DNA of 63,874 nt, counting the filler. It is 5 parts of 5 records of this genome, joined end to end, with 100 filler letters (N's around TTAATTAATTAA, not from the genome) between each part and the next. Parts side by side here need not be neighbours in the genome. Positions count along the whole stretch, not along the records: positions 58,705 to 63,874 come from SRR31156797_14767; 4 more parts are not named here. The stretch is one strand, 5' to 3'. Below, one piece after another: positions 1 through 63,874 of this stretch (the first letter of the stretch is position 1; each line of letters begins with the position of its first letter). The translations under genes and the position numbers were made by a program. A model generated the notes under the pieces. That model ran no database searches, was not told where the DNA came from, and saw only the letters and a program-made list of their open reading frames with translations.

Positions 1-56
1 GAACCTGGACTCTTCTGAACCAAAATCAGACGTGTTGCCAATTACACCATGGGACA
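1..56 (-). tRNA. tRNA-Gln(UUG), 3' end cut off by window start
   Basis: Reverse complement reads TGTCCCATGGTGTAATTGGCAACACG-TCTGA-TTTTGGT-TCAGA-AGAGTCCAGGTTC: D-arm, anticodon stem TCTGA/TCAGA with TTG anticodon, start of T-loop GGTTC. Confidence 0.93.
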
Positions 57-86
57 ATCCTCATGTCTTTCGTTTTGAAAGCGATG

Positions 87-117
87 CAAAAGTACAGCTT
101 TTTTCCTTACGCGCAAA
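87..117 (-). promoter_or_regulatory. Bacteroidota housekeeping promoter of tRNA-Gln
   Basis: Minus strand TTTG-N19-TACTTTTG, matching the -33 TTTG / -7 TAnnTTTG consensus. Confidence 0.75.
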
Positions 118-392
118 TTTTTTTTCATTTTTTTCAAAGAATAATTCAATCTCTGTTTTTGTATGGTATATTACCTTGTTGTGTCCCTTTGTTTTATGAC
201 CTTTAGGTGAAAAACAAAAGTTTTTAATTTTATAAGAATCATAAAAAATAATGGTCAATTAAAGGTCATTTCAAGGTAAAAAAGGTATAATTGTTCTTAA
301 GCTCGTTCTTATTTTCAGAAACGGAAGTAAAAAGTAGTATCATTTTCGGCTAAATTAGATTCCGTTTCGCACACAACATTAATATTTGCTTC

Positions 393-3272
393 GTGAAAAA
401 AATAGCCTGTTTAAATATAAGCCTTCAAAACCTGATTCCGGTTTTGTTATTTATCGGCAGCTTATCTGTGTACCTTTTGACCTTGTCGCCCACTGTTAAT
501 TTTTGGGACTGCGGCGAATTTATTGCTTGTGCCCACAAACTCGAAGTGGGTCATGCTCCGGGAGCGCCGTTTTACCTTATACTGGCTCGTTTTTTTGCGC
601 TGTTTGTTCCGGCTCATAAAGTAGCCTGGAGCGTTAACCTGCTTTCTGCACTGGCTTCGGCTTTTACGGTATTGTTTCTATATAAAAGCACTGTATTACT
701 ATTATTAAAGCGTTCGGGTCGATTATCCAATATTCACTTATTGGCTGCAGGACTAGGAGCATTAACGTTCGCTTTTACCGATAGCTTTTGGTTTTCAGCA
801 GTCGAAGCTGAGGTATATGCTTTATCCATCTTTTTTACGGCTTTCACCATATGGGCTGTTCTTCAATGGGAGTACACCTATGTTAAAAAAGAAGCCAACC
901 GATATTTATTACTCATTGCTTTAATGATGGGACTTTCGGTAGGTGTGCATCTTTTAAACCTATTGTGTATTCCGGTGATAGTAAGTGTGGTTTATAATAC
1001 CCTTTATCCTCACAAAAAGCTAAAGCAACTATGGGGTTTACTTATTGGCTTTGGCTTGCTGGTGCTTATTCAGTGGTTTGTCATTCAACATGGATTGTGG
1101 ATTGCGAAGTATCTGGAGTTGTTTTTAGTGAATAAGATAAACATGCCGGTTCATACAGGATTGATTGCTTTTTTCTTGCTGTTGTTTTCTGGCTTGGGAT
1201 TGGGAATATATCTGAGTCGCAAGAAAAATGCCTTGGTACATGCTTGTTGCCTGGCCGGTTTTTTCTTTTTTATGGGATTAAGTACCTATGCTTTGGTGAT
1301 AATCCGTTCACAGGCTTATCCGTCTATTAATTTAAATCAGCCTACTACAGTTTTTTCTCTGGAATCCTTTTTAAACCGTGAGCAATACGGACAGCGTCCT
1401 TTGATTTACGGAGCCTGGTTTGGTGCCAAACGAAAAGATGTAGAGTCGACCTATTCATACCGACTTAATAGTCAGAATAAATATGAGAAATATGCAGCAA
1501 ATGGTAAAGTAACCTATCATGCTAAAGATAAGAGTTTGTTGCAGCGAATGTACAGCGGACAGGATCGTCATGTAAATGGCTATTATTACTGGAGCGATTT
1601 AGAAAAAGGGGAGAAGCCTACTCTTTTTCATCAATTGAGTTTTCTGTTTAGATACCAGTTGGGACATATGTATTTCCGTTATTTTATGTGGAACTTTGCC
1701 GGAAGGCAAAACGATATTCAGGGCCAAGGTGATTTTTTAAACGGTAATTTCAAGACAGGATATTCCTTTATCGATCAAAATAGTTTGGGTAGCAGAAAAG
1801 TGCGGCATACCAACGAATTAACCAGCAGAGCCAGAAACAAGTATTTTCTGATTCCTTTGTTAATAGGGTTGTTAGGGATTCTGTATTTGATTTGGGCAAA
1901 AGAATGGGACTTGCTGATTCGAATCAGTGCTTTGTTTATCCTGGCAGGACCATTGATTGCCTTTTATTTAAATCAGCCACCTGCAGAACCTCGCGAAAGA
2001 GATTATGTTTTTGTGGGTAGTTTTTATGCTTTCTGCATGTTTGTGGCCTGGGGAGTTTGGGCTATACTCAAGGGTTTGCAACATCATTCTAAATCCACTT
2101 TGACCAATTACCTGGTTGCACTGCTTTTATTACTGGCCCTGCCCGTTTTAATGTTGGGTAATAACTTTAACGATCATAACCGAAAAGATAGAACGCTGGC
2201 TCGGGATATGGCCATGGCTTATTTAAAAAGTTGTGCACCCAATGCTATTTTGTTTACTTATGGTGATAATGATACTTACCCCTTATGGTATTTGCAGGAG
2301 GTTGAAGAAATAAGGCAGGATGTGCGTGTAATTAATGTGGGCTTGCTTTCGGCCGATTGGTATGTGCAACAGCAAGGCATAGCTCAACAAGGAACTTTGC
2401 CATTAAAGTTCACTATTCCTATGGATCGGTATAAAAGTGGCGATATGGACTACGCAGCGGTTGTAAATCATTCTGCGGAAGCTTTGGATATTTACAAAGG
2501 CTTACAGATTTTGGGAGACACTTCTTCTCAAAACCAGTTGACTACTCGCAACAACCAGCGACTGGATTTCCTGCCAGCAGCTAAATTAAGACTGACTGAC
2601 AAAGTAGCTATCCAATTGCACAAAAACTATGTAATGAAAGGTGAAATAGCTTTGCTTGATATTATCGCTTCTAACTATAAAGAAAGATCAATATACTTTA
2701 CGAACGGAACACCTTCGCATGCTACTTTAGGTTTTAATCAGTATGCACAGGATTATGGTATCGTTTCCCGCCTAAACATTGAACAGCGCAAAGCAGATGT
2801 ATTAGAGTTGTATCGTTTGTTTACCGAAAAGATAAATATGAATGTACCCCAAAAGAGCTGGTGGGATGAGACTTGTATGCACTCTTTACTGATTTCGGAT
2901 TTACATGGTGCTACCATTGATCTCGTTCAACAATTACTTGATGAAGGATATACAGATAAGGCCATTGATGTAGTTAATCGTTTTTACCCTGTTAGCATGC
3001 AGGTAAATTATTCATCTCACCGGAGGGATATTCATTGGATTAATGTTTTGTATGCTTGTGGTTTAAAAGATAAAGCACAGCGTTATTTAGAGAAAACAAG
3101 CTACGCATCTTTGCAGAACTTTCAATATTATATGGAGTCGAAAAAATATCTGGGGCAAAACATGCTGGCTTACGCCAAAGAAGAGATGAAGTATATTGAA
3201 AAGCTTGAGAAAGTAGCTACAGAGAACAATGAAATGGCAGTGGTTGCTTTAATCCAATCCATCATTAGGTAA
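393..3272 (+). CDS. DUF2723 / TMEM260-like (GT117) integral membrane glycosyltransferase, paralog 1
   Basis: N-terminal FWDCGEFI...HAPGAP, FWFSAVEAEVY, NREQYG, PRERDY and GDNDTYPLWY motifs; many TM helices. Confidence 0.88.
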   Translation: MKKIACLNISLQNLIPVLLFIGSLSVYLLTLSPTVNFWDCGEFIACAHKLEVGHAPGAPFYLILARFFALFVPAHKVAWSVNLLSALASAFTVLFLYKSTVLLLLKRSGRLSNIHLLAAGLGALTFAFTDSFWFSAVEAEVYALSIFFTAFTIWAVLQWEYTYVKKEANRYLLLIALMMGLSVGVHLLNLLCIPVIVSVVYNTLYPHKKLKQLWGLLIGFGLLVLIQWFVIQHGLWIAKYLELFLVNKINMPVHTGLIAFFLLLFSGLGLGIYLSRKKNALVHACCLAGFFFFMGLSTYALVIIRSQAYPSINLNQPTTVFSLESFLNREQYGQRPLIYGAWFGAKRKDVESTYSYRLNSQNKYEKYAANGKVTYHAKDKSLLQRMYSGQDRHVNGYYYWSDLEKGEKPTLFHQLSFLFRYQLGHMYFRYFMWNFAGRQNDIQGQGDFLNGNFKTGYSFIDQNSLGSRKVRHTNELTSRARNKYFLIPLLIGLLGILYLIWAKEWDLLIRISALFILAGPLIAFYLNQPPAEPRERDYVFVGSFYAFCMFVAWGVWAILKGLQHHSKSTLTNYLVALLLLLALPVLMLGNNFNDHNRKDRTLARDMAMAYLKSCAPNAILFTYGDNDTYPLWYLQEVEEIRQDVRVINVGLLSADWYVQQQGIAQQGTLPLKFTIPMDRYKSGDMDYAAVVNHSAEALDIYKGLQILGDTSSQNQLTTRNNQRLDFLPAAKLRLTDKVAIQLHKNYVMKGEIALLDIIASNYKERSIYFTNGTPSHATLGFNQYAQDYGIVSRLNIEQRKADVLELYRLFTEKINMNVPQKSWWDETCMHSLLISDLHGATIDLVQQLLDEGYTDKAIDVVNRFYPVSMQVNYSSHRRDIHWINVLYACGLKDKAQRYLEKTSYASLQNFQYYMESKKYLGQNMLAYAKEEMKYIEKLEKVATENNEMAVVALIQSIIR

Positions 3273-3276
3273 AGTT

Positions 3277-3347
3277 TCAGTTAGTAGCTATCAGCTATCA
3301 GTTAGCAGTGTTCAATCTGATAACTGCTAACTGATCAATGATCACTG
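3277..3347. repeat. Heptamer tandem repeats forming an inverted-repeat hairpin
   Basis: TCAGTTA/GTAGCTA/TCAGCTA/TCAGTTA then CTGATAA/CTGCTAA/CTGATCA; perfect 13-bp stem 3297-3309 with 3323-3335. Confidence 0.8.
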
Positions 3348-3420
3348 CAATCTGTTTGCCGATATTTGTTATCTTTGGCATCTCATTAAAAAAGCTTATA
3401 AAACATTCAATTATAAAACC

Positions 3421-4713
3421 ATGAATTTTGTTGAGGAATTGAAATGGCGTGGCATGATTCACGATATGATGCCGGGAACCGAAGAACAATTACAAAAAGA
3501 AATGACCACAGCCTATGTAGGAATCGATCCTACGGCTGACTCACTACATATTGGACACCTGGTATCTGTAATGATGCTTAAACACCTTCAGGTAGCCGGA
3601 CACAGACCTATTGTTTTGGTAGGTGGAGCAACCGGAATGATTGGTGATCCTTCAGGGAAATCGGCAGAACGTAATTTGCTCGATGAAGAAACCCTGCGTC
3701 ATAATCAGGATTGCCTGAAAAACCAGTTGAGTAAATTCTTAGATTTTTCGAGCGGTGAGAAAAACGAGGCCTTAATGGTGAATAATTACGACTGGATGAA
3801 AGAATTCTCTTTCCTGGAGTTTATTCGCGATATTGGTAAGCATCTTACTGTAAACTATATGATGGCTAAGGATTCGGTTAAAAAGCGAATTAGCGGTGAC
3901 GGAAATTCCGGACTGTCATTTACAGAGTTTACTTACCAACTTGTACAAGGAACCGACTTTTACCACTTATACCAGGCTCATAATTGTAAATTACAAATGG
4001 GAGGTTCCGATCAGTGGGGAAATATTACCACAGGAACAGAATTAATTAGAAGAAAGTTAGGTGGCGAAGCCTTTGCCATGACCTGCCCATTAATTACCAA
4101 AGCCGACGGTGGTAAATTTGGAAAAACGGAATCGGGTAATGTATGGCTAGATCCTAAAAGAACAAGTCCGTATAAATTTTACCAATTCTGGCTAAATACT
4201 TCCGATGCTGATGCAGAGAAGTACATTAAAATATTTACGCTTTTATCTCAGGAAGAGGTGGAGAGTTTGGTAAAGGAACATGCAGAAGCGCCTCATGCCC
4301 GTGCGCTTCAAAAGCGATTAGCTGAAGAAGTGACAGTAATGATTCATGGCAGAGAAGCTTATGACGCATCAGTAGAAGCCAGCCAGATATTGTTTGGTAA
4401 ATCAACCATGGATGCCTTAAAAAAGATTGATGAAGACACTTTCTTATCGGTTTTTGAAGGCGTTCCTACTTTTACCATCTCCAAAGCTGAATTAGAAGCC
4501 GGAATAGATGTATTGGAGTTGATGGCTGTTAAAACGCAGGTTTTCCCTTCGAAAGGAGAAGCCCGAAAAACAGTAAAAGGTGGTGGAGCAAGCTTAAATA
4601 AAGAAAAAATTACTAATCAGGAAATGATTGTAAATGCCGATTACCTATTAAACGATAAGTATTTGCTATTTCAAAAAGGTAAAAAGAACTTTTTTGTTGT
4701 AATAGCAGAATAA
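3421..4713 (+). CDS. tyrS: Tyrosine--tRNA ligase
   Basis: [13 protein letters not shown] (HIGH), [16 protein letters not shown]-terminal S4-like domain. Confidence 0.98.
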
Positions 4714-4737
4714 AATATTACATCTATCACATAATGT

Positions 4738-4771
4738 AAGCCCTTGATAAGATAGTATCAAGGGCTTTTTT
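4738..4771 (+). terminator. Intrinsic terminator after tyrS
   Basis: AAGCCCTTGATA-N6-TATCAAGGGCTT followed by T-run. Confidence 0.85.
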
Positions 4772-4892
4772 GTATCTGTAAATTTAATTTTATATTTGCC
4801 CATCATTTAATATATTAATCTTTAACATGACCTTCATCCAAACCTTAAACGTAAGTCCTTTGATGTAGTCATGTGTTTTAATTTTTATTCAC

Positions 4893-5480
4893 ATGAAAAA
4901 ATTATTCTTACTAGCAATCTTATTGCTAGCATTAAGTGCCACTTCATTTGCGCAATTCTCACAAGGAACTTTTCATTTAAGTGGTGCATCAGATCTTTCT
5001 TTTTTATCCACTAAATCTTATAGTGAATATGATGGAAAAAGAACTGGATATGAAGCAGAGGAGAAAATTCTAAATATTGCCCCTTCATTGGGATATTTTG
5101 TGATTGACAACCTCTCATTAGGTTTAACTTTAATGTACGAAAAATCAGAAGGAGAAGATAGTTATCAGAGTTTCTATCGAGATTACGATTATAAAAGAAC
5201 AACTGTTGGACCGTACTTTGCCTATTATTTTGGTTCTTCACAAATTAAGCCTTTTGTAACAGCTAGCTTATTATTTGGTAATGAAAAGTCTGGTAAGTCA
5301 AAAAACAATGTTAATTCGTTTGGAATTGGAGGGGGAATATCATTTATGATAGCAGACTTTTTATCTCTTGATTTAGCAGTGATATACCAGAATGTAACAT
5401 CAATATCTGACAATGATTCAAAAGCAAAAGCAATAACAGATGGTACTGGACTCTCTGGCGGAATATCAATTTATCTTTAA
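4893..5480 (+). CDS. Outer-membrane beta-barrel protein (OmpA-like 8-stranded type)
   Basis: Sec signal peptide, amphipathic beta strands, C-terminal GISIYL beta-signal; TATATTTG -7 element at 4791. Confidence 0.75.
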   Translation: MKKLFLLAILLLALSATSFAQFSQGTFHLSGASDLSFLSTKSYSEYDGKRTGYEAEEKILNIAPSLGYFVIDNLSLGLTLMYEKSEGEDSYQSFYRDYDYKRTTVGPYFAYYFGSSQIKPFVTASLLFGNEKSGKSKNNVNSFGIGGGISFMIADFLSLDLAVIYQNVTSISDNDSKAKAITDGTGLSGGISIYL

Positions 5481-5571
5481 ATAAAAGGAAGACAATTGTG
5501 CCTTGTTTATTTTTTTATACATTTGGTGTAACAATTTTTAAGATAATAATTAACTTAACGAAAACAGAAAA

Positions 5572-6090
5572 ATGAAAAAACTATTAGTTTTATTTGCTGT
5601 AATGGCTATGGTGGCTACAACAAGTGTAGCTCAATTTAAATATGGTGGTGGTTTAACGTTAGGTACAGATGCTTCTGTAGATGGAGGAATGAACCTTGGT
5701 TTAAATTTACGCGGAGATTACGCCTTTAATGAGCAATGGTCTGTATCTCCTGGCTTTACTTTTTTCTTACCTAGTGAAGAAATGGGAAGGAAGCTTACTC
5801 TTTGGCAATTGAATGCTGATGCTCATTATAAATTTTATGAAACTGATCAATTTAGCTTTTATGGTTTAGCCGGATTAAATTTTTCAAACTTTTCTTGGAA
5901 AATGGATGAACAAACCTACTCCGCTGGAGGAATGACTATTACAACTGGTGGTGATTATTCTGATAGTGAGATAGGCCTTGATTTAGGTGCTGGAGCTAAC
6001 TTTGGTAGCAAGTTCTATGGTGAGTTAAAATACGATACCGCTTTTGAGCAATTAGCTATTAGTGTTGGAATTTATTTCGGAGGAAACTAA
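5572..6090 (+). CDS. Outer-membrane beta-barrel protein (porin family)
   Basis: Signal peptide, beta strands, C-terminal VGIYF; TACATTTG -7 element at 5518. Confidence 0.8.
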   Translation: MKKLLVLFAVMAMVATTSVAQFKYGGGLTLGTDASVDGGMNLGLNLRGDYAFNEQWSVSPGFTFFLPSEEMGRKLTLWQLNADAHYKFYETDQFSFYGLAGLNFSNFSWKMDEQTYSAGGMTITTGGDYSDSEIGLDLGAGANFGSKFYGELKYDTAFEQLAISVGIYFGGN

Positions 6091-6110
6091 TCCGTAAAAT
6101 ATTATAGTAT

Positions 6111-6136
6111 AAAACCGGCCTTGTGCCGGTTTTTTT
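6111..6136 (+). terminator. Intrinsic terminator
   Basis: AAAACCGGC-CTTGT-GCCGGTTTT followed by T-run. Confidence 0.85.
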
Positions 6137-6172
6137 ATGCCCATACATTTCTTTATTTTAGCCATAAAAACG

Positions 6173-6682
6173 ATGCGTTATATTTTCTTATTCATCTTCA
6201 TTGTTACTTTAAGTTTATCGCTTAAAGCGCAGTATTCTTCCTTGTATTTAATTAATCAGGAAAAAGACAAAGTGGTACATATCAGAAAAGGTGGCCTTGT
6301 GGTATTGGAATATCAAGGCTACTTAAACCAAACAGAACTGCATAGCAATTATATTATTGGCATTAATGATAACAGCTTACTGTTGGGCAAACCGGGATTA
6401 TTTAACAAGCCAGACAATGTAAAAGAAATTCGCATAGATGATATCACCGGATTCAGAAAGAAATCGGCAGGGTCGGAGTTATTAAAGACGGCATTAACAG
6501 TAGGTGCAACTTTGGGAACCTATTACGCTATCCGTGAAAACAAAGACAAACTAAATTCTACACAACAACTTGTGTATTCACTTGGTGCAGGATTAGTTAC
6601 CAGTATTTCCCTTAAATTTATTTTTCCCGATACTAAAATTAAGTATAAGTTAAAGGATGGCTGGAAGATTCAGCTTAGGTAA
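6173..6682 (+). CDS. Hypothetical exported/membrane protein
   Basis: Signal peptide from the Met at 6173 (the upstream ATG at 6137 abuts the terminator); two Gly-rich hydrophobic helices near the C-terminus. Confidence 0.65.
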   Translation: MRYIFLFIFIVTLSLSLKAQYSSLYLINQEKDKVVHIRKGGLVVLEYQGYLNQTELHSNYIIGINDNSLLLGKPGLFNKPDNVKEIRIDDITGFRKKSAGSELLKTALTVGATLGTYYAIRENKDKLNSTQQLVYSLGAGLVTSISLKFIFPDTKIKYKLKDGWKIQLR

Positions 6683-6834
6683 GTAACCATACTTTATTAG
6701 TTTTTCATATACAATTTCGACCATTTTTAAATGGTAAACATTAACTTCTTATTAACCAAACAAAAGGTTTTTGATAACTTATCATAAGCTATTTTTGATG
6801 CATATTATTTACAAACATTAAAAATGAATAAACT

Positions 6835-7332
6835 ATGAAAAAGTTGTTTTTAGTATGCATCGTAGCAAGCATTAGTATGATATCTTTTGCTCAATTCAAA
6901 TTAGGCGGAGGAATCACGCTGGGAAACCAAACATCCATTAACCAAAGCATTGGCGCTGGGTTAAATATAAGGGGGGATTATTCTTTTAACAAAATATCCA
7001 TTAGCCCTGGGTTTACATATATCTTCCCTGGCACAGATGGATATAACAGGTATAGTGCTTGGCAAATCAATGCTGATGCGCATTACCATTTTTACAATGC
7101 TGACAAGATTAAGCTGTATGGTTTAGTTGGCTTAAACTTTACCGAAGAAAAAATGAGCTACAATGAAGTTTATTATTATGGTAATAGCGGAACCAAGTCA
7201 AATACCTCAAGTAGTACAGCAACTTCTGGTTTAAATTTGGGCGGAGGAATTCAGTATAAGAAGTATTTTGGTGAGGTAAAATATGATTCCGGGTTTAACC
7301 AACTCGGCGTAACTTTTGGCGTTTACTTTTAA
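6835..7332 (+). CDS. Outer-membrane beta-barrel protein, paralog of 5572..6090
   Basis: Shares AQFKxGGGxTLG, GLNxRGDY, SPGFT, WQxNADAHY, YGLxGLNF, GExKYD; ends GVYF. Confidence 0.8.
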   Translation: MKKLFLVCIVASISMISFAQFKLGGGITLGNQTSINQSIGAGLNIRGDYSFNKISISPGFTYIFPGTDGYNRYSAWQINADAHYHFYNADKIKLYGLVGLNFTEEKMSYNEVYYYGNSGTKSNTSSSTATSGLNLGGGIQYKKYFGEVKYDSGFNQLGVTFGVYF

Positions 7333-7372
7333 ATCTACAAACGAAGCAAACGGCTATTATGCCGTTTCTTCC

Positions 7373-9025
7373 TTATTTATCCAAAGCTAAAAATTTCCCA
7401 TTTAGCACCACTCCGTCCAAACTCATATTTTTAGCCGATTTGATGGCATCTTCATGCGAATGTACTATTGGTTCTCCTCTTTTATTAAATGAGGTATTTA
7501 TAAGGGCTTTAATTTGGTATTTCTCATGTAAGAGCAGAAGCAAAGCATACATAAATGGATTTTGCTCTTTGTTTCTTATGGTTTGAATACGTGCTGTTCC
7601 GTCGATATGTACGGCACCTTCTAATTGTTTGCGCCGATCATACAGAACCGGTAAATCAATCAACATATAATCTGCTAGATGATGAATTTGATCCTGTCCG
7701 GTGAAATATTTAGCATTTTCCTCCAGCATAATAGGTGCTACCGGTCTGTACCATTCCCTGCCTTTATGCTCCATGCTCACTTTTTCAGCAAGTTGTTTAT
7801 TATCGGCTCTGGCAATAATACTTCTGTTTCCTAGTGCTCTTGGGCCTATTTCTCCAAAATCATTACAAATACCAATCACTTTTCCTGCTACAATCTGCTG
7901 CGCAATGCTATCTAATTCCTTGGAATCAATTAGCACTTTTTTTTGTAGCCTCCAATTATTCAGATAAGGAGAATGCTGTGCAATAGTTCCATGTTTTTGC
8001 CATTCAACAAAGGCTGCTGCTCCCAATGAAAGTCCGCTGTCCTCAGGGCAAGGAGGAATTAACACATCCTTAAACATGGCAGAATCCACAATGTCTTTGT
8101 TGGCCACAATATTTAAAGCAGAACCTCCTGTGTAATATAAATACTCAGCACCGGTATGTTGTAGTAATCGATTTAGTTCATTTTTTAATTCCCGAATAAA
8201 AATATGCTGTAAGGTGGCCAACACATCCTGCATAAAGCAGTCTTGCGTACTAAGCTGATTTTCGTTCCAAACAAAATGTTTTTTAATCGATTCAAATACC
8301 TTTGCTTTCGAACCCCAGCAATTGGTAAAATAATCGTTTTTTACAAGCCATTCTTCCATCGATTTGGAATATTGTCCATAAGCAGCCAAACCCATCATTT
8401 TACCTGGAACGGAGTTTTGCTCATTAAACTTTGCCCCAATAATTCCAAAAACCAAAGCATTGGCGTTAAAGAAAGAAGATAAGTATTTTAAGTTCCAATG
8501 ATACTCAAGGCTTGTTAATTTACCATCTTTATACTGCCAGGCAGAAAAATTGGAAAGACTTCCTCCTCCGTCAAAATGTACCAGTAAACTGTTTTCTTTA
8601 AATTGTTGATAAAAAGGCAAACAACTACCAATATGTGCCAACTCATGATTGATGGAGTAGGCACTTCGTTCATGATCCAACCACCAGCATCTTCCATTTT
8701 CTATATGAGGATATAAAACCTCATTTAAAGGTCCTTCATATCGCAATTTACCACAAGAAGAAATCATGGCTCTTCCCACCACATTATCCGGAAATACTAG
8801 ATCGAAATTGTCTTTTAATAACTTTTCATCCTTGAGAACCTGATATAATGAGCGATGTAGTTTATTATCATGCTTAAATCGGCTTAAACGCTCAAATGTA
8901 AGGTGTTTGATCACTTGGCCATTTTCCATCAACGTTATGGCATGATCATGCACAAAATAAGGCGTGTCGCTATCTGAGCGATCCTGTACAGCATAAATCG
9001 CTAAAGTAGGCTTTGAATGATCCAT
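7373..9025 (-). CDS. Carbamoyltransferase (NodU/CmcH/TobZ family)
   Basis: HD..., HELAH, DGGG, GKMMGLAAYG, GGSALN, EIGPRALGNRSI, KGREWYRPVAP, HIDGTARIQT, NTSFN..GEPIV motifs. Confidence 0.9.
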   Translation of the reverse strand: MDHSKPTLAIYAVQDRSDSDTPYFVHDHAITLMENGQVIKHLTFERLSRFKHDNKLHRSLYQVLKDEKLLKDNFDLVFPDNVVGRAMISSCGKLRYEGPLNEVLYPHIENGRCWWLDHERSAYSINHELAHIGSCLPFYQQFKENSLLVHFDGGGSLSNFSAWQYKDGKLTSLEYHWNLKYLSSFFNANALVFGIIGAKFNEQNSVPGKMMGLAAYGQYSKSMEEWLVKNDYFTNCWGSKAKVFESIKKHFVWNENQLSTQDCFMQDVLATLQHIFIRELKNELNRLLQHTGAEYLYYTGGSALNIVANKDIVDSAMFKDVLIPPCPEDSGLSLGAAAFVEWQKHGTIAQHSPYLNNWRLQKKVLIDSKELDSIAQQIVAGKVIGICNDFGEIGPRALGNRSIIARADNKQLAEKVSMEHKGREWYRPVAPIMLEENAKYFTGQDQIHHLADYMLIDLPVLYDRRKQLEGAVHIDGTARIQTIRNKEQNPFMYALLLLLHEKYQIKALINTSFNKRGEPIVHSHEDAIKSAKNMSLDGVVLNGKFLALDK

Positions 9026-10006
9026 TTAAATGAAAATTTGCCCAATTAAAGTAGTGGCGATTAAAAGGATAAAAAGGGTGTTTTTCCAAAGTATCGATCG
9101 AATCGAGTCTAGTAAATGGGCAATAATTATAGCTACCGGTACCATAACTATGGTTAAGAACTGGAAATGTGCTCCGGTTAAAACCATGAAAGCCATCAGG
9201 TAAAGACTACAATAAATAAAAACCTGGTATTGCTTTCGGGTAAATATTTTTTTACTTCCATAAGATCCAATAACCGAAAACAGTCCTATTAAATAGATAA
9301 AAGCAACGGTTAAAAGAACAATCAGTACCAGATTATTATATCCTTTATAAAGATGGAATAATTTGTCAATAGAAAAAGAAAGATAGGTATAATAATCGGC
9401 CATGTTACCCAATGACAAGGCATAACCCCAGAGTAATAACCAAGGTAAAACCAGACCAATTATTGCTGCCAGGAAAGATTTAAAACTAAGCACTCTTAAA
9501 GTTCCCATCACAATTAGGAGCAGTGGGAAAAGTAAAATGACTTTAAAACTGAATAAACTGGAAACTGAAAGCCAGAAAGAAGCTAAAAAGCACTCTTTCA
9601 TTGTTTTGCGGTAATGGTGTGCTTCAAACAAGTATTCGAGGGCCACGATTAAAAAAATAGTAGCCACCCAAACAGGATGAAAAATCTGTACCTGAGATAT
9701 GCTGCCTACCAATAAGATGTATATAAACCCAGGCAGTGCCGTTTGCTGACTTAATAATCCGTATCGGGAATTAAAGCGGGTTAAGCTCAAAGTAATAAAA
9801 ATGGTAGCAATAACACTAAAAAGGAAACCGAGCCAGGCAATGTTGGCTGTAAATGAAAACAGTTTCCATAAAGGCATTGCAGCGTTAAAACTGTCCACAT
9901 CAACACCTGCACCTGATAAAATGGGTTTTAGCCAGAGCAATATAATAAGTAGGAGCATAAAGGTATATGCTCCTATCCTGTTGTTATGTACCAGTTTTAC
10001 TAACAT
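9026..10006 (-). CDS. Polytopic membrane protein (DUF6427-like)
   Basis: About 9-10 TM helices; position downstream of purD as commonly seen in Bacteroidota. Confidence 0.6.
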   Translation of the reverse strand: MLVKLVHNNRIGAYTFMLLLIILLWLKPILSGAGVDVDSFNAAMPLWKLFSFTANIAWLGFLFSVIATIFITLSLTRFNSRYGLLSQQTALPGFIYILLVGSISQVQIFHPVWVATIFLIVALEYLFEAHHYRKTMKECFLASFWLSVSSLFSFKVILLFPLLLIVMGTLRVLSFKSFLAAIIGLVLPWLLLWGYALSLGNMADYYTYLSFSIDKLFHLYKGYNNLVLIVLLTVAFIYLIGLFSVIGSYGSKKIFTRKQYQVFIYCSLYLMAFMVLTGAHFQFLTIVMVPVAIIIAHLLDSIRSILWKNTLFILLIATTLIGQIFI

Positions 10007-10048
10007 TCTTTCTCTGTTAAACCAAAAACCACAGCCTTTTTATCGAAA

Positions 10049-11317
10049 CTATAGATCAAAACCTATATCTGTACGATAATTTTTACCTTCAAAATCGATG
10101 GCTTCTACATTCTTATATGATTTTGCCAAAGCTTCCTTCATATCTTTTCCGGTAGCACTTAAAGCAATCACACGACCTCCATTAGTAACAACCTTACCAT
10201 TATCAAGTTTTGTTCCTGCATGAAAAGCCATTCCATCCGTAACTTTATCAAAACCCGTCATTTCTTTGCCTTTTTCATAAGACCCAGGATAACCACCGGA
10301 AACCATCATAACAGTGGTGGCAAAGTCATCTTCAAATTCTATCTGGCAGTTTTTAAGCTCTTTATTTCCTGTAGCAATAAGTAACTCTAATAAATCACTT
10401 TTAATACGAGGCATCACAACTTCAGTCTCCGGATCACCCATTCTTACATTATACTCAATAACATATGGATTGTCGCCAATTTTAATTAAGCCAATAAAGA
10501 TAAATCCCTTGTATGGAATTTCATCGGCATATAAACCTGCCACCGTAGGTTGAATAATACGGTTGTGTACTTTCTTCATGAACTTTTCATCAGCAAATGG
10601 AACCGGACTTACAGCACCCATACCACCAGTGTTTAAACCAGTATCCCCTTCACCAATACGCTTGTAATCTTTTGCTTCAGGAAGTACCACATAAGCAGAA
10701 CCATCCGTTAACACAAAAACCGATAGCTCAATACCATCCATAAACTCTTCAATCACCACTTTACTACTGGCATCTCCGAATTTACCACCAAGCATATTTT
10801 TAAGTTCTGTTTTGGCTTCTTCTAAATCATTAATAATTAAAACGCCTTTACCGGCTGCCAAACCGTCTGCTTTAAGTACATATGGCGAGCTCATTTTTTC
10901 TAAATAAGCCAATCCTTCCTCTATATTCTTACTTGTTACAGCTTTATATTTTGCAGTTGGAATACCATATCGGAACATAAAGTCTTTTGAGAACTCTTTA
11001 CTTCCTTCCAGTCTGGCACCTCTTTTACCGGGACCAATTACCGGAATATGTGCAATGGCAGCATCATTTAAAAAGAAATCTTTTACTCCTCTAACCAATG
11101 GTTCCTCAGGTCCCACAACCAACATATCAATTTCATTCTCCAAAGCCACTTTTTTAACTGCTTCAAAATCGTTGGGGTCAATGTCAACATTTTTTCCTAA
11201 CTCAGCAGTACCCGCATTTCCGGGAGCAATAATTAATTCGGTTAATTTTGGGCTTTGGTTTAATTTCCAAGCTAAGGCATGTTCTCTACCTCCTGAACCT
11301 AATAAAAGTACCTTCAT
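10049..11317 (-). CDS. purD: Phosphoribosylamine--glycine ligase
   Basis: MKVLLLGSGGREHALAW, KADGLAAGKGV, NTGGMG, EYNVRMGDPE; start reassigned to the ATG at 11317. Confidence 0.98.
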   Translation of the reverse strand: MKVLLLGSGGREHALAWKLNQSPKLTELIIAPGNAGTAELGKNVDIDPNDFEAVKKVALENEIDMLVVGPEEPLVRGVKDFFLNDAAIAHIPVIGPGKRGARLEGSKEFSKDFMFRYGIPTAKYKAVTSKNIEEGLAYLEKMSSPYVLKADGLAAGKGVLIINDLEEAKTELKNMLGGKFGDASSKVVIEEFMDGIELSVFVLTDGSAYVVLPEAKDYKRIGEGDTGLNTGGMGAVSPVPFADEKFMKKVHNRIIQPTVAGLYADEIPYKGFIFIGLIKIGDNPYVIEYNVRMGDPETEVVMPRIKSDLLELLIATGNKELKNCQIEFEDDFATTVMMVSGGYPGSYEKGKEMTGFDKVTDGMAFHAGTKLDNGKVVTNGGRVIALSATGKDMKEALAKSYKNVEAIDFEGKNYRTDIGFDL

Positions 11318-11420
11318 TTTTTTGTTTGTTAGTTGAGTTTTTGTCTCTATGTTTTCTGCCTGAAAAATTACTATTCTTCGAGGCAAAAATCAATAATCCA
11401 ATGCTCTTTTTATTTCTGCT

Positions 11421-12029
11421 TTATTGTATTACACGCGTTGTGTATCCCATTTTATTTATCCATTCCAAAGTCTTTGAAAAAGCATATTTCATATTTTCGC
11501 TCGCTTTAACTGAGTCGTGAAATACCACAACCGAACCTGGTCTCAGATGCTTTTTTACATGATTAAAAACCTGTTCGCCCGACAATCTTCTGTCATAATC
11601 CTTCGTTAGAATATCCCACATTACAACTTGGCTGAATTGCGATTTAGCCTTTTTTGTATACCAGGGATACCATTGTCCGTAAGGTGGTCTGAAAAGTGTT
11701 GAACCGATTAGATCTTGTGCTTTTTCAATATTTTCAAAATACGTTGTCTCATTTGTTTTCCAGGCTTTAAGATGGTTGTAAGTGTGATTTCCCACCTGAT
11801 GCCCTCTGCGTTTTACTTCCTGAAACAATTCAGGGTAACGGTAAACGTTTTCACCGACACAAAAAAAGGTTAGTTTGGCATTCCATTTATCGGCTTCATC
11901 CAATACCCAAGGTGTTACCTCAGGTACAGGGCCGTCATCAAAAGTCAGATACACCTCTTTTTTATCTGTTTTATTCCGCCATAAACATCCGGGGAATAAG
12001 GTCCTGAGAAAAAAAGGAGGCTTTACCAT
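11421..12029 (-). CDS. Polysaccharide deacetylase family protein (CE4/NodB)
   Basis: LTFDDGP, GNHTYNH, FRPPYG, VFHD motifs; start overlaps stop of upstream gene (TAATG). Confidence 0.92.
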   Translation of the reverse strand: MVKPPFFLRTLFPGCLWRNKTDKKEVYLTFDDGPVPEVTPWVLDEADKWNAKLTFFCVGENVYRYPELFQEVKRRGHQVGNHTYNHLKAWKTNETTYFENIEKAQDLIGSTLFRPPYGQWYPWYTKKAKSQFSQVVMWDILTKDYDRRLSGEQVFNHVKKHLRPGSVVVFHDSVKASENMKYAFSKTLEWINKMGYTTRVIQ

Positions 12030-15000
12030 TATTGATTTAATGAATTCAATTGCTGAATCATTTCCTGCGGGACAGCCATATTTTGAATACCCATCTTTTT
12101 CATTAAATCCGTTCTGTTATATTTTGCTAATATTTGTTGAATTTGATTTTCAAACATCTTGCTTTGCTGGTAATTATATTCCAATCTACCCTTTTCGCTC
12201 ATTGGCAAGCTCATATAGTATTTAATAGTTTGACGACTTATCATCATCATATTTTCCAGCATCTGATCACCTACTACCGCATTACCTTCCAAATAGAAAC
12301 CTTCTGCTCCAAGTATAGAAAGAATATTCTCCGGTAATGATCCAATCGGTAACTTGGCTAATCTTCGACTTACTGATTCTTTCAAGTCTTCTCGTTGATA
12401 GGCTAGCACAGTACTGGCAATCTCAGAATAAATCGCAATACTACGCTGATAATCGCTGCCAATTTGATTTTGTTTAGATGGAGATAGTGCAGAGAAAAAT
12501 GCCATTTCCTGGTATGTCTGTTCACTTAACTGGTCAATGATCTCATCTCCTCTATCCAAATTTTCAGCCTTGTAATATCCTTCAGCAAGATAAATTGAGA
12601 AATAGTTGTGAGGCACTTTTTCAACCGGTAGTTTAGTAAACGCCATATCTAACACATTAACCGCTTTCTCTTTTTTACCTTCTTCCAATAGGGCATTCGC
12701 TAAACGCGACATGTTATTGCGGATATTCATGGCCATACGCTGATGGTTTTCATCCAGATAAACACGAGGATCATCAAAACCTCCCCATTTAAATTTATTA
12801 AAGAACTTATCGTACATTTTATCAGTAGCCACACGGCCATATTGCCCATCTGTTGACTTGGTTTTAATAGGCACCACTTTATATGCAAATCCTTCCAGCT
12901 GGAAGTAATCTTCAAGATTAGCATAATTATCCTGGCCTACAGTAACCGCAAAATAAATAGGACGATCCCAATTTCCGTTCGCAATCATATCCAGTACCAT
13001 CAATTCGTTTTTAAGAATATACTCCTTCTTAATATCGAATTGAATTTCAGGAACTAAAAGATCAGCATCCTCTTCACTCACGATTCCTTTTTGAATCATC
13101 TTTAAGCTATCAGCAGGTATGCTAAAAGAACGAGAAGGTAAATGCTCAATTCTTCCCGGGTAACCAGGTATTTCTTTTGTTTTTGGATTTTCACTGGCCA
13201 AAAACTTAATGGCTTCTTTTAAGTCTACTCTTCCTTTAATACGAGGTAACAAATGCACTACATCACGGGTTCCCGTTACATACTGATCGTGTGTTAGGGA
13301 GAATGGTAATGGATCAGAATCATAGGCTTTACGTCCCATTTGATCAATATACCAGTCTGTTTGCAGATAACTTAAGTTACAAACTCTTACATCCGGACGA
13401 TAACCTTCTACCTCTTGCGCATACCAAAGTGGGAAAGTATCATTATCTCCATTGGTAAATATGATGGCGTTTTCATCACAAGTATCTAAATAATTAAAGG
13501 CTAAATCACGTGCCACATTACGATGTGCCCTGTTATGGTCATCCCAGTTTTCAGAAAGCATAATACCAGGAACTAAAATCAATGTAACTGTAGTGGCGGC
13601 AATAGCAGCTCCCTTTCCTGGAATAAATTTCCTGATTCCATCAACCACGGCTAAAACGCCTAAACCAATCCAAATGGCAAAAGCATAGAATGAACCTGCA
13701 TAGGCATAATCACGCTCACGCGGCTGCATCGGAGTCTGATTCAAATAAAGTACAATGGCTAATCCTGTTAAGAAGAAAAGCAACGATACAATCCAGAACC
13801 CTTCTTTTCCATCCTTACCGGATTTATATTGAAAGAACATTCCCAATAAGCCTAATATTAAAGGAAGGAAGTAGTATTTATTACGCGCGGGATTGTTTTT
13901 GTAGATATCCGGTAATTTTGATTGATCGCCTAAACGGGCATTGTCAATAAATGGAATACCACAAATCCAGTTTCCTTTATGTAACTCTCCATGTCCCTGG
14001 ATATCATTCTGACGGCCGGCAAAATTCCATAAGAAGTAGCGCATGTACATGTACCAAACCTGATAATTCACAAAGAAACTGATATTTTGTCCAAAACTAG
14101 GTAGTGTAATCGTTTGGTATTCTCCCGATTGCGGATCCTGAATTTGAACCCTGCTTCCTTTAGCTTCTCCTCCAGTCCAATATTTATATTTGTCAATATG
14201 ATGCCCTTCTCGGCTATACATTCTTGGGAAAAAAGTGGTTGTTTTATCGTTAAACACGTAATGTGGTTTATGATCTACCGTTACATATTTCCCATCTTTT
14301 TTAATTCGTACAGGATCACCTTCCTTAGCACTTGATGCTTCCCTGTCGAGTGGTGAATTATAATACTGTCCAAAGAATAAGGGACGATCACCATATTGCT
14401 CACGGTTAAGATATCCCATCATGGAAAATACATCTTCCGGAGAGTTTTGATCCATTGTAGGATTCGCAAACGAACGAATCACAATCATGGCAAACGAAGA
14501 GTATCCTATAAGAATTACTGTAACACCCAAAAGAATGGTATTCATAATTACTTTCTGGTGTTTTTGTGTATACCAGATTCCAAAAATTAAACCACTAATT
14601 AAAAGTGTAATATAAACAGCAATCCCTGTATTATAAGGTGCACCAAACGAGTTTACAAACAATAGTTCAAACCAACTGGCCACTTTTACTGTGTAAGGAA
14701 TAATACCATATAAAATACCGACTAACAATACAGCAGAAATTCCCAGTGCCTTTAAAATACCATTACGGTCAACCTCAAATTTCTTAAAATAATAAACCAT
14801 CACAATGGCAGGGATAGCCAATAAGTTCAATAAGTGGACCCCAATAGAAAGCCCCATTAAATAGGCTATTAATATTAACCAGCGGTTGGCATATTTATCA
14901 TTAGCTGCATCTTCCCATTTTAAAATGGCCCAGAAAACCACAGCTGTAAATAAAGAAGACATGGCATAAACCTCTCCCTCAACAGCAGAAAACCAGAAAG

Positions 15001-15397
15001 TATCTGAAAAAGTATAGGCTAATGCACCCACAAATCCAGCACCTATTACAGCCCAAGATCTCCAGGTTTCTTCTTCCTTCATAAATATTTTACGACCCAG
15101 GTGAGTAATGGTCCAGCATAAAAACATGATGGTGAAAGCACTCGAAAGCGCACTCATCAGGTTTATCATAAAAGCCACAGAACCTCCATCAGGTGCAAAA
15201 AGGGAAAAGAATCTTCCGATAATCATAAATACAGGTGCTCCGGGAGGGTGTCCAACTAATAATTTATAAGAGGTTGAAATAAATTCTCCACAGTCCCAAA
15301 AGCTGGCTGTTGGTTCCAGTGTCATGGTATACACCACAGCAGCTATGGCAAAAGATATCCATCCGACGAGGTTGTTCAGTAATTTATGATTTTTCAT
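12029..15397 (-). CDS. DUF2723 / TMEM260-like (GT117) integral membrane glycosyltransferase, paralog 2
   Basis: FWDCGEFI...HPPGAP, FWFSAVEGEVYA, NREQYGDRP, PRERDYAY, GDNDTFPLWY; C-terminal helical repeats; TATTTTTG -7 element at 15471-15478. Confidence 0.9.
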   Translation of the reverse strand: MKNHKLLNNLVGWISFAIAAVVYTMTLEPTASFWDCGEFISTSYKLLVGHPPGAPVFMIIGRFFSLFAPDGGSVAFMINLMSALSSAFTIMFLCWTITHLGRKIFMKEEETWRSWAVIGAGFVGALAYTFSDTFWFSAVEGEVYAMSSLFTAVVFWAILKWEDAANDKYANRWLILIAYLMGLSIGVHLLNLLAIPAIVMVYYFKKFEVDRNGILKALGISAVLLVGILYGIIPYTVKVASWFELLFVNSFGAPYNTGIAVYITLLISGLIFGIWYTQKHQKVIMNTILLGVTVILIGYSSFAMIVIRSFANPTMDQNSPEDVFSMMGYLNREQYGDRPLFFGQYYNSPLDREASSAKEGDPVRIKKDGKYVTVDHKPHYVFNDKTTTFFPRMYSREGHHIDKYKYWTGGEAKGSRVQIQDPQSGEYQTITLPSFGQNISFFVNYQVWYMYMRYFLWNFAGRQNDIQGHGELHKGNWICGIPFIDNARLGDQSKLPDIYKNNPARNKYYFLPLILGLLGMFFQYKSGKDGKEGFWIVSLLFFLTGLAIVLYLNQTPMQPRERDYAYAGSFYAFAIWIGLGVLAVVDGIRKFIPGKGAAIAATTVTLILVPGIMLSENWDDHNRAHRNVARDLAFNYLDTCDENAIIFTNGDNDTFPLWYAQEVEGYRPDVRVCNLSYLQTDWYIDQMGRKAYDSDPLPFSLTHDQYVTGTRDVVHLLPRIKGRVDLKEAIKFLASENPKTKEIPGYPGRIEHLPSRSFSIPADSLKMIQKGIVSEEDADLLVPEIQFDIKKEYILKNELMVLDMIANGNWDRPIYFAVTVGQDNYANLEDYFQLEGFAYKVVPIKTKSTDGQYGRVATDKMYDKFFNKFKWGGFDDPRVYLDENHQRMAMNIRNNMSRLANALLEEGKKEKAVNVLDMAFTKLPVEKVPHNYFSIYLAEGYYKAENLDRGDEIIDQLSEQTYQEMAFFSALSPSKQNQIGSDYQRSIAIYSEIASTVLAYQREDLKESVSRRLAKLPIGSLPENILSILGAEGFYLEGNAVVGDQMLENMMMISRQTIKYYMSLPMSEKGRLEYNYQQSKMFENQIQQILAKYNRTDLMKKMGIQNMAVPQEMIQQLNSLNQ

Positions 15398-15684
15398 TTT
15401 TATTGGGTTATTCTTTGAATGTCAGTTTTTTATTAGCGATAATAAAGCTTACCTCTGCAAACTCCGATGCCAAAAATAAGTAAATTTTATCAAACCCATT
15501 TTTTAAGCACTATAATGTTACGGTTTTAACGATATTTTAACTCAATTATTGTTAGATAGATTATTTAAAGAATTCAACTAATTTAACCTGCACTATGATT
15601 TTATACATCATTTAAGCAAAATAAATGAAGTATTTTTGCTATCACCCTTAAAATTCAATTATAAAAAACATAAAATCATATAAA

Positions 15685-17949
15685 ATGTATAAGAGCAACA
15701 GACTGTTTATTTGGCTGCTTTTTATTGCCATTTATCCTGGATTATTAAATGCACAAGAAAAGACCTCTTCTTTATTAACGCTGGATAGAATATATGCTTC
15801 CGGCGAATTTCGGATGGATTACCTGCAACCTTTACAGTGGGTAGAAAATGGGAATGCTTATGTAAGAGTAGAAAGAAATAAGAATAACAAACAAGAACTG
15901 GTACGATACGAAACCGCTTCTTCTAAAAGAAATATCATTATAAAAAACGAATGGTTGATACCTAATGGGTCAGAAAAGGCTATCTATGTAGAATCCTTTA
16001 CTTACTCACCGGATGAATCTAAACTGTTACTCTTTACTAACTCATCCAGAGTTTGGAGAGCCAATACTAAAGGCGATTACTGGATTTATGATTTTAAAAA
16101 TAAAAGCTTAAAACAAATAGGAACATCTTTTCCTGCCAGTACGCTCATGTTTGCCAAGTTCTCTAACGATCAGAATAAAGTAGCATATGTTCAGGACTTT
16201 AACGTGTATGTTGAGGATTTAAAATCTGGTAACATCATAGCCTTGACCAAAGACGGCGGCAACGGAATGATAAACGGAACCTTTGATTGGGTTTACGAAG
16301 AAGAGTTTGGTGTTCGCGATGGATTTAGATGGAGCCCGGATGGTACCAACATTGCTCTTTGGCAGCTGGATGCCTCCAATACCGGAACATTTTATATGAT
16401 TAACAATACTGATTCCGTTTATTCCCAACCTATCCCTATACAATATCCTAAGGTAGGACAAACACCTTCGGCATGTAAAGTTGGTATTAGTAATTTAACT
16501 GACAATCAAATCCGATGGATTCCTTTGGAAGGCGAAGCCAACCAAAACTACATCCCTGCCATGCAATGGATAAATAAGAATGAGTTATTAATTCAGCAAT
16601 TAAATCGTCATCAAAACAAGCTTATCGTTTGGCTTTATAGTTTATCTTCCAAAAGTCTTAAAAAAGTTTACACTGAAGAAGAAAAAACCTGGGTTGATCT
16701 TCAATATCCAGATGCTTCATCTAATAGCTGGGGTAAAAACGATTTGCAACTGGTGGATAACCAAACCTGCTTTTTGCGCTTGTCAGAAAATGATGGCTGG
16801 CGACATATTTATAAAGTCAATATTAAAACCGGTGAAAAAACCTTATTGACTCCAGGAGATTATGATGTAGCTTCAATGTTGGTGACAACTACTAAAGAAG
16901 TGTATTTTCATGCTTCACCGGAGAATAGCACACAACGTTTTTTATATCGTATTGACTTAAAGGGAAGTGGCAAATTAAAAAGGGTAACTCCTTCAGAGAC
17001 CAATGGAATGAATATTTACAACGTAGCTCCCAATGGTCGATATGCTATTTATAGTCACCAAGCTGCTTTAGAAGCTACACAAGTTAAAGTGGTATCATTG
17101 CCTAAGCATCAGACATTAAACACGCTGGTAGACAATAACTCTTTTACTGAAAAAATAACCGGCATTTCAATTCCGGAAGTAGAATTCTTTTCGGTAACTA
17201 CTGAAGATGGAATTGAGGTAGACGGAAGAATGATTAAGCCTATCAATTTTGACCCAGAGAAAAAATATCCTGTTCTTTTTCATGTTTACGGAGAACCATG
17301 GGGTCAAGTAGCTACCGATAGTTGGATAGGTTTATGGAATATTTATCTGGCACAACAAGGCTATATCGTCATTGATATGGACAACAGAGGTACGCCTTGT
17401 TTGAAAGGTAGTGATTGGAGAAAAAGCGTTTACAGAAAAGTAGGTGTTATAAATACACACGACCAGGCCATGGCTGCCAAAGAAGTGTTACAAGAAATGA
17501 AATTTATTGATCCTGAACTTACAGCAGTTTGGGGATGGAGCGGTGGTGGTTCCATGACTTTAAATTTGATGTTCCAACATCCTGACATCTATAAAACAGG
17601 TATGGCTGTGGCTGCGGTTTCGAACCAGTTGATTTATGATAATATTTATCAGGAACGTTATATGGGCTTACCACAGGAGAACATGGAAGACTTTGTGCAG
17701 GGTTCACCAATTACACATGCAAAGAATCTGCAAGGAAACCTGTTAGTGGTTCATGGAACAGGCGATGACAATGTGCATTATCAAAGCATGGAAATGTTGG
17801 TCAATGAATTGATATTGCACAATAAACAATTTCAGATGATGGCCTACCCTAATCGTTCACACAGTATATACGAAGGGCGCAATACCACCAGACATTTGTA
17901 CACTTTGCTCACCAATTATTTAATGCAACATGTTCCGGTAAATAAATAG
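15685..17949 (+). CDS. Dipeptidyl-peptidase IV-like S9B serine peptidase
   Basis: DWVYEEE, GWSGGG nucleophile, HGTGDDNVH, C-terminal catalytic His; signal peptide. Confidence 0.95.
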   Translation: MYKSNRLFIWLLFIAIYPGLLNAQEKTSSLLTLDRIYASGEFRMDYLQPLQWVENGNAYVRVERNKNNKQELVRYETASSKRNIIIKNEWLIPNGSEKAIYVESFTYSPDESKLLLFTNSSRVWRANTKGDYWIYDFKNKSLKQIGTSFPASTLMFAKFSNDQNKVAYVQDFNVYVEDLKSGNIIALTKDGGNGMINGTFDWVYEEEFGVRDGFRWSPDGTNIALWQLDASNTGTFYMINNTDSVYSQPIPIQYPKVGQTPSACKVGISNLTDNQIRWIPLEGEANQNYIPAMQWINKNELLIQQLNRHQNKLIVWLYSLSSKSLKKVYTEEEKTWVDLQYPDASSNSWGKNDLQLVDNQTCFLRLSENDGWRHIYKVNIKTGEKTLLTPGDYDVASMLVTTTKEVYFHASPENSTQRFLYRIDLKGSGKLKRVTPSETNGMNIYNVAPNGRYAIYSHQAALEATQVKVVSLPKHQTLNTLVDNNSFTEKITGISIPEVEFFSVTTEDGIEVDGRMIKPINFDPEKKYPVLFHVYGEPWGQVATDSWIGLWNIYLAQQGYIVIDMDNRGTPCLKGSDWRKSVYRKVGVINTHDQAMAAKEVLQEMKFIDPELTAVWGWSGGGSMTLNLMFQHPDIYKTGMAVAAVSNQLIYDNIYQERYMGLPQENMEDFVQGSPITHAKNLQGNLLVVHGTGDDNVHYQSMEMLVNELILHNKQFQMMAYPNRSHSIYEGRNTTRHLYTLLTNYLMQHVPVNK

Positions 17950-18116
17950 AAACGATTACCAATCTAATAATATACTTCCCTTTTGGCCCATGTCATCAGG
18001 GAAGTTTTGTAATGGGACTATTAGCTTTTAGCCTATCGTCTGTGTTTTATTAATTGATTACTCCAGAAAACTGCTGACAACAAACTTAGTTTTTAAAGAC
18101 ATTAATTTTTATAAAT

Positions 18117-18146
18117 AAAAAACCCGAAACACAATCATGTTTCGGG
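18117..18146 (-). terminator. Intrinsic terminator after korB
   Basis: CCCGAAACA-N6-TGTTTCGGG preceded by an A-run on the + strand. Confidence 0.75.
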
Positions 18147-18176
18147 GTAAGAATATTTAAAATCCCAGACTAAAGA

Positions 18177-19202
18177 CTAATCTACTGTCCAGGTGTCACC
18201 TGAATTCACAAGTTCCTCAAATGTTGAAATGTTTGTTTTGGATTGCACTGTTTCCAATTGCAGCTCAACACATTCGTCATAAATACGAGTATCAACGGAG
18301 CGAATTACACCTAAAGCCACAGGTAAATCAGGATATTCCATGTTAGCTAATTTTCGGTGCATAGATACATGAGGAGTTTCGGCATCGTGTATCAACACAT
18401 CTTCAATGGAATAACCATCTTTACCAATGGTAACCGCCTTAAGATCCATCCCATCTAAAACCAAACCTTTATCCATGTTATCTCCATAAAGCATTTTTTC
18501 GCCATGACGTAAAACGATGGTTCTTTCAGCTTTGTACTTCTTATCGGTAATAGCTTCGTGCGTTTTATCGTTATAAATTACACAGTTTTGTAATACTTCT
18601 ATGATCGATGTTCCTTTGTGTTTAGCCGAGGCTTCCATCACTTCTACGGATAGTTTTAATTCCTTATCGATGGTTCGGGCAAAAAACTGACCTCTTGCAC
18701 CCAATGCTAATTCTCCAGGTCTGAAGGGATCTTCAACAGTTCCGAAAGGAGAAGTTTTGGAAATAAACCCTCTTTTAGAAGTTGGCGAATACTGACCTTT
18801 TGTTAATCCGTATATCTGATTGTTAAACAAAATAACATTGATATCGATATTACGTCGGATAAGGTGAATAAAGTGGTTTCCTCCGATAGCCAATGCATCA
18901 CCATCACCTGTAATTTGCCAAACGTGAAGGTTAGGATTAGCCACTTTTACGCCAGAAGCCACAGCAGAGGCTCTCCCGTGTATAGTGTGAAATCCATAGG
19001 TGTTCATATAATACGGAAAGCGGGAAGAGCAGCCAATTCCTGATATCACTGCCACATTATGTGGTTCAACATTCAGTTTAGCCATAGCTTTTTGAACAGA
19101 GTTCAGGATTGCATGGTCGCCACAACCCGGACACCATCTAACACTTAAATCACTTTTAAAGTCGGTATATGTAAGTTTGCAAGTTTCTTTCAAGTCATTC
19201 AT
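18177..19202 (-). CDS. korB: 2-oxoacid:ferredoxin oxidoreductase beta subunit
   Basis: WCPGCGD, SGIGCS, GDGD...NN TPP-binding motif, YGLTKGQYSPT. Confidence 0.93.
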   Translation of the reverse strand: MNDLKETCKLTYTDFKSDLSVRWCPGCGDHAILNSVQKAMAKLNVEPHNVAVISGIGCSSRFPYYMNTYGFHTIHGRASAVASGVKVANPNLHVWQITGDGDALAIGGNHFIHLIRRNIDINVILFNNQIYGLTKGQYSPTSKRGFISKTSPFGTVEDPFRPGELALGARGQFFARTIDKELKLSVEVMEASAKHKGTSIIEVLQNCVIYNDKTHEAITDKKYKAERTIVLRHGEKMLYGDNMDKGLVLDGMDLKAVTIGKDGYSIEDVLIHDAETPHVSMHRKLANMEYPDLPVALGVIRSVDTRIYDECVELQLETVQSKTNISTFEELVNSGDTWTVD

Positions 19203-19205
19203 GAT

Positions 19206-21062
19206 TTAGTCCTCCAGCAAAGATTTAAATTTGTTTTTTAACTCAACCACCGTAAACGGTAATCCCTGCACTTTATTCATTTGCATGTAATTAATATCCG
19301 GAAAGTTCATGCGAAGATAATTCGCAAACTGACCCATATTTAATTCACAAACAATGATCTTTTTATATTTCTTAAGGATCTCGTATGTGTTTTTAGGTAA
19401 AGGATTAATGTAATTGAAGTGAGCGAGTGCCACACCAAGTCCATCGTCATTCTGTAGTTCTTCCACGGCAGTAAATAGATGACCAAAGGTTCCACCCCAT
19501 CCAATAACTAACAAGTCACTATCAGGATCTCCTAAAATATCCTGTTCAGGGATATTGTTTTCGATGTACTTGATTTTAGCCTCTCTTGTTTTCACCATCA
19601 TCTCATGATTCTCTGCATCATAAGAAACACCACCTGTTTTTTCGTCTTTTTCTAGTCCACCCAAACGGTGCATCAAATTAGGCGTTCCTACTTTAGCCCA
19701 GTTACGAACCAAGGTTTCCGGATCTCTCATATATGGTAACCATCCTTCTTCTTCTCCTTTAGGAACTCTTTTTGCAACAATTTCAGGGTAATCATTTAGA
19801 TCAGGAATTCGCCACGGTTGTGTACCATTGGCCAGGAAACCATCTGTTAATAAGATTACCGGCGTCATATGTTCTACTGCAATCTTTGCAGCATAAAAAG
19901 CATATTCAAAACAATTGATAGGAGAGGAGGCAGCCATTACTACACAAGGACTTTCACCGTTTCTACCATAAAGTGCCTGCATCAAATCACTTTGTTCTGT
20001 TTTAGTTGGTAATCCAGTTGAAGGTCCGCCACGTTGTACATTTACAATTACAAGAGGCAGTTCAGCAATCACAGCTAATCCAATAGCTTCGCCTTTTAAT
20101 GCTAAACCTGGCCCTGAAGTGGAAGTAACTGCTAAATCACCAGCAAAGCTTGCACCAATGGCAGTACAAATTCCGGCAATTTCGTCCTCTGCCTGAAATA
20201 CTTTAACACCTAAATCTTTACGTGCAGAAAGTTCTTGTAAAATCTCTGTTGCAGGAGTAATAGGGTAGGAACCTAAAAACAGTTCGAGATTCGCTTTCTG
20301 AGCAGCAGCAATTAATCCCCAAGCTACGGCTGTGTTTCCATTTAAGTTACGGTATTTTCCTTTTTTTATGGATGCCGGGTTGATATGATAAGATGGGGTT
20401 ACTGCCTGAATAATTACTCCGTAGTTATAACCTTCTTTTAAGACTTTTAAGTTGGCTACAACGACTAAAGGATTCTTGGCAAACTTCTTTCTAATAAAGG
20501 ATTCGGTGTGTTCCAATGGTCTGTCGAATAACCAGTAAACCAAACCAAGCGCATACATATTTTTACTGCGCAGGATACTTTTATTATCCAGCCCCATATC
20601 TTTTAAACTTTCTTTGGTAAGCGCAGTGATAGGTGCTTTTATAATATTAAAGTCTCCTAATTTATCTTCAAAAATTGGATCATCAGTAGTATAACCTGCT
20701 TTTTGTAGGTTTTTAGCATCAAAACTATCTACATCCATAATAATGGTGCCACCACTTTTTACCCACTTGGCATTGGCTTTTAAGGCTGCCGGATTCATTG
20801 CTACCAAAACATCGGCATAATCACCTGGAGTAAAAACTTCCGTGTGACCAAAATGTACCTGAAATCCTGAAACACCTCCAATGGTTCCTTGTGGAGCTCT
20901 GATTTCTGCCGGGTAATCAGGGAATGTTGAAATGTCATTTCCAAAAACAGCTGATGTATTTGAAAATAAGGTTCCGGTAAGTTGCATACCATCACCCGAA
21001 TCGCCCGAAAATCGGACAACTACTTCGTCGCGTTCAATTACTTTAGAACTTCTGCCCATCAT
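19206..21062 (-). CDS. korA: 2-oxoacid:acceptor oxidoreductase alpha subunit (gamma-alpha fusion)
   Basis: GDSGDGMQ, YPITPAT, QAEDEI, TSGPG, QRGGPSTGLPT. Confidence 0.93.
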   Translation of the reverse strand: MMGRSSKVIERDEVVVRFSGDSGDGMQLTGTLFSNTSAVFGNDISTFPDYPAEIRAPQGTIGGVSGFQVHFGHTEVFTPGDYADVLVAMNPAALKANAKWVKSGGTIIMDVDSFDAKNLQKAGYTTDDPIFEDKLGDFNIIKAPITALTKESLKDMGLDNKSILRSKNMYALGLVYWLFDRPLEHTESFIRKKFAKNPLVVVANLKVLKEGYNYGVIIQAVTPSYHINPASIKKGKYRNLNGNTAVAWGLIAAAQKANLELFLGSYPITPATEILQELSARKDLGVKVFQAEDEIAGICTAIGASFAGDLAVTSTSGPGLALKGEAIGLAVIAELPLVIVNVQRGGPSTGLPTKTEQSDLMQALYGRNGESPCVVMAASSPINCFEYAFYAAKIAVEHMTPVILLTDGFLANGTQPWRIPDLNDYPEIVAKRVPKGEEEGWLPYMRDPETLVRNWAKVGTPNLMHRLGGLEKDEKTGGVSYDAENHEMMVKTREAKIKYIENNIPEQDILGDPDSDLLVIGWGGTFGHLFTAVEELQNDDGLGVALAHFNYINPLPKNTYEILKKYKKIIVCELNMGQFANYLRMNFPDINYMQMNKVQGLPFTVVELKNKFKSLLED

Positions 21063-21497
21063 TTTTCTTAAACTTTAACTGGATTCTTTTTCTCTACCTT
21101 TAAACTAGTACATCTTCTTTACTTGACCAACAATATATGGCTTGATTTTATAAAGGGTGTTATACCGTTAACGGATATTAAATATTTGTAGAGTAAAGGT
21201 AGTAGGAGTAATGATACAAAAGCTTGACAGACGTCAGTATTTCTGTTGATTTCCAACAAATTATGTCAGGTTTAAATGATAGCAAATACCACTCCAAACT
21301 GCTTTATTAGAAGATTATTAGACCACTATAAGAAAAACTGAATGTTGAATTATGAAGGTAAATTCTAGAACAAACAATGCAATTTTTAGTTTGTTCAATA
21401 GGATTACGAAAAACTAATTATTTGGGGCATGATATCAATTAATATGTAATCAGCCTAAAAAAAGTAACTTTGCAACTTAATTAAAATAAATAAATAG

Positions 21498-22010
21498 ATG
21501 GCACTTATAAAAGAAGTAAGAGGATTTACACCTAAAATAGGAGAAAATGTGTTTTTAGCTGAAAATGCTACAATAGTAGGTGATGTTGAAATGGGTAATG
21601 ATTGTAGTATTTGGTTTAATGCAGTGTTAAGAGGTGATGTAAATTCAATTAGAATAGGAAATAAAGTAAATATTCAGGATGGTTCTGTGTTACATACCTT
21701 ATATGAGAAATCAACTATTGAAATTGGAGATAATGTATCGATAGGGCATAATGTAACGATTCACGGAGCTAAAATTGAGAATGATGTATTAGTTGGTATT
21801 GGTGCAACAGTTTTGGATCATGCTGTTATTGGTCATAATTCTATTATTGCAGCCAATTCATTGGTTTTAAGCGGAACCATTGTAGAACCAAATAGTGTGT
21901 ATGCTGGAGTTCCTGCAAAAAAGGTAAAGGAAATAGAGCCTGAACAAACCAAAGAAATGATAGAGAAAATTGCCAACAATTATTTAATGTATTCAAGTTG
22001 GTACAAATAA
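21498..22010 (+). CDS. Gamma carbonic anhydrase family (YrdA/PaaY-like) hexapeptide-repeat protein
   Basis: LRGDVN, NIQDG..H, IGHNVTIHG; TAACTTTG -7 element at 21465. Confidence 0.92.
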   Translation: MALIKEVRGFTPKIGENVFLAENATIVGDVEMGNDCSIWFNAVLRGDVNSIRIGNKVNIQDGSVLHTLYEKSTIEIGDNVSIGHNVTIHGAKIENDVLVGIGATVLDHAVIGHNSIIAANSLVLSGTIVEPNSVYAGVPAKKVKEIEPEQTKEMIEKIANNYLMYSSWYK

Positions 22011-22018
22011 TTCTGTAT

Positions 22019-22067
22019 CAGTAACCAGTAACCAGTAACCAGCTCTCACTTATGTATCTGGTTACTG
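22019..22067. repeat. Heptamer (CAGTAAC)x3 plus inverted copy, between convergent genes
   Basis: CAGTAACCAG 22033-22042 pairs with CTGGTTACTG 22058-22067. Confidence 0.8.
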
Positions 22068-22083
22068 TTAATAAGGAAATGGA

Positions 22084-22911
22084 TTATAAATGAATATGCT
22101 TTACTTCAACATTTTCGTCTAAAAAGTAATCTGCCGTTTGTTTAAACTTATCCACGTTTTCTGTTGTATAGAAAGAAACTTCACCATTTTTACTACACTT
22201 TTCATCCATTTCTGGATGACGCTTTAAATAATCGATTAAACTGGCAGCGACTACATTCCCCTGTTCTAATATTTGACAGTGATCAGGTAAGTAATCTTTT
22301 ATCTTATTCTTGAGCAAAGGATAATGGGTGCAACCAAGAATAATGGTGTCAATATCCTGATCCTGTTGAAGTAGTCGGTTAATATGTTGCTTAATGAAAT
22401 AATCTGCGCCATCAGAATGGGCTTCACCGTTTTCAACCAAAGGAACCCACATTGGGCAAGCTTCCTGATAAACATGTATGTTTTTAGATTGTTTTTCCAG
22501 TTCCATTGGATAGGAAAGGGATTGCACGGTACCTACTGTTCCCAATACACCAACTTTATTGGTTTTTGTATATTGAGGTACTACTTCAACCGATGGTCGT
22601 ATTACACCTAATACTCTTTTGTTGGGATCAATAAGTGGAAGATCTTTCTGCTGGATAGTCCTTAATGCTTTAGCCGATGCAGTATTGCAAGCCAGTATAA
22701 TCAAATGCACACCCATATCAAACAGTTTTTTAACGGCTTGCAATGTGTATTCATATACCACTTCAAAAGAACGCGTACCATATGGAGTACGGGCATTGTC
22801 GCCTAAATACAAAAAATCGTAATCGGGCATTTCTTTTCTTAAGCGATCTAACACAGTTAAGCCGCCATATCCCGAATCAAAAACAGCAATTGGACCTGGA
22901 CTTTTATGCAT
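22084..22911 (-). CDS. murI: Glutamate racemase
   Basis: FDSGYGGLTV, ACNTAS, LGCTHYP. Confidence 0.97.
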   Translation of the reverse strand: MHKSPGPIAVFDSGYGGLTVLDRLRKEMPDYDFLYLGDNARTPYGTRSFEVVYEYTLQAVKKLFDMGVHLIILACNTASAKALRTIQQKDLPLIDPNKRVLGVIRPSVEVVPQYTKTNKVGVLGTVGTVQSLSYPMELEKQSKNIHVYQEACPMWVPLVENGEAHSDGADYFIKQHINRLLQQDQDIDTIILGCTHYPLLKNKIKDYLPDHCQILEQGNVVAASLIDYLKRHPEMDEKCSKNGEVSFYTTENVDKFKQTADYFLDENVEVKHIHL

Positions 22912-22922
22912 AATGATAAAAT

Positions 22923-22952
22923 AAAAAAGGATAGCTGAATTTAGCTATCCTT
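22923..22952 (-). terminator. Intrinsic terminator after the skp cluster
   Basis: AAGGATAGCT-N6-AGCTATCCTT preceded by an A-run on the + strand. Confidence 0.8.
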
Positions 22953-22976
22953 CAAATATATATTTTTTACAAGAGT

Positions 22977-23495
22977 TTATTCTGCACTTGCAGCTAATTT
23001 AGCTTTTACCAATTCAGCAACGTCAGTACTTTTTTCAGAATGGTAAATCACAACTCTGGAGCTGATGTCGAAAATGTAAATAAAACCGTTTTCAGCACCT
23101 ACTTCATCAATAGCTTTTTGTACCTTTTCAATAATAGGTTGAAGTAATTTTTGCTCTTGTTGTTGTAGGTTTTGTTGTGCTAACATTTGAAAATTCTGCA
23201 AACGCTGGCTGATTTCCTGAATTTCTTTTTCTTTAGTAGCTCTGATAAGTTCTGGTAAAGTATCTCTTTTTTCCATATAGTCGGTATACTTAGTATCCAA
23301 CTCCTCGTTCATTACTTTAAGGTTTTGCTCTAATTTTTGAGCTTCATCCTGAAGTTTCTTATCTGCAGCTAATTTGTCTGGTAATTGAGATACTAATTCC
23401 TGAATATTTACGTGACCAAACTTTAAATCCTGTGCAAAAGCATTTACACTAAAAGCTACAGCTACAACAACTAATAGTAATTTTATTGATTTCAT
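22977..23495 (-). CDS. skp: OmpH/Skp periplasmic chaperone (copy 3)
   Basis: Signal peptide, KFGHVN, long coiled coil, GFIYIFD...DV..VK. Confidence 0.9.
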   Translation of the reverse strand: MKSIKLLLVVVAVAFSVNAFAQDLKFGHVNIQELVSQLPDKLAADKKLQDEAQKLEQNLKVMNEELDTKYTDYMEKRDTLPELIRATKEKEIQEISQRLQNFQMLAQQNLQQQEQKLLQPIIEKVQKAIDEVGAENGFIYIFDISSRVVIYHSEKSTDVAELVKAKLAASAE

Positions 23496-23583
23496 ACGTT
23501 TATAGTTTTATTTTTTGGTATTATGCAATTTTTATGAAGGAAATAATTGCATAAAATCTTGTTAAATCTTTATTATTATCTGC

Positions 23584-24114
23584 TTACTGAATTCCTAATT
23601 TTGCTTTTACTAAATCAGATACATCAATACTTTTTTCTGACTTGTAAACGGCTAATCCACCCACTTCTTCAAAAATATATAAAAAACCGTTTTCGGCACC
23701 TACCTCCTGTATAGCCTTGGTTAATTTATCAAAAATAGGTTGCTTTAATTCTTGTTCTTTTTGTTGCAAGCTACTTTGCGATTGCTGGTAAAAGTTTTGA
23801 ACCTTTGCATTTCCTTCCTGTAACTGTGTTTCCAGATTAGCTCTTTCATCAGGTGTAATATTACCTGATTGCACTTTGGCAACGTAATCTTGTTGCATTT
23901 GTTGCAGGCTTTCCTGCATATCTGTTAACTGAGCTTCAAGTTTATTATATTCTCCTTGTAATTGTTCATCTACTGTTTTTAGTTCAGGCATAACAGTTAA
24001 GATGGCCTGTGAGTTAACGTGACCAAATTTAAGAGGAGACTGGGCAGATAGACCAATACATGCTAGTAAGGCTATTCCCAAAAATAATTGTTTTATCATA
24101 TTCATATTGTACAT
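23584..24114 (-). CDS. skp: OmpH/Skp periplasmic chaperone (copy 2)
   Basis: KFGHVN, Gln-rich coiled coil, GFLYIFE...DVSDLVKAKLG. Confidence 0.9.
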   Translation of the reverse strand: MYNMNMIKQLFLGIALLACIGLSAQSPLKFGHVNSQAILTVMPELKTVDEQLQGEYNKLEAQLTDMQESLQQMQQDYVAKVQSGNITPDERANLETQLQEGNAKVQNFYQQSQSSLQQKEQELKQPIFDKLTKAIQEVGAENGFLYIFEEVGGLAVYKSEKSIDVSDLVKAKLGIQ

Positions 24115-24153
24115 ATTAAAATGCTAATGATATCCAAAGATACCAATCACTAT

Positions 24154-24666
24154 CTATTGCTTATATCCTAATTTTTCCAGCACATCGTCGCTAACATCAA
24201 TTTTGGGATCTGTAAATAAAACTACACCTCCCGATGCTTTATCAAATATAGCGGCATAACCTTCATCCTCAACCAGCTCTCGAATGGCATTATAAATATC
24301 ATCCTGAATAGGCTTGATGAGTGCTTCACGTTTTTTACCCAGCTCTCCCTCAGGGCCAAAATATTTAGTTTGCAACTGGCGAGCTTGTTTTTCTTTAGCT
24401 ACAATTTCTTCCTCTTTTTTAATCTTCATCTCATTGGAAAGAAACACACTCTCCGTTTGGTAATTCTGGTACATAGTTTCCACTTCGGCGTAAACAGCTT
24501 CAATTTCTTTTTGCCATTTTTCAGAAACCTGAGCCAGTTGGTCATTTGCTGCTTCAAAAGCCGGAATATTTTTTAAAATATATTCCGTATCTACAAAAGC
24601 ATACTTCTGCGCATGCGCTACAAAAGCCAAAGCCAGTAATATGGTTATTGTAAGTAACTTTCTCAT
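24154..24666 (-). CDS. skp: OmpH/Skp periplasmic chaperone (copy 1)
   Basis: KYAFVDTEYIL, YFGPEGEL, DVSDDVL; directly downstream of bamA. Confidence 0.92.
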   Translation of the reverse strand: MRKLLTITILLALAFVAHAQKYAFVDTEYILKNIPAFEAANDQLAQVSEKWQKEIEAVYAEVETMYQNYQTESVFLSNEMKIKKEEEIVAKEKQARQLQTKYFGPEGELGKKREALIKPIQDDIYNAIRELVEDEGYAAIFDKASGGVVLFTDPKIDVSDDVLEKLGYKQ

Positions 24667-24729
24667 TTTCTTTCTATTTGGTTATATAAAATGTGATATC
24701 GTTTCAAATATCTCAAAAATCAAACCATT

Positions 24730-27351
24730 TTAAAATTGTTGCCCAATTACAAAGTGGAATTGACTTCCATTGGCTGTTGGATAATTGTATACTTCATCAA
24801 ATCCATAACCCCAATCAATACCCATCAATCCAAATATAGGTAAGAATATTCTTACACCTACTCCGGCAGAACGTTTTAAATCAAACGGGCTGTAATCTTT
24901 AAAATCACTCCAGGCGTTACCTGCTTCAAGGAATGCTAAAGCATATACCTGTGCTGAAGGTTGAAGCGTTAATGGATAACGCATTTCAAATGTAAGTTTG
25001 TTGTACATGTTACCATCGTAATTTCCAGTTGCACTACGTGGAGTTAACGAAGAGTTTTCGTAACCCCTTAAACCAACTGTTTGGCTACCGTACATGCTGT
25101 ATCCAGACATTCCATCACCACCTAACATAAACTTCTCGTAAGGAGAACGTACATACTCGTTATAATAGCCAAGGAAGCCCATTTCGTATTTACCCATGAT
25201 GACTAACTTTTCAGCTTTATCAAGAGGTGTATAAATAGCTCCCTGAGTCGTCCATTTATGGTACTCAATATAGTCGTATAATTGCTCCTGCGCTTTTTTA
25301 TAATCGTCATTCGTCGCATCTTCAACCTGTCCGTTCACGTACTGATATAATTTTTTATAATCTTTATCCAGCCATAATGAATATGGAGGTGTAAATTCAA
25401 CACCTACAGAGAAGTTCGACCCTCTACGTGTATACAGTGGATTATCGATAGAATTACGGGATAGAATAAACTTAAAGTGTAAGTTCTGAGAAACACCATT
25501 CTGCATGATAAAGTATCTCCAATCCTTTAAATCGTAATGTTGGTAGCTAATTTCAGAATAAATAGAAAACCAGTCATCAGGCCATGTTAATCGCTTACCA
25601 AAACCAACAGAGATGCCGGAAATTTTCATATGTTGATCTATCTGGGATTCATCATAACTGTAGTTGCCATAATAACTGCTTCCGTAGCTGCTGCCATATC
25701 CTAAACCGCTATATCCATAGTAGTTGTTGTAGTAACTGTCAGACACGCTAGATTGTATAGATCTATAGGCAGATACCGTTAATGAATTAGGTCTTTTACC
25801 ACCTAACCAAGGTTCTGTAAATGATATACTATAGGATTGATAAAATTTACCATTGGTTTGTGCGCGTAATGAAAGTGTTTGTCCATCACCTGTTGGCAAT
25901 GGTCTCCAAGCCTCTTTGTTAAAGATATTTCTTACAGAGAAATTAGAGAATTTAAGCCCCAGGGAACCTACAAACATACCGGCTCCCCAACCACCTGATA
26001 ATTCAATCTGGTCATTGGCTTTTTCTTCCAGGTTATAAACTAAATCAACGGTACCATCTTCTGCGTTAGGCTGAACGTCCGGCTGGATATTTTCAGGGTT
26101 AAAATGCCCTAATTGCGATAACTCGCGAATAGTACGAATTAACTCCGATTTACTAAACAGCTGCCCTGGTTTTGTTCTAACCTCACGACGAACAACGTGC
26201 TCGTGTGTTTTGGTATTACCATTGATAATTATATTGCTGATGGTAGCTTGTTTTCCTTCGTAAATTCGCATTTCAAGGTCGATGGTATCACCATAAATAT
26301 TTACCTCAACAGGTTGGATGTTGGAGAATAAATAACCATTGTTCATATATAAGTTATGAACCGCATCATCATCCTGAAATAATCTTTCGTCCAATAACTT
26401 TTGATTAAACACATCTCCTTTTTGAAGACGAAGCACAGCACTTAAATACTCTCCCGGATAAATACTATTACCAATCCAACTGATATCACCTAAATAATAT
26501 TTGTTACCTTCTTCAATATCAATTTTAATATTTACGGTATTATCATCATTTCTGTGAATAGAATCGTAATTAAACACCATATCACGATAACCGAACTCAT
26601 TATACTTATCGATAACAGCAATTAAATCTTCTTCATATGTTTCGTCGATAAACTTTTTAGTTCTGAAAAAGTTTCTGATTTTACCTTTTTCGTTAGTCTT
26701 TTTCATCAAGCGGTTTAGCTTACCATCTTTAAAGACTGTATTTCCTGTAAGTTCAAGGGACTTAACTTTAACTTTTTCTTTTTTATCAATAGTTATATCC
26801 AGATATACATGATTTACCTTTGTTGTATCATCTTTTTGAACAATACGAACTTCTGTATTATAGAATCCTTTTCCAACAAAATATTCGGTAATATATTTTT
26901 CTGATCTGGAGATAAGATAAGGTGTTACCTGACCACCTTTCATCATAGCAACTTTTTCATCTATGGTTTCAATCTCCGATTTTTTTAAACCATAATAGTT
27001 TATTTCAGAAAGACGAGGACGTTCCTGAAGTTCTATATTAATCCAGATTTTTCCGGATTCAATTTTAGCTGCCTTAACTTTAACATCGGAAAAAAGTCCA
27101 TGTTCCCAGTACTTCCTAATTGCTTCAGAAATTTCTTCTCCCGGAACATTGATTTTTTGTCCAACTCTTAAACCGGACAAATTAACCAATATCTTAGGAT
27201 CGTAATTTTGAATCCCGCTTACGTTAATTTCAGCTATTTCGTATGTGCGTGGGGAGCCTGAATAACTGATATTTGGCAAATTATCTTGCCCATAAGCATT
27301 CGTCAATATTGAGAGTGTGATGATGCAAAGAAGTGTAAAATACTTGAACAT
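24730..27351 (-). CDS. bamA: Outer membrane protein assembly factor BamA
   Basis: POTRA repeats, GLRGYE, SAGVGVR, C-terminal FHFVIGQQF. Confidence 0.96.
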   Translation of the reverse strand: MFKYFTLLCIITLSILTNAYGQDNLPNISYSGSPRTYEIAEINVSGIQNYDPKILVNLSGLRVGQKINVPGEEISEAIRKYWEHGLFSDVKVKAAKIESGKIWINIELQERPRLSEINYYGLKKSEIETIDEKVAMMKGGQVTPYLISRSEKYITEYFVGKGFYNTEVRIVQKDDTTKVNHVYLDITIDKKEKVKVKSLELTGNTVFKDGKLNRLMKKTNEKGKIRNFFRTKKFIDETYEEDLIAVIDKYNEFGYRDMVFNYDSIHRNDDNTVNIKIDIEEGNKYYLGDISWIGNSIYPGEYLSAVLRLQKGDVFNQKLLDERLFQDDDAVHNLYMNNGYLFSNIQPVEVNIYGDTIDLEMRIYEGKQATISNIIINGNTKTHEHVVRREVRTKPGQLFSKSELIRTIRELSQLGHFNPENIQPDVQPNAEDGTVDLVYNLEEKANDQIELSGGWGAGMFVGSLGLKFSNFSVRNIFNKEAWRPLPTGDGQTLSLRAQTNGKFYQSYSISFTEPWLGGKRPNSLTVSAYRSIQSSVSDSYYNNYYGYSGLGYGSSYGSSYYGNYSYDESQIDQHMKISGISVGFGKRLTWPDDWFSIYSEISYQHYDLKDWRYFIMQNGVSQNLHFKFILSRNSIDNPLYTRRGSNFSVGVEFTPPYSLWLDKDYKKLYQYVNGQVEDATNDDYKKAQEQLYDYIEYHKWTTQGAIYTPLDKAEKLVIMGKYEMGFLGYYNEYVRSPYEKFMLGGDGMSGYSMYGSQTVGLRGYENSSLTPRSATGNYDGNMYNKLTFEMRYPLTLQPSAQVYALAFLEAGNAWSDFKDYSPFDLKRSAGVGVRIFLPIFGLMGIDWGYGFDEVYNYPTANGSQFHFVIGQQF

Positions 27352-27369
27352 TATATTGAGTCTATTTTT

Positions 27370-28113
27370 TTAATTGGTTAATTGTTCGCTGGTTTTACCA
27401 AAACGTCTTTCTCTGTTTTGGTAATCGAATAAAGCGTCGTAAAAATCTTGTTTTTGGAAATCCGGCCATAAAATATCGCTAAAGTATAATTCAGCGTAAG
27501 CTAACTGCCATAAAAGGAAATTGCTAATTCTAAGTTCACCACTGGTTCTGATCATTAATTCCGGATCTGGAATGTTAGCCGTAGTTAAGTGATTAGAAAT
27601 AATATCAACATTGATTTCATCCGGTTGCAGTTCGTTATTTTTTACTTTCTCTGCAATTTTCTGAACAGCGTCTGTAATTTCCCAGCGTGAACTGTAGCTT
27701 AATGCAAGATTTAATGTAAGACCGGTATTTTGAGAAGTGTTATCAATACATTCCATTAATTTTCTACGAACGTCTTTAGGCAAGTTATCTACACAACCAA
27801 TTACACCCAGACGAACATTGTTTTTCATTAATGTTTTGGTTTCGGAACTAATTGTAGAAACGAGTAAAGACATTAATGCATCAACCTCTAACTTAGGTCG
27901 GTTCCAGTTTTCGGTAGAAAAGGCATACAGTGTTACATACCCAATACCCAACTCAGCAGCTGCTTCCGTAACAGCTCTTACTGCTTTAACACCATTTTTG
28001 TGTCCGAAAACCCTTGAATTTCCTCTTTTTTTTGCCCACCTGCCATTGCCATCCATAATAATGGCCACATGTTGTGGTAATCTTTCTTTTATCAGTTTAT
28101 CCTTTACTGACAT
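27370..28113 (-). CDS. uppS: Undecaprenyl diphosphate synthase (isoprenyl transferase)
   Basis: HVAIIMDGNGRWA, AFSTENW, RTSGELRISNFLLWQ, RERRFG. Confidence 0.97.
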   Translation of the reverse strand: MSVKDKLIKERLPQHVAIIMDGNGRWAKKRGNSRVFGHKNGVKAVRAVTEAAAELGIGYVTLYAFSTENWNRPKLEVDALMSLLVSTISSETKTLMKNNVRLGVIGCVDNLPKDVRRKLMECIDNTSQNTGLTLNLALSYSSRWEITDAVQKIAEKVKNNELQPDEINVDIISNHLTTANIPDPELMIRTSGELRISNFLLWQLAYAELYFSDILWPDFQKQDFYDALFDYQNRERRFGKTSEQLTN

Positions 28114-28130
28114 ATTTTTTGTCTTTGCCT

Positions 28131-28880
28131 TTAAAAACCTCCATTACAATCTGATTTTTTTCTAAACAAGCTAAATGTAACCATCACACTTGCTATAGAA
28201 TATAAATCAGTGTTGTGGATCTTTCCATCGTTGTTAAAACCATAAGGATCAGATGCGTCAACCGGTAAATTGTGGCCTACCACATCTAAATCATCTACAA
28301 AAGTTTTTCTAAAACTCCACTCTGCTCCAATCCTTATCCAATTGTTTACTTTATACTTGGCGCCCACACCGAATGGCAAAGATAATATAAAAACCGTTTG
28401 TTCAGAGTTATTTTCATCTTCAACGGAAAATCTTTTATAAATAGTTGTACCTAAGCCTAATGAAATGTACGGCGTAAATTTAGTATCGCTTATAAATTGA
28501 TGATCATACGATGCAAAATTAAACTCCATTTGAACAGTTCCATCAACCACTGAACGGTTGAAATTATATATAGCCTCCTCGTTAGGAAAAAGAACACCTT
28601 TACTTGGATAAGCACCTTTAAATTTGGCTAAACCCAATGTTCCTTTTACAGCATATCTGTCGGTTAACATATATCTGGCCACGCCACCAACGGATAAACC
28701 AGGTTTATAAAACTGCTTCTGTGGATTTATATCACCTAAATAATACGATGGACCAATAAATCCGCCAATTTCTACTTTATGCTGAGCCTTGCCAAAATTA
28801 ATAGCAATAAACAGGCCTGCAAAAATACTAAGGTGCTTTAACCCAACTTTAACGTTTAACTTTCTTAATAATAAATACAT
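28131..28880 (-). CDS. DUF6089 / PorG-like outer-membrane beta-barrel protein
   Basis: SYYLGDIN, PFGVGAKYK, FVDDLD motifs; position upstream of uppS. Confidence 0.7.
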   Translation of the reverse strand: MYLLLRKLNVKVGLKHLSIFAGLFIAINFGKAQHKVEIGGFIGPSYYLGDINPQKQFYKPGLSVGGVARYMLTDRYAVKGTLGLAKFKGAYPSKGVLFPNEEAIYNFNRSVVDGTVQMEFNFASYDHQFISDTKFTPYISLGLGTTIYKRFSVEDENNSEQTVFILSLPFGVGAKYKVNNWIRIGAEWSFRKTFVDDLDVVGHNLPVDASDPYGFNNDGKIHNTDLYSIASVMVTFSLFRKKSDCNGGF

Positions 28881-29135
28881 GCTTTAATAAACCTTTTTGG
28901 TTGTAACCTAATTTTTCTCAAAGCGAGACAAATGTAATATTTATATGCTAATAATAAAGGCTATATAATTGCCATTCATCAAAGGGTTTTATGATAGTAT
29001 AACCCTATTATTTACTTTTTATTGTCAATGGTTTTATGATTTGAAGCACTTATTTAAGAGAAAATTTATTGCAGATGTCATTTTTTTTAATGGCTTTGAA
29101 AACTAAATTTGAACAAACAATAAACTGGACATATT

Positions 29136-29909
29136 ATGTACGGAGATTTTCAAGAATATCTACAAGAGGAACTTGATCTTATTAAAGAATCAGGTTTATA
29201 TAAAAATGAAAGAATTATTACATCAGCACAAGGGGCAGAAATACAAGTGAGTACCGGAAAAAAGGTACTTAATTTTTGTGCCAATAATTATTTAGGTTTA
29301 TCGTCTCATCCAAGGGTTGTAAAAGCGGCTCAGGTGGCTATGGATACGCACGGTTACGGGATGTCTTCAGTGCGTTTTATATGTGGTACCCAAGATATTC
29401 ATAAGCAATTGGAACAGAAGATTGCCAATTTTCTTGGAACAGAGGATACTATATTGTATGCGGCTTGTTTTGATGCTAATGGGGGTGTTTTTGAGCCTTT
29501 GTTTTCTGCTGAAGATGCCATCATTTCTGATGAATTAAATCATGCTTCGATTATTGATGGTGTTAGATTGTGTAAGGCTGCTCGTTACAGGTATAAACAT
29601 GCCGATATGAATGATCTGGAAGAGCAACTTAAAAAAGCCCAGGATCAACGTTTTCGTATTATTGTAACCGATGGCGTTTTTTCGATGGATGGAGATATTG
29701 CCAAGTTGAATCAAATCTGCGATTTAGCCGAAAAATATAATAGTATGGTTATGGTAGATGACAGTCACGCTTCCGGTTTTATCGGCGAAAGGGGTAGAGG
29801 TACCCACGAGTATCATCAGGTGATGGATAGAGTCGATATTATTACCAGTACTTTAGGAAAAGCATTGGGTGGAGCATTAGGTGGTTTTACTACTGGTAAA
29901 AAAGAAATT
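29136..29909 (+). CDS. kbl: Glycine C-acetyltransferase (2-amino-3-ketobutyrate CoA ligase), 3' truncated
   Basis: [35 protein letters not shown] (PLP Lys). Confidence 0.95.
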
Positions 29910-30009
29910 NNNNNNNNNNNNNNNNNNNNNNNNNNNNNNNNNNNNNNNNNNNNTTAATTAATTAANNNNNNNNNNNNNNNNNNNNNNNNNNNNNNNNNNN
30001 NNNNNNNNN
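29910..30009. other. Artificial contig spacer
   Basis: N-run + TTAATTAATTAA (stops in all frames) + N-run, 100 nt; GC content and gene style change across it. Confidence 0.97.
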
Positions 30010-31917
30010 CGAACCCCCATGAATGCCGTCATCGGCATGACCGATTTGTTACTGGACACTGAACTGGACACCGAGCAGCGGGAGTATGCCGAGACCGTGA
30101 AAAGCGCCGCAAACGGTCTGCTCACTTTGATCAACGATATCCTTGATTTTTCAAAGATAGAATCGGGTAAGCTGGAATTCGAGGAAATCGGGTTTGACCT
30201 CCGTTATGTGGTTGAAGGGGTGGGCGAAATGATGGCGCCCAATGCCCAGGCCAAACGGATTGAATTTACGTGTTTTGTGGATCCCTATTGTGAAGTGAGG
30301 CTGCGGGGCGATCCCGAACGGTTGCGGCAGATCCTGGTGAACCTGTCCGGGAACGCCGTCAAATTTACGGAGAAAGGTAATGTGGATATCCATGCGGCAA
30401 TGGTGCGGGACGAGGATAACCGGGTCCTCATTCGATTCGCCATATCCGACACCGGCATCGGTATTCCGGAAAATCGTCAGGCGGCTGTTTTCGGCAGTTT
30501 TACCCAGGTGGACGGCAGTACCACGCGTCGGTTTGGGGGTACCGGCCTCGGTTTGAGTATTTCAAGGCGGTTGGTGGAATTGATGGGTGGCCGTATGGGC
30601 CTGGAGAGTGAAGAGGGGAAGGGGAGTACCTTCTGGTTCACCATCCCTTTCGGTAAACAGGAAAAGCGTCAAAAACTCCCCATGCAAACCCGTCAAAGCG
30701 TCAGGGGGAGTCATATCCTTATCGTTGACGATAATGCCACCAATCGCACCATCCTGAATAAAACCCTGGTCTCATTCGGGTGTTTTCCGGAAGAGGTTGA
30801 AAGTGGAGAAGAGGCTCTGGCACTCTTGAATCTGAGAATGACGGAGGGTCGTCCCTTCGATGCCATTCTGCTGGATCATCAGATGCCCGAAATGGATGGT
30901 GAAGATGTGGCCCGTGCCGTCCGATCCCATCCCGACAATGATAATACCCGAATATTGATCCTGACTTCAGTGGGTGAACGGGGAGACGCGCGGAGATTCA
31001 AGGAACTGGGTTGTGCCGCCTATCTGACCAAGCCGGTCCGCCAATCCCAGCTTCTGGATGCTTTGGCTGAAACCCTGGTAGACCCCGATGCCGAGGAAGG
31101 TATCGAACGGAAAGGGAGCGAAACGGAGATCATCACCCGGCACAGCCTGGGAGAGGATACCCTGGAAAAGGCGCGGTTGCTGGTGGCGGAGGATAATCTG
31201 GTGAACCAGAAAGTCGCGCTGCGCATACTTGAAAAAGCCGGACACAGTGTCCATGTGGCCGGTGATGGCATTGAGGCGGTTGCAGCACTTAAAAATGCTT
31301 CTTATGATATGGTGTTTATGGATATTCAGATGCCCAAGATGGATGGATATGAAGCGACCGCAGCCATCAGGAAGATGGCGCCGGAGTGCAGTGAACTGCC
31401 GGTTATCGCCATGACGGCACATGCCATGAAGGGTGATCGGGAAAAATGTATTGCATCCGGCATGGACGACTACATTTCCAAACCGGTGAAGCCCAAAGGA
31501 TTGCTGGAAATGGTTCAGCGTTGGGCCGGGAAGAAGGTTCTCAGACCCACTGTGGGGGTGGAACCTTATCCGTCCGGTCCCGATTTGCCAGTGGACTTAA
31601 GGCGGTTGGAAGATTTATCCGGAGGAGATAAGGATTTTGAACGGGAAATTATCGATCTTTTCCTGAAAGACACGTCGCGTCATTTAACCCGGCTGGAAGC
31701 GGCCGTCAAAGACGCGGATTCATCAAGTGTGGAAGCGTTGGCCCATTCCATCAAGGGTGCGGCCGCGAATATGGGCGCCGAAAAGTTCCGAAAATTGGCT
31801 CAGGGGCTTGAATTAAAAGGAAAATCCGGCGCCCTCCACGGTGCCGTTGAAGATTTCGTTCATTTGATGTCGGCTTTTGAGGAAGTGGAACGGTTTTTTG
31901 AGGAAAATGGCGGATAA
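30010..31917 (+). CDS. Hybrid sensor histidine kinase (HisKA-HATPase-REC-REC-HPt), 5' truncated
   Basis: Begins in the H-box (RTPMNAVIG), GGTGLGL, two receiver domains (LLDHQMPEMDG, FMDIQMPKMDG), HPt AHSIKGAA. Confidence 0.93.
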   Translation, partial: RTPMNAVIGMTDLLLDTELDTEQREYAETVKSAANGLLTLINDILDFSKIESGKLEFEEIGFDLRYVVEGVGEMMAPNAQAKRIEFTCFVDPYCEVRLRGDPERLRQILVNLSGNAVKFTEKGNVDIHAAMVRDEDNRVLIRFAISDTGIGIPENRQAAVFGSFTQVDGSTTRRFGGTGLGLSISRRLVELMGGRMGLESEEGKGSTFWFTIPFGKQEKRQKLPMQTRQSVRGSHILIVDDNATNRTILNKTLVSFGCFPEEVESGEEALALLNLRMTEGRPFDAILLDHQMPEMDGEDVARAVRSHPDNDNTRILILTSVGERGDARRFKELGCAAYLTKPVRQSQLLDALAETLVDPDAEEGIERKGSETEIITRHSLGEDTLEKARLLVAEDNLVNQKVALRILEKAGHSVHVAGDGIEAVAALKNASYDMVFMDIQMPKMDGYEATAAIRKMAPECSELPVIAMTAHAMKGDREKCIASGMDDYISKPVKPKGLLEMVQRWAGKKVLRPTVGVEPYPSGPDLPVDLRRLEDLSGGDKDFEREIIDLFLKDTSRHLTRLEAAVKDADSSSVEALAHSIKGAAANMGAEKFRKLAQGLELKGKSGALHGAVEDFVHLMSAFEEVERFFEENGG

Positions 31918-32201
31918 AATGTGTGGCATTTCGGCGCTGCGTGGCTTTCCGTACCATGATACAACCCTGTATCATGTTTTAATGTGGTTCATTTTATGAA
32001 TCCCGAAATTTTTGTCAGCTCTTTGAAATTGCACGGAATATCCTAACGATCCACCCGTTACGCTTTTTCCCGGGTTATGAGACGCTTCTGTCCCGGGATA
32101 CCGTTTGATCCGTTGCCCTTTTTGGGGTAGTTCAACGGATGAAAATGTGCAAATGCTTGAAAATCTTTTGGTTTTCGTCAATGTCTGATCAAAGGACGGC
32201 T

Positions 32202-32218
32202 TTGGTATGAAACCTGCT
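32202..32218 (+). promoter_or_regulatory. Putative sigma-54 (-24/-12) promoter
   Basis: TTGGTATGAAACCTGCT: GG-N10-GC, about 50 nt upstream of the ferredoxin start. Confidence 0.6.
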
Positions 32219-32269
32219 TTAACCCTATTGCGCGTCAGGTTAATGTACAAAAAGGGCCGGAGTTATCCC

Positions 32270-32464
32270 ATGAAAAACCCTGAAGTTGATTTAAGCGATT
32301 GCAGCATGTGCGGCATCTGCGTTGATTTATGCCCCATGGTATTTCAAATGAATGAAGCCGGATATATCGAAACGGTTCATTCGGATGACTATCCTGAAAA
32401 GGATATTGATGAGGCCATAAAAAACTGCCGGGGTGACTGTATTTCATGGAAGGAATCAGGATGA
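32270..32464 (+). CDS. Single-cluster [4Fe-4S] ferredoxin
   Basis: CSMCGICVDLCP plus distal NCRGDC; start at ATG 32270 after GGAG. Confidence 0.88.
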   Translation: MKNPEVDLSDCSMCGICVDLCPMVFQMNEAGYIETVHSDDYPEKDIDEAIKNCRGDCISWKESG

Positions 32465-32889
32465 TTATCTTTAACGGAAAGTATACCTGGGATGGCAAAA
32501 AGGATGGGGACCACAAGCCGGTAAGCTGGTGGCCCGGATCCCAACATCTCACCATTGTCGATTTTTCCCATGAAAAGACCGGTGTGGTGATGCTCAAGCC
32601 GTTCATGGTCCTGGCCGCGGATACGAAAGAAGGCTATTCCATTCATAAACGGTATCAGGATTTGATCATAGGTGTTTGCAGGGAATTTAATCTTGAGGTT
32701 CAAAAGGTACTTTGGGTGCGTTATAACCGGGATGACGTAAATGAGATGAAGGTTGCGGTTCTCAAATTGATAACCGGAAAGGGTCCTTATGAAGTATTTG
32801 ATCTCAAATGGCGAAGGGTGATGGCCAATGAACGAAGGCTGGTCCATTCCATTTTGCCGCTGTCTTTAAGTCAGGAAACGGGAGGTTGA
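32461..32889 (+). CDS. Hypothetical protein
   Basis: ATGA overlap with ferredoxin stop; abuts the gltA RBS; no recognisable motif. Confidence 0.65.
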   Translation: MIIFNGKYTWDGKKDGDHKPVSWWPGSQHLTIVDFSHEKTGVVMLKPFMVLAADTKEGYSIHKRYQDLIIGVCREFNLEVQKVLWVRYNRDDVNEMKVAVLKLITGKGPYEVFDLKWRRVMANERRLVHSILPLSLSQETGG

Positions 32890-32890
32890 A

Positions 32891-34075
32891 ATGTCACAGG
32901 CAGTGCACGTGAAAAATGTCGGTCTTCGGGGGGTAACCGTTGCCGACACCAAGATCAGTTTTATCGATGGTGATAAGGGCATTTTGCTGTACCGGGGATA
33001 TGGAATTGAGCAGTTGGCTGAGGCCTCTACCTTTATGGAGGTGGCTTACCTGATCCTCTACGGTGTTCTGCCGGACAAAAAGAGGCTTGAGGATTTTGAA
33101 AATCGGGTCATGGGAGTCAGGTATCTTCCGGATTATGTGGTTGACAATTTGAGGAATTTACCTCGAAACGCTGCGCCCATGGATGTGCTTCAGTCTTCCA
33201 TTGCCGCCCTTTCCATTTCCGACCCCGATTTGAATGAAGATTCAAGGTCGGCCAATGTGAACATGGCCGTTCGACTGTTGGCCCGCATGCCGGTACTGGT
33301 GGCGGCCTGGCACCGGATCAGTCAGGGGCTTGATCCTTTGCCGTCCGATGATGCACTGTCCCATGCCGCCAATTTTTTGTGGCAATTCCATGGTGAAAAG
33401 CCCGATGGGGAAATGGCCCGGGATCTGGATACGTGCCTGGTGCTTCATGCGGACCATACCTTTAACGCGTCCACTTTTGCATGCCGGGAGGTGGTTTCCA
33501 CCCGGGCCCACATGTATGCGGGGGTTTGCGCCGGAATCGGTGCCCTTTCAGGTAGCCTTCACGGCGGTGCCAATGCCCGGGTTATGAGAATGCTGCTGGA
33601 TCTGGAATTGGAAAAGGACATTCCGGGATGGGTGGAAAGGGAGTTGGAGGGCGGTGGTAAGATCATGGGAATGGGCCATGCGGTTTATAAGACCATGGAC
33701 CCAAGGGCCAAATTCCTGAAAAACATGGCTGAGCGTCTCGGCCAAAAAACCGGACAGGAAAGGTGGCACGAGCTTTCAACCCAGATTGAAGAACACGGTA
33801 TCCAAGCCTTTCGAGATCGGGGTAAAACGGATATTTTGCCCAATGTGGATTTTTACAGTGCGCCGGTTTATCATATTATGGGGATTCCCTTTGATTTTAT
33901 GACCCCCATTTTTGCCATCTCAAGGGTTTCAGGCTGGTGCGCCCATATTATTGAAGAAAAATTTGCAGATGCTCAGGAAAAGCCGGCCCTTTACAGACCC
34001 AAAGCGGAGTATGTGGGAGAATACTGTGGGTTGACCGGTTGCGAATACGAACCCATTGAGGAACGGAAAGTCTAA
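32891..34075 (+). CDS. gltA: Citrate synthase / 2-methylcitrate synthase family
   Basis: HADHTFNAST, LHGGAN, MGMGHAVYK..DPR, PNVDFYSA; GGAGG RBS. Confidence 0.9.
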   Translation: MSQAVHVKNVGLRGVTVADTKISFIDGDKGILLYRGYGIEQLAEASTFMEVAYLILYGVLPDKKRLEDFENRVMGVRYLPDYVVDNLRNLPRNAAPMDVLQSSIAALSISDPDLNEDSRSANVNMAVRLLARMPVLVAAWHRISQGLDPLPSDDALSHAANFLWQFHGEKPDGEMARDLDTCLVLHADHTFNASTFACREVVSTRAHMYAGVCAGIGALSGSLHGGANARVMRMLLDLELEKDIPGWVERELEGGGKIMGMGHAVYKTMDPRAKFLKNMAERLGQKTGQERWHELSTQIEEHGIQAFRDRGKTDILPNVDFYSAPVYHIMGIPFDFMTPIFAISRVSGWCAHIIEEKFADAQEKPALYRPKAEYVGEYCGLTGCEYEPIEERKV

Positions 34076-34122
34076 GGGGCAAACGGCAACCAAAAAAACA
34101 TACCGGATACTAGATAAGGAGA

Positions 34123-34425
34123 ATGAAATTGGCTGAGCAGAAAGAATCCCCCTTTGTATGTCATGTTTTCGTCTGTACCAATGACCGACACGGAAAAAAG
34201 AAATCCTGTGCGGACGGCAACAGTCCCGCTGTTCGAAAGGCCCTGAAAGAAGCGGTTGCGGACAGGGGTTGGAAGGGCAAGGTGCGGGTCTCTCAATCGG
34301 GATGCCTGGGCCTTTGCGCCAAAGGGCCCAATGTGATCATTTACCCTCAGAAAATCTGGTTTTCGCATGTCTCAACCGATGATTCGGATCAAATCATTTC
34401 CAAAATTGAATCTTTCATTGATTAG
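34123..34425 (+). CDS. Thioredoxin-like [2Fe-2S] ferredoxin
   Basis: HVFVCTN...SCA...SGCLGLCAKGPNV..YP. Confidence 0.9.
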   Translation: MKLAEQKESPFVCHVFVCTNDRHGKKKSCADGNSPAVRKALKEAVADRGWKGKVRVSQSGCLGLCAKGPNVIIYPQKIWFSHVSTDDSDQIISKIESFID

Positions 34426-34455
34426 GCCGCCGGAAACCTGATGGAGATCATCAAA

Positions 34456-35364
34456 ATGAAATTAGCCATGATCGGTCTGGGCCGTATGGGAATGAATATG
34501 GCCAGGCGACTTCTGCTGGGGGGCCACGGGGTGGTGGCGTATAACCGCACAACGGAAAAGACGGAACAACTGGTGAAGGATGGCGCCACGGGCGCTTATT
34601 CCCTGACCCAGGTGGTGAAGGCCCTTTCCCCGCCCCGTATCGTCTGGATCATGTTGCCCGCGGGTTCTCTGGTGGATGCGTACCTGGAACGGTTTCGCGA
34701 ACAATTGTCCCCCGGCGATATAATCATTGACGGTGGCAACACCTATTATAAGGATGACCTTCGACGGTCACAATTTTTGGCGGAGAGAAACATCCGGTTT
34801 GTTGATGCGGGTGTCAGTGGCGGTGTTTGGGGGCTGAAAAACGGCTACTGCCTGATGCTGGGCGGAGATGCTGCGACCTGTGGTTTTCTGGAGCCCATAT
34901 TCAAATCCCTGGCTCCCGAGAACGGATACCTTCACTGTGGGGATACGGGTTCCGGCCATTTTGTGAAAATGGTTCATAATGGTATTGAGTACGGCATGAT
35001 GCAGGCCTATGGCGAAGGTTTTGATATCCTGAACGCCTCCCCATATGCGGATGAACTGAATTTTGAAGGGATTGCCCATCTCTGGAACCGGGGGAGCGTG
35101 ATCCGCTCCTGGTTGCTGGAACTGCTGGCGTCGGCTTTTGCCAGGGATCCGCGCCTCACGGATATCAAGGGTGTGGTGGCCGATTCCGGTGAAGGGCGCT
35201 GGACCCTGCAACAGGCCGTAGAATCCGGCGTTTCCGCGCCGGTGATCGCTCTGTCTCTCATGGCCCGTTTTCGTTCCCGGACCCAGGACGGCTTTTCGGA
35301 CAGGGTTCTTGCGGCCCTCAGGCGTGAATTCGGAGGTCATGCCGTTGAAAAATCAAATCCGTGA
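34456..35364 (+). CDS. gnd: 6-phosphogluconate dehydrogenase (decarboxylating, short type)
   Basis: [39 protein letters not shown]. Confidence 0.95.
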
Positions 35365-35390
35365 TCAGCCCCCATGGAGGCGTTCTGAAG

Positions 35391-36959
35391 ATGTCGTCGG
35401 AATCTGACCGCGCAGACCATACGGAACCGGGGGGGGTGACATCCACCACCACGCATTCGGGAGGTGAATCGTGCCTTCTGGATGGAACGCCGCTCCCGTG
35501 CATGGTGGTCATTGTGGGGGCTTCGGGGGATCTCACGGCCCGGAAAATTATTCCGGCTTTGTACAATCTCCAATGTCATGATGGTTTGCCCACACCCTTT
35601 TTTGCCGTGGGATGCGCCCGGACCGATTGGACCACGGAGATCTTCCGGGACAGGATGAAGGAGGCTTTAAAGCGTGCGGGTCTTTTTGAACCAAAACGAT
35701 GGGAGGGATTTGCGTCACTTTTATATTACCACCCCATCCAATATGATGACCCGGCTTCTTTTGAATCGTTGGCGGTGCACCTTTCGGAGCTGGACCGGGA
35801 ATTGGGCACCGGCGGGAATAAATTATTTTACCTGGCCATCCCCCCATCCCTCTACCCATCCACGGCAAGGATGCTGGGGCGATCCGGCCTTTCCGCCGAG
35901 GGCGGCGAAGATGGGAACTGGTCCAGGATCGTGGTTGAAAAGCCGTTCGGCCGGGATTTGAAGACAGCCATTGAACTGGATCGCACCCTGCACCGGTATT
36001 TCGAGGAAAAACAGATTTTCAGGATCGACCACTATCTGGCCAAGGAAACGGTACAGAATATTCTGATGTTCCGGTTTGCAAACGCCATCTTTGAGCCCCT
36101 CTGGAATCGACGATATATCGAATCGGTCCATATCATGGCGGCGGAAACCCTCGGTGTGGAACATCGATCCGGATATTATGAACAGGCCGGCGTGTTGCGG
36201 GATATGTTCCAGAACCACATGATGCAGCTACTGTCGCTGACCGCCATGGACCCGCCGTCGGTTTTTGAAGCGGATCGGGTGCGCGACGAAAAGGTCAGGG
36301 TCTACCGGACCTTACGCCCTTTTGAAACGGACAACCTTTGGGACAACCTGGTTCTGGGTCAATATGATGCGGGAACAATAGACGGGAAAAAAGTACCGGC
36401 CTACCGGCAGGAGGAGGGCGTCGATTTTGATTCCCTGATCCCTACCTTTGCCAGTATGAAAGTCTTCCTGGACAGCTGGCGATGGCAGGGGGTCCCCTTT
36501 TTTCTCACCTCGGGGAAACGACTGGCCCGGAAGCTGACCGAGATCACCATCCATTTCAAGGAGGTGCCCCATTCCCTGTTTCGCAGCACCCTTGGGGAAC
36601 ATATCACGGCCAACCGGTTGATCCTGGGGATTTATCCCGATGAACGCATTACCCTGACCTTCCAGACCAAGAATCCCGGTGCCCGCGTTTGCCTCAGGTC
36701 CGTCACCATGGATTTCCAATATCATCAGAACTATACGGGCCCGGTGCTGGACGCTTATGAAAAAGTCCTTCTGGATTGTATGCTGGGGGACCAGATGCTT
36801 TTCTGGCGGCAGGATGGACTTGAACGCTGCTGGTCTTTCCTGACCCCCATTCTGGAGGAGTGTGAAACCTGCGGGGGCCGATCCAATATGCTGCTCCCGT
36901 ACGGGGCCGGTTCCTGGGGACCGGATGCGGTCAAACAACTTCGGAACCCGTTATCCTGA
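35391..36959 (+). CDS. zwf: Glucose-6-phosphate 1-dehydrogenase
   Basis: [34 protein letters not shown]; start is ATG 35391 or GTG 35361. Confidence 0.96.
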
Positions 36960-36969
36960 AACTCAGGGC

Positions 36970-37341
36970 TCACTCAATTCCGATCTTTCTTTCGATTTTC
37001 TTAAGGGCCGCGTCAAGGGCATCCGTATCCAGGGGTTTGTTGAAAAATTCCGCTGCTTCAAGGTCAAAGGCCTTTTTTTTCAGCTCTTTATCCCCGTGCC
37101 CGGTGACGACCATCACCTCCGTTTCGGGGCGTATGGATTTAATCATTTTCAGGATGGAAAAAACATCCCTGCCCGGCATTTTGATGTCGGTCAAAACGAT
37201 GGGCGGGAGTTCCTTTTCAAAGATTTCCAGGCCCGAGTCTGCATTTTCAGCGGTTAAGACCTCGTAGCCGCAGGCCCCCAAAAAAAATTTCATCATTTGC
37301 AGCGTGGTTGTTTCGTCATCAATGATCAGAATTTTTTTCAT
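36970..37341 (-). CDS. Single-domain response regulator (REC only)
   Basis: IIDDE, phosphoacceptor LTDIKMPG, VTGHG, KP. Confidence 0.92.
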   Translation of the reverse strand: MKKILIIDDETTTLQMMKFFLGACGYEVLTAENADSGLEIFEKELPPIVLTDIKMPGRDVFSILKMIKSIRPETEVMVVTGHGDKELKKKAFDLEAAEFFNKPLDTDALDAALKKIERKIGIE

Positions 37342-37407
37342 TTTTGGTAATTCTCCCCGGACAAATGGGATTCAAAAGGTTTTGAAAACGTTAAAACCGG
37401 CGTTTCG

Positions 37408-39504
37408 TCATCCGGTTTTTATGCCGGATGGAAAACGGAGGTGAAACCGGGTTCCCTCCCCCGGCTTGCTTTCCACATGGATGGTTCCCTCAAAATCCCT
37501 GATGATACCGTAGGTGATGGAGAGTCCCAATCCCATGCCTTTCCCCACTTCCTTGGTTGTGTAAAACGGTTCAAATATCTTTTGTACGTTCTCTTTCGGT
37601 ATCCCGATGCCCGTATCCGATATGGTGATGTTCAGATGGGTTCGTTGTTCGGACCAGGTCGATATGGCAATGATTTTTTCCCCGGAGCCTTCAGGAAAAT
37701 GTGTCTGATGTTCGATGGCATCGCGGGCATTGGTGACCAGATTGAAAATGACCTGTTCCAGCCGGTTCTTATTGGCCAGAATCGGTGGAGCGTTTTCGTC
37801 AAGGTCGTAGACCACCCGGATGTTCTGAAGGCTCAGTTGTTGGCCGATAATCTTCATGACATCCCTGATGGTTGCGTTGGTGTCAATCTTCTCTTTGCGG
37901 AAATCCGGTTTCCTGCCGAATTCCCTGAGGCTCTGTATGATTTCCGAAGCCCTGTTCACCTGCATGGACACGGCGCTGACAACCTGGTGCAATTCATTGG
38001 AGAGTATGGGTCGACTCTGTTCGATCTGCTTTTTCAAAAAATCATTGCCGATCTTTATGGCGTTGAGCGGCTGATTGAGTTCATGGGCAATCCCGGCCGA
38101 CATCTCCCCCAACGTCGTCATTTTACTGGCTTGAAAGAGCTGGGCGTCTTTTTCGATGATTTCGGTGATGTCCGATGCGGCCAGAATAATGGCGGGTCGT
38201 CCCTGATAACTTGTGGGGCAGGCCTTGACCTCCACATAAAAGGGCTCCCCCCCCTTGCGGAAGTGCTTGATCCGCTGGCTGAAGACGCAACTGTCGGACC
38301 AGCTGCTGCTTTCCATGAGTGAAAGAAATTCATCTTCATTTTCAAAGGTGCCCAGATCCTCAAAGTTCCGTCCCACCAGTTCATCTTTGTAGTAGCCATA
38401 GGTCTCTTCGGCACTAGGACTTGCATCAAGGATGGTCAGGGTTTCGCGATCCAGGACGAAAATGGGGTTCGGGCCGCTGATGAAAAGAGAACGGTATTTC
38501 TGTTCCGATTCATGAAGGGCATTTTCAGCCCGTTTCCGCTCGGTGACATCCAGAAAAGACCCGGTTACAAAGTCGATTTTTCCATCCTCGTCACACACGA
38601 TTTTGCTGCATGCTTCAATCCATATGATTTCTCCGTCTTTTCTTCGGATACGATATTCTCGAATATAGGACTTGTCGGTTTTCAGGGCATCGATGAATTT
38701 CTGCCGTGCATGAGTGCGATCTTCTTCCAGGATGAGATCAAACCATATGATCTGCCGTGAATTAAAAAGCTCTTTTTGATAGCCGGTCATGGCTTCAATT
38801 TTATTATCGTAAAAATCCAGAGATCCATCGGCGTATCCGCGAAAAACGATATTGGGAATATTATCGATGAGAAATCTGTAGTTGGCTTCGCTTTCCGCCA
38901 GCGCCTTTTCGGACCGTTTCTTCTCGGTGACATCCATGGCGATACACAGAAAACCGTAAATGATCCCTTCAGGATCCCGAAGTGCGCTGATGGAAAGGAC
39001 CGCGGGAAAACAGGTCCCATCCTTCCGAACGTATGTCCACTCCTGTTGTTCCTTTCTTCCCTGTCTGGCGTATGCCAAAAGCACTTCATGCCTTTTAACG
39101 TCATGACCGGTATCTGCCCGGATGGTTTCCCGATGCTGCTCCAGTTCACTCTCCAGCAGAAATATCTCGGATGTGGCTTTTTCAATCACTTCCTCGGCCC
39201 GGTATTGCAGAAGATTTTCAGCCCCCGTATTGAAAACCGAAATGGTCCCGTTCAGGTTGGTGGCGATGATGGCGATCCGGGTGGCCGAGTCCAGGACCGC
39301 TTTTCGTTGGGCATTGGCGTTTTGAAGTTTCTGCAGGACCCGTTCCGTCTCCTCAAACTGTTTGACCACCAGGCTTGCCGTGATCTCGGCCGCTTCTCTG
39401 GCCACACGAATTTCATTTCGAAAGATGGCATTTTCTTTCAAAAGTGCCTGAATGAGGGCCGGGGAATTATTTCCGGGCGGCTTTGGCAGAGGACGCGCTG
39501 GCAT
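37408..39504 (-). CDS. Cytoplasmic PAS x3 sensor histidine kinase (NtrB/HupT-like H-box)
   Basis: N-terminal coiled coil, three PAS/PAC domains, AHELNQPLNAI, NLVTNARDA, GKGMGLGL; no TM helix. Confidence 0.92.
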   Translation of the reverse strand: MPARPLPKPPGNNSPALIQALLKENAIFRNEIRVAREAAEITASLVVKQFEETERVLQKLQNANAQRKAVLDSATRIAIIATNLNGTISVFNTGAENLLQYRAEEVIEKATSEIFLLESELEQHRETIRADTGHDVKRHEVLLAYARQGRKEQQEWTYVRKDGTCFPAVLSISALRDPEGIIYGFLCIAMDVTEKKRSEKALAESEANYRFLIDNIPNIVFRGYADGSLDFYDNKIEAMTGYQKELFNSRQIIWFDLILEEDRTHARQKFIDALKTDKSYIREYRIRRKDGEIIWIEACSKIVCDEDGKIDFVTGSFLDVTERKRAENALHESEQKYRSLFISGPNPIFVLDRETLTILDASPSAEETYGYYKDELVGRNFEDLGTFENEDEFLSLMESSSWSDSCVFSQRIKHFRKGGEPFYVEVKACPTSYQGRPAIILAASDITEIIEKDAQLFQASKMTTLGEMSAGIAHELNQPLNAIKIGNDFLKKQIEQSRPILSNELHQVVSAVSMQVNRASEIIQSLREFGRKPDFRKEKIDTNATIRDVMKIIGQQLSLQNIRVVYDLDENAPPILANKNRLEQVIFNLVTNARDAIEHQTHFPEGSGEKIIAISTWSEQRTHLNITISDTGIGIPKENVQKIFEPFYTTKEVGKGMGLGLSITYGIIRDFEGTIHVESKPGEGTRFHLRFPSGIKTG

Positions 39505-39515
39505 ATCCTATCCCT

Positions 39516-41057
39516 TTAACAAAAAATCTTTGTGGCCGGCTGTTTGCCATTTCCAATGATGGCATGGACACAACATACCATGCAGGGATCGAAAGAACGG
39601 ATCGTATGTTCGATCTCAACGGGATGCTCCGGGTTTTTGATCACGGTCCCCGCAAGGGCTTCCTCCCAGGGGCCTCTGATGCCGTTTTTATCCCGTGGAG
39701 ACGCATTCCAGGCCGTTGGCGTGATGACCTGGTATTGGGCGATTTTTCCATCTTCAAGGGTCACCCAGTGACCGAGAGCGCCTCGGTGGGCCTGGATCAG
39801 ACCGAAGCCCCGCCCGTTTTCCGGTTGTTCGTTTTTCCGGTAGAAGATCTCATTTCCCACGCCGGTTTCCCTGAGCCAGCAATCCATGACCGGAAACAGG
39901 GCGGTGGGTCTGATCAAACGGGCCAACTGCCGCAGAAACACGTTGGGACCCTCTTTGTTTAACAGCCCCGTGATAAGGGGATTGGCGGCCGCCACAAGCT
40001 CCGCAAGGGGACCGGTTTCGGCGGGAAGCCCTTCATATCTGGGGGCTTTTCCCCAGGAATAGGCTTGGGAATTGGGATGGGGCGGTTCCATGTCCGTGGT
40101 TTCTTCAAAGGGATGCCGGGGATCTCCATGGGATTTGAAATGGGAAAAGGTGACGTCTTCCCTGATCTTTTCCTGATCAAAGGGGCGTATTTGACCGTTT
40201 AGAAGAAAGCCCCGGGGAAAAAGATACAACCCGGCGGAAGGGTCCTTTAAGTCTGTGCCCATGGGCATCTCATAGGCACCGAAGCTGATGAAATTCTGAT
40301 GGCCGACCCCCACCTGGTGAAGTCTCGCCTCCCTTGAAAAACGGATAAAGAACCCCAGTTCACCCTCCTGATGTTCCCGCTTTTCATGGAGCCACAACTC
40401 AAGGTCCTCGGGGGTTTTGACATCCGACCAGCGCGCCAGGGTGCATCCCAGAACCCGGCGTTCATACCAGTGACGAAAATTGGCCAGCAGGCTGCGGCAT
40501 TGACTGATGTCGTTCTGTCCGGGAACCGAGACCACTCCCCCCGGCACCATGAAGGAGGAATGGGGCCATTGTCCTCCTAGTATGGCAATGATTTCGAGTA
40601 TTTTCTTGGTTTCCCGAATCGTTTGAACAACCGTCTGGCCCTTCAAGGGCCGGTAGCGCCTGGCCGCTTCCTCAAAAAGTGAATGCGAAACGTAAGCCGG
40701 GCTGGCAAAGTCGGGTGTAAAAAGCAGAAATGTGTGCCGCAAATCGTTTTGAAGCTGTTCGGCCATCAATGTGAGATTTCTCACCCGCAGGGCGTCGTCG
40801 GGTACACGGACTTGGGCAATCATATCCAGGGCCTTGACCGCGGCTTTCAAGTGGGCCGTACTACAGATGCCGCATATCCTGGGCGTAATCACCAGGCCGT
40901 CCAGGGGGGCTCTTCCCCTAAGCAGATTTTCAAAACCCCGGTACATGGTGCCGGCGCTTCTGGCATCCACAACCACTTCGTTGTCCATTTCAAGATGGAT
41001 TTCAAGATCACCTTCCGACCGGTTCAATGGAATTACTCGAATTTGTTTTGAACTCAT
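39516..41057 (-). CDS. [NiFe]-hydrogenase large subunit, sensory group 2 type (HupV/HoxC-like)
   Basis: L1 PRICGICSTAH, L2 RSFDPCMVCCVH, YSWGKAPRY, HRGALGHW. Confidence 0.92.
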   Translation of the reverse strand: MSSKQIRVIPLNRSEGDLEIHLEMDNEVVVDARSAGTMYRGFENLLRGRAPLDGLVITPRICGICSTAHLKAAVKALDMIAQVRVPDDALRVRNLTLMAEQLQNDLRHTFLLFTPDFASPAYVSHSLFEEAARRYRPLKGQTVVQTIRETKKILEIIAILGGQWPHSSFMVPGGVVSVPGQNDISQCRSLLANFRHWYERRVLGCTLARWSDVKTPEDLELWLHEKREHQEGELGFFIRFSREARLHQVGVGHQNFISFGAYEMPMGTDLKDPSAGLYLFPRGFLLNGQIRPFDQEKIREDVTFSHFKSHGDPRHPFEETTDMEPPHPNSQAYSWGKAPRYEGLPAETGPLAELVAAANPLITGLLNKEGPNVFLRQLARLIRPTALFPVMDCWLRETGVGNEIFYRKNEQPENGRGFGLIQAHRGALGHWVTLEDGKIAQYQVITPTAWNASPRDKNGIRGPWEEALAGTVIKNPEHPVEIEHTIRSFDPCMVCCVHAIIGNGKQPATKIFC

Positions 41058-41060
41058 GAT

Positions 41061-41999
41061 CTATATCCCGGACTTGCGTTTAATGAGCCTTTTGGGCGCG
41101 GCTGCCGCGGCCATGCCTTTATACGCCATGTAATGGGCCCGGCTGACGCCGGCCGGCAGTTCAATGGGTATCCCTTCGATGTTGCGGGTCTTGAAAAAGG
41201 GGTATTGCTGGGGAAAATCCGTATGGGTGCAGCCGAAGCAGGGGACCCCCACCCGCGTTTTGGATGAACGCCTGTTCCACAGAATCTTGTTGCAGGGACC
41301 GGTCACAAGAGGGCCCTGGCACCCCATGTAGAAGAAGAGGCACCCTTTTTCGCCAAACTGTTTTTCCTCAACCCGGTACTCATGGTATTCGTTCCGGGTA
41401 CACCCCTGATGAACCATGATGCGGTACCAGTCAAGGGGGGAATGTCTTTTGTTGAGTTCCAGGGGCATATGGTTGGTGAGGGCGGAAAGGGTTCCCGCCA
41501 GCACATCGCTGTGGCATGGACAGCCGGGAAGGTTGATCACCGGAAGACCGCTTTTGCTCTTGTACCCTTTTCCCAAAAAACCGCCAAAATCATGTTTGTG
41601 AAACTGTATGCCCGTTGCTTCCGTTTCCTGATCCGTTCCGAAACCGCCGAAACTGGCGCATGTGCCCACGGCAATGACATGGCTGGCCTTTTTAGCCAGG
41701 GCCCCGATAAGGTCTTTTTTCGGCCTGCCCAGCACGGTGTCGGCAAGACCGGTTCCCGACGGGCCTTGGATAATCGAACCTTCGACGCATAGAATGTCCA
41801 GCGGGACTTCATCCTCGAGAATACGCCGGTCCAATTGTTCTTTGGATTGGGGGTCCAGTGCAGAAAGGGAAGGGTGCCACAGCACTTGGATGGAAAGGAT
41901 ATTAAAGAGTTCAGTCAGATCGGGGGACTCCGCGCTCAAAAAAGACCACGTATCACCGCCGCAGCCTCCGCCTTGAATCCAATAGAGCGTCCTGGACAT
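41061..41999 (-). CDS. [NiFe]-hydrogenase small subunit, cytoplasmic (HupU/HoxB-like)
   Basis: No Tat signal; CGGD, GTCASFGG, NLPGCP, HQGC..CL...GC, PCN, CFGC cluster ligands. Confidence 0.9.
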   Translation of the reverse strand: MSRTLYWIQGGGCGGDTWSFLSAESPDLTELFNILSIQVLWHPSLSALDPQSKEQLDRRILEDEVPLDILCVEGSIIQGPSGTGLADTVLGRPKKDLIGALAKKASHVIAVGTCASFGGFGTDQETEATGIQFHKHDFGGFLGKGYKSKSGLPVINLPGCPCHSDVLAGTLSALTNHMPLELNKRHSPLDWYRIMVHQGCTRNEYHEYRVEEKQFGEKGCLFFYMGCQGPLVTGPCNKILWNRRSSKTRVGVPCFGCTHTDFPQQYPFFKTRNIEGIPIELPAGVSRAHYMAYKGMAAAAAPKRLIKRKSGI

Positions 42000-42156
42000 G
42001 GGCTATTTTCCTTTCCCGATGATGTTAAAAAGAAATGCGCTGCATTGCTATGGATTTCAAATGGTTCGTGTGAATCATCCAGATATATTACCCTGAAACC
42101 GTTACTGTCAAGGGTTTTGTACAAAGCTGATATGTTGGGGCCTCGGCAATTTTCTT

Positions 42157-42261
42157 TTATGTGACGGAATCAGGCTTTGTCGTGTATAAGGACCGACCGT
42201 TTCGGTGATGGCTCCCCAGCTCATTGTCCGTCGGAAACACGAAGGACTTTCCATCCTCCAC
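42157..42261 (-). pseudogene. Probable truncated fragment of an MBL-fold metallo-hydrolase
   Basis: Hand translation VEDGKSFVFPTDNELGSHHRNGRSLYTTKPDSVT*; the GKSFVFxTDNE block recalls MBL-fold hydrolases, which normally continue further. Confidence 0.4.
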
Positions 42262-42263
42262 GA

Positions 42264-42363
42264 NNNNNNNNNNNNNNNNNNNNNNNNNNNNNNNNNNNNN
42301 NNNNNNNTTAATTAATTAANNNNNNNNNNNNNNNNNNNNNNNNNNNNNNNNNNNNNNNNNNNN
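42264..42363. other. Artificial contig spacer
   Basis: N-run + TTAATTAATTAA + N-run. Confidence 0.97.
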
Positions 42364-42789
42364 GTCACGAAGCAGACCCGAAATCCCTGCCGGGTTGAAC
42401 GTGCCATCCGTAAATGAAGGAAGTTTATGAGTCGGATCCGTCACGACGTAATGGAATCCATCACTTGCCTGGTATTCATTGACCGGAAGGCAATCATCCC
42501 AGCCGTTCATCAGCCAGGAGACCAGGAGTGGTTCCCATGTTTCCCAATCCATATCCACAACACCATCTGCATATGGTGCAACAGCGCTTTCATTCAATCC
42601 CTGGTTCAACGGTAGTCCGTCACCATCTTCATCAGACGGGAATCCATGGATCAGGTCCGTCGTACTGATTGTTTCGGACAATGAGCCGTACGAGCCAGCA
42701 AGTTCGTAAGTCTTCACCACTTCAGCCTGTGCAGCGAAACCACCCAGCATCAAAAACGACACAACCCCCACAATCATTGCTCTTGCCAT
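42364..42789 (-). CDS. Secreted protein, paralog of the 43355 PEP-CTERM protein, 3' truncated
   Basis: Signal peptide; shares DLIHG, H.V.TDP.H..P..TDGT and GLL.D with 43355..44086. Confidence 0.75.
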
Positions 42790-43354
42790 TTTTCCACCTT
42801 CTTCCCGTGCAATAGGTGCACGTAAATGTGTTCCATAACCCGATGCGATCCCACTCGATCAGGCTTACCAAAAATCCTTGCGTAAGACATAGCAAGGCAC
42901 TAAATTGACTTTTCAAGCCGGCTTACATTTGTTACCCAAATTCTGCAGCCGGTTACCTCGTGCGATTGGTACTTCGATTGACCATATGATGCCCCCCTGG
43001 GCACTATTAATTTTATCAATTACGAATATCGATTGCAAGATAATCGCCACCGATAAGGCTGTCTGGACGTACTTCTTATAACGTCCGATTATCGTGACTG
43101 GATTTCCATAAAATGTAATTACATTTAGAGTTATCTCTTTTTTTACAGGGACGTTTTTCACAGTCTATCTTGAATCGATAGTTTCATTTGGCTATCCTAT
43201 AGACTGGAGGAAACAAGTAGAGAAGAAGCGAACATTTGGGGGGATCTCTCACGTGTTCTAACGTCAGGCGATGCGGGTAAGTTGCCTGGCCCCAGTGGAA
43301 CGCAGCTCTACTTCGGCAATTGGTTCTCTTTCATCTCAAAGGAGGTAAGGAAAC

Positions 43355-44086
43355 ATGAGGACTCTCGTAGCAAGTATTTGTGTATTGAGTTTGGCTTTTA
43401 CAGCAAACGCCGCACTGGTATCGAACACCACCACCGGTCCTGACGCAAACAGCCTTGATGGCATGATCGCAACTGGCGACCTGATTCATGGTCAGATTGC
43501 ATCCTGGACCAGCGATGCTGCATGGCACGGTGTTACTACCGATCCGGCACACCGCGAACCTGCACTGACCGATGGCACCGGAACTACTGGTGGCTACTAC
43601 GGTCTGCTGAATGACTACAACATCAGCTCGTTCCAGTATGATTTTGCTGCACCGACCGACGTCGCTGGCGTCAACATTCTCACCGGTAACGCCGGCAAAG
43701 ATGGTCGTTGCTTCTCCACCACCGTCATCGAATACTCGATCGACAACGGTGCGAACTTCCAGCTTCTGGGTTACTTCCAGTCGCACGATTTCGGCACAAC
43801 GAACCACGGCGAATTCGGCAGCACCATGGTCGAAGTTGCTGATGATGCAGGCAACCTGATGAGTGGCATCACCAACGTGAAGTTCCACTTCCATCCAGTC
43901 GACAACACCCAGGGTCAGTACCGTGATGCTTATGATGGCATCAACCCCTACACCGGTGTTGATGATATGCTTTCTGCAGCAGCAGTTTCTCCGCTGGTCT
44001 TTGAAATTGACATGATTGCAGTTCCCGAACCGGCATCCCTCGCTCTGCTGGCTATCGGTGGCCTGGCAATCATCCGTCGTCGCTAA
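43355..44086 (+). CDS. PEP-CTERM sorting domain protein
   Basis: GGAGG RBS, signal peptide, C-terminal VPEPASLALLAIGGLAIIRRR. Confidence 0.93.
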   Translation: MRTLVASICVLSLAFTANAALVSNTTTGPDANSLDGMIATGDLIHGQIASWTSDAAWHGVTTDPAHREPALTDGTGTTGGYYGLLNDYNISSFQYDFAAPTDVAGVNILTGNAGKDGRCFSTTVIEYSIDNGANFQLLGYFQSHDFGTTNHGEFGSTMVEVADDAGNLMSGITNVKFHFHPVDNTQGQYRDAYDGINPYTGVDDMLSAAAVSPLVFEIDMIAVPEPASLALLAIGGLAIIRRR

Positions 44087-44117
44087 GTAAAGCGATTGAC
44101 AGTTTGATGTGAAAAAC

Positions 44118-44154
44118 AACCGCGGAGTGCTCCGGCATTCCGCGGTTTTTGTTT
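44118..44154 (+). terminator. Intrinsic terminator
   Basis: AACCGCGGAGTGC-TCCG-GCATTCCGCGGTT followed by T-rich tail. Confidence 0.85.
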
Positions 44155-44322
44155 GTCCAGTTCTTCCCCCCTCCTGAATGCTGCCTTTCAAGGTCGAACA
44201 TTGCGGCTCTACCCGCACGGCGGTATGATTCTCCAATTGGCGCGGCATGTCCGCTGAGACAGTTTTCCACGACACATACGGGGCTTTCCCGTTCCGCATT
44301 GCGGCCAACGGATTGGATTCAC

Positions 44323-46644
44323 ATGCGACACTACAGCCTTTCGACTGCGTTATCAGTACTGGCAATGCTGATTCTCGTCTTCCCTGCGTCTGCTCAGTCA
44401 CTTGATGGTCTTCCCGTGAAGGACATGGAGTTTGAAGGGGCGGTCTCCGTGACCCAGGCATGGCTGCTCGGAATCGTCCAGACAACCGTGGGGGATCCAT
44501 TCAATTCGGCCATGGCAGATGATGATGCTGATCGCCTGCTCAAAACAGGTAAGTTTATCGCCGTAGATATGCAGGCTGACTCATATGAAGATGGCGTCCG
44601 GGTGCGGTTTATTCTGTCCGAACGTGCGGTTATTAATCAGATTCTGTTCCTGGGGAATACAGAGTTTTCTTCGTCGGACCTGATGAAGGAGATTTCAGCC
44701 CGGGTGGGTGATCCGATCGACAGCTTTACTGTAGCCGAAGGCAGGGATTCACTGATCGAGACGTATCGCAACAAGGGGTACAGCGAGGTTGATGTTGCGT
44801 ATGACGTTGAACTGCTGAAAACGGACGGAGTGCTGGAGTACCGGATTGAAGAAGGTCCGCGATCCCGCATTCGGGATATTCGTTTTGAGGGGAATGACTC
44901 GATCGATGAGATCGAGTTGGCGAACGAGATTCAGACCCAGAAGCGGTTCTGGCCTTTCGTCGAGGGGTATCTCGATCCGGATAAAGTTGAATCGGATGCC
45001 GCGACCCTGCAGAACTACTACCGCGATGAAGGATATCTCGATGCCCGTGTCACCTGGCGGGTGGAACGCAGCATGGACGGTACCCGCCTGGAAGTAATCT
45101 TCACCGTGGTGGAGGGCGTGCGCTACTTTATTGAGAACATCCGCTTTGAAGGCAATACCGTTTTCAATGACGACGAGCTTTATGAACTGCTGCCGATGCA
45201 GATCGACAACCCGATGCTGCGTGTAAATGTCGATCGGTCGCTGAAGCGACTCAAGGAACACTACGGGGAAATCGGATACATCTACTCGCAGATCACGGCG
45301 GACCGGGCGTTCTCGGAAGAGCCGGGGTATGTTGAGCTGACTTTCAACATTGATGAAGGCGAGCAGATCCGCGTTGGTCGTATCGTGATTCGCGGGAACC
45401 AGAATACGCAGGACAAAGTCGTCCGTCGTGAGCTGGATCTGTTTCCGGAAGAGCTCTACAACTCCAATGAAGCGGGAGCAGCTGAGAAGCGTATTCGTTC
45501 GACGCAGCTTTTTGAGCGGGCAATGATTACGCCGGTCGGTACCCAGGAAGGGTATCGCGATGTGGTCGTTAACGTTCAGGAAATGCAGAAGGCCGGGGAC
45601 TTCATCTTTGGTGTCGGGGTTTCATCGGACAGTGGGCTTCTTGGCTCGATCATGCTGGATGTCAAAAACTTCGACCTGTTTGACTGGCCGCGTACGTTCA
45701 AGGAGTTCATCAAGATGAAGTCCTTCCGCGGTGCGGGGCAGCGGTTGAAGATCGAGGCACAACCCGGTACGGATCTTCAGCGGTTCCGGATCGACTTTAC
45801 TGAGCCGTACCTGATGGATAAGCCGATCCGGTTCGGAGTTGGTGCGTACTACTTTGAGCGCGGTCGTGACTCGTACGATGAACGCCGGGTGGGCGGTCAC
45901 GTTTCTCTCGGTCGCCGGTTGACCTTTATTCCGATCATGAAGGAATGGTACGGTGAGATCGCGCTTCGGGGCGAGACGGTCAAGATCAGTGATCTCGAGT
46001 TGTTCTCACCGCGCGATGTCCGGGACGTTCGCGGGCATAACCTGATGACGAGTGTGAAGCTGTCGCTGGTTCGTGACCGGACGGACAGTCGCTTCCTGCC
46101 TACCAGAGGGGATCGGTTGTCGCTGTCGTATGAGCAGTTCGGCATCTTTTCCGGGGATCACTTCTTCGGCAAGTTTTCAGCCCAGTATGTCTGGCATAAG
46201 ACGATGTACACCGACGTGCAGGAGCGTAAGTCGGTGCTGACATTGTGGGCCAAGGGTGGCGGCATGTTCGGCGAATCGCCAGTATTCGAGAGATATTATG
46301 CTGGTGGTATCGGGTCGATGCGTGGATTTGAGTTCCGCGGTGTTTCGCCAAGACAGGGGCTGAAAGACTATCGCGTCGGTGGTGACTTCATGGTGACCAC
46401 GGGTGCGGAGTATTCATTCCCGATGTATGCCGACATTATCCGCGGTGTTTTCTTTACGGACATGGGTACCGTTGAGGAAGATTTCGAGATTACCGACTGG
46501 CGAGCATCGGTTGGTTTCGGTATTCGATTGATGGTCGAGTTCCTCGGACCTGTTCCTATTGAGTTTGATTTTGCGGTTCCCGTGCTGAAGGGCGAACACG
46601 ACGATACGCAGGAGTTCAGCTTCTTCATCGGGACGGTGTTCTAA
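44323..46644 (+). CDS. bamA: Outer membrane protein assembly factor BamA
   Basis: Signal peptide from Met 44323, POTRA domains, MRGFEFRG, RASVGFGIR, C-terminal FSFFIGTVF. Confidence 0.93.
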   Translation: MRHYSLSTALSVLAMLILVFPASAQSLDGLPVKDMEFEGAVSVTQAWLLGIVQTTVGDPFNSAMADDDADRLLKTGKFIAVDMQADSYEDGVRVRFILSERAVINQILFLGNTEFSSSDLMKEISARVGDPIDSFTVAEGRDSLIETYRNKGYSEVDVAYDVELLKTDGVLEYRIEEGPRSRIRDIRFEGNDSIDEIELANEIQTQKRFWPFVEGYLDPDKVESDAATLQNYYRDEGYLDARVTWRVERSMDGTRLEVIFTVVEGVRYFIENIRFEGNTVFNDDELYELLPMQIDNPMLRVNVDRSLKRLKEHYGEIGYIYSQITADRAFSEEPGYVELTFNIDEGEQIRVGRIVIRGNQNTQDKVVRRELDLFPEELYNSNEAGAAEKRIRSTQLFERAMITPVGTQEGYRDVVVNVQEMQKAGDFIFGVGVSSDSGLLGSIMLDVKNFDLFDWPRTFKEFIKMKSFRGAGQRLKIEAQPGTDLQRFRIDFTEPYLMDKPIRFGVGAYYFERGRDSYDERRVGGHVSLGRRLTFIPIMKEWYGEIALRGETVKISDLELFSPRDVRDVRGHNLMTSVKLSLVRDRTDSRFLPTRGDRLSLSYEQFGIFSGDHFFGKFSAQYVWHKTMYTDVQERKSVLTLWAKGGGMFGESPVFERYYAGGIGSMRGFEFRGVSPRQGLKDYRVGGDFMVTTGAEYSFPMYADIIRGVFFTDMGTVEEDFEITDWRASVGFGIRLMVEFLGPVPIEFDFAVPVLKGEHDDTQEFSFFIGTVF

Positions 46645-46665
46645 ACGAACGGAGGGGAAGGAGAG

Positions 46666-46989
46666 ATGCAGCGGCCAATACCGGGAGTATTGTGGGTAGC
46701 GATTATCCTTGTTGGTTTCGCAACACTTTTTTCAGGATTGCAGATATCCCGAAAACCGGAGTTTATTGTTGCTTTTACCCTGAACTCCATGCTTCTTTAC
46801 GGCCTCATCAAAGGGTATGTGTGGGCGTATTACTTCACGATCATCGGTATTGCTCTGGGTGTGATCATAGCCACCCTGACAGGAGGCATTGCAGCTGGAG
46901 GAGGTTTTTTCTTCATCAACTGCTTCGTTCTCATGCCTGTTCTTCTCAGCAAGCATTTCTTTTTCTCCACCCGCTATGATGCAGAATAG
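46666..46989 (+). CDS. Small 4-TM membrane protein
   Basis: AGGAG RBS, four hydrophobic segments. Confidence 0.65.
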   Translation: MQRPIPGVLWVAIILVGFATLFSGLQISRKPEFIVAFTLNSMLLYGLIKGYVWAYYFTIIGIALGVIIATLTGGIAAGGGFFFINCFVLMPVLLSKHFFFSTRYDAE

Positions 46990-46993
46990 ACGC

Positions 46994-47728
46994 ATGTCAG
47001 CCAAGGCAAAGATTTTCGAGTATGAAGATTTAAAAGAGCTGGTTGCTTCAATCGCAGCAGGCAACGTCAACATCACGTGCGAATCCTGCAGATACAATCT
47101 GCGAGGTATTGCGGGTGAGGAAAAAACGTGTCCTGAGTGTGGCAACAAGAATCAATTCACGTCATTTGTTTCCAACGTTGACATCCATTGCGTCCGCGAA
47201 GACTTCAGAAGAATGAGTACTCGTACGGCTGCATTCCCCATCTCCCTGTTTTGCGGAATCCTGTTCGCCTGCCCGGCGGTCCTTTTTCTTGTTCTGATTG
47301 GCTTCGCCGATATGTTTATCATTATCCCGTTGCTGCTGATTCTTTCAGCCATCCCCATGTACGGACTGTTTGCTTCAATTTCCTCTTATAGCGAGTTAAC
47401 AATGTTCTTTCGAGGAATGCCTGATCGCTATCTCATGGTTTTCCGACTACCGGGTGGACGACGATCAGTGATATTTCTGAATCTCAGTTTTGTTCTGGGT
47501 ATTGTACTTCTCTCTGTCCTGGGGGTACTGAAAGACCCCAGTTCCTTTCTATCCGCCTCCCTGCTCCTTTTCGTGTTCTCCGTTTCGACGGTGTTTTTTC
47601 TAATCGTTCTTCCGATTCTAAGAATCTCACCAGATGTGTTCACAAACCGGATCGTCGAAGCCGGACTTCGTGTGTTCTGCAGAAAACGCATCAACTCATA
47701 TCAAGCACGTATACATGAGGATATATAG
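46994..47728 (+). CDS. Membrane protein with N-terminal zinc ribbon
   Basis: CESCRYNLRG...CPECG followed by about 4 TM helices; start at Met 46994. Confidence 0.7.
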   Translation: MSAKAKIFEYEDLKELVASIAAGNVNITCESCRYNLRGIAGEEKTCPECGNKNQFTSFVSNVDIHCVREDFRRMSTRTAAFPISLFCGILFACPAVLFLVLIGFADMFIIIPLLLILSAIPMYGLFASISSYSELTMFFRGMPDRYLMVFRLPGGRRSVIFLNLSFVLGIVLLSVLGVLKDPSSFLSASLLLFVFSVSTVFFLIVLPILRISPDVFTNRIVEAGLRVFCRKRINSYQARIHEDI

Positions 47729-47811
47729 CACTCCTGGTATAGCATGCACGCTTCTCGTTCCGAGTTGTTTTTCGGGACCTGGTTCCGTCCATTTCCCGGG
47801 TTTACCATATC

Positions 47812-47887
47812 CTGCCCCGCTTGGGGCAGATGTTTGAAGGTAGAGGGGTGAAGGGTTAGCGGCATGGACAGGATGTCCATGCCACGG
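47812..47887. repeat. Two REP-like palindromes
   Basis: CTGCCCC-GCTT-GGGGCAG (47812-47829) and GGCATGGACA-GGA-TGTCCATGCC(AC) (47861-47885; minus strand begins GTGG). Confidence 0.55.
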
Positions 47888-47909
47888 ATGGTATGAAATT
47901 GGAATCAAG

Positions 47910-47940
47910 AAAAGGGCTGTCCGGTGAGGGACAGCCCTTT
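47910..47940. terminator. Bidirectional intrinsic terminator
   Basis: AAAGGGCTGTCC-N6-GGACAGCCCTTT between convergent genes. Confidence 0.85.
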
Positions 47941-47962
47941 GGGAAACTGTATTCGTTTTTGA

Positions 47963-48622
47963 TTAGCGACGACGACGGATGATCATCAGGCCTCCGATTG
48001 CGGCGATTGCGATGGTGCCGGGCTCGGGGGTGACGGTGAACTTCCAGTCTTCGACTTCGCCCTGACGGACACGACCGTACGGGGTCAGTGCATCGGGGTT
48101 GTTGCCCGGAAGTGACGTGTTGCAGCAGACGCGGCCGCGGAGCCAGTAGTCACCCGGGATGATCGTTTCGGCAATCGTAATCGTCACGTCGACGTACTTC
48201 TGCAGGATCGTCGCTGGTTCGCCACTGGGACGGGCCCAGACGTGGTATTCGAGACGTTCATCAATGTTTGCGAAATCGTTGCCCTGGTCCCAGTCAATCC
48301 AGGCGCCAAGGCTGTCCGATGCGTGCGATCCGGTTGCCTTGCGGCGGAAGTCAAAACGGAAGGTAACTTCATCACCAATGGCCATATCATCATGACCGAA
48401 GTCACTGCCGTTAATCGACCAGCTAATGCCGTCATCCGAGGCATCTACCGGGAGCATACCATTTTCTTTATCCCAGAGTTCGCCCAGACGCTGCCATTCG
48501 CCGGTATTGTGTTTCGCGGCTTCATAATCCGCTGCATCACTCCAATCCAGTCTTCCTGCCTGAGCCGAACTAACAAACAAACCTGCAACCACAGCACAGA
48601 GTGCAATACGCTTCATTCCCAT
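47963..48622 (-). CDS. PEP-CTERM protein with GEVED domain
   Basis: Signal peptide, AWIDWDQGNDF...WLRGRV...GEVEDW, C-terminal TPEPGTIAIAAIGGLMIIRRRR. Confidence 0.9.
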   Translation of the reverse strand: MGMKRIALCAVVAGLFVSSAQAGRLDWSDAADYEAAKHNTGEWQRLGELWDKENGMLPVDASDDGISWSINGSDFGHDDMAIGDEVTFRFDFRRKATGSHASDSLGAWIDWDQGNDFANIDERLEYHVWARPSGEPATILQKYVDVTITIAETIIPGDYWLRGRVCCNTSLPGNNPDALTPYGRVRQGEVEDWKFTVTPEPGTIAIAAIGGLMIIRRRR

Positions 48623-48944
48623 TTCTCCTTGTTTCTCTCTAAGAAACGCCGCGCGAGCGCGGTTCCGCCATTAATAAGATTAGATACCTGTGTGGTGTGT
48701 CGCGTCCTTTCCTTTCGATTCAAATTGTAGCTAATGGCAAATGTGGTTCAAGTTGGGTTTTCAACTATTGACATTGTTATCGGGCATGGGTTGTAAACAT
48801 CGCTGTTTAATGGCGGTAGATGTATGTTTTTGTGCCATATCGTGTCAGGTTTTTTCAGGGTTGAATTTTGTTGGTATTTATCGGGTTTAAGCTGGTTAAG
48901 GGTTTGGTTTGATTCAATGAAGAGTATATTCCGATAACCAGATG

Positions 48945-49171
48945 CTATAAATAACTGGGGTTGAAGTCGATATTGTGTGCGACCAGAAGAGCCTTCAATT
49001 CCTCCAGAAATGTGGTTTTTGCGTGATGTTCATCCTGCCTCTGGATGTATGCTTTGACAGCTTCGAGCTGTGATTGGCTAACGGTAAAAGCACCGTAGCC
49101 GGGTTGCCAAGAGAAATTCGATTGAGAGGGTAGAACATTCTTGATCCATCGCGAAGAATTGGCCTTTATTT
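48945..49171 (-). mobile_element. tnpA: IS200/IS605-family (Y1 HUH, RAYT-like) transposase, C-terminal part; 5' truncated, absent from ORF track
   Basis: Hand translation IKANSSRWIK...FSWQPGYGAFTVSQSQLEAVKAYIQRQDEHHAKTTFLEELKALL..HNIDF..YL*, with the catalytic YIxxQ helix. Confidence 0.88.
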
Positions 49172-49271
49172 NNNNNNNNNNNNNNNNNNNNNNNNNNNNN
49201 NNNNNNNNNNNNNNNTTAATTAATTAANNNNNNNNNNNNNNNNNNNNNNNNNNNNNNNNNNNNNNNNNNNN
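49172..49271. other. Artificial contig spacer
   Basis: N-run + TTAATTAATTAA + N-run. Confidence 0.97.
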
Positions 49272-49300
49272 GTTCCCTTTGGCCACTCGGGAACCCCACC
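49272..49300 (-). tRNA. tRNA 5' fragment, most likely tRNA-Tyr
   Basis: Reverse complement GGTGGGGTTCCCGAGTGGCCAAAGGGAAC matches the acceptor and D-arm typical of bacterial tRNA-Tyr; anticodon cut off by contig end. Confidence 0.8.
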
Positions 49301-49322
49301 ACTCTATATGAACCGTTACCGG

Positions 49323-49646
49323 TTAGATATCCATTTTGCGTTCATTGTCGCGATATTTTACGTCGCGCTTGGCAGCCTGCTCTTTTTCAAGCCTGCTGAT
49401 TTCTTCTTTGAAAAAGTCGATCTGCTTTTTACACAGTTCCGCGTTCCCGTCAACATCTCCTGTGGTCAGTTTTCCAAGAAGCGCGTATTCTTTTTCAAGA
49501 CGCTTTTCAAGCTGGCAGACTTCGAAGTTTCCAAGCAGTCTGGAAACGATTCCTTTCATCTCCGCCAGCCAGACATCGAGACCTAGTTTAAAGTTTTCAA
49601 GAAGTCCACTACTTTTTTCATTAGAATTAAAATCCTGCCCGCTCAT
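49323..49646 (-). CDS. Hypothetical coiled-coil protein
   Basis: GGAGG RBS, co-oriented with the upstream operon. Confidence 0.65.
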   Translation of the reverse strand: MSGQDFNSNEKSSGLLENFKLGLDVWLAEMKGIVSRLLGNFEVCQLEKRLEKEYALLGKLTTGDVDGNAELCKKQIDFFKEEISRLEKEQAAKRDVKYRDNERKMDI

Positions 49647-49676
49647 ACTTCCCTCCGTTATGAAAAGCTTAACATT

Positions 49677-50471
49677 TTAATCGATTCTGACATACCCGTT
49701 CCGGTCGAGACGGATTTCCTCGGAACCCTCGGGCAGCTTGAGCTCAAGCGCTTTTGCCTGCCACGGTTTCGCAGTGAAGTTCCGGGATTTGATACGCAAA
49801 ATGGCTTTGTCGCCCAGTTCTGTGTATACGACGATTTTTTCCGGCAGCAGTTTGCCTGAATTGTCTTCTTCATAAGATGACAGTTCCATGCGCCATGGAA
49901 TTTCGCCCCGTCCCGATATTTCCACCGGGGTTCCCTGTTCCGTCAGCACGATTGAACTGACGGGGCCGTTGTCAAAGGTAAAACGCAGTTTCCCGTTTTC
50001 AGGAGCTGCGGTATTGTATGATTTTGGTATCAGGTTGGGATAACAGCCGGAGATGAGTCCTGCAAGGTCTTTCAGGGAGAAGGGAAAGGGCAGGCCCAGT
50101 ATTTGGACCGCACGGACCGGAGAAGAATGTGAGTAGGCTGTTTTCTGGTCAGGATAGAACGCGGTCAGTCCTGAATCATCCTCGCGGATATGGGCGATGT
50201 AGGCCCCGATGCCTGCGCGTACATCAAGCCGCAGGGGAGATATATAATCACCCCAGAGAGACATTGTAGTGCGGTGTCCTGATCCTTTTGAGGTGTAATA
50301 GAGGCTGGCCTTGGCCCGGATGCCTGTGGCGTTACAATTGCCGTATTCATTGCGGAAGGTGTTGTAGATGTTCGCGGTGTTGCCATTAAATGCGGCACGG
50401 TGGGTGCATCCGCCGAGTGCAATAAGCAAGACCAGCAGAATCAAGGCCAAACGGCGTGAGCAGGAAATCAT
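49677..50471 (-). CDS. Lipoprotein, LolB-like / DUF4292-like
   Basis: Lipobox LGGC; beta-rich; LolA/LolB-like pattern; ATGA overlap with the TPR gene. Confidence 0.55.
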   Translation of the reverse strand: MISCSRRLALILLVLLIALGGCTHRAAFNGNTANIYNTFRNEYGNCNATGIRAKASLYYTSKGSGHRTTMSLWGDYISPLRLDVRAGIGAYIAHIREDDSGLTAFYPDQKTAYSHSSPVRAVQILGLPFPFSLKDLAGLISGCYPNLIPKSYNTAAPENGKLRFTFDNGPVSSIVLTEQGTPVEISGRGEIPWRMELSSYEEDNSGKLLPEKIVVYTELGDKAILRIKSRNFTAKPWQAKALELKLPEGSEEIRLDRNGYVRID

Positions 50472-52219
50472 AACTCTTCCAGTTTCCTGCGGATCTGCTC
50501 AGCGTTTTTGGGTTTTAATTCAAGAGCCTTACGATAGCCTTTCGCTGCGGATTTCTTTTTATCAAGTGCTGCGGCGATGTCTCCGTAATGGTCCCAGAGT
50601 TCCGGTTGTTTGGGTCTCAGGGATATGGCTCGTTTGATTATTTCCCATGCTTCTTCAAAGTTGCCCATGCGGTAGTTGACCCAAGCCAGCGAGTCGAGAA
50701 TGTAGCCGTTATCCGGTTCCAGTCTGTTGGCCCTGCTGATGAGAACCATGGCCCGGTCTAGCTGTTCATTTCGGTCAGCCAGAATGTAACCTACGAAATT
50801 GAGTGCGTCGGCATGGTCCGGGAAGTGGGAGATGATTTGTTCCATGTATTTCAGGGTCTGGTCCAGATTCCCTTCCTGTTCTTCCATAACCCCGAGCTGG
50901 AAAAGAATTTGCGGATGGCCGGGAGCATTAGCGTTGCCGCGCAGCAGGGCGTCCTTGGCGGACTTGCTGTCGCCTGCTTCTGAGTGCAGCCCTGATTCCA
51001 GCAGATAGAAATTAACTGCTTCAGGGAACTTTTCTTCACCCTTTCTTATTACTTCAAGGGCTTCTTTGTTGCGTCCCAGATCCATGAGCAGGTGTGCCCG
51101 GAATTGCAAGCTTCGGTCATAATGCTCGCTTTGTGGAGAAATTTTGCTGAGGTAGCCCAGAGCTTTGGCCGGGTCATCCTCACCCTCGTAGGCTATGGAC
51201 GCCTTGAAGAAATAGTAAGAGTCAGGGATTGTTTTCTGCTGGGCAAAAAGATCCAGCAGGATAGAGGCTTGCCCGTAGAATTTTCCGCTGATGAACAGCT
51301 GGGTCGCTTCCAGTAGAAATGCTTTGCTGCGGGGGCCTTCGATGGCCAGCTTCAGTGCCCGTTCAGGATTGTTCAGTTTGAGACAGAGTTCCATTAGCCG
51401 CAGCCGGATATGATTGGATACATCCGGGAACTCGAGCATCTTGGTGTAGATTTTTTCTGCTGAATCGTAATCCTTTTCCAGTTCATGCATGTAGGCCAGT
51501 TCGCCCCACGCTTCAATGAAGTCAGGCTTGGTCTTTACCGCCCTGTTAAGGCTACGGATGGCTTGTCTGGTCAGCCCCAGTCCTGCACTGGCTTTGGCGT
51601 GCCAGTAGTGGATTTGTGCGGTCCGTTTGTCCTTGGGGATTACCTTAAGGATATCAAGGGCTTGCGCGAATTTATTTTGTTCTAGGTAGACGCGGGCCAG
51701 ATGTCCGGTGGCCACCAGATCGTCCGGGTTTTTGAGCAAATATTCCTTGAGCACGTTTTCGGCATCAACATTGCGGTTGTCCACCAGATAGGTGTTGGCA
51801 AGGCTGATATTCAGGTCTCGGCTGTTGGGGTACTTGGCAAGAGCCTCCTTGAGGGTGGCTCTTGCTTCATCAAGCTGTTGTGAAGTCCAGTATAGGGCAA
51901 ACTTGTCCAGATAAAGTTTTTCTTGCGGCTCAACGGCAATGATCCGGTTTAAAACGGTCAAAGCTTCTTTTTGCAGCTTCGCAACTTCATTGATTGTCTG
52001 GGGTGTTTTCAGTCCGCTCATGGCTTGTCCCAGCCGGGTGCGGTAATCCATGTAGACCAGATAATCGTAAGTTAACTGCGCTTCTGGACTCAGCGGGAGC
52101 TGAAATTCAGGTTGGGCAGTGTTCTTAGTTGCGCAGCCCTGCAGTATGAGCAGGACCAGAAGGGCTGTTACAGTGACAGCCTTTAGCGGGCAGCGTGATG
52201 AGCCGGTAGTTTGTCTCAT
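50468..52219 (-). CDS. Tetratricopeptide-repeat lipoprotein
   Basis: Lipobox LQGC; many TPRs; ALNFVGY.LAD, DSLAWV.Y, HYGD. Confidence 0.9.
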   Translation of the reverse strand: MRQTTGSSRCPLKAVTVTALLVLLILQGCATKNTAQPEFQLPLSPEAQLTYDYLVYMDYRTRLGQAMSGLKTPQTINEVAKLQKEALTVLNRIIAVEPQEKLYLDKFALYWTSQQLDEARATLKEALAKYPNSRDLNISLANTYLVDNRNVDAENVLKEYLLKNPDDLVATGHLARVYLEQNKFAQALDILKVIPKDKRTAQIHYWHAKASAGLGLTRQAIRSLNRAVKTKPDFIEAWGELAYMHELEKDYDSAEKIYTKMLEFPDVSNHIRLRLMELCLKLNNPERALKLAIEGPRSKAFLLEATQLFISGKFYGQASILLDLFAQQKTIPDSYYFFKASIAYEGEDDPAKALGYLSKISPQSEHYDRSLQFRAHLLMDLGRNKEALEVIRKGEEKFPEAVNFYLLESGLHSEAGDSKSAKDALLRGNANAPGHPQILFQLGVMEEQEGNLDQTLKYMEQIISHFPDHADALNFVGYILADRNEQLDRAMVLISRANRLEPDNGYILDSLAWVNYRMGNFEEAWEIIKRAISLRPKQPELWDHYGDIAAALDKKKSAAKGYRKALELKPKNAEQIRRKLEEL

Positions 52220-53004
52220 AAAAGCCTTTCAGGTTCTTCCTGGGGGAGGTATTTGGGATCTTTGGAATATTCGACCAGTTTTTCGTAGATTGCGGAGCCG
52301 ATGTTAATGCCCTGTGCGATCATTTCCGGGCCGTATTCCTTTCCGGTTTCAGTGCGGAATGTGGATTCAATGGATTTGATGATCTCTAATCCCTTGGGGA
52401 ATTTTTCAATGATTTCTTCTACTGTCCAGTCTTCGTAGTCGCAGATTTCCCAGAGAGTGGTGGAGAAGTTGTCCGGTCCCCAGCGGAATTTGTCAGCATC
52501 GTAGAGGGCGCCGCTCAAAAGAGCCAGCTCCGGATCATTTTCAATTGGCTTTTCCGGTTTGAAGGCTTCGTGGCGAGCAATGGATTCGGCAATGAGTTCC
52601 TTGCTGCGCTCGGAAAGGGGATAATTGTTGAGGATCACCTTTGAGGTTTCAGAACCGCGGATGGCGTGGTTTTCATCAAGGCGGCAGCAGTCGTGGAGCA
52701 GGCCCCCGAATTGGGCCAGCAGAACCAGCTCACGAACGCGGTCTCCGTCCATATCATCTCCTTCTTTAAGGATGATAGCCCCGGCTTCGATGGCTACCTT
52801 TTTGGAATGGTAGATGCCGTGGGCATATTCATCATAAAGAAAGGGTAGAACATCTTCCTGCAGCCTGATGATCAGCGGGTGATCGAAAAACATATCTCTT
52901 GCAAATTCTATCTGGGTTTCCAGATCACGGTAAAAAATCGGTACAGGCAGGGCCGAGGCCATTGCCTTTGCTTCTTTTTTTAAGTCGGTAAGCAGCTTAT
53001 TCAT
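52216..53004 (-). CDS. HD-domain phosphohydrolase
   Basis: HGIYHS...LLHDCCR...HA...H...YDADK. Confidence 0.8.
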   Translation of the reverse strand: MNKLLTDLKKEAKAMASALPVPIFYRDLETQIEFARDMFFDHPLIIRLQEDVLPFLYDEYAHGIYHSKKVAIEAGAIILKEGDDMDGDRVRELVLLAQFGGLLHDCCRLDENHAIRGSETSKVILNNYPLSERSKELIAESIARHEAFKPEKPIENDPELALLSGALYDADKFRWGPDNFSTTLWEICDYEDWTVEEIIEKFPKGLEIIKSIESTFRTETGKEYGPEMIAQGINIGSAIYEKLVEYSKDPKYLPQEEPERLL

Positions 53005-53965
53005 TTTCAGGTATCCAGTCCTGTGAAAAGTCTTTAACTGATTCAGCCAGATGTTCCCTCAATTTTTTCAGCAGTCTTGCTTCAATCTGGCGAACTCTTT
53101 CCCTCGTTACCCCGAACTCTTCACCGATTTCCCGCAGTGTCCTGGGGGAGTCGGAGAGAAGGCGGTCGTTCAGGATTACTTGTTCCTTTTCATTGAGATT
53201 TGGAACAATTGCCCTGAGCTGGTCAAGCAGTAATGTGGAAATCTCCTTGTTGGCAAGGGTTTCTTCAACCCCGGGGCCAAGATCAGGCAGAAAATCCATG
53301 CGTGTGGCTTCGGAATCCTCGCCGAATTTGAGGTTCAGGGAGAGGTCGTTCTTGGCCAGGCGCTGATCCATTTCAGTGATTTCCTCTTCGCTGACATTAA
53401 GTTTTTTTGAAAGGTCGGAGGTGGTAGGATCAAATCCAAGGGTCTGTAATCTCTGGCGTTCCTTGTTTAGATTATAAAAAAGTTTGCGTTGGGTCTGGGT
53501 GGTGCCGATTTTAACCATGCGCCAGTTGTCCATGATGTATTTCAGAATGTAGGCCTTGATCCAGAAGGCGGCATAGTAGGAAAATTTAATACCCTTGTCG
53601 GGATCAAATTTGTTAACGGCTTTCATCAGGCCCACGTTGCCTTCTTGAATAAGGTCGAGCACATTTTGCATCCAGCGGCGCTGGAAGTCCATGGCGATTT
53701 TGACCACCAGTCTGAGGTGTGAGGATACCAGCCTGAAGGCCGCCTCTTGGTCTCCATTTTCCTGCACCTGCTTGGCAAGCTGGAATTCTTCATCCGGCTC
53801 CAGCAGGGGAAAGCGGCTGATTTCCTGTAGATACAAGTGAAGAGGATCCTTGGTAGCGACTTCGCCTTTGGCTCTCGGCGTAGGCAGAAAATCGTCCTTG
53901 GGCGGAATCTTTACCTCTTCATTTTCAACAGGTTCAAGCTCTAAGGGTTCTTCTTTTGCTGACAT
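52997..53965 (-). CDS. rpoH: RNA polymerase sigma factor, RpoH/sigma-32 family
   Basis: DLIQEGNVGLMKAV, VKIGTTQTQRKLFYNL (RpoH box), TLREIGEEFGVTRERVRQIE. Confidence 0.9.
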   Translation of the reverse strand: MSAKEEPLELEPVENEEVKIPPKDDFLPTPRAKGEVATKDPLHLYLQEISRFPLLEPDEEFQLAKQVQENGDQEAAFRLVSSHLRLVVKIAMDFQRRWMQNVLDLIQEGNVGLMKAVNKFDPDKGIKFSYYAAFWIKAYILKYIMDNWRMVKIGTTQTQRKLFYNLNKERQRLQTLGFDPTTSDLSKKLNVSEEEITEMDQRLAKNDLSLNLKFGEDSEATRMDFLPDLGPGVEETLANKEISTLLLDQLRAIVPNLNEKEQVILNDRLLSDSPRTLREIGEEFGVTRERVRQIEARLLKKLREHLAESVKDFSQDWIPENE

Positions 53966-54287
53966 TGCCCGGTTTATCTTTCCCTGTTCGAGTGAAATTA
54001 TTTGAATATTTTATTGTAAACAAAAGTTCTAATCTGTAACTTGTAAGGGTATAGTTTTTATTTGTCCTTTTCAATGTTTTTAAGTAGAAGCGTTTTCAAC
54101 GCATTATACCCTTCTTTAGAAGTTTTCAAAAAATAAAATCATGGGCCGAACGGCGTGGTCGTTAGTGCCTATTGTATCCGAATATGTTGTCCGGTGCTAT
54201 CCTGCAGGATAATATTTCATTAAAAAGTAAAAATTATGATCAGCTTTTTGGTTGAGATTAAAAAATAATTAAAAGTGGAGTGTAGAC

Positions 54288-56708
54288 ATGCCTGATTTTC
54301 GCAAAGCCCTCAGTGATGACAAAATATATTTCTTTGATGGTGGTTACGGAACCTTTTTGCAGAGCCGTGGACTACCCGCTGGCATGTCTCCCGAGCTTTT
54401 CGGACTCCAGAGTCCCGATGTTATCAAGTCCGTGCACAAGGATTACGTTGATGCCGGAGCAAATGTCCTGACTTCAAACACCTTTGGTGGCAGCAGACCC
54501 AAGCTTGGGGCTGATGTGGATGTTGTCGGTTTGAACCGGGAAATGGCTCTCCTTGCCCGCTCTGTTGCCGGGGATAATGTCTTTGTTGCCGGTAGTGTCG
54601 GCCCCACCGGACATTTTGTGCAGCCGCTGGGCGAGATGACTTTCAAAGAGATGGTCGAGATTTACAAAGAACAGATCACCGGCCTTGTTGAGGGTGGAGT
54701 TGACCTGATCCTCGGGGAAACCCATTTCGACCTTGCGGAAGCACGGGCCGTGGTTATTGCCGCTCGTGAAGTCTGCGATCTGCCTGTAGCCCTATCCATG
54801 ACTTTTGAATCTCCGGCAGCCTGCCTGACCGGAACATCCCCGGCCACTTTTATCGATACCATGCAGAACATGGGTGTTGAACTTATGGGCACCAACTGTT
54901 CTGCTGGACCGGAGCAGATTCTGGAAGTGCTGCAAAATATGCAACCCCGTCTCTCCTCTCCCTTATTGGTAGAGGCCAATGCTGGGCTGCCTGAACTGGA
55001 CGAGAACCGCAATACTGTTTTTCGTCTCCAGCCCGAGCCTTTTGCCGAGCAGTCCGCCAAGTTTGTGGATGTAGGAGCTAAGTTTATCGGTGGTTGCTGC
55101 GGAACCGGACCGGACCATATCCGTGCCCTGCGCAATGCAGTAGACGGTGCCAAGTGGAAACGGGCTGTGCCGCAGGAAGATTGCCAGATGGTGCTGACCT
55201 CCCGGGCCCAGTCCGTAAAGATTGGCTTTGAACAGCGCGGTGTGATTATTGGTGAACGCATCAACCCCACAGGCAAGAAGCAGCTCATCGCGGAACTCCA
55301 GAAAGGACAGTTCTCCGAGGCCATGAAATTTGCCGAAGAGCAGATTGCTGTGGGTGCTCCGGTTCTGGATGTAAACGTTGGCGCACCCATGGTTGATGAA
55401 GTTGAAATTCTGCCTGCTCTGGTTAAGGAAATTTTCGCCCAGCATTCCGCACCACTCTCCATTGACTCCACCAATCCGGATGCGGTTGAAGCGGCTCTTT
55501 GGGAATACCCCGGCTCTGCGCTGGTCAACTCCATCAGCGGTGAACCCGGACGCATGGAGCGTCTCGGTCCCCTGTGTAAGAAGTTCGGTGCTCCGTTTAT
55601 CCTGCTGCCTATTGTTGGAAGCAAGCTGCCTATCACCTGCGCTGAGAAAGTTGAGGTTGTTTCCGAACTTCTCAAGCAGGCTGATGATCTGGGTATCCCG
55701 CGCAGATTGATTATGGTTGATGCTCTTGCTTTGACCGTATCCTCCAAGCCTATGGCTGCCCGTCATTGTCTCGATTTCATCAAGTACTGCCGCGAGGAAT
55801 GGAATCTGCCCACCGTGCTTGGGCTGTCCAATATTTCTTTTGGTCTCCCGGCCCGTGAGTTGCTCAACTCCAGCTTCCTGACTCTTTGTCAGGGTCAGGG
55901 CATGGCTGCGTTTATTTCCAACCCCAACTCCGTAAGACTTCGCGAAGCCCTCTATGCCAACGAAGTTATGCTTTGCCGCGATCCGCAGGCTGAGCAGTAC
56001 ATTGAGCGTTATGCCGATTGGACTCCCTCCGGTGACGGAGGCCAGTCCGGTGCTGCGGGTGGGGGCAAGAAAAAGGAAAAAACCGGAGCGGAAAATCTTT
56101 TCGATGCCGTAGTCAAAGGGGACCGAGGTTCCATCGTAGCCCTTGTGGAGCGTGATCTTGAGGGGGGACGTGAGCCTTTTGAAATGGTCAATGAAGATCT
56201 CATTCCGGCAATCATGGAAGTTGGCGAGAGGTACGAGCGTAAAGAATATTTCCTGCCCCAGCTCCTTCAGTCCGCTGAAACCTTGCAGAAAGGCTTTGAA
56301 AAGCTCAAGCCCTTGCTCGAGGCTTCCGGAGATGTTGAGGAAAAGGCAACTATCATCATGGCTACTGTTGAAGGTGATATCCACGATATCGGCAAAAACA
56401 TTGTCTGCCTGATGCTTAAAAACCACGGTTACAATGTGGTCGACCTCGGTAAGGACGTACCCGCAGAAACCATCGTCAATGCTGCTGAAGAGTATGGTGC
56501 CAAGATCGTCGGTCTTTCCGCGTTGATGACTACCACCATGGTCAGAATGGAAGACACCATCAATATGATCAAAGAGCGCAACCTCGATATTAAAGTTATG
56601 ATCGGTGGCGCGGTAATTACCGGAGGATTTTGTGAATCCATCGGAGCGGACGGCTGGTCCACCGATGCCGTGGCTGCAGTAAAGGTTGCCAAGAACCTGC
56701 TGCAGTAA
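54288..56708 (+). CDS. metH: Cobalamin-dependent methionine synthase lacking the C-terminal AdoMet reactivation domain
   Basis: Hcy-binding domain (GTNCS, GGCCGT), pterin domain (IGERINPTG), B12 domain (GDIHDIGKN, SALMTT); ends after the B12 domain. Confidence 0.92.
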   Translation: MPDFRKALSDDKIYFFDGGYGTFLQSRGLPAGMSPELFGLQSPDVIKSVHKDYVDAGANVLTSNTFGGSRPKLGADVDVVGLNREMALLARSVAGDNVFVAGSVGPTGHFVQPLGEMTFKEMVEIYKEQITGLVEGGVDLILGETHFDLAEARAVVIAAREVCDLPVALSMTFESPAACLTGTSPATFIDTMQNMGVELMGTNCSAGPEQILEVLQNMQPRLSSPLLVEANAGLPELDENRNTVFRLQPEPFAEQSAKFVDVGAKFIGGCCGTGPDHIRALRNAVDGAKWKRAVPQEDCQMVLTSRAQSVKIGFEQRGVIIGERINPTGKKQLIAELQKGQFSEAMKFAEEQIAVGAPVLDVNVGAPMVDEVEILPALVKEIFAQHSAPLSIDSTNPDAVEAALWEYPGSALVNSISGEPGRMERLGPLCKKFGAPFILLPIVGSKLPITCAEKVEVVSELLKQADDLGIPRRLIMVDALALTVSSKPMAARHCLDFIKYCREEWNLPTVLGLSNISFGLPARELLNSSFLTLCQGQGMAAFISNPNSVRLREALYANEVMLCRDPQAEQYIERYADWTPSGDGGQSGAAGGGKKKEKTGAENLFDAVVKGDRGSIVALVERDLEGGREPFEMVNEDLIPAIMEVGERYERKEYFLPQLLQSAETLQKGFEKLKPLLEASGDVEEKATIIMATVEGDIHDIGKNIVCLMLKNHGYNVVDLGKDVPAETIVNAAEEYGAKIVGLSALMTTTMVRMEDTINMIKERNLDIKVMIGGAVITGGFCESIGADGWSTDAVAAVKVAKNLLQ

Positions 56709-56798
56709 GGCAGGGTGCGGATTTTTGAATTATTTTATGGAATCTGCTAGTGGAGTGTTTATAACTTCCTGAACTTTAGGTTCAGTTTGAGGAAACAT

Positions 56799-57284
56799 AT
56801 GAAGATATTTAATAAAATAAGCATATTGGTTGCCTTGCTGCTGGTGCTTGTTGCCGGATGTAACAAGGCTGAGACCGCTGAGGGTGTTGATACCATAAAT
56901 GCTCAGGGGATTCAGGATATTATTGCCAAGAATAAGGGCAAGGTTGTGCTGGTTAATTTCTGGGCTACCTGGTGTCCTCCTTGTCGTGCGGAGCTTCCTG
57001 AACTTATTGAGTTGCGTAAGAAATTCTCTGATGATGATCTGGTAATGATCAGCGTTTCTGTGGATCAGGACAGTGATGAAGTGGATGAATTTATGCTTAA
57101 GGGCGAAAAGTTCAACTATCCGGTTTATTTTGCTGCTGAGGATGTGGGCACTGCTTTCAGAATTCAGTCCATCCCAAGAACTATGCTTTACGATCCTGCG
57201 GGGCAGCGGGTTTTTGATAAGGAAGGAAGTTACCCCGGATCCATGTTTGAAAGATATATCAATAAGATGTTAAAGGATCGGTAG
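56799..57284 (+). CDS. TlpA-like thiol-disulfide oxidoreductase lipoprotein
   Basis: Lipobox VAGC, NFWATWCPPCRAE, SIP. Confidence 0.9.
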   Translation: MKIFNKISILVALLLVLVAGCNKAETAEGVDTINAQGIQDIIAKNKGKVVLVNFWATWCPPCRAELPELIELRKKFSDDDLVMISVSVDQDSDEVDEFMLKGEKFNYPVYFAAEDVGTAFRIQSIPRTMLYDPAGQRVFDKEGSYPGSMFERYINKMLKDR

Positions 57285-57290
57285 ACGCTG

Positions 57291-57752
57291 ATGATAAAGA
57301 TCAGAAAGGCGCAGATGGAAGATGCTAAGCATATCCACGCCATTATTAAGGACCGGACAAGAGACGCCATGGTGTTGCCCCGGCCTTTGAACTCAATTTA
57401 CGGTCATCTGCGTGATTTTTTTGTAGCCGAGGCTGAAGACGGCGGAATTCTCGGCTGTTGTGCACTTGCCATAAGCTGGGATTGTCTGGCAGAAGTGCGG
57501 TCTTTGGTTGTTGTGCCTGAAGCTCGGGGGTCTAATTTGGGTGCCCGGATGGTGGAAGCCTGTATTCAGGAAGCGCGCGAACTAGGCGTTTGCGACGTAT
57601 TTGTATTGACTAATATTGAGAAGTTCTTTGCAAAGCTGGGCTTTGTGGAGACAGATAAACATGTGCTGCCCCAGAAAATCTGGGCTGATTGCATCAACTG
57701 TCCCCAGTTCCCGGATTGTGATGAAATTCCAATGATCATGAAACTGAAATAG
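57291..57752 (+). CDS. GNAT N-acetyltransferase (short ArgA-like N-acetylglutamate synthase)
   Basis: LAEVRSL.V...RG..LG, LPQKIWADC..CP.FPDCDE. Confidence 0.8.
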   Translation: MIKIRKAQMEDAKHIHAIIKDRTRDAMVLPRPLNSIYGHLRDFFVAEAEDGGILGCCALAISWDCLAEVRSLVVVPEARGSNLGARMVEACIQEARELGVCDVFVLTNIEKFFAKLGFVETDKHVLPQKIWADCINCPQFPDCDEIPMIMKLK

Positions 57753-57767
57753 ATAAGGAAAACTGTC

Positions 57768-58292
57768 ATGGGCCATAGCCTTAAAGAAGTTTATTCCAAA
57801 GAAATAATTGCTGAAAGAATCAAAGTTCTGGGTAAGGAAATTTCCGAAACTTACGGTCAGGAACCGCTGGTTTGCGTTTGCGTGCTTAAAGGGGCTTACC
57901 TCTTTTTCGCCGATATCACCCGCGCTCTGTCTTCCGACCCTGAAATCGATTTCGTGCGTCTTTCTAGTTACGGAACCGGTACCAGCCGAACCGGAAACAT
58001 GAATTTTTCCAAGGATCTCGAAGTATCCATTGCCGACAAGCATGTACTTATCATCGAAGATATCGTTGATACCGGACACTCTGTTGAGTTTCTTAAGCAT
58101 GTGTTTGAAAAACGTAACCCGCTGAGCGTAAAAACCTGCGCCCTGATCGATAAAAGAGAGCGTCGCGAGATTGATCTGGAAGTTGAATTCCCCGGTTTTG
58201 TTCTCGACCACGGCTTTCTTGTGGGATACGGAATGGACTATGCTGAAAAATACAGGTATTTAAGTGCAGTGTATGAACTTGAGAATGCTTAG
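57768..58292 (+). CDS. hpt: Hypoxanthine phosphoribosyltransferase
   Basis: VLKGA, SSYG, VLIIEDIVDTG, FLVGYGMDY. Confidence 0.96.
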   Translation: MGHSLKEVYSKEIIAERIKVLGKEISETYGQEPLVCVCVLKGAYLFFADITRALSSDPEIDFVRLSSYGTGTSRTGNMNFSKDLEVSIADKHVLIIEDIVDTGHSVEFLKHVFEKRNPLSVKTCALIDKRERREIDLEVEFPGFVLDHGFLVGYGMDYAEKYRYLSAVYELENA

Positions 58293-58367
58293 TTTTTTGG
58301 CTATCTGTTCTTAAAGTTGTAATAAATAGAGTCGGTTAAACCTATTCAATGGCAGGTATAGTGGTCC

Positions 58368-58604
58368 ATGATTATTACGTGTTCAAATTGCGAGACCAAA
58401 TTCAATTTACCGGAAAGTAAGATTCCGGCAGGCGGAGCCAAGGTTAAATGCTCCAAATGCGGAAATATTTTTAAGGTAACTCCTCCCGCCTCTGAGCCGG
58501 AAGATGAAGTTGAGTCCATGCTTGAAGAGGAGCAGTCTAAACCTGCACCGGAACCGAAACCGGAACCCAAGCCTGAACCAGAACCAGAACCGGAGCCAGA
58601 ACCG
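58368..58604 (+). CDS. MJ0042-type zinc-ribbon protein (DUF3426-like), 3' truncated, with Pro-Glu linker repeat
   Basis: MIITCSNCETKF...KVKCSKCGNIF; (PE/PK)n tract at about 58542-58604. Confidence 0.8.
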
Positions 58605-58704
58605 NNNNNNNNNNNNNNNNNNNNNNNNNNNNNNNNNNNNNNNNNNNNTTAATTAATTAANNNNNNNNNNNNNNNNNNNNNNNNNNNNNNNNNNNNNNNN
58701 NNNN
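58605..58704. other. Artificial contig spacer
   Basis: N-run + TTAATTAATTAA + N-run. Confidence 0.97.
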
Positions 58705-59342
58705 CAGGCATTCATATCCGCTAGCCACTGTTTCTGCAGGAAATAGGCGTCCCCATCGTTCTCCAGAGCTGCCGTGTCGTCAGGCAGCAGGGCGAAGAAG
58801 TCGTCCGTGTCCAGGTTGGTACTGACGCGCTCACGACGCACGTAGATATCCCAGGACGGCACGGTGGCTTCGTCTACGCTTTCCAGGTTCCACGCTCCTT
58901 GCGGGCCATGAGCGGAATGCCAGCCGTCCAGATGTTGGAGGCCATTCGGGTCGCTGTAGCCACCGGCCTTGCTGTACGTGAAGCTGCATGTGTACAGGAC
59001 CTTATTCGGATCGTCTGGCTTGGCGATATGCTCTTCTGCTTCCATCACTGGCGTCAGGACCAGAAACGCACGGCCGTTGGTTTGCTCCCAGTTGGGCCAG
59101 CCCGGCGTGGTGCCCGCGTTCGTTGGAGGCATGGAGAAAAACCAGAGCTGATTGTCATCTGTCGGGTCCGGGTCGATGGCCCGCTCGGCCGGCTGGTCCC
59201 AGTCGGCTGGACGCCACGTGGGATTGGTGCCAATATGCGTGTGTGCGACCGAGTGGGCCGCCCGGGCGGCAGTCGCCCATAGGGGCAGAACGGCCGCACA
59301 GAACGCCAATCCGAAGATTGGCAAGATGCGTCTTGCTTTCAT
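58705..59342 (-). CDS. Secreted hypothetical protein with His-rich mature N-terminus, 3' truncated
   Basis: SD GAGGGA 8 nt upstream; signal peptide ending ARA; mature start (A)HSVAHTHIG; internal HLDGWHSAHG. Confidence 0.75.
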
Positions 59343-59350
59343 CGAGATTA

Positions 59351-59387
59351 TCCCTCTAACTTCGCGTCAGGGGAAATCCCCTTACGC
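59351..59387 (-). promoter_or_regulatory. Mutually exclusive RNA hairpins overlapping the SD of the 59342 gene
   Basis: Hairpin A GCGU-A-AGGGG-AUUU-CCCCU-G-ACGC (59364-59387); hairpin B UCCCCUGAC-GCGAA-GUUAGAGGGA (59351-59374) covers the SD. Confidence 0.55.
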
Positions 59388-59499
59388 TCGAATGGTCGAT
59401 GTTGGGCATACGGGGCCGGCTTTGCTGTATCGGCGCCAAGCGCGCGCAATGCAACTCAGATCGGCACTTGTTGCCTACGTCGTTGTGTCCAGGGGGGTG

Positions 59500-59796
59500 T
59501 TATGCGGGCGGTGCGCGCGGGTGAAACCGACTGGGCGAAGTCTGGCAAGAGAGGATGCTCGGGCGGGCCGAAACAAGGTGCCCGACCGAATCGATCTCGA
59601 TATCCGCCGGCTCCAGGTCGACCGCGTAGTCTTTCTTGGAGATAGCGAGTTGCTGGCACAGGGAACAATGGGCTCCGTCATGCTCGTCATGCTCGTCGAC
59701 GTGGGCCAGATGCAGATGCAGCGTGACTCCGGAGGTCATCGCCAGGAAGCAGATGGTCCCCAGGGTCAGAAATGCCGTTTGCATACGCCGATTCAT
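59500..59796 (-). CDS. DUF2946-like (CruR/CutF-type) small protein, putative ribosome-arrest leader
   Basis: N-terminal hydrophobic helix, HLHLAHVDEHDEHDGAH, CSLC, C-terminal PRAPPA*. Confidence 0.8.
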   Translation of the reverse strand: MNRRMQTAFLTLGTICFLAMTSGVTLHLHLAHVDEHDEHDGAHCSLCQQLAISKKDYAVDLEPADIEIDSVGHLVSARPSILSCQTSPSRFHPRAPPA

Positions 59797-60239
59797 GCCG
59801 TTTGCCTTTCTTCCGTCTCATGACACGCCGGACAGATGCCTTCAAGCCGGACCTGCTGCCGACTGATAGTGAATCCCTTGTAAGGGCTTTCGGCCATGGG
59901 CATCGAAATGCCTGTCAGACAGTGCGTTTGCCCGCAGTTCAGACACGTGAAATGCGGGTGACATTGGGTTTCGCTGCAGTGGTGGGCTAGTTCGAAATGC
60001 CAGGCCCGCTCGTGCATGAAGGCGCGATGGACCAGGCCCACCTCCACCAGGGATTCAAGCGTTCGATAAATCGTGACCTTGTTCAGATTCCTGCCGGCCA
60101 ATTCTTCGGCGATCTGGTTCTGACGCAGCGGATGGGATGTCTCCATGAGCACCTTCAAGATCGCAATGCGCGCTTCGGTGCAGTACAGATCCGTCTGCTT
60201 GAGCATCCGCCTGACCTTGTCGTCAAGTTCCGCGTTCAT
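59793..60239 (-). CDS. Fur-family metalloregulator (Zur/Fur-like)
   Basis: T.ARIAIL, VTIYRTL..L...GLV, HPHFTCLNCG, GICPAC; start 60239 in ATGA overlap with upstream stop. Confidence 0.9.
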   Translation of the reverse strand: MNAELDDKVRRMLKQTDLYCTEARIAILKVLMETSHPLRQNQIAEELAGRNLNKVTIYRTLESLVEVGLVHRAFMHERAWHFELAHHCSETQCHPHFTCLNCGQTHCLTGISMPMAESPYKGFTISRQQVRLEGICPACHETEERQTA

Positions 60240-61024
60240 GACGAGACCTCTGGCTTGCACGGGTGGTGTGTACACAGCGGTGCGGATTTGACGAAAAGGA
60301 GCGGGAAAACGATATCACTAATGCAACAAGGCAGCCAGACCGCGATGAACAGGACTACGAAGACACCGACGAACATCGTTGGTGTCAACTCTCGATGTGT
60401 GTTCATCAGAACATGGAACGAGGAGGCCCATGTGCTGATCAAGACGTGGCCGGCGTGGGGGAATTTGGTCCGCGGCCAGAACCAGGCGATGATGATGCCC
60501 AGGATTGCCGCTGGGTTGACTACGTACCAGTCCTCGATGAACCCCAGGTGCAATCGTTCCCGAATATTCGCCGCTGGCGCGCCTGATTCAGTCTCGGTGG
60601 CATGCGCCTGCCCCTCATGGTCGTGCCCGTCGGGTTCCAGGGAATGGTCGTGAGCGTCCATTTCGGCTTCGGCGTCGTGATCGTGCATTGCCCCGTGGAT
60701 GGGCACGGCGACGTCGAGAATGGTTTCGCCGAAGAAGGGCAGTACGCAGTCGCTCACCGTGGCGACCCCGATGGCTCCCAGATGCCCGATCACCACGATC
60801 TTGAGCAGGCTGGCATGCTTGTCGTACAGTTTGAACAGCGAGGCCGTGACGATGGCCGAGAGAACCACGTGCGCCGGGTGAAACACCTGAAACAGCCGGT
60901 GGTTGACCTCAGGTCCGGCGTTCCTGAACAGGAGCATACAGACAATTCCGGTGGCAGCCCCGACGAGCGTAAATGGAGCATGGTGCTTGAGTTCCGCAAG
61001 GATGGCGCCGAACCTGTGTTGCAT
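60236..61024 (-). CDS. His-rich polytopic membrane protein, putative metal permease
   Basis: About 6 TM helices; HHAPFT, FHPAHV..S, HAGHV..S..AS, PCCISD; central HDHDAE..HDH..DGHDHE loop. Confidence 0.7.
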   Translation of the reverse strand: MQHRFGAILAELKHHAPFTLVGAATGIVCMLLFRNAGPEVNHRLFQVFHPAHVVLSAIVTASLFKLYDKHASLLKIVVIGHLGAIGVATVSDCVLPFFGETILDVAVPIHGAMHDHDAEAEMDAHDHSLEPDGHDHEGQAHATETESGAPAANIRERLHLGFIEDWYVVNPAAILGIIIAWFWPRTKFPHAGHVLISTWASSFHVLMNTHRELTPTMFVGVFVVLFIAVWLPCCISDIVFPLLFVKSAPLCTHHPCKPEVSS

Positions 61025-61100
61025 TTTCTTGTACTCCCTGAAAAGCGAGTCTATGGCCGTTACATCAACTACGACCCATTATAGGAGCGGGGTGGGGAAA

Positions 61101-61117
61101 ATGCAACTAAGTTGCAT
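61101..61117. promoter_or_regulatory. Perfect palindromic operator, candidate Fur-family box
   Basis: ATGCAACT-A-AGTTGCAT in the AT-rich divergent intergenic region, 77 nt upstream of the permease-Fur operon. Confidence 0.7.
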
Positions 61118-61269
61118 ATTTTTTCTGCGCGGCTTTGTTTTGTAGGCTTTAGATATAACTGGGCGGCGTCAGGACCATATCGCTGGGCCCTGCGCGGTGA
61201 TAAGGGACTGTCCGTCGAAGTCCGCATAAACACGCAATCGGGGGTGTGGTATTTTGAGAAAGACGCATT

Positions 61270-61983
61270 GTGATCTCGACGCTTGATAGAGCAATCAGTG
61301 AGTCTCCGGTCTGGGCTCTGTTTATCGTGTTCTGGATCGGGGCGATCGCATCGTTGAGTTCGTGCACGGTGATTCGCCTACCGATCGTGATGGGCTGCGC
61401 GGGCGGTCCAGGCACCTCAAAGAAACGCGGCGTCGCTCTGACGATCCTCTTTTCTTTGGGCTTGGTCATCAGCTACGTCCTGCTGGGATCGATTACGGCG
61501 TTTACCGGTGGGGTGATCCACAAGGTTCTGGTTCTGAACAAGTACCTCTTCTGGATCCTGGGGATTGCCTTGTTCGGCGCCGGGATATGGATCTCAGGCC
61601 TAACGAGTCTGCGTGCGTCATGCGATCAGTTGCAGGGCATCGGGGACCGCTTGCAGAAGAAAGGGGCGGTACGAACGCTCCTCCTGGGGATCTTCTTTGG
61701 CTTGCTGGAGACCCCGGCTTGCCCCTGCTGTGGCGCCGGGCTCCTCGTCCTGGCGGGGGTCGTGGTGGCCAAGAACCTGTCGTATTTCGGGCTGTTGGTA
61801 TTCGCGAGTTTCGCCTTGGGCCAAAGCGTCCCCGTACTGGCGATTGGTATTGTGACAGGCTTGGTGAAACCCGATTTGATCCGTCGAGTGCGAACACGCG
61901 TGTGTTCGATCGAACAGAAAATGCAGTTGATCGCTGGCAACGTGCTGATGGTCCTCGGCATCTACCTCATTGTTGTCGGTTAA
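61270..61983 (+). CDS. Cytochrome c biogenesis CcdA / DsbD-type transmembrane thiol transporter
   Basis: About 6 TM helices; SLSSCT...LP and TPACPCCG Cys motifs; FSLG, FALG. Confidence 0.75.
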   Translation: MISTLDRAISESPVWALFIVFWIGAIASLSSCTVIRLPIVMGCAGGPGTSKKRGVALTILFSLGLVISYVLLGSITAFTGGVIHKVLVLNKYLFWILGIALFGAGIWISGLTSLRASCDQLQGIGDRLQKKGAVRTLLLGIFFGLLETPACPCCGAGLLVLAGVVVAKNLSYFGLLVFASFALGQSVPVLAIGIVTGLVKPDLIRRVRTRVCSIEQKMQLIAGNVLMVLGIYLIVVG

Positions 61984-61993
61984 CAGGTGTCTT

Positions 61994-62602
61994 ATGGACA
62001 ACGGGCAGATTGTCTACTCGAAGCGTCGCGAGCGTGAGCATGCGGTCAAAGAACTCGTGGCCAAGGGGTCATATAGTGTCATCATCGTCGTGGTGGCCTT
62101 GATCGTGATACGGCCGCTGATGGTCAAGCAACTGCTCAATCGCGCCAGTGCGTATTCCGCCTTTGGGCTGTACGACGAATCCAAGCGCCAATGCGACAAA
62201 GTCCTGTTGCTGGACAGCGACAACAGCCAGGCATGGTACAATCTGGCCCGCATCTACAAGATTCAGGACCATTTCGATCTGGCGTTCGGATCTTACCTGA
62301 AGGCGACCGAGATGGATCCTGGCAACATTCCCGCCCAGTTCGAACTTGGGATGATGTACGTGCGCGACGGCCGACATCAGCAGGCGATTCCACACTTCGA
62401 TCAGGTGCGTCGACACCGCCCGGACTCGACGCCTTCGTCATCAAAGGCGGCCTTTCCCTATCACAAATCGTCTCTGGACATGTTGCTTCTGTGCTACGAG
62501 AAGGCGGGCGATCCTGGCAAGGTGGAATTCACCCGTGAGGAGATGCGGGTCTTTTATCCTCACCACACACCGTCGGGCGGCGGTGCGGCCCAATTGAACT
62601 AA
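61994..62602 (+). CDS. Membrane-anchored TPR protein
   Basis: N-terminal TM helix; TPRs (AWYNLARIY, AQFELGMMY). Confidence 0.8.
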   Translation: MDNGQIVYSKRREREHAVKELVAKGSYSVIIVVVALIVIRPLMVKQLLNRASAYSAFGLYDESKRQCDKVLLLDSDNSQAWYNLARIYKIQDHFDLAFGSYLKATEMDPGNIPAQFELGMMYVRDGRHQQAIPHFDQVRRHRPDSTPSSSKAAFPYHKSSLDMLLLCYEKAGDPGKVEFTREEMRVFYPHHTPSGGGAAQLN

Positions 62603-62891
62603 CGTCTGAGCGAGTGCCTGAGGTTCCGGGCGCGACAGGCACCCACGTCTCCCAACGGCCTCCGGTCACGCTGTGCCGGCGCCCCGCAGTTTCTCTGCGC
62701 GTTCCCCCACGATATCTTGATTCTTCCTGTTTTGCCCGGGAAAGCCGTTGCGTCTGCACCGTTGCCGGATACACTCTGCGTTGGGGTCACGTGACCTGAG
62801 AGGGTCGCAGCCCTCTTGCGGCCGGCAGGACCCTCGTTCACCTGTACGGACGCGATCGGGCAACGAGCGGTTTGGAAAGGACTTCTGGACA

Positions 62892-63869
62892 ATGCAGGTT
62901 CTCACAACACTGTCGGAATTTGGACAGGTTCGCAAAGGCAGTGTGCTGACGATTGGAAACTTCGACGGGGTCCACATGGGGCATCGAGAGATTCTCCAGA
63001 AGGCCCGAAGTTTGGCGCAGGACCGTCACACCGAAATGGTTGTGATGACCTTCGAGCCTCATCCCGTGGCGGTTCTGCACCCGGAAAAGGCGCCGGGCGT
63101 GTTGACGCCGTTGCCTCTGAAGCTACACCTATTGCGCGAATACGCCGACGATTGCATCATCGTTCTGCAGGACAACCAGGAGCTGCTGAGTTTGGTCCCT
63201 GAGGATTTCGTCGACAAGTTTCTGATGGCCAGCATCGCACCGGGGGTAATCGTCGAGGGGGACGACTTCCATTTCGGAGCTCAGCGGGCCGGCGACGTGG
63301 GCACGCTCCGCGAGTTTGGTGCTCAAAAAGGTTTCGACGTGGTGGTGGTACCGCCCAAACAGATCGAATTGCCCACCGGTCAGCTGCTGCGCGTCTCAAG
63401 CACGGTGGTTCGCTATATGCTCGAAGCCGGCCACGTCGCCGAGGCGGCCACCGCGCTGTCACGTCCCTACCGTCTCATGGGACCGATTGTCTCAGGCTGG
63501 GGGCGGGGCCGGAAGCTCGGCTTTCCAACACTGAACATGGGCAAGCCCGAGCAGATCATTCCGGCCGAGGGCGTTTATGTCGGGTCTGTAGAACTGGCAG
63601 AGAGCCATGCGGCCCTCCTCGGGAAGACCGAGCGTTTCCCGGCGGTGTTCAGCATTGGCGAGGCTCGAACCTTTGGCGATCAGTACCCACTGTTGATTGA
63701 GGCTCATCTGCTCGATAGGACCGTGCCGGATATGGAAGGCCATTGGATGGCGATGGACTTCATCCGCCATCTACGTCATCAGCATAAGTTTGGCAGTTCG
63801 GAAGCACTGGTGAAACAAATTGAAAAGGATTGTCAGCAGGCCAGGGGCGTGCTGAAGGAACTCTCGTAA
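62892..63869 (+). CDS. ribF: Bifunctional riboflavin kinase / FAD synthetase
   Basis: IGNFDGVHMGH, TFEPHP, GDDFHFG, VSST.VR, GRKLGFPTLN, IEAH; start at Met 62892. Confidence 0.96.
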   Translation: MQVLTTLSEFGQVRKGSVLTIGNFDGVHMGHREILQKARSLAQDRHTEMVVMTFEPHPVAVLHPEKAPGVLTPLPLKLHLLREYADDCIIVLQDNQELLSLVPEDFVDKFLMASIAPGVIVEGDDFHFGAQRAGDVGTLREFGAQKGFDVVVVPPKQIELPTGQLLRVSSTVVRYMLEAGHVAEAATALSRPYRLMGPIVSGWGRGRKLGFPTLNMGKPEQIIPAEGVYVGSVELAESHAALLGKTERFPAVFSIGEARTFGDQYPLLIEAHLLDRTVPDMEGHWMAMDFIRHLRHQHKFGSSEALVKQIEKDCQQARGVLKELS

Positions 63870-63874
63870 GGAGA

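Follow-up and report, generated by a model that had tools for sequence, protein, structure and literature searches.

The 157-nt spacer at 59343-59499 (minus strand) of a 63,874-nt stretch of DNA, hereafter called the window, is probably the regulatory leader region of an arrest-peptide attenuator of the CruR/DUF2946 type. Judging from its motifs, the 98-aa leader ORF (uORF) in front of the spacer probably encodes a divergent, self-stalling arrest peptide of the DUF2946/CruR/CutF kind, and we tentatively read the arrangement as Rho-type attenuation, where the C-run at the beginning of the spacer would be the end of a rut-like tract. The general idea of a preliminary description of this DNA, i.e. 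that a ribosome stalled at a RAPP motif controls the next gene via the spacer, has precedent in the DUF2946 leaders CruR and CutF. The hairpins it described are real, yet the wiring it proposed for them fails its own in-silico test.

What is new here is modest, and consists of a common Planctomycetota branch of the DUF2946 arrest-leader family, its location behind a Fur-family gene, its uncharacterised secreted His-rich targets, and signs of both known read-outs within one family. To our knowledge, it is only in DUF2946 leaders that a transition metal controls gene expression via a nascent peptide, and we know of two that have been studied so far, with differing read-outs, namely Rho termination and unmasking of the Shine-Dalgarno sequence (SD). 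With occurrence in 90 out of 301 sampled genomes of the order, and with a universal C-rich tract beside complementarity between uORF end and SD in a third of the loci, the branch constitutes a natural series on the coupling of a single arrest module to different RNA read-outs. It is also useful for asking which metal its secreted His-rich proteins handle.

Genomic setting of the spacer

The window is made up of contig pieces (1-63874) separated by N runs at 29910-30009, 42264-42363, 49172-49271 and 58605-58704, each junction consisting of 44 N, 12 bases and another 44 N. The piece at 1-29909 has a GC content of approximately 36% and the other pieces range from 47 to 59%; a single organism of origin shared by all of them may be doubted. 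The spacer sits in the last piece (58705-63874; 5.17 kb, approximately 57% GC), and the named relatives of this contig are Planctomycetota MAGs (Phycisphaerae, Sedimentisphaerales and Pirellulales). The preceding piece ends in an ORF (58368-58604, plus strand) that continues into the N spacer; its N-terminus is zinc-ribbon-like (CSNC...CSKC), and PEPK/PEPE repeats come after it.

All genes of the operon are situated on the minus strand. The first one, as visible here, encodes a His-rich membrane protein of 262 aa (60236-61024), for which no family match was found in Pfam or NCBIfam. Next comes a Fur-family regulator of 160 aa (59793-60275; PF01475 at 8.1e-11), whose NCBIfam matches all fell under their respective cut-offs. 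The uORF (59500-59796, with the stop UAA at 59500-59502) is accordingly not the first gene of the operon but follows a Fur-family gene that itself comes after a membrane-protein gene; its ATG and the stop codon of the regulator overlap (ATGA), and the gene order, with the Fur-family gene directly upstream, is identical in five relatives (L001-L005). The spacer extends exactly from the uORF stop to the next AUG (59340-59342), where the regulated gene (58705-59342), truncated by the contig end, begins. Its product, a secreted protein, carries a signal peptide and the motif AH(S/T)VAHTHIG.NPTWRP, and full-length relatives have a C-terminal tail rich in His/Asp. No Pfam or NCBIfam family was assigned to this protein, and its PDB matches were weak and dockerin-like only. 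About 1.1-3 kb past the uORF, L002-L005 contain a prepilin-type N-methyl/DUF1559 protein together with a second secreted protein with a dockerin-like motif. A DUF1559-type gene is also the first regulated gene, directly after the uORF, in L006, L031, L040 and L049, the last of which combines an RPPP motif with its DUF1559-like downstream gene.

The leader ORF and its family

The uORF product starts with a hydrophobic segment, continues with a His-rich stretch and a CSLC motif, and ends in RAPP, a single alanine and the stop. Its sole Pfam match was DUF2946 (PF11162), at an E-value of 0.0011 and with 20.2 bits, which is below the gathering cut-off of 23.7; the match covers positions 30-117 of the 117 in the profile. 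Out of 38 family members, 20 had a DUF2946 match at E<=0.01, the best being 2.3e-05; other families did not recur. The CxxC motif is encoded at 59656-59667 (C44-S-L-C47), and both cysteines are invariant in 12/12 as well as in 38/38 aligned homologues, as are H29, H39, R94, P96 and P97 over the 38 loci. RAPP is encoded at 59506-59517 by CGC GCA CCG CCC. RAPP and CxxC were invariant among the 11 database homologues. The arrest motif of the 38 distinct loci was RAPP in 23, RPPP in 11 and RSPP in four. We know of no prior test of RSPP as an arrest motif. The distance between CxxC and RAPP is 46 residues in the window and in 34 of the 38 loci, the other four having 45, 47, 49 and 49, and the spacer length varies between 88 and 202 nt across all 38. 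Taking the arrest geometry from ApdA/ApdP structures and the CruR toeprint, we expect the arrested ribosome to hold CCG (59509-59511) in its P site, with CCC (59506-59508) occupying the A site.

Genome searches started from the MAG holding L001. The uORF family was found in one out of 401 genomes sampled from the phylum (the known locus alone), in 90 out of 301 sampled from the order, and in 13 out of 276 from the taxonomic family at E<=1e-20. The 38 distinct loci were pooled from genome searches and collection scans, leaving out L010, L012-L015, L018, L019 and L021-L023 as duplicate spacers; L048 and L049 were found later and are outside this set. The matching contigs of one sequencing run, X1, were identical and may be the origin of this sequence. 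In a relative of approximately 90% identity (run X2; 59486-59509), position 59508 is lost through a 1-nt deletion and positions 59509 and 59502 are changed, which appears to remove the uORF stop and to add about nine codons after RAPP, as in homologue P0002 (RAPPHNESPNTAL). The C-run would then be coding in X2, so that the arrest site, and not the stop, would be the fixed point.

Hairpins and repeated segments in the spacer

The C-run CACCCCCCUG is located directly 3' of the uORF stop, at 59490-59499, just as had been described, and the SD GAGGGA (59351-59356) lies 8 nt 5' of the AUG, its GAG being invariant in a 10-sequence alignment. The two hairpins previously proposed were both recovered. 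Hairpin A (GCGUAAGGGG-AUUU-CCCCUGACGC, 59364-59387; GCGU.AGGGG / CCCCU.ACGC) leaves the SD single-stranded. Folded alone it adopts the structure ((((.(((((....))))).)))) at -14.0 kcal/mol, and in a 35-nt context it reaches -15.4 kcal/mol (z -3.38), with 2 out of 200 shuffles as stable. Hairpin B as first noted (UCCCCUGAC-GCGAA-GUUAGAGGGA, 59351-59374) buries the SD with 9 bp and one bulge at -11.2 kcal/mol, and can be extended to 15 bp (GGGAUUUCCCCUGAC / GUUAGAGGGAUAAUCUC, 59344-59380), burying the SD together with the adjoining spacer sequence as far as 1 nt short of the AUG. This extended hairpin B is the local MFE of a 53-nt piece, at -18.4 kcal/mol (z -3.65; 1 out of 200 shuffles as stable). 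The strand CCCCUGAC is common to both hairpins, which makes them mutually exclusive, in agreement with the earlier proposal.

The C-run region CCCCUGGAC is approximately a repeat of the shared anti-SD strand CCCCUGAC, and AGGGGAU resembles GAGGGAU. Both the SD and AGGGG are therefore possible partners of the C-run, and the two pairs of near-repeated segments make up four segments that can pair 1:2, 2:3 and 3:4, and also 1:4. A long imperfect hairpin occupies the middle of the spacer (59397-59482; -31.2 kcal/mol, z -1.75, 8 out of 200 shuffles as good). Overall, the stability of the spacer is unremarkable, with an MFE of -64.9 for 59320-59530 (z -0.75; 43 out of 200 shuffles as good). An Rfam scan of 58700-61500 at E<=10 gave no spacer match, and a single chance-level match elsewhere. 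According to a promoter/terminator scan, the spacer has neither a sigma-70-like promoter nor an intrinsic terminator; the four terminator-like sites identified are all on the plus strand, at 61101-61443. Hairpin A was also considered as an intrinsic terminator, and was ruled out by its having no U-tract.

Folding with and without a stalled ribosome

In the preliminary description, a ribosome stalled at RAPP was thought to cover the C-run and thereby favor hairpin A, with the SD opened as a consequence. Folding of 59330-59520 with and without 59485-59520 forced single-stranded gave the opposite result. In the free RNA, the probabilities of hairpins A and B were 0.76 and 0.23, and with the footprint they were 0.14 and 0.85. 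Nor was access to the SD set by the footprint, as it hardly changed: its probability of being paired was 0.69 in the free RNA vs 0.79 with the footprint, and its opening cost 3.63 and 2.82 kcal/mol, respectively. Footprints reaching +13 to +25 gave pairing probabilities of 0.68-0.76, and over all runs, which are equilibrium models, the values were 0.65-0.69 free and 0.68-0.79 with a footprint. The main partner of the SD in free RNA, where hairpin A was present at 0.83, was the C-run itself (0.50), and the shift from A to B upon covering the C-run is due to the SD losing this partner and moving to extended hairpin B. The A and B states differ little in energy (-61.1 vs -60.8) and account for 61% and 15% of the ensemble, respectively, so that their populations depend on the chosen 3' end.

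The additional suggestion that the C-run favors B by capturing AGGGG was borne out only in part, as the best B-state does pair CCC with GGG of the 5' strand of hairpin A, but masking of the C-run raises B. In these models, then, the C-run is coupled to the balance between A and B in the sense opposite to that proposed, and the equilibrium wiring as first put forward is not supported. For the window, opening of the ribosome binding site (RBS) was 1.29 kcal/mol harder with the stalled footprint. Stalled ribosomes reach to approximately +13 to +16, as known from toeprints at +16 and from frameshift spacers. A ribosome arrested at RAPP would hence cover just the first 1-4 nt of the C-run, with the pairing part outside, and the strand occluding the SD is located about 115 nt from the arrest site.

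Equilibrium folding is blind to kinetics, and a kinetic switch would restore the proposed direction, with stalling as the on state. The direct path from A to extended B has a barrier of 13.6 kcal/mol, and hairpin A remains the MFE as long as the 3' strand of B has not emerged. Together, these two properties would make A a trap, and fast closure of the SD would then occur via the free C-run alone.

Conservation in related loci

Close relatives of the window spacer are found in L001 and L007, in the more distant L008, and in the later L048. In a 4-sequence alignment, hairpin A had 80.6% of 36 cells paired with five pairs changed on both sides (slid controls 25-64%), and hairpin B likewise 80.6% with three such pairs (39-54%), both figures being biased in favor of the hairpins by the derivation of the scored structures from the window itself. 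RNAalifold on the four close sequences selected B. The local folds were no better than shuffles in L001 (z -0.77), L007 (z +0.54) and L008 (z -0.28). The structural conservation expected from the earlier proposal is thus seen in so far as close relatives have hairpins in the same position, but the high-barrier exclusivity of A and B is limited to the window and, weakly, L007. For L048, a column-wise count was discarded as the stems were out of register in the alignment, and per-sequence folds were compared instead. In this comparison, the 'SD-closed' energy was lower than the 'SD-open' energy in 9/9 loci, a result that is nearly true by construction and carries no weight. In L001, the closest genome relative, the best partner of the post-stop tract is the 5' strand of hairpin A (-16.6 kcal/mol); the same pairing ranks second in the window (-11.1 vs -11.4) and fifth in L007. 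Opening of the RBS in L001 was 3.88 kcal/mol easier with the stalled footprint. Among the 38 loci, it became more than 1 kcal/mol easier in 15 and more than 1 kcal/mol harder in 10.

A sister clade, clade B, comprises nine loci (L002-L005, L009, L011, L020, L024 and L026; alignment A4). Its consensus has a stem 8 nt past the stop and two further hairpins, the last of which sequesters the SD and is retained in 9/9. The stem (A4 columns 26-38 with 76-86; e.g. approximately 3290-3350 in L005) has one compensatory pair (GC 7, GU 1, AU 1), and its base is within reach of a ribosome at the stop codon, not of one arrested at RAPP. In clade B, the last 16 nt of the uORF, from the RAPP codons to the stop, have 13 positions of complementarity to the SD region. 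This helix has 91.5% of 117 cells paired, vs 25-48% when slid, and one covarying pair (CG 4, UA 3), and L048 has its own version of it. The duplex between uORF end and SD beats 95% of dinucleotide shuffles in 12 out of the 38 loci, while that of the window (-9.3) is no better than shuffles (fraction 0.66). For the non-core part of the helix, matched pairs scored -4.65 vs -3.86 when permuted, and 134 out of 5000 permutations were as good, which is weak given that the loci are related. A consensus structure over both clades (13 sequences) retained three pairs only, as the hairpins are in different registers. A conserved 'anti-anti-SD' was sought in clade B, where the best partners were scattered in position. 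The motif GG.GAU.U..CC.G (alignment A2; window 59370-59384, minus strand) is kept in 10 sequences from both clades, its G-rich half pairing downstream in the window clade and upstream in the sister clade, so that the sequence is kept beyond what pairing would require.

The C-rich tract and a putative Rho-type mechanism

The last 65 nt of the uORF, its stop and the C-run together form a C-rich, G-poor tract at 59490-59567 (minus strand), which resembles the 'C>G bubble' of a rut site. It contains 39 C and 15 G in 78 nt, with the C-run as its 3' end, and is the strongest 78-nt window of C over G on this strand of the 5.17-kb piece, with an excess of 30.8 points and the next best at 19.2. The tract is weakly structured (-11.6 kcal/mol, z -0.11). 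A C excess around the uORF stop was found in 38/38 related loci, with means of +24 and +19 points, and the first 30 non-coding nt of these loci hold on average 9.05 C vs 5.03 G, C exceeding G in 29/38. The rho gene was found in the genomes of all five relatives searched, in three of them above the cut-off. By its composition, the universal C>G tract fits a Rho loading site.

From the family features, the tract, the hairpins and the presence of rho in relatives, we infer the following course of events, in which the arrest, the metal concerned, the direction of control and the action of Rho are all putative. The uORF would be translated after the Fur-family gene. With its CxxC/His region metal-free, the nascent peptide would arrest the ribosome at RAPP, CCG occupying the P site and CCC the A site, and this ribosome, with any queued behind it, would occupy the 3' part of 59490-59567 and shield it as a presumed Rho loading site. 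This would let RNA polymerase traverse the structured spacer and allow expression of the secreted-protein genes downstream. Metal binding would free the arrest, upon which the ribosome would terminate, the tract would be bared and Rho would terminate transcription inside the spacer, with the long spacer hairpins as candidate pause sites. Hairpins A and B would tune the usability of the SD, and may add a translational layer.

Several points nevertheless speak against Rho. Rho terminators are not reliably predictable from sequence, and part of the C excess is forced by Arg, Ala, Pro and Ser codons. The uORF is not first in its operon, unlike nearly all cruR genes, and the downstream genes are without a known copper link. 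Furthermore, two exclusive stable hairpins, one of them burying the SD, are superfluous for a pure Rho mechanism, and the complementarity between uORF end and SD in 12/38 relatives points to translational control in this uORF family.

Alternative explanations

These last points lead over to a translational switch, a kinetic form of the earlier idea, which we regard as possible but doubtful, perhaps acting together with Rho. Hairpin A would form first during transcription and persist as a long-lived trap, leaving the SD open unless the C-run is free. A free C-run would either close the SD directly (CCCU.GAC : GUU..AGGG) or take AGGGG so that extended B forms, and a ribosome at RAPP, at the edge of the C-run, would block both closures and keep the next gene on. 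The exclusivity and individual stability of A (z -3.38) and extended B (z -3.65), the 13.6 kcal/mol barrier with A as the early MFE, the near-isoenergetic A and B states, and the C-run as main SD partner in an RNA where A stands at 0.83 are all in line with such a switch, as are the pairing of both hairpins above the slid controls in four relatives and the choice of B by RNAalifold. The strong pairing of the post-stop tract with hairpin A in L001, where the footprint also eases RBS opening, and the SD-sequestering hairpin and uORF-end helix of the nine clade-B loci argue in the same direction, and SecM and CutF serve as precedents. Against it stand the equilibrium shift in the wrong direction with SD access about equal, the harder RBS opening in the window, and a family that is mixed in this respect (15 loci gaining and 10 losing more than 1 kcal/mol). 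The pairing part of the C-run is just beyond the reach of a ribosome arrested at RAPP, the direct uORF-end duplex of the window is shuffle-like, high-barrier exclusivity is restricted to the window and weakly L007, and the close relatives number just four or five, with structures derived from the window. A more specific version, in which a free or covered copy of the C-run chooses between A and extended B during transcription and so relays the metal-sensing arrest over approximately 115 nt to the SD, we consider unlikely; such a kinetic relay could act with or instead of Rho, and could be derived from the direct pairing of uORF end and SD in the relatives.

It is also conceivable, and in our view quite improbable, that the hairpins are incidental or serve only in mRNA stability or processing, the spacer not being a sensor-coupled switch and the small protein acting after its release, e.g. 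as an exported metal-binding peptide or chaperone. Alternative hairpins arise easily in sequence rich in G- and C-runs, the whole spacer is no more stable than shuffles, the local folds lack significance in L001, L007 and L008, the two clades share no consensus structure, and the anti-SD partners vary in position. This explanation is at odds with the occurrence of RAPP or R(P/S)PP 46 residues past CxxC in nearly all loci, with spacers that are long in every locus, with the universality of the C>G tract, and with the experimental demonstration of regulation by two family members. Moreover, RAPP is described as a motif that proteomes generally avoid and that is enriched where upstream ORFs end (PMC12992588). 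Rho-type attenuation by an arrest peptide remains our preferred, if tentative, reading, and it is modelled on a known counterpart.

Comparison with known arrest-peptide systems

This counterpart is CruR (Bp2923, DUF2946), the leader of bfrG in Bordetella pertussis (Roy et al. 2022, PMC9426467). As described there, CxxC and RAPP are 45 residues apart in CruR, with a DUF2946 spacing of 45 +/- 1-2, and the RAPP-arrested ribosome prevents Rho-dependent termination in a 162-bp spacer until copper relieves the arrest. The same report maps the rut site to a 'C>G bubble starting in bp2923 and ending in IGR', gives nearly all cruR genes as first in their operon, and notes DUF2946 homologues in 'a few' Planctomycetes (PMC9426467). 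In vitro, CruR was demonstrated to arrest at RAPP, the P and A sites being occupied by the two Pro codons (PMC12992588), and this agrees with the structures reported for ApdA/ApdP (PMC10951233). The window resembles CruR in its long spacer (157 vs 162 nt), in a C>G tract that runs from the 3' part of the uORF into the spacer, in the de novo initiation of the next gene, and in having downstream genes whose products resemble metal-related envelope or secreted proteins. It differs in that its uORF scores under the Pfam cut-off (20.2 vs 23.7 bits), belongs to Planctomycetota instead of Proteobacteria, is third in the operon and overlaps a Fur-family gene whereas CruR is first, and has one residue after RAPP vs three in CruR. 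Neither are the downstream genes of the window TonB, PepSY or copper chaperone genes. Rho dependence and a copper response are putative in the window.

CutF, another DUF2946 protein, is the leader of cutO in Rhodobacter capsulatus (PMC9973294; bioRxiv 10.1101/2025.02.05.636593). In the account given in PMC9973294, a copper-prolonged stall enables the ribosome to melt a stem-loop masking the SD of cutO, and this stem-loop in the cutF-cutO intergenic region is contrasted with the long 162-nt spacer of CruR. The window shares with CutF the superfamily and the presence of an SD-burying hairpin. It differs from CutF, where the motifs are CxxxC and a Pro-rich PPP and where copper prolongs the stall, and its SD hairpin lies approximately 115 nt beyond the arrest site, so that a relay is needed.

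Outside the superfamily, TnaC, the leader of tnaA in E. coli, stalls at termination and not at elongation, with tryptophan as the ligand, and its peptide is unrelated to the window uORF. The likeness lies in a ribosome at the end of the leader peptide shielding a Rho site in a long spacer, as TnaC is presented in PMC9973294. SecM, acting on secA, and ApdA/ApdP are described as peptides that monitor Sec/YidC and are released by pulling force (PMC10951233; PMC7897499), and differ from the window also in that the latter is without a significant direct duplex between uORF end and SD. The coupling of a stalled ribosome to the next gene via a spacer is already known for DUF2946, in two versions.

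Follow-up and report, generated by a model that had tools for sequence, protein, structure and literature searches.

Does the small open reading frame at 59796-59500 of the stretch of DNA analysed here (the window, 63,874 nucleotides in all) encode a nascent-chain metal sensor, and if so, for which metal and with what effect on the gene that follows it? The window consists of five pieces joined at N gaps, and only the piece at 58705-63874 is relevant to this question. Runs of N with a short linker lie at 29910-30009, 42264-42363, 49172-49271 and 58605-58704, and GC content changes along the window from about 0.36 to 0.5-0.57; because of these shifts the pieces are probably unrelated contigs. 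Positions 58705-61300 were found uninterrupted and identical on a single contig from run X1, possibly the source of this DNA and hence not independent of the window. The 98-aa reading frame described in the original prediction, which gave no strand, lies on the minus strand, in the following setting:

61270-61983, divergent from the operon: DsbD/CcdA-like membrane protein gene (Pfam)
61101..61117, no strand: perfect palindrome of 17 bp (ATGCAAC-N3-GTTGCAT), a candidate operator for the Fur-family protein
60236..61024, minus: His-rich multi-pass membrane protein, putative metal permease, 262 aa, no named family
59793..60239, minus: Fur-family regulator, 148 aa from ATG (PF01475, 43 bits)
59500..59796, minus: predicted CruR/CutF-like arrest uORF, 98 aa (motifs and homologues)
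59716..59778, minus: hydrophobic export or anchor segment, uORF residues 7-27 (Kyte-Doolittle 1.5)
59656..59718, minus: His-rich stretch plus a candidate metal site, HDxxxCxxC, uORF residues 27-47 (homologue conservation)
59546..59557, minus: uORF pyrimidine stretch, candidate anti-Shine-Dalgarno (anti-SD) of the window copy, complementary to the target ribosome binding site (RBS), chosen post hoc
59506..59517, minus: RAPP arrest motif (R, P and P in 65/65 homologues)
59343..59499, minus: intergenic region of 157 nt between the uORF and the secreted-protein gene
59364-59387, minus: intergenic hairpin within the 157-nt spacer
59351-59357, minus: Shine-Dalgarno-like AGAGGGA within the 157-nt spacer
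58705..59342, minus: secreted His-containing beta-sandwich protein gene, 3' part cut by the gap at 58704

Both ATGA overlaps can be read from the sequence, at 60236-60239 (permease/Fur) and 59793-59796 (Fur/uORF), and the 157-nt spacer to the secreted-protein gene is likewise as originally described. A sigma-70-like promoter and a terminator-like site on the minus strand were sought in this spacer and neither was found; its fold stability is ordinary (z -1.13), and an Rfam scan of 58705-63874 gave no match. A DsbD/CcdA-like gene divergent from the operon also occurs in 23/67 of the related loci discussed below, and in the window the palindrome might control this gene too, as it sits between both starts.

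The uORF ends in HPRAPPA, with RAPP one residue ahead of the stop codon, and its His-rich stretch (residues 27-43) and CSLC (residues 44-47) stand where they had been placed. The export or transmembrane segment fared less well: a hydrophobic N-terminus is present, but it is only moderately so (best 19-residue Kyte-Doolittle mean 1.51 versus a family median of 2.18). Among the 349 stop-to-stop frames of at least 60 aa in the window, the uORF alone carries R[AG]PP within its last 19 residues. An initial search returned 11 homologues among 12 candidates, two of them labelled Phycisphaerales or Phycisphaerae, and CxxC and RAPP are invariant across all 12 sequences of the first alignment. The planctomycete-like genome proposed earlier is supported as a Phycisphaerae-type host. 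The profile of DUF2946 (PF11162), suggested as a check, matches the uORF at E 0.0011, but the 20.2 bits lie below the gathering cut-off of 23.7; 25/50 homologues match at E 0.1, the best at 1.1e-5. The uORF is DUF2946-like but divergent, and by score it falls outside formal PF11162 membership.

To follow the family, 67 genome loci were fetched through the downstream protein family, blind to the presence of a uORF. A uORF homologue lies directly upstream of the downstream-family gene in 64 of them; L017 has only 56 nt upstream, the uORF of L032 is one gene farther away, and none was seen in L055. In the resulting set of 65 uORFs (64 homologues plus the window copy), the C-terminal motif is RAPP in 31, RGPP in 24 and RPPP in 10, the last being extra finds, since the 50 frames that seeded the uORF profile were picked by motif. 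The alignment of homologues that had been proposed as a check thus shows conservation both of RxPP (65/65) and of CxxC (63/65, the second Cys being the variable one), along with synteny. In 60/65 a His stands five positions ahead of the first Cys, and a G-x5-H upstream is kept in 61/65. Exactly 46 residues intervene between CxxC and RxPP (a Cys-to-Arg distance of 47) in 56/65, and 44-47 (45-48) in 64/65, while median pairwise identity is 24% and the linker between the motifs is unconserved in sequence and fixed in length. In the Fur-anchored loci, a set comprising the best 80 of 525 metagenome loci that may overlap the 67-locus set, Cys-to-Arg spacing is 47 in 30/30. The second Cys is replaced by Trp or Phe in L036 (6532-6867) and L063 (3632-4075), where the His residues and RAPP remain; these are natural variants that bear on the ligand set.

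This pattern is that of CruR (Bp2923), the DUF2946/PF11162 prototype (PMC9426467, accessible part), for which arrest has been shown (PMC12992588, accessible part). As described in the available sections of these papers, CruR resembles the uORF in its export signal (a putative one in the uORF), its CxxC, its C-terminal RAPP (with 45 versus 46 intervening residues), its long intergenic region and the uptake genes downstream. In CruR the 45 residues vary by no more than one or two among family members, and regulation weakens when five more are inserted (PMC9426467, same part); the CutF paper, in the part available, argues that such a distance would bring the metal site to SecY on its periplasmic face (PMC9973294). 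With PF11162 matched at E 0.0011 and with RxPP, CxxC and spacing conserved, the claim of a CruR-like arrest uORF stands as a reading of sequence, and that the uORF encodes an arrest peptide is highly probable. A plain metal-binding protein of small size, exported but without a part in regulation, could be argued for from those CutF-like proteins that lack the proline motif (PMC9973294, available part), but is highly improbable here, as RxPP is present in 65/65 with an unconserved, length-fixed linker, and as the reading frame always stands directly before a payload with a long spacer and is lost together with it. Several points would suit a monitor of secretion or thiol redox, in which translocon pulling or a disulfide frees the arrest and no metal is bound: other bacteria use RAPP peptides to monitor Sec export (PMC12992588, in the part available), disulfides have been proposed for CutF (bioRxiv 10.1101/2025.02.05.636593, likewise), the payloads are secreted, and the DsbD-like gene is divergent in the window and in the 23/67 loci already mentioned. 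We nonetheless regard such a monitor as very unlikely, given the conserved His beside CxxC, the retention of His and RAPP in L036 and L063 without the second Cys, and payloads that are genes of metal uptake and not of the sec or dsb systems.

The arrest peptide and the gene that follows it appear to travel together. The 62 loci with full upstream sequence comprise 34 with the order box-permease-Fur-uORF, 6 with box-Fur-uORF, 5 with box-uORF, 15 with the uORF alone, and L032 and L055. The uORF is thus the third gene of its operon in the window and in 34/62 full loci, and not the first as in the CruR class; the coupling behind permease and Fur, correctly read in the window, is inessential on the Fur side, 20/62 full-length loci having no Fur gene ahead of the uORF. 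Among the Fur-anchored loci the uORF is present in 29/68, and none of the 36 listed without it carries the target gene; 32 of those 36 lie next to a gene for an amidase or a phosphomannose isomerase (as read from N-terminal sequence, with Pfam calls on one example of each). Since uORF and payload are lost together, they would form a cassette inserted behind Fur. It is very likely that the uORF controls the next gene. That gene had been singled out as an uncharacterised secreted protein; it is secreted, but it is incomplete in the window and is one of several exchangeable payloads.

Farther afield, a profile search of the phylum matched 36/401 genomes, and 28 of 29 loci examined beyond the complete genome G001 carry RxPP at a distance of 44-48; L095, a false hit of the profile, was set aside. 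Twenty of the 29 were extended, leaving out the false hit, two that precede DUF58 genes and six that are apparently redundant. The two before DUF58 genes (L094 and L103, from two planctomycete genomes) are related RxPP uORFs, and G228 has two such RxPP uORFs about 4 kb apart. Save for one site with two mismatches, no box was found in the 20 extended contexts, which makes a design with two layers of control lineage-specific.

The upper layer would be the Fur-family regulator, which matches PF01475 at 43 bits (cut-off 23.1), the NCBIfam Zur model at 33 versus a cut-off of 167 bits, and the PerR and Fur models likewise below cut-off. Comparisons with plasmid and PDB (solved structure) entries allow no Fur subfamily to be assigned, and 3eyy, which we take to be the Nur structure, is no closer to the regulator than other Fur proteins are, a point against nickel. 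The regulator is probably a local Zur-like repressor. The palindrome at 61101-61117 is the single match in the window, against 0.04 expected, and the core box recurs with at most one mismatch in 54/54 Fur-anchored loci with room for it. ATGCAAC-N3-GTTGCAT is the Desulfovibrio Zur consensus, itself only predicted (PMC545781, available part), and the core fits the box of the nickel regulator Nur, tTGCaa-N5-ttGCAA, as well (PMC2691836, available part); Zur data were sought in the accessible text of PMC4045070 and none were present. In G001 a perfect box occurs only at the uORF operon and none with up to one mismatch at the ZnuA-family gene; a search of five genomes revealed no wider regulon, the near-matches checked preceding no obvious metal genes, and the strict box is present in 3/401 phylum genomes. 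The permease goes closely with the Fur gene and the box, and is found upstream of Fur in 63/63 Fur-anchored loci with room. It matches no Pfam or NCBIfam family above cut-off, and its Atlas clusters are likewise without a Pfam family; with invariant His, Cys-Cys and Asp residues and the motifs HPxH, HxxH and PCCxSD, the family is a candidate new metal transporter. An Atlas link to a 'metallo-mystery pair' cluster (score 0.82) was set aside as a lead only.

Which metal is sensed can be approached through the payloads. The profile of the window payload finds 28 cluster representatives, and its full-length relatives are about 280-310 aa long, ending either in a dockerin-like part plus His tail or in PEP-CTERM; His6, His8, His110, His187 and His189 are invariant in 55 core sequences. 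Of two structural models, the first has a pLDDT of 65 and the second, all-beta, one of 83; fold searches gave no clear structural match (best Z 6.2, second model), which is no proof of a new fold. Five of ten representatives scanned match all3515_fam weakly near their C-termini (18-25 versus 75 bits), NF040463 (ZepA/All3515) gave no hit in 18 close members of the family, and no profile match links the window payload to the choice-of-anchor M protein (probability 3.8). Judging by its context, the window payload would act in zinc scavenging. The family also has damaged or enlarged members: the payload gene of L059 (about 7001-7669) is apparently frameshifted, L055 holds an interrupted tandem copy (6155-6781) just upstream of the intact one, and in L032 a payload-family member (6944-9112) is extended by about 400 His-rich residues with the appearance of repeated beta-strands, in a cluster that also holds ZepA, a prepilin gene and another secreted protein. 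A gene for a prepilin-type N-methylation (DUF1559-like) protein follows the payload in most of the loci L001-L067 and in some comes right behind the uORF, a hint of a pseudopilin reserved for metal-starvation surface proteins.

Other payloads speak more directly. In L032 a ZepA/All3515 family protein follows the uORF directly (175 versus a cut-off of 75 bits); in L114 and L180 the uORF is followed by a prepilin gene and then a choice-of-anchor M protein above cut-off, and in L177 by a porin-like gene, ZnuA and two ABC-3 permeases. ZnuA is present in 16/20 of the chosen phylum contexts, and ZnuA or ABC-3 in 17/20. PF01297 spans Zn, Mn and Fe binders; among eight uORF-linked binding proteins the best NCBIfam model is a zinc model in seven, all below cut-off. 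In the available part of PMC10957091, ZepA is described as mediating the uptake of zinc, and relatives of ZepA proved specific for zinc in a heterologous assay. Because relatives of the uORF precede zinc-scavenging genes, a zinc version of the switch is probable, and we favour zinc as the sensed metal, with some reserve.

Nickel, cobalt or manganese would agree with the Nur-like core of the box and with the His-rich proteins found throughout the locus, and also with the eighth binding protein (L197), narrowly best on a manganese model, and the His-only CutF-like clusters linked to Ni/Co (PMC9973294, in the part available). These metals are unlikely all the same, in view of the zinc specificity of the ZepA relatives, the seven binding proteins best on zinc models and the structural comparison with Nur given above. 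The copper framing of the original prediction is not supported. CxxC and spacing do match the copper prototypes, and an ArsP-type neighbour shows a weak Cu/Zn efflux match (119 versus a cut-off of 300); yet no copper family was found at E 1e-6 among 67 neighbour proteins (65/109 ORFs of the 20 contexts plus two from L177), and the payloads are of zinc-uptake type, so that a copper sensor like CruR and CutF is very improbable.

How would the arrest be passed on to the payload? All pairing and opening figures that follow are predictions on related sequences. The first Pro codon of the motif is CCT in 28/62 loci, versus 7.9 expected from target genes, and therefore gives CCUCC, which is complementary to GGAGG. 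Between SD and footprint the predicted pairing averages 0.50 in native sequences versus 0.21 in synonymous redraws (40/52 loci), and exceeds 0.5 in only 32/62 loci. Duplexes with the RBS of the same locus average -14.0 kcal/mol versus -11.7 for cross pairs (0/10000 permutations); with GC-matched pairs the own RBS is favoured in 40/60 (p 4e-4). The effect, -2.3 at the arrest zone, is close to zero at 67-127 nt upstream; it was seen again in 25 distinct loci (the Fur-anchored set plus the window; p 0.002) and held when the set was thinned by identity to some 23-39 sequences (p no higher than 0.031). Equal 30-nt masks, applied to 52 loci, reduced RBS opening energy by 2.0 kcal/mol when set on the footprint, by 0.35 when set upstream of it and by 0.16 when set downstream. 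They took the place of a simpler measure, accessibility with the whole upstream part masked, which was discarded because its outcome is trivial. The family-wide complementarity of arrest codons and RBS suggests that the stall is the ON state.

The window copy departs from this pattern. A mask on its footprint leaves the RBS opening energy at 16.7 kcal/mol, whereas masking the stretch at 59546..59557 (duplex -10.5 kcal/mol) lowers it from 16.7 to 12.3; acting through this stretch, a post hoc candidate, would need a queued ribosome. L113, the nearest relative of the window copy, pairs weakly (-8.0). Since the arrest zone is C-rich (skew 0.19-0.23, with C over G peaking at the arrest site), Rho remains a rival: the arrest peptide and the zinc logic would be the same, but the output would be Rho-dependent termination as in CruR. 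Such an output accords with the window copy lacking footprint-specific RBS opening and with an intergenic length of 157 nt, near the 162 of cruR, and the CCT bias (28/62) would enrich Rho-binding pyrimidines too. It is rather unlikely even so, as a Rho site does not predict complementarity specific to the own RBS, which holds with GC-matched pairs included, and we lean towards RBS occlusion as the main output. Under either output we infer that the stall is ON; since the payloads are uptake genes, metal most plausibly relieves the stall, and we think relief of the arrest by metal rather likely.

Putting these elements together, we give a probability of about 0.5 to the reading in which the ORF is a cis-acting CruR/CutF-like arrest uORF gating zinc-scavenging surface proteins. 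At low cytoplasmic zinc the Fur-family repressor would leave the palindrome and the operon would be transcribed. The uORF would be exported during its synthesis and, by analogy with CruR toeprints, the ribosome would stall at RAPP, the fixed 46-residue ruler holding HDxxxCxxC where the translocon opens to the periplasm. The stalled or queued ribosome would then cover the pyrimidine stretch that pairs with the RBS, and the payload would be translated, a step computed family-wide and unclean in the window copy. With ample zinc outside, the His/Cys site would bind it, the chain would fold and pull free, and the RBS would close; permease and Fur, being upstream of the gate, would escape gating. 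More tentatively, we propose a portable zinc-sensing uORF whose arrest codons serve as anti-Shine-Dalgarno, set inside a Zur-like operon, such that cytoplasmic zinc gates transcription of the operon and periplasmic zinc translation of the payload, the payloads including an undescribed ZepA-like zinc-binding family.

The class to which this uORF belongs, that of DUF2946-type arrest sensors, is already published, and DUF2946 hits in Planctomycetes have been noted before (PMC9426467, available part). The homologues of cruR head operons, precede copper genes and have Rho as output, as far as the accessible descriptions go; unlike CruR, the uORF comes behind permease and Fur, carries a His-rich site, precedes zinc-type payloads and shows family-wide complementarity to the RBS. 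CutF of Rhodobacter capsulatus has the co-translational export and the proline-rich stall freeing a downstream RBS that are predicted for the uORF (PMC9973294; bioRxiv 10.1101/2025.02.05.636593; available parts of both), but has CxxxC and PPP, a stall induced by metal and a target that detoxifies copper, whereas relief of the stall by metal is predicted for the uORF, and the anti-SD of its family would sit within the arrest codons themselves. Caulobacter CC2720, a DUF2946 gene whose operon is controlled by Zur, parallels the predicted setting of the uORF, but in the accessible part of PMC4176598 it heads the Zur-activated efflux operon czrCBA-zntA and is given as a hypothetical protein, whereas the cargo of the uORF would be for uptake. 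In ZepA/All3515 loci, too, surface proteins that are secreted and contain His are encoded close to a Fur-family gene and an amidase gene (PMC10957091, available part); they differ in that the window payload lies outside NF040463, and the accessible main text of that paper does not mention DUF2946.

The available source table of PMC12992588 has RAPP uORFs before zinc-regulated receptors in at least 9 of 26 'zinc' rows, one annotated DUF2946, and the main text, as accessible, mentions zinc or Zur nowhere; neither a Fur-box-permease architecture nor payload exchange was found in the available parts of that paper. The same table has many actinobacterial RAPP uORFs with the ending LDVLRRSxDRAPP ahead of TraR/DksA C4 zinc-finger genes. 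A literature search whose scope left out most subscription journals found no zinc-sensing arrest peptide. What is new here is the probable zinc-uptake cargo, the internal position under a candidate Fur-family operator, the exchangeable payload and the predicted anti-SD in the arrest codons.

The two characterised DUF2946 sensors considered here answer to copper, and the Phycisphaerae clade offers a direct test of whether this scaffold has been retuned to zinc; it also bears on what sets the sign of the metal response. It offers natural variants (RAPP, RGPP, RPPP and loss of the second Cys) and a design for two-compartment control. By guilt of association, the His-rich permease and the secreted beta-sandwich families become candidate zinc-acquisition parts of the little-studied Phycisphaerae.
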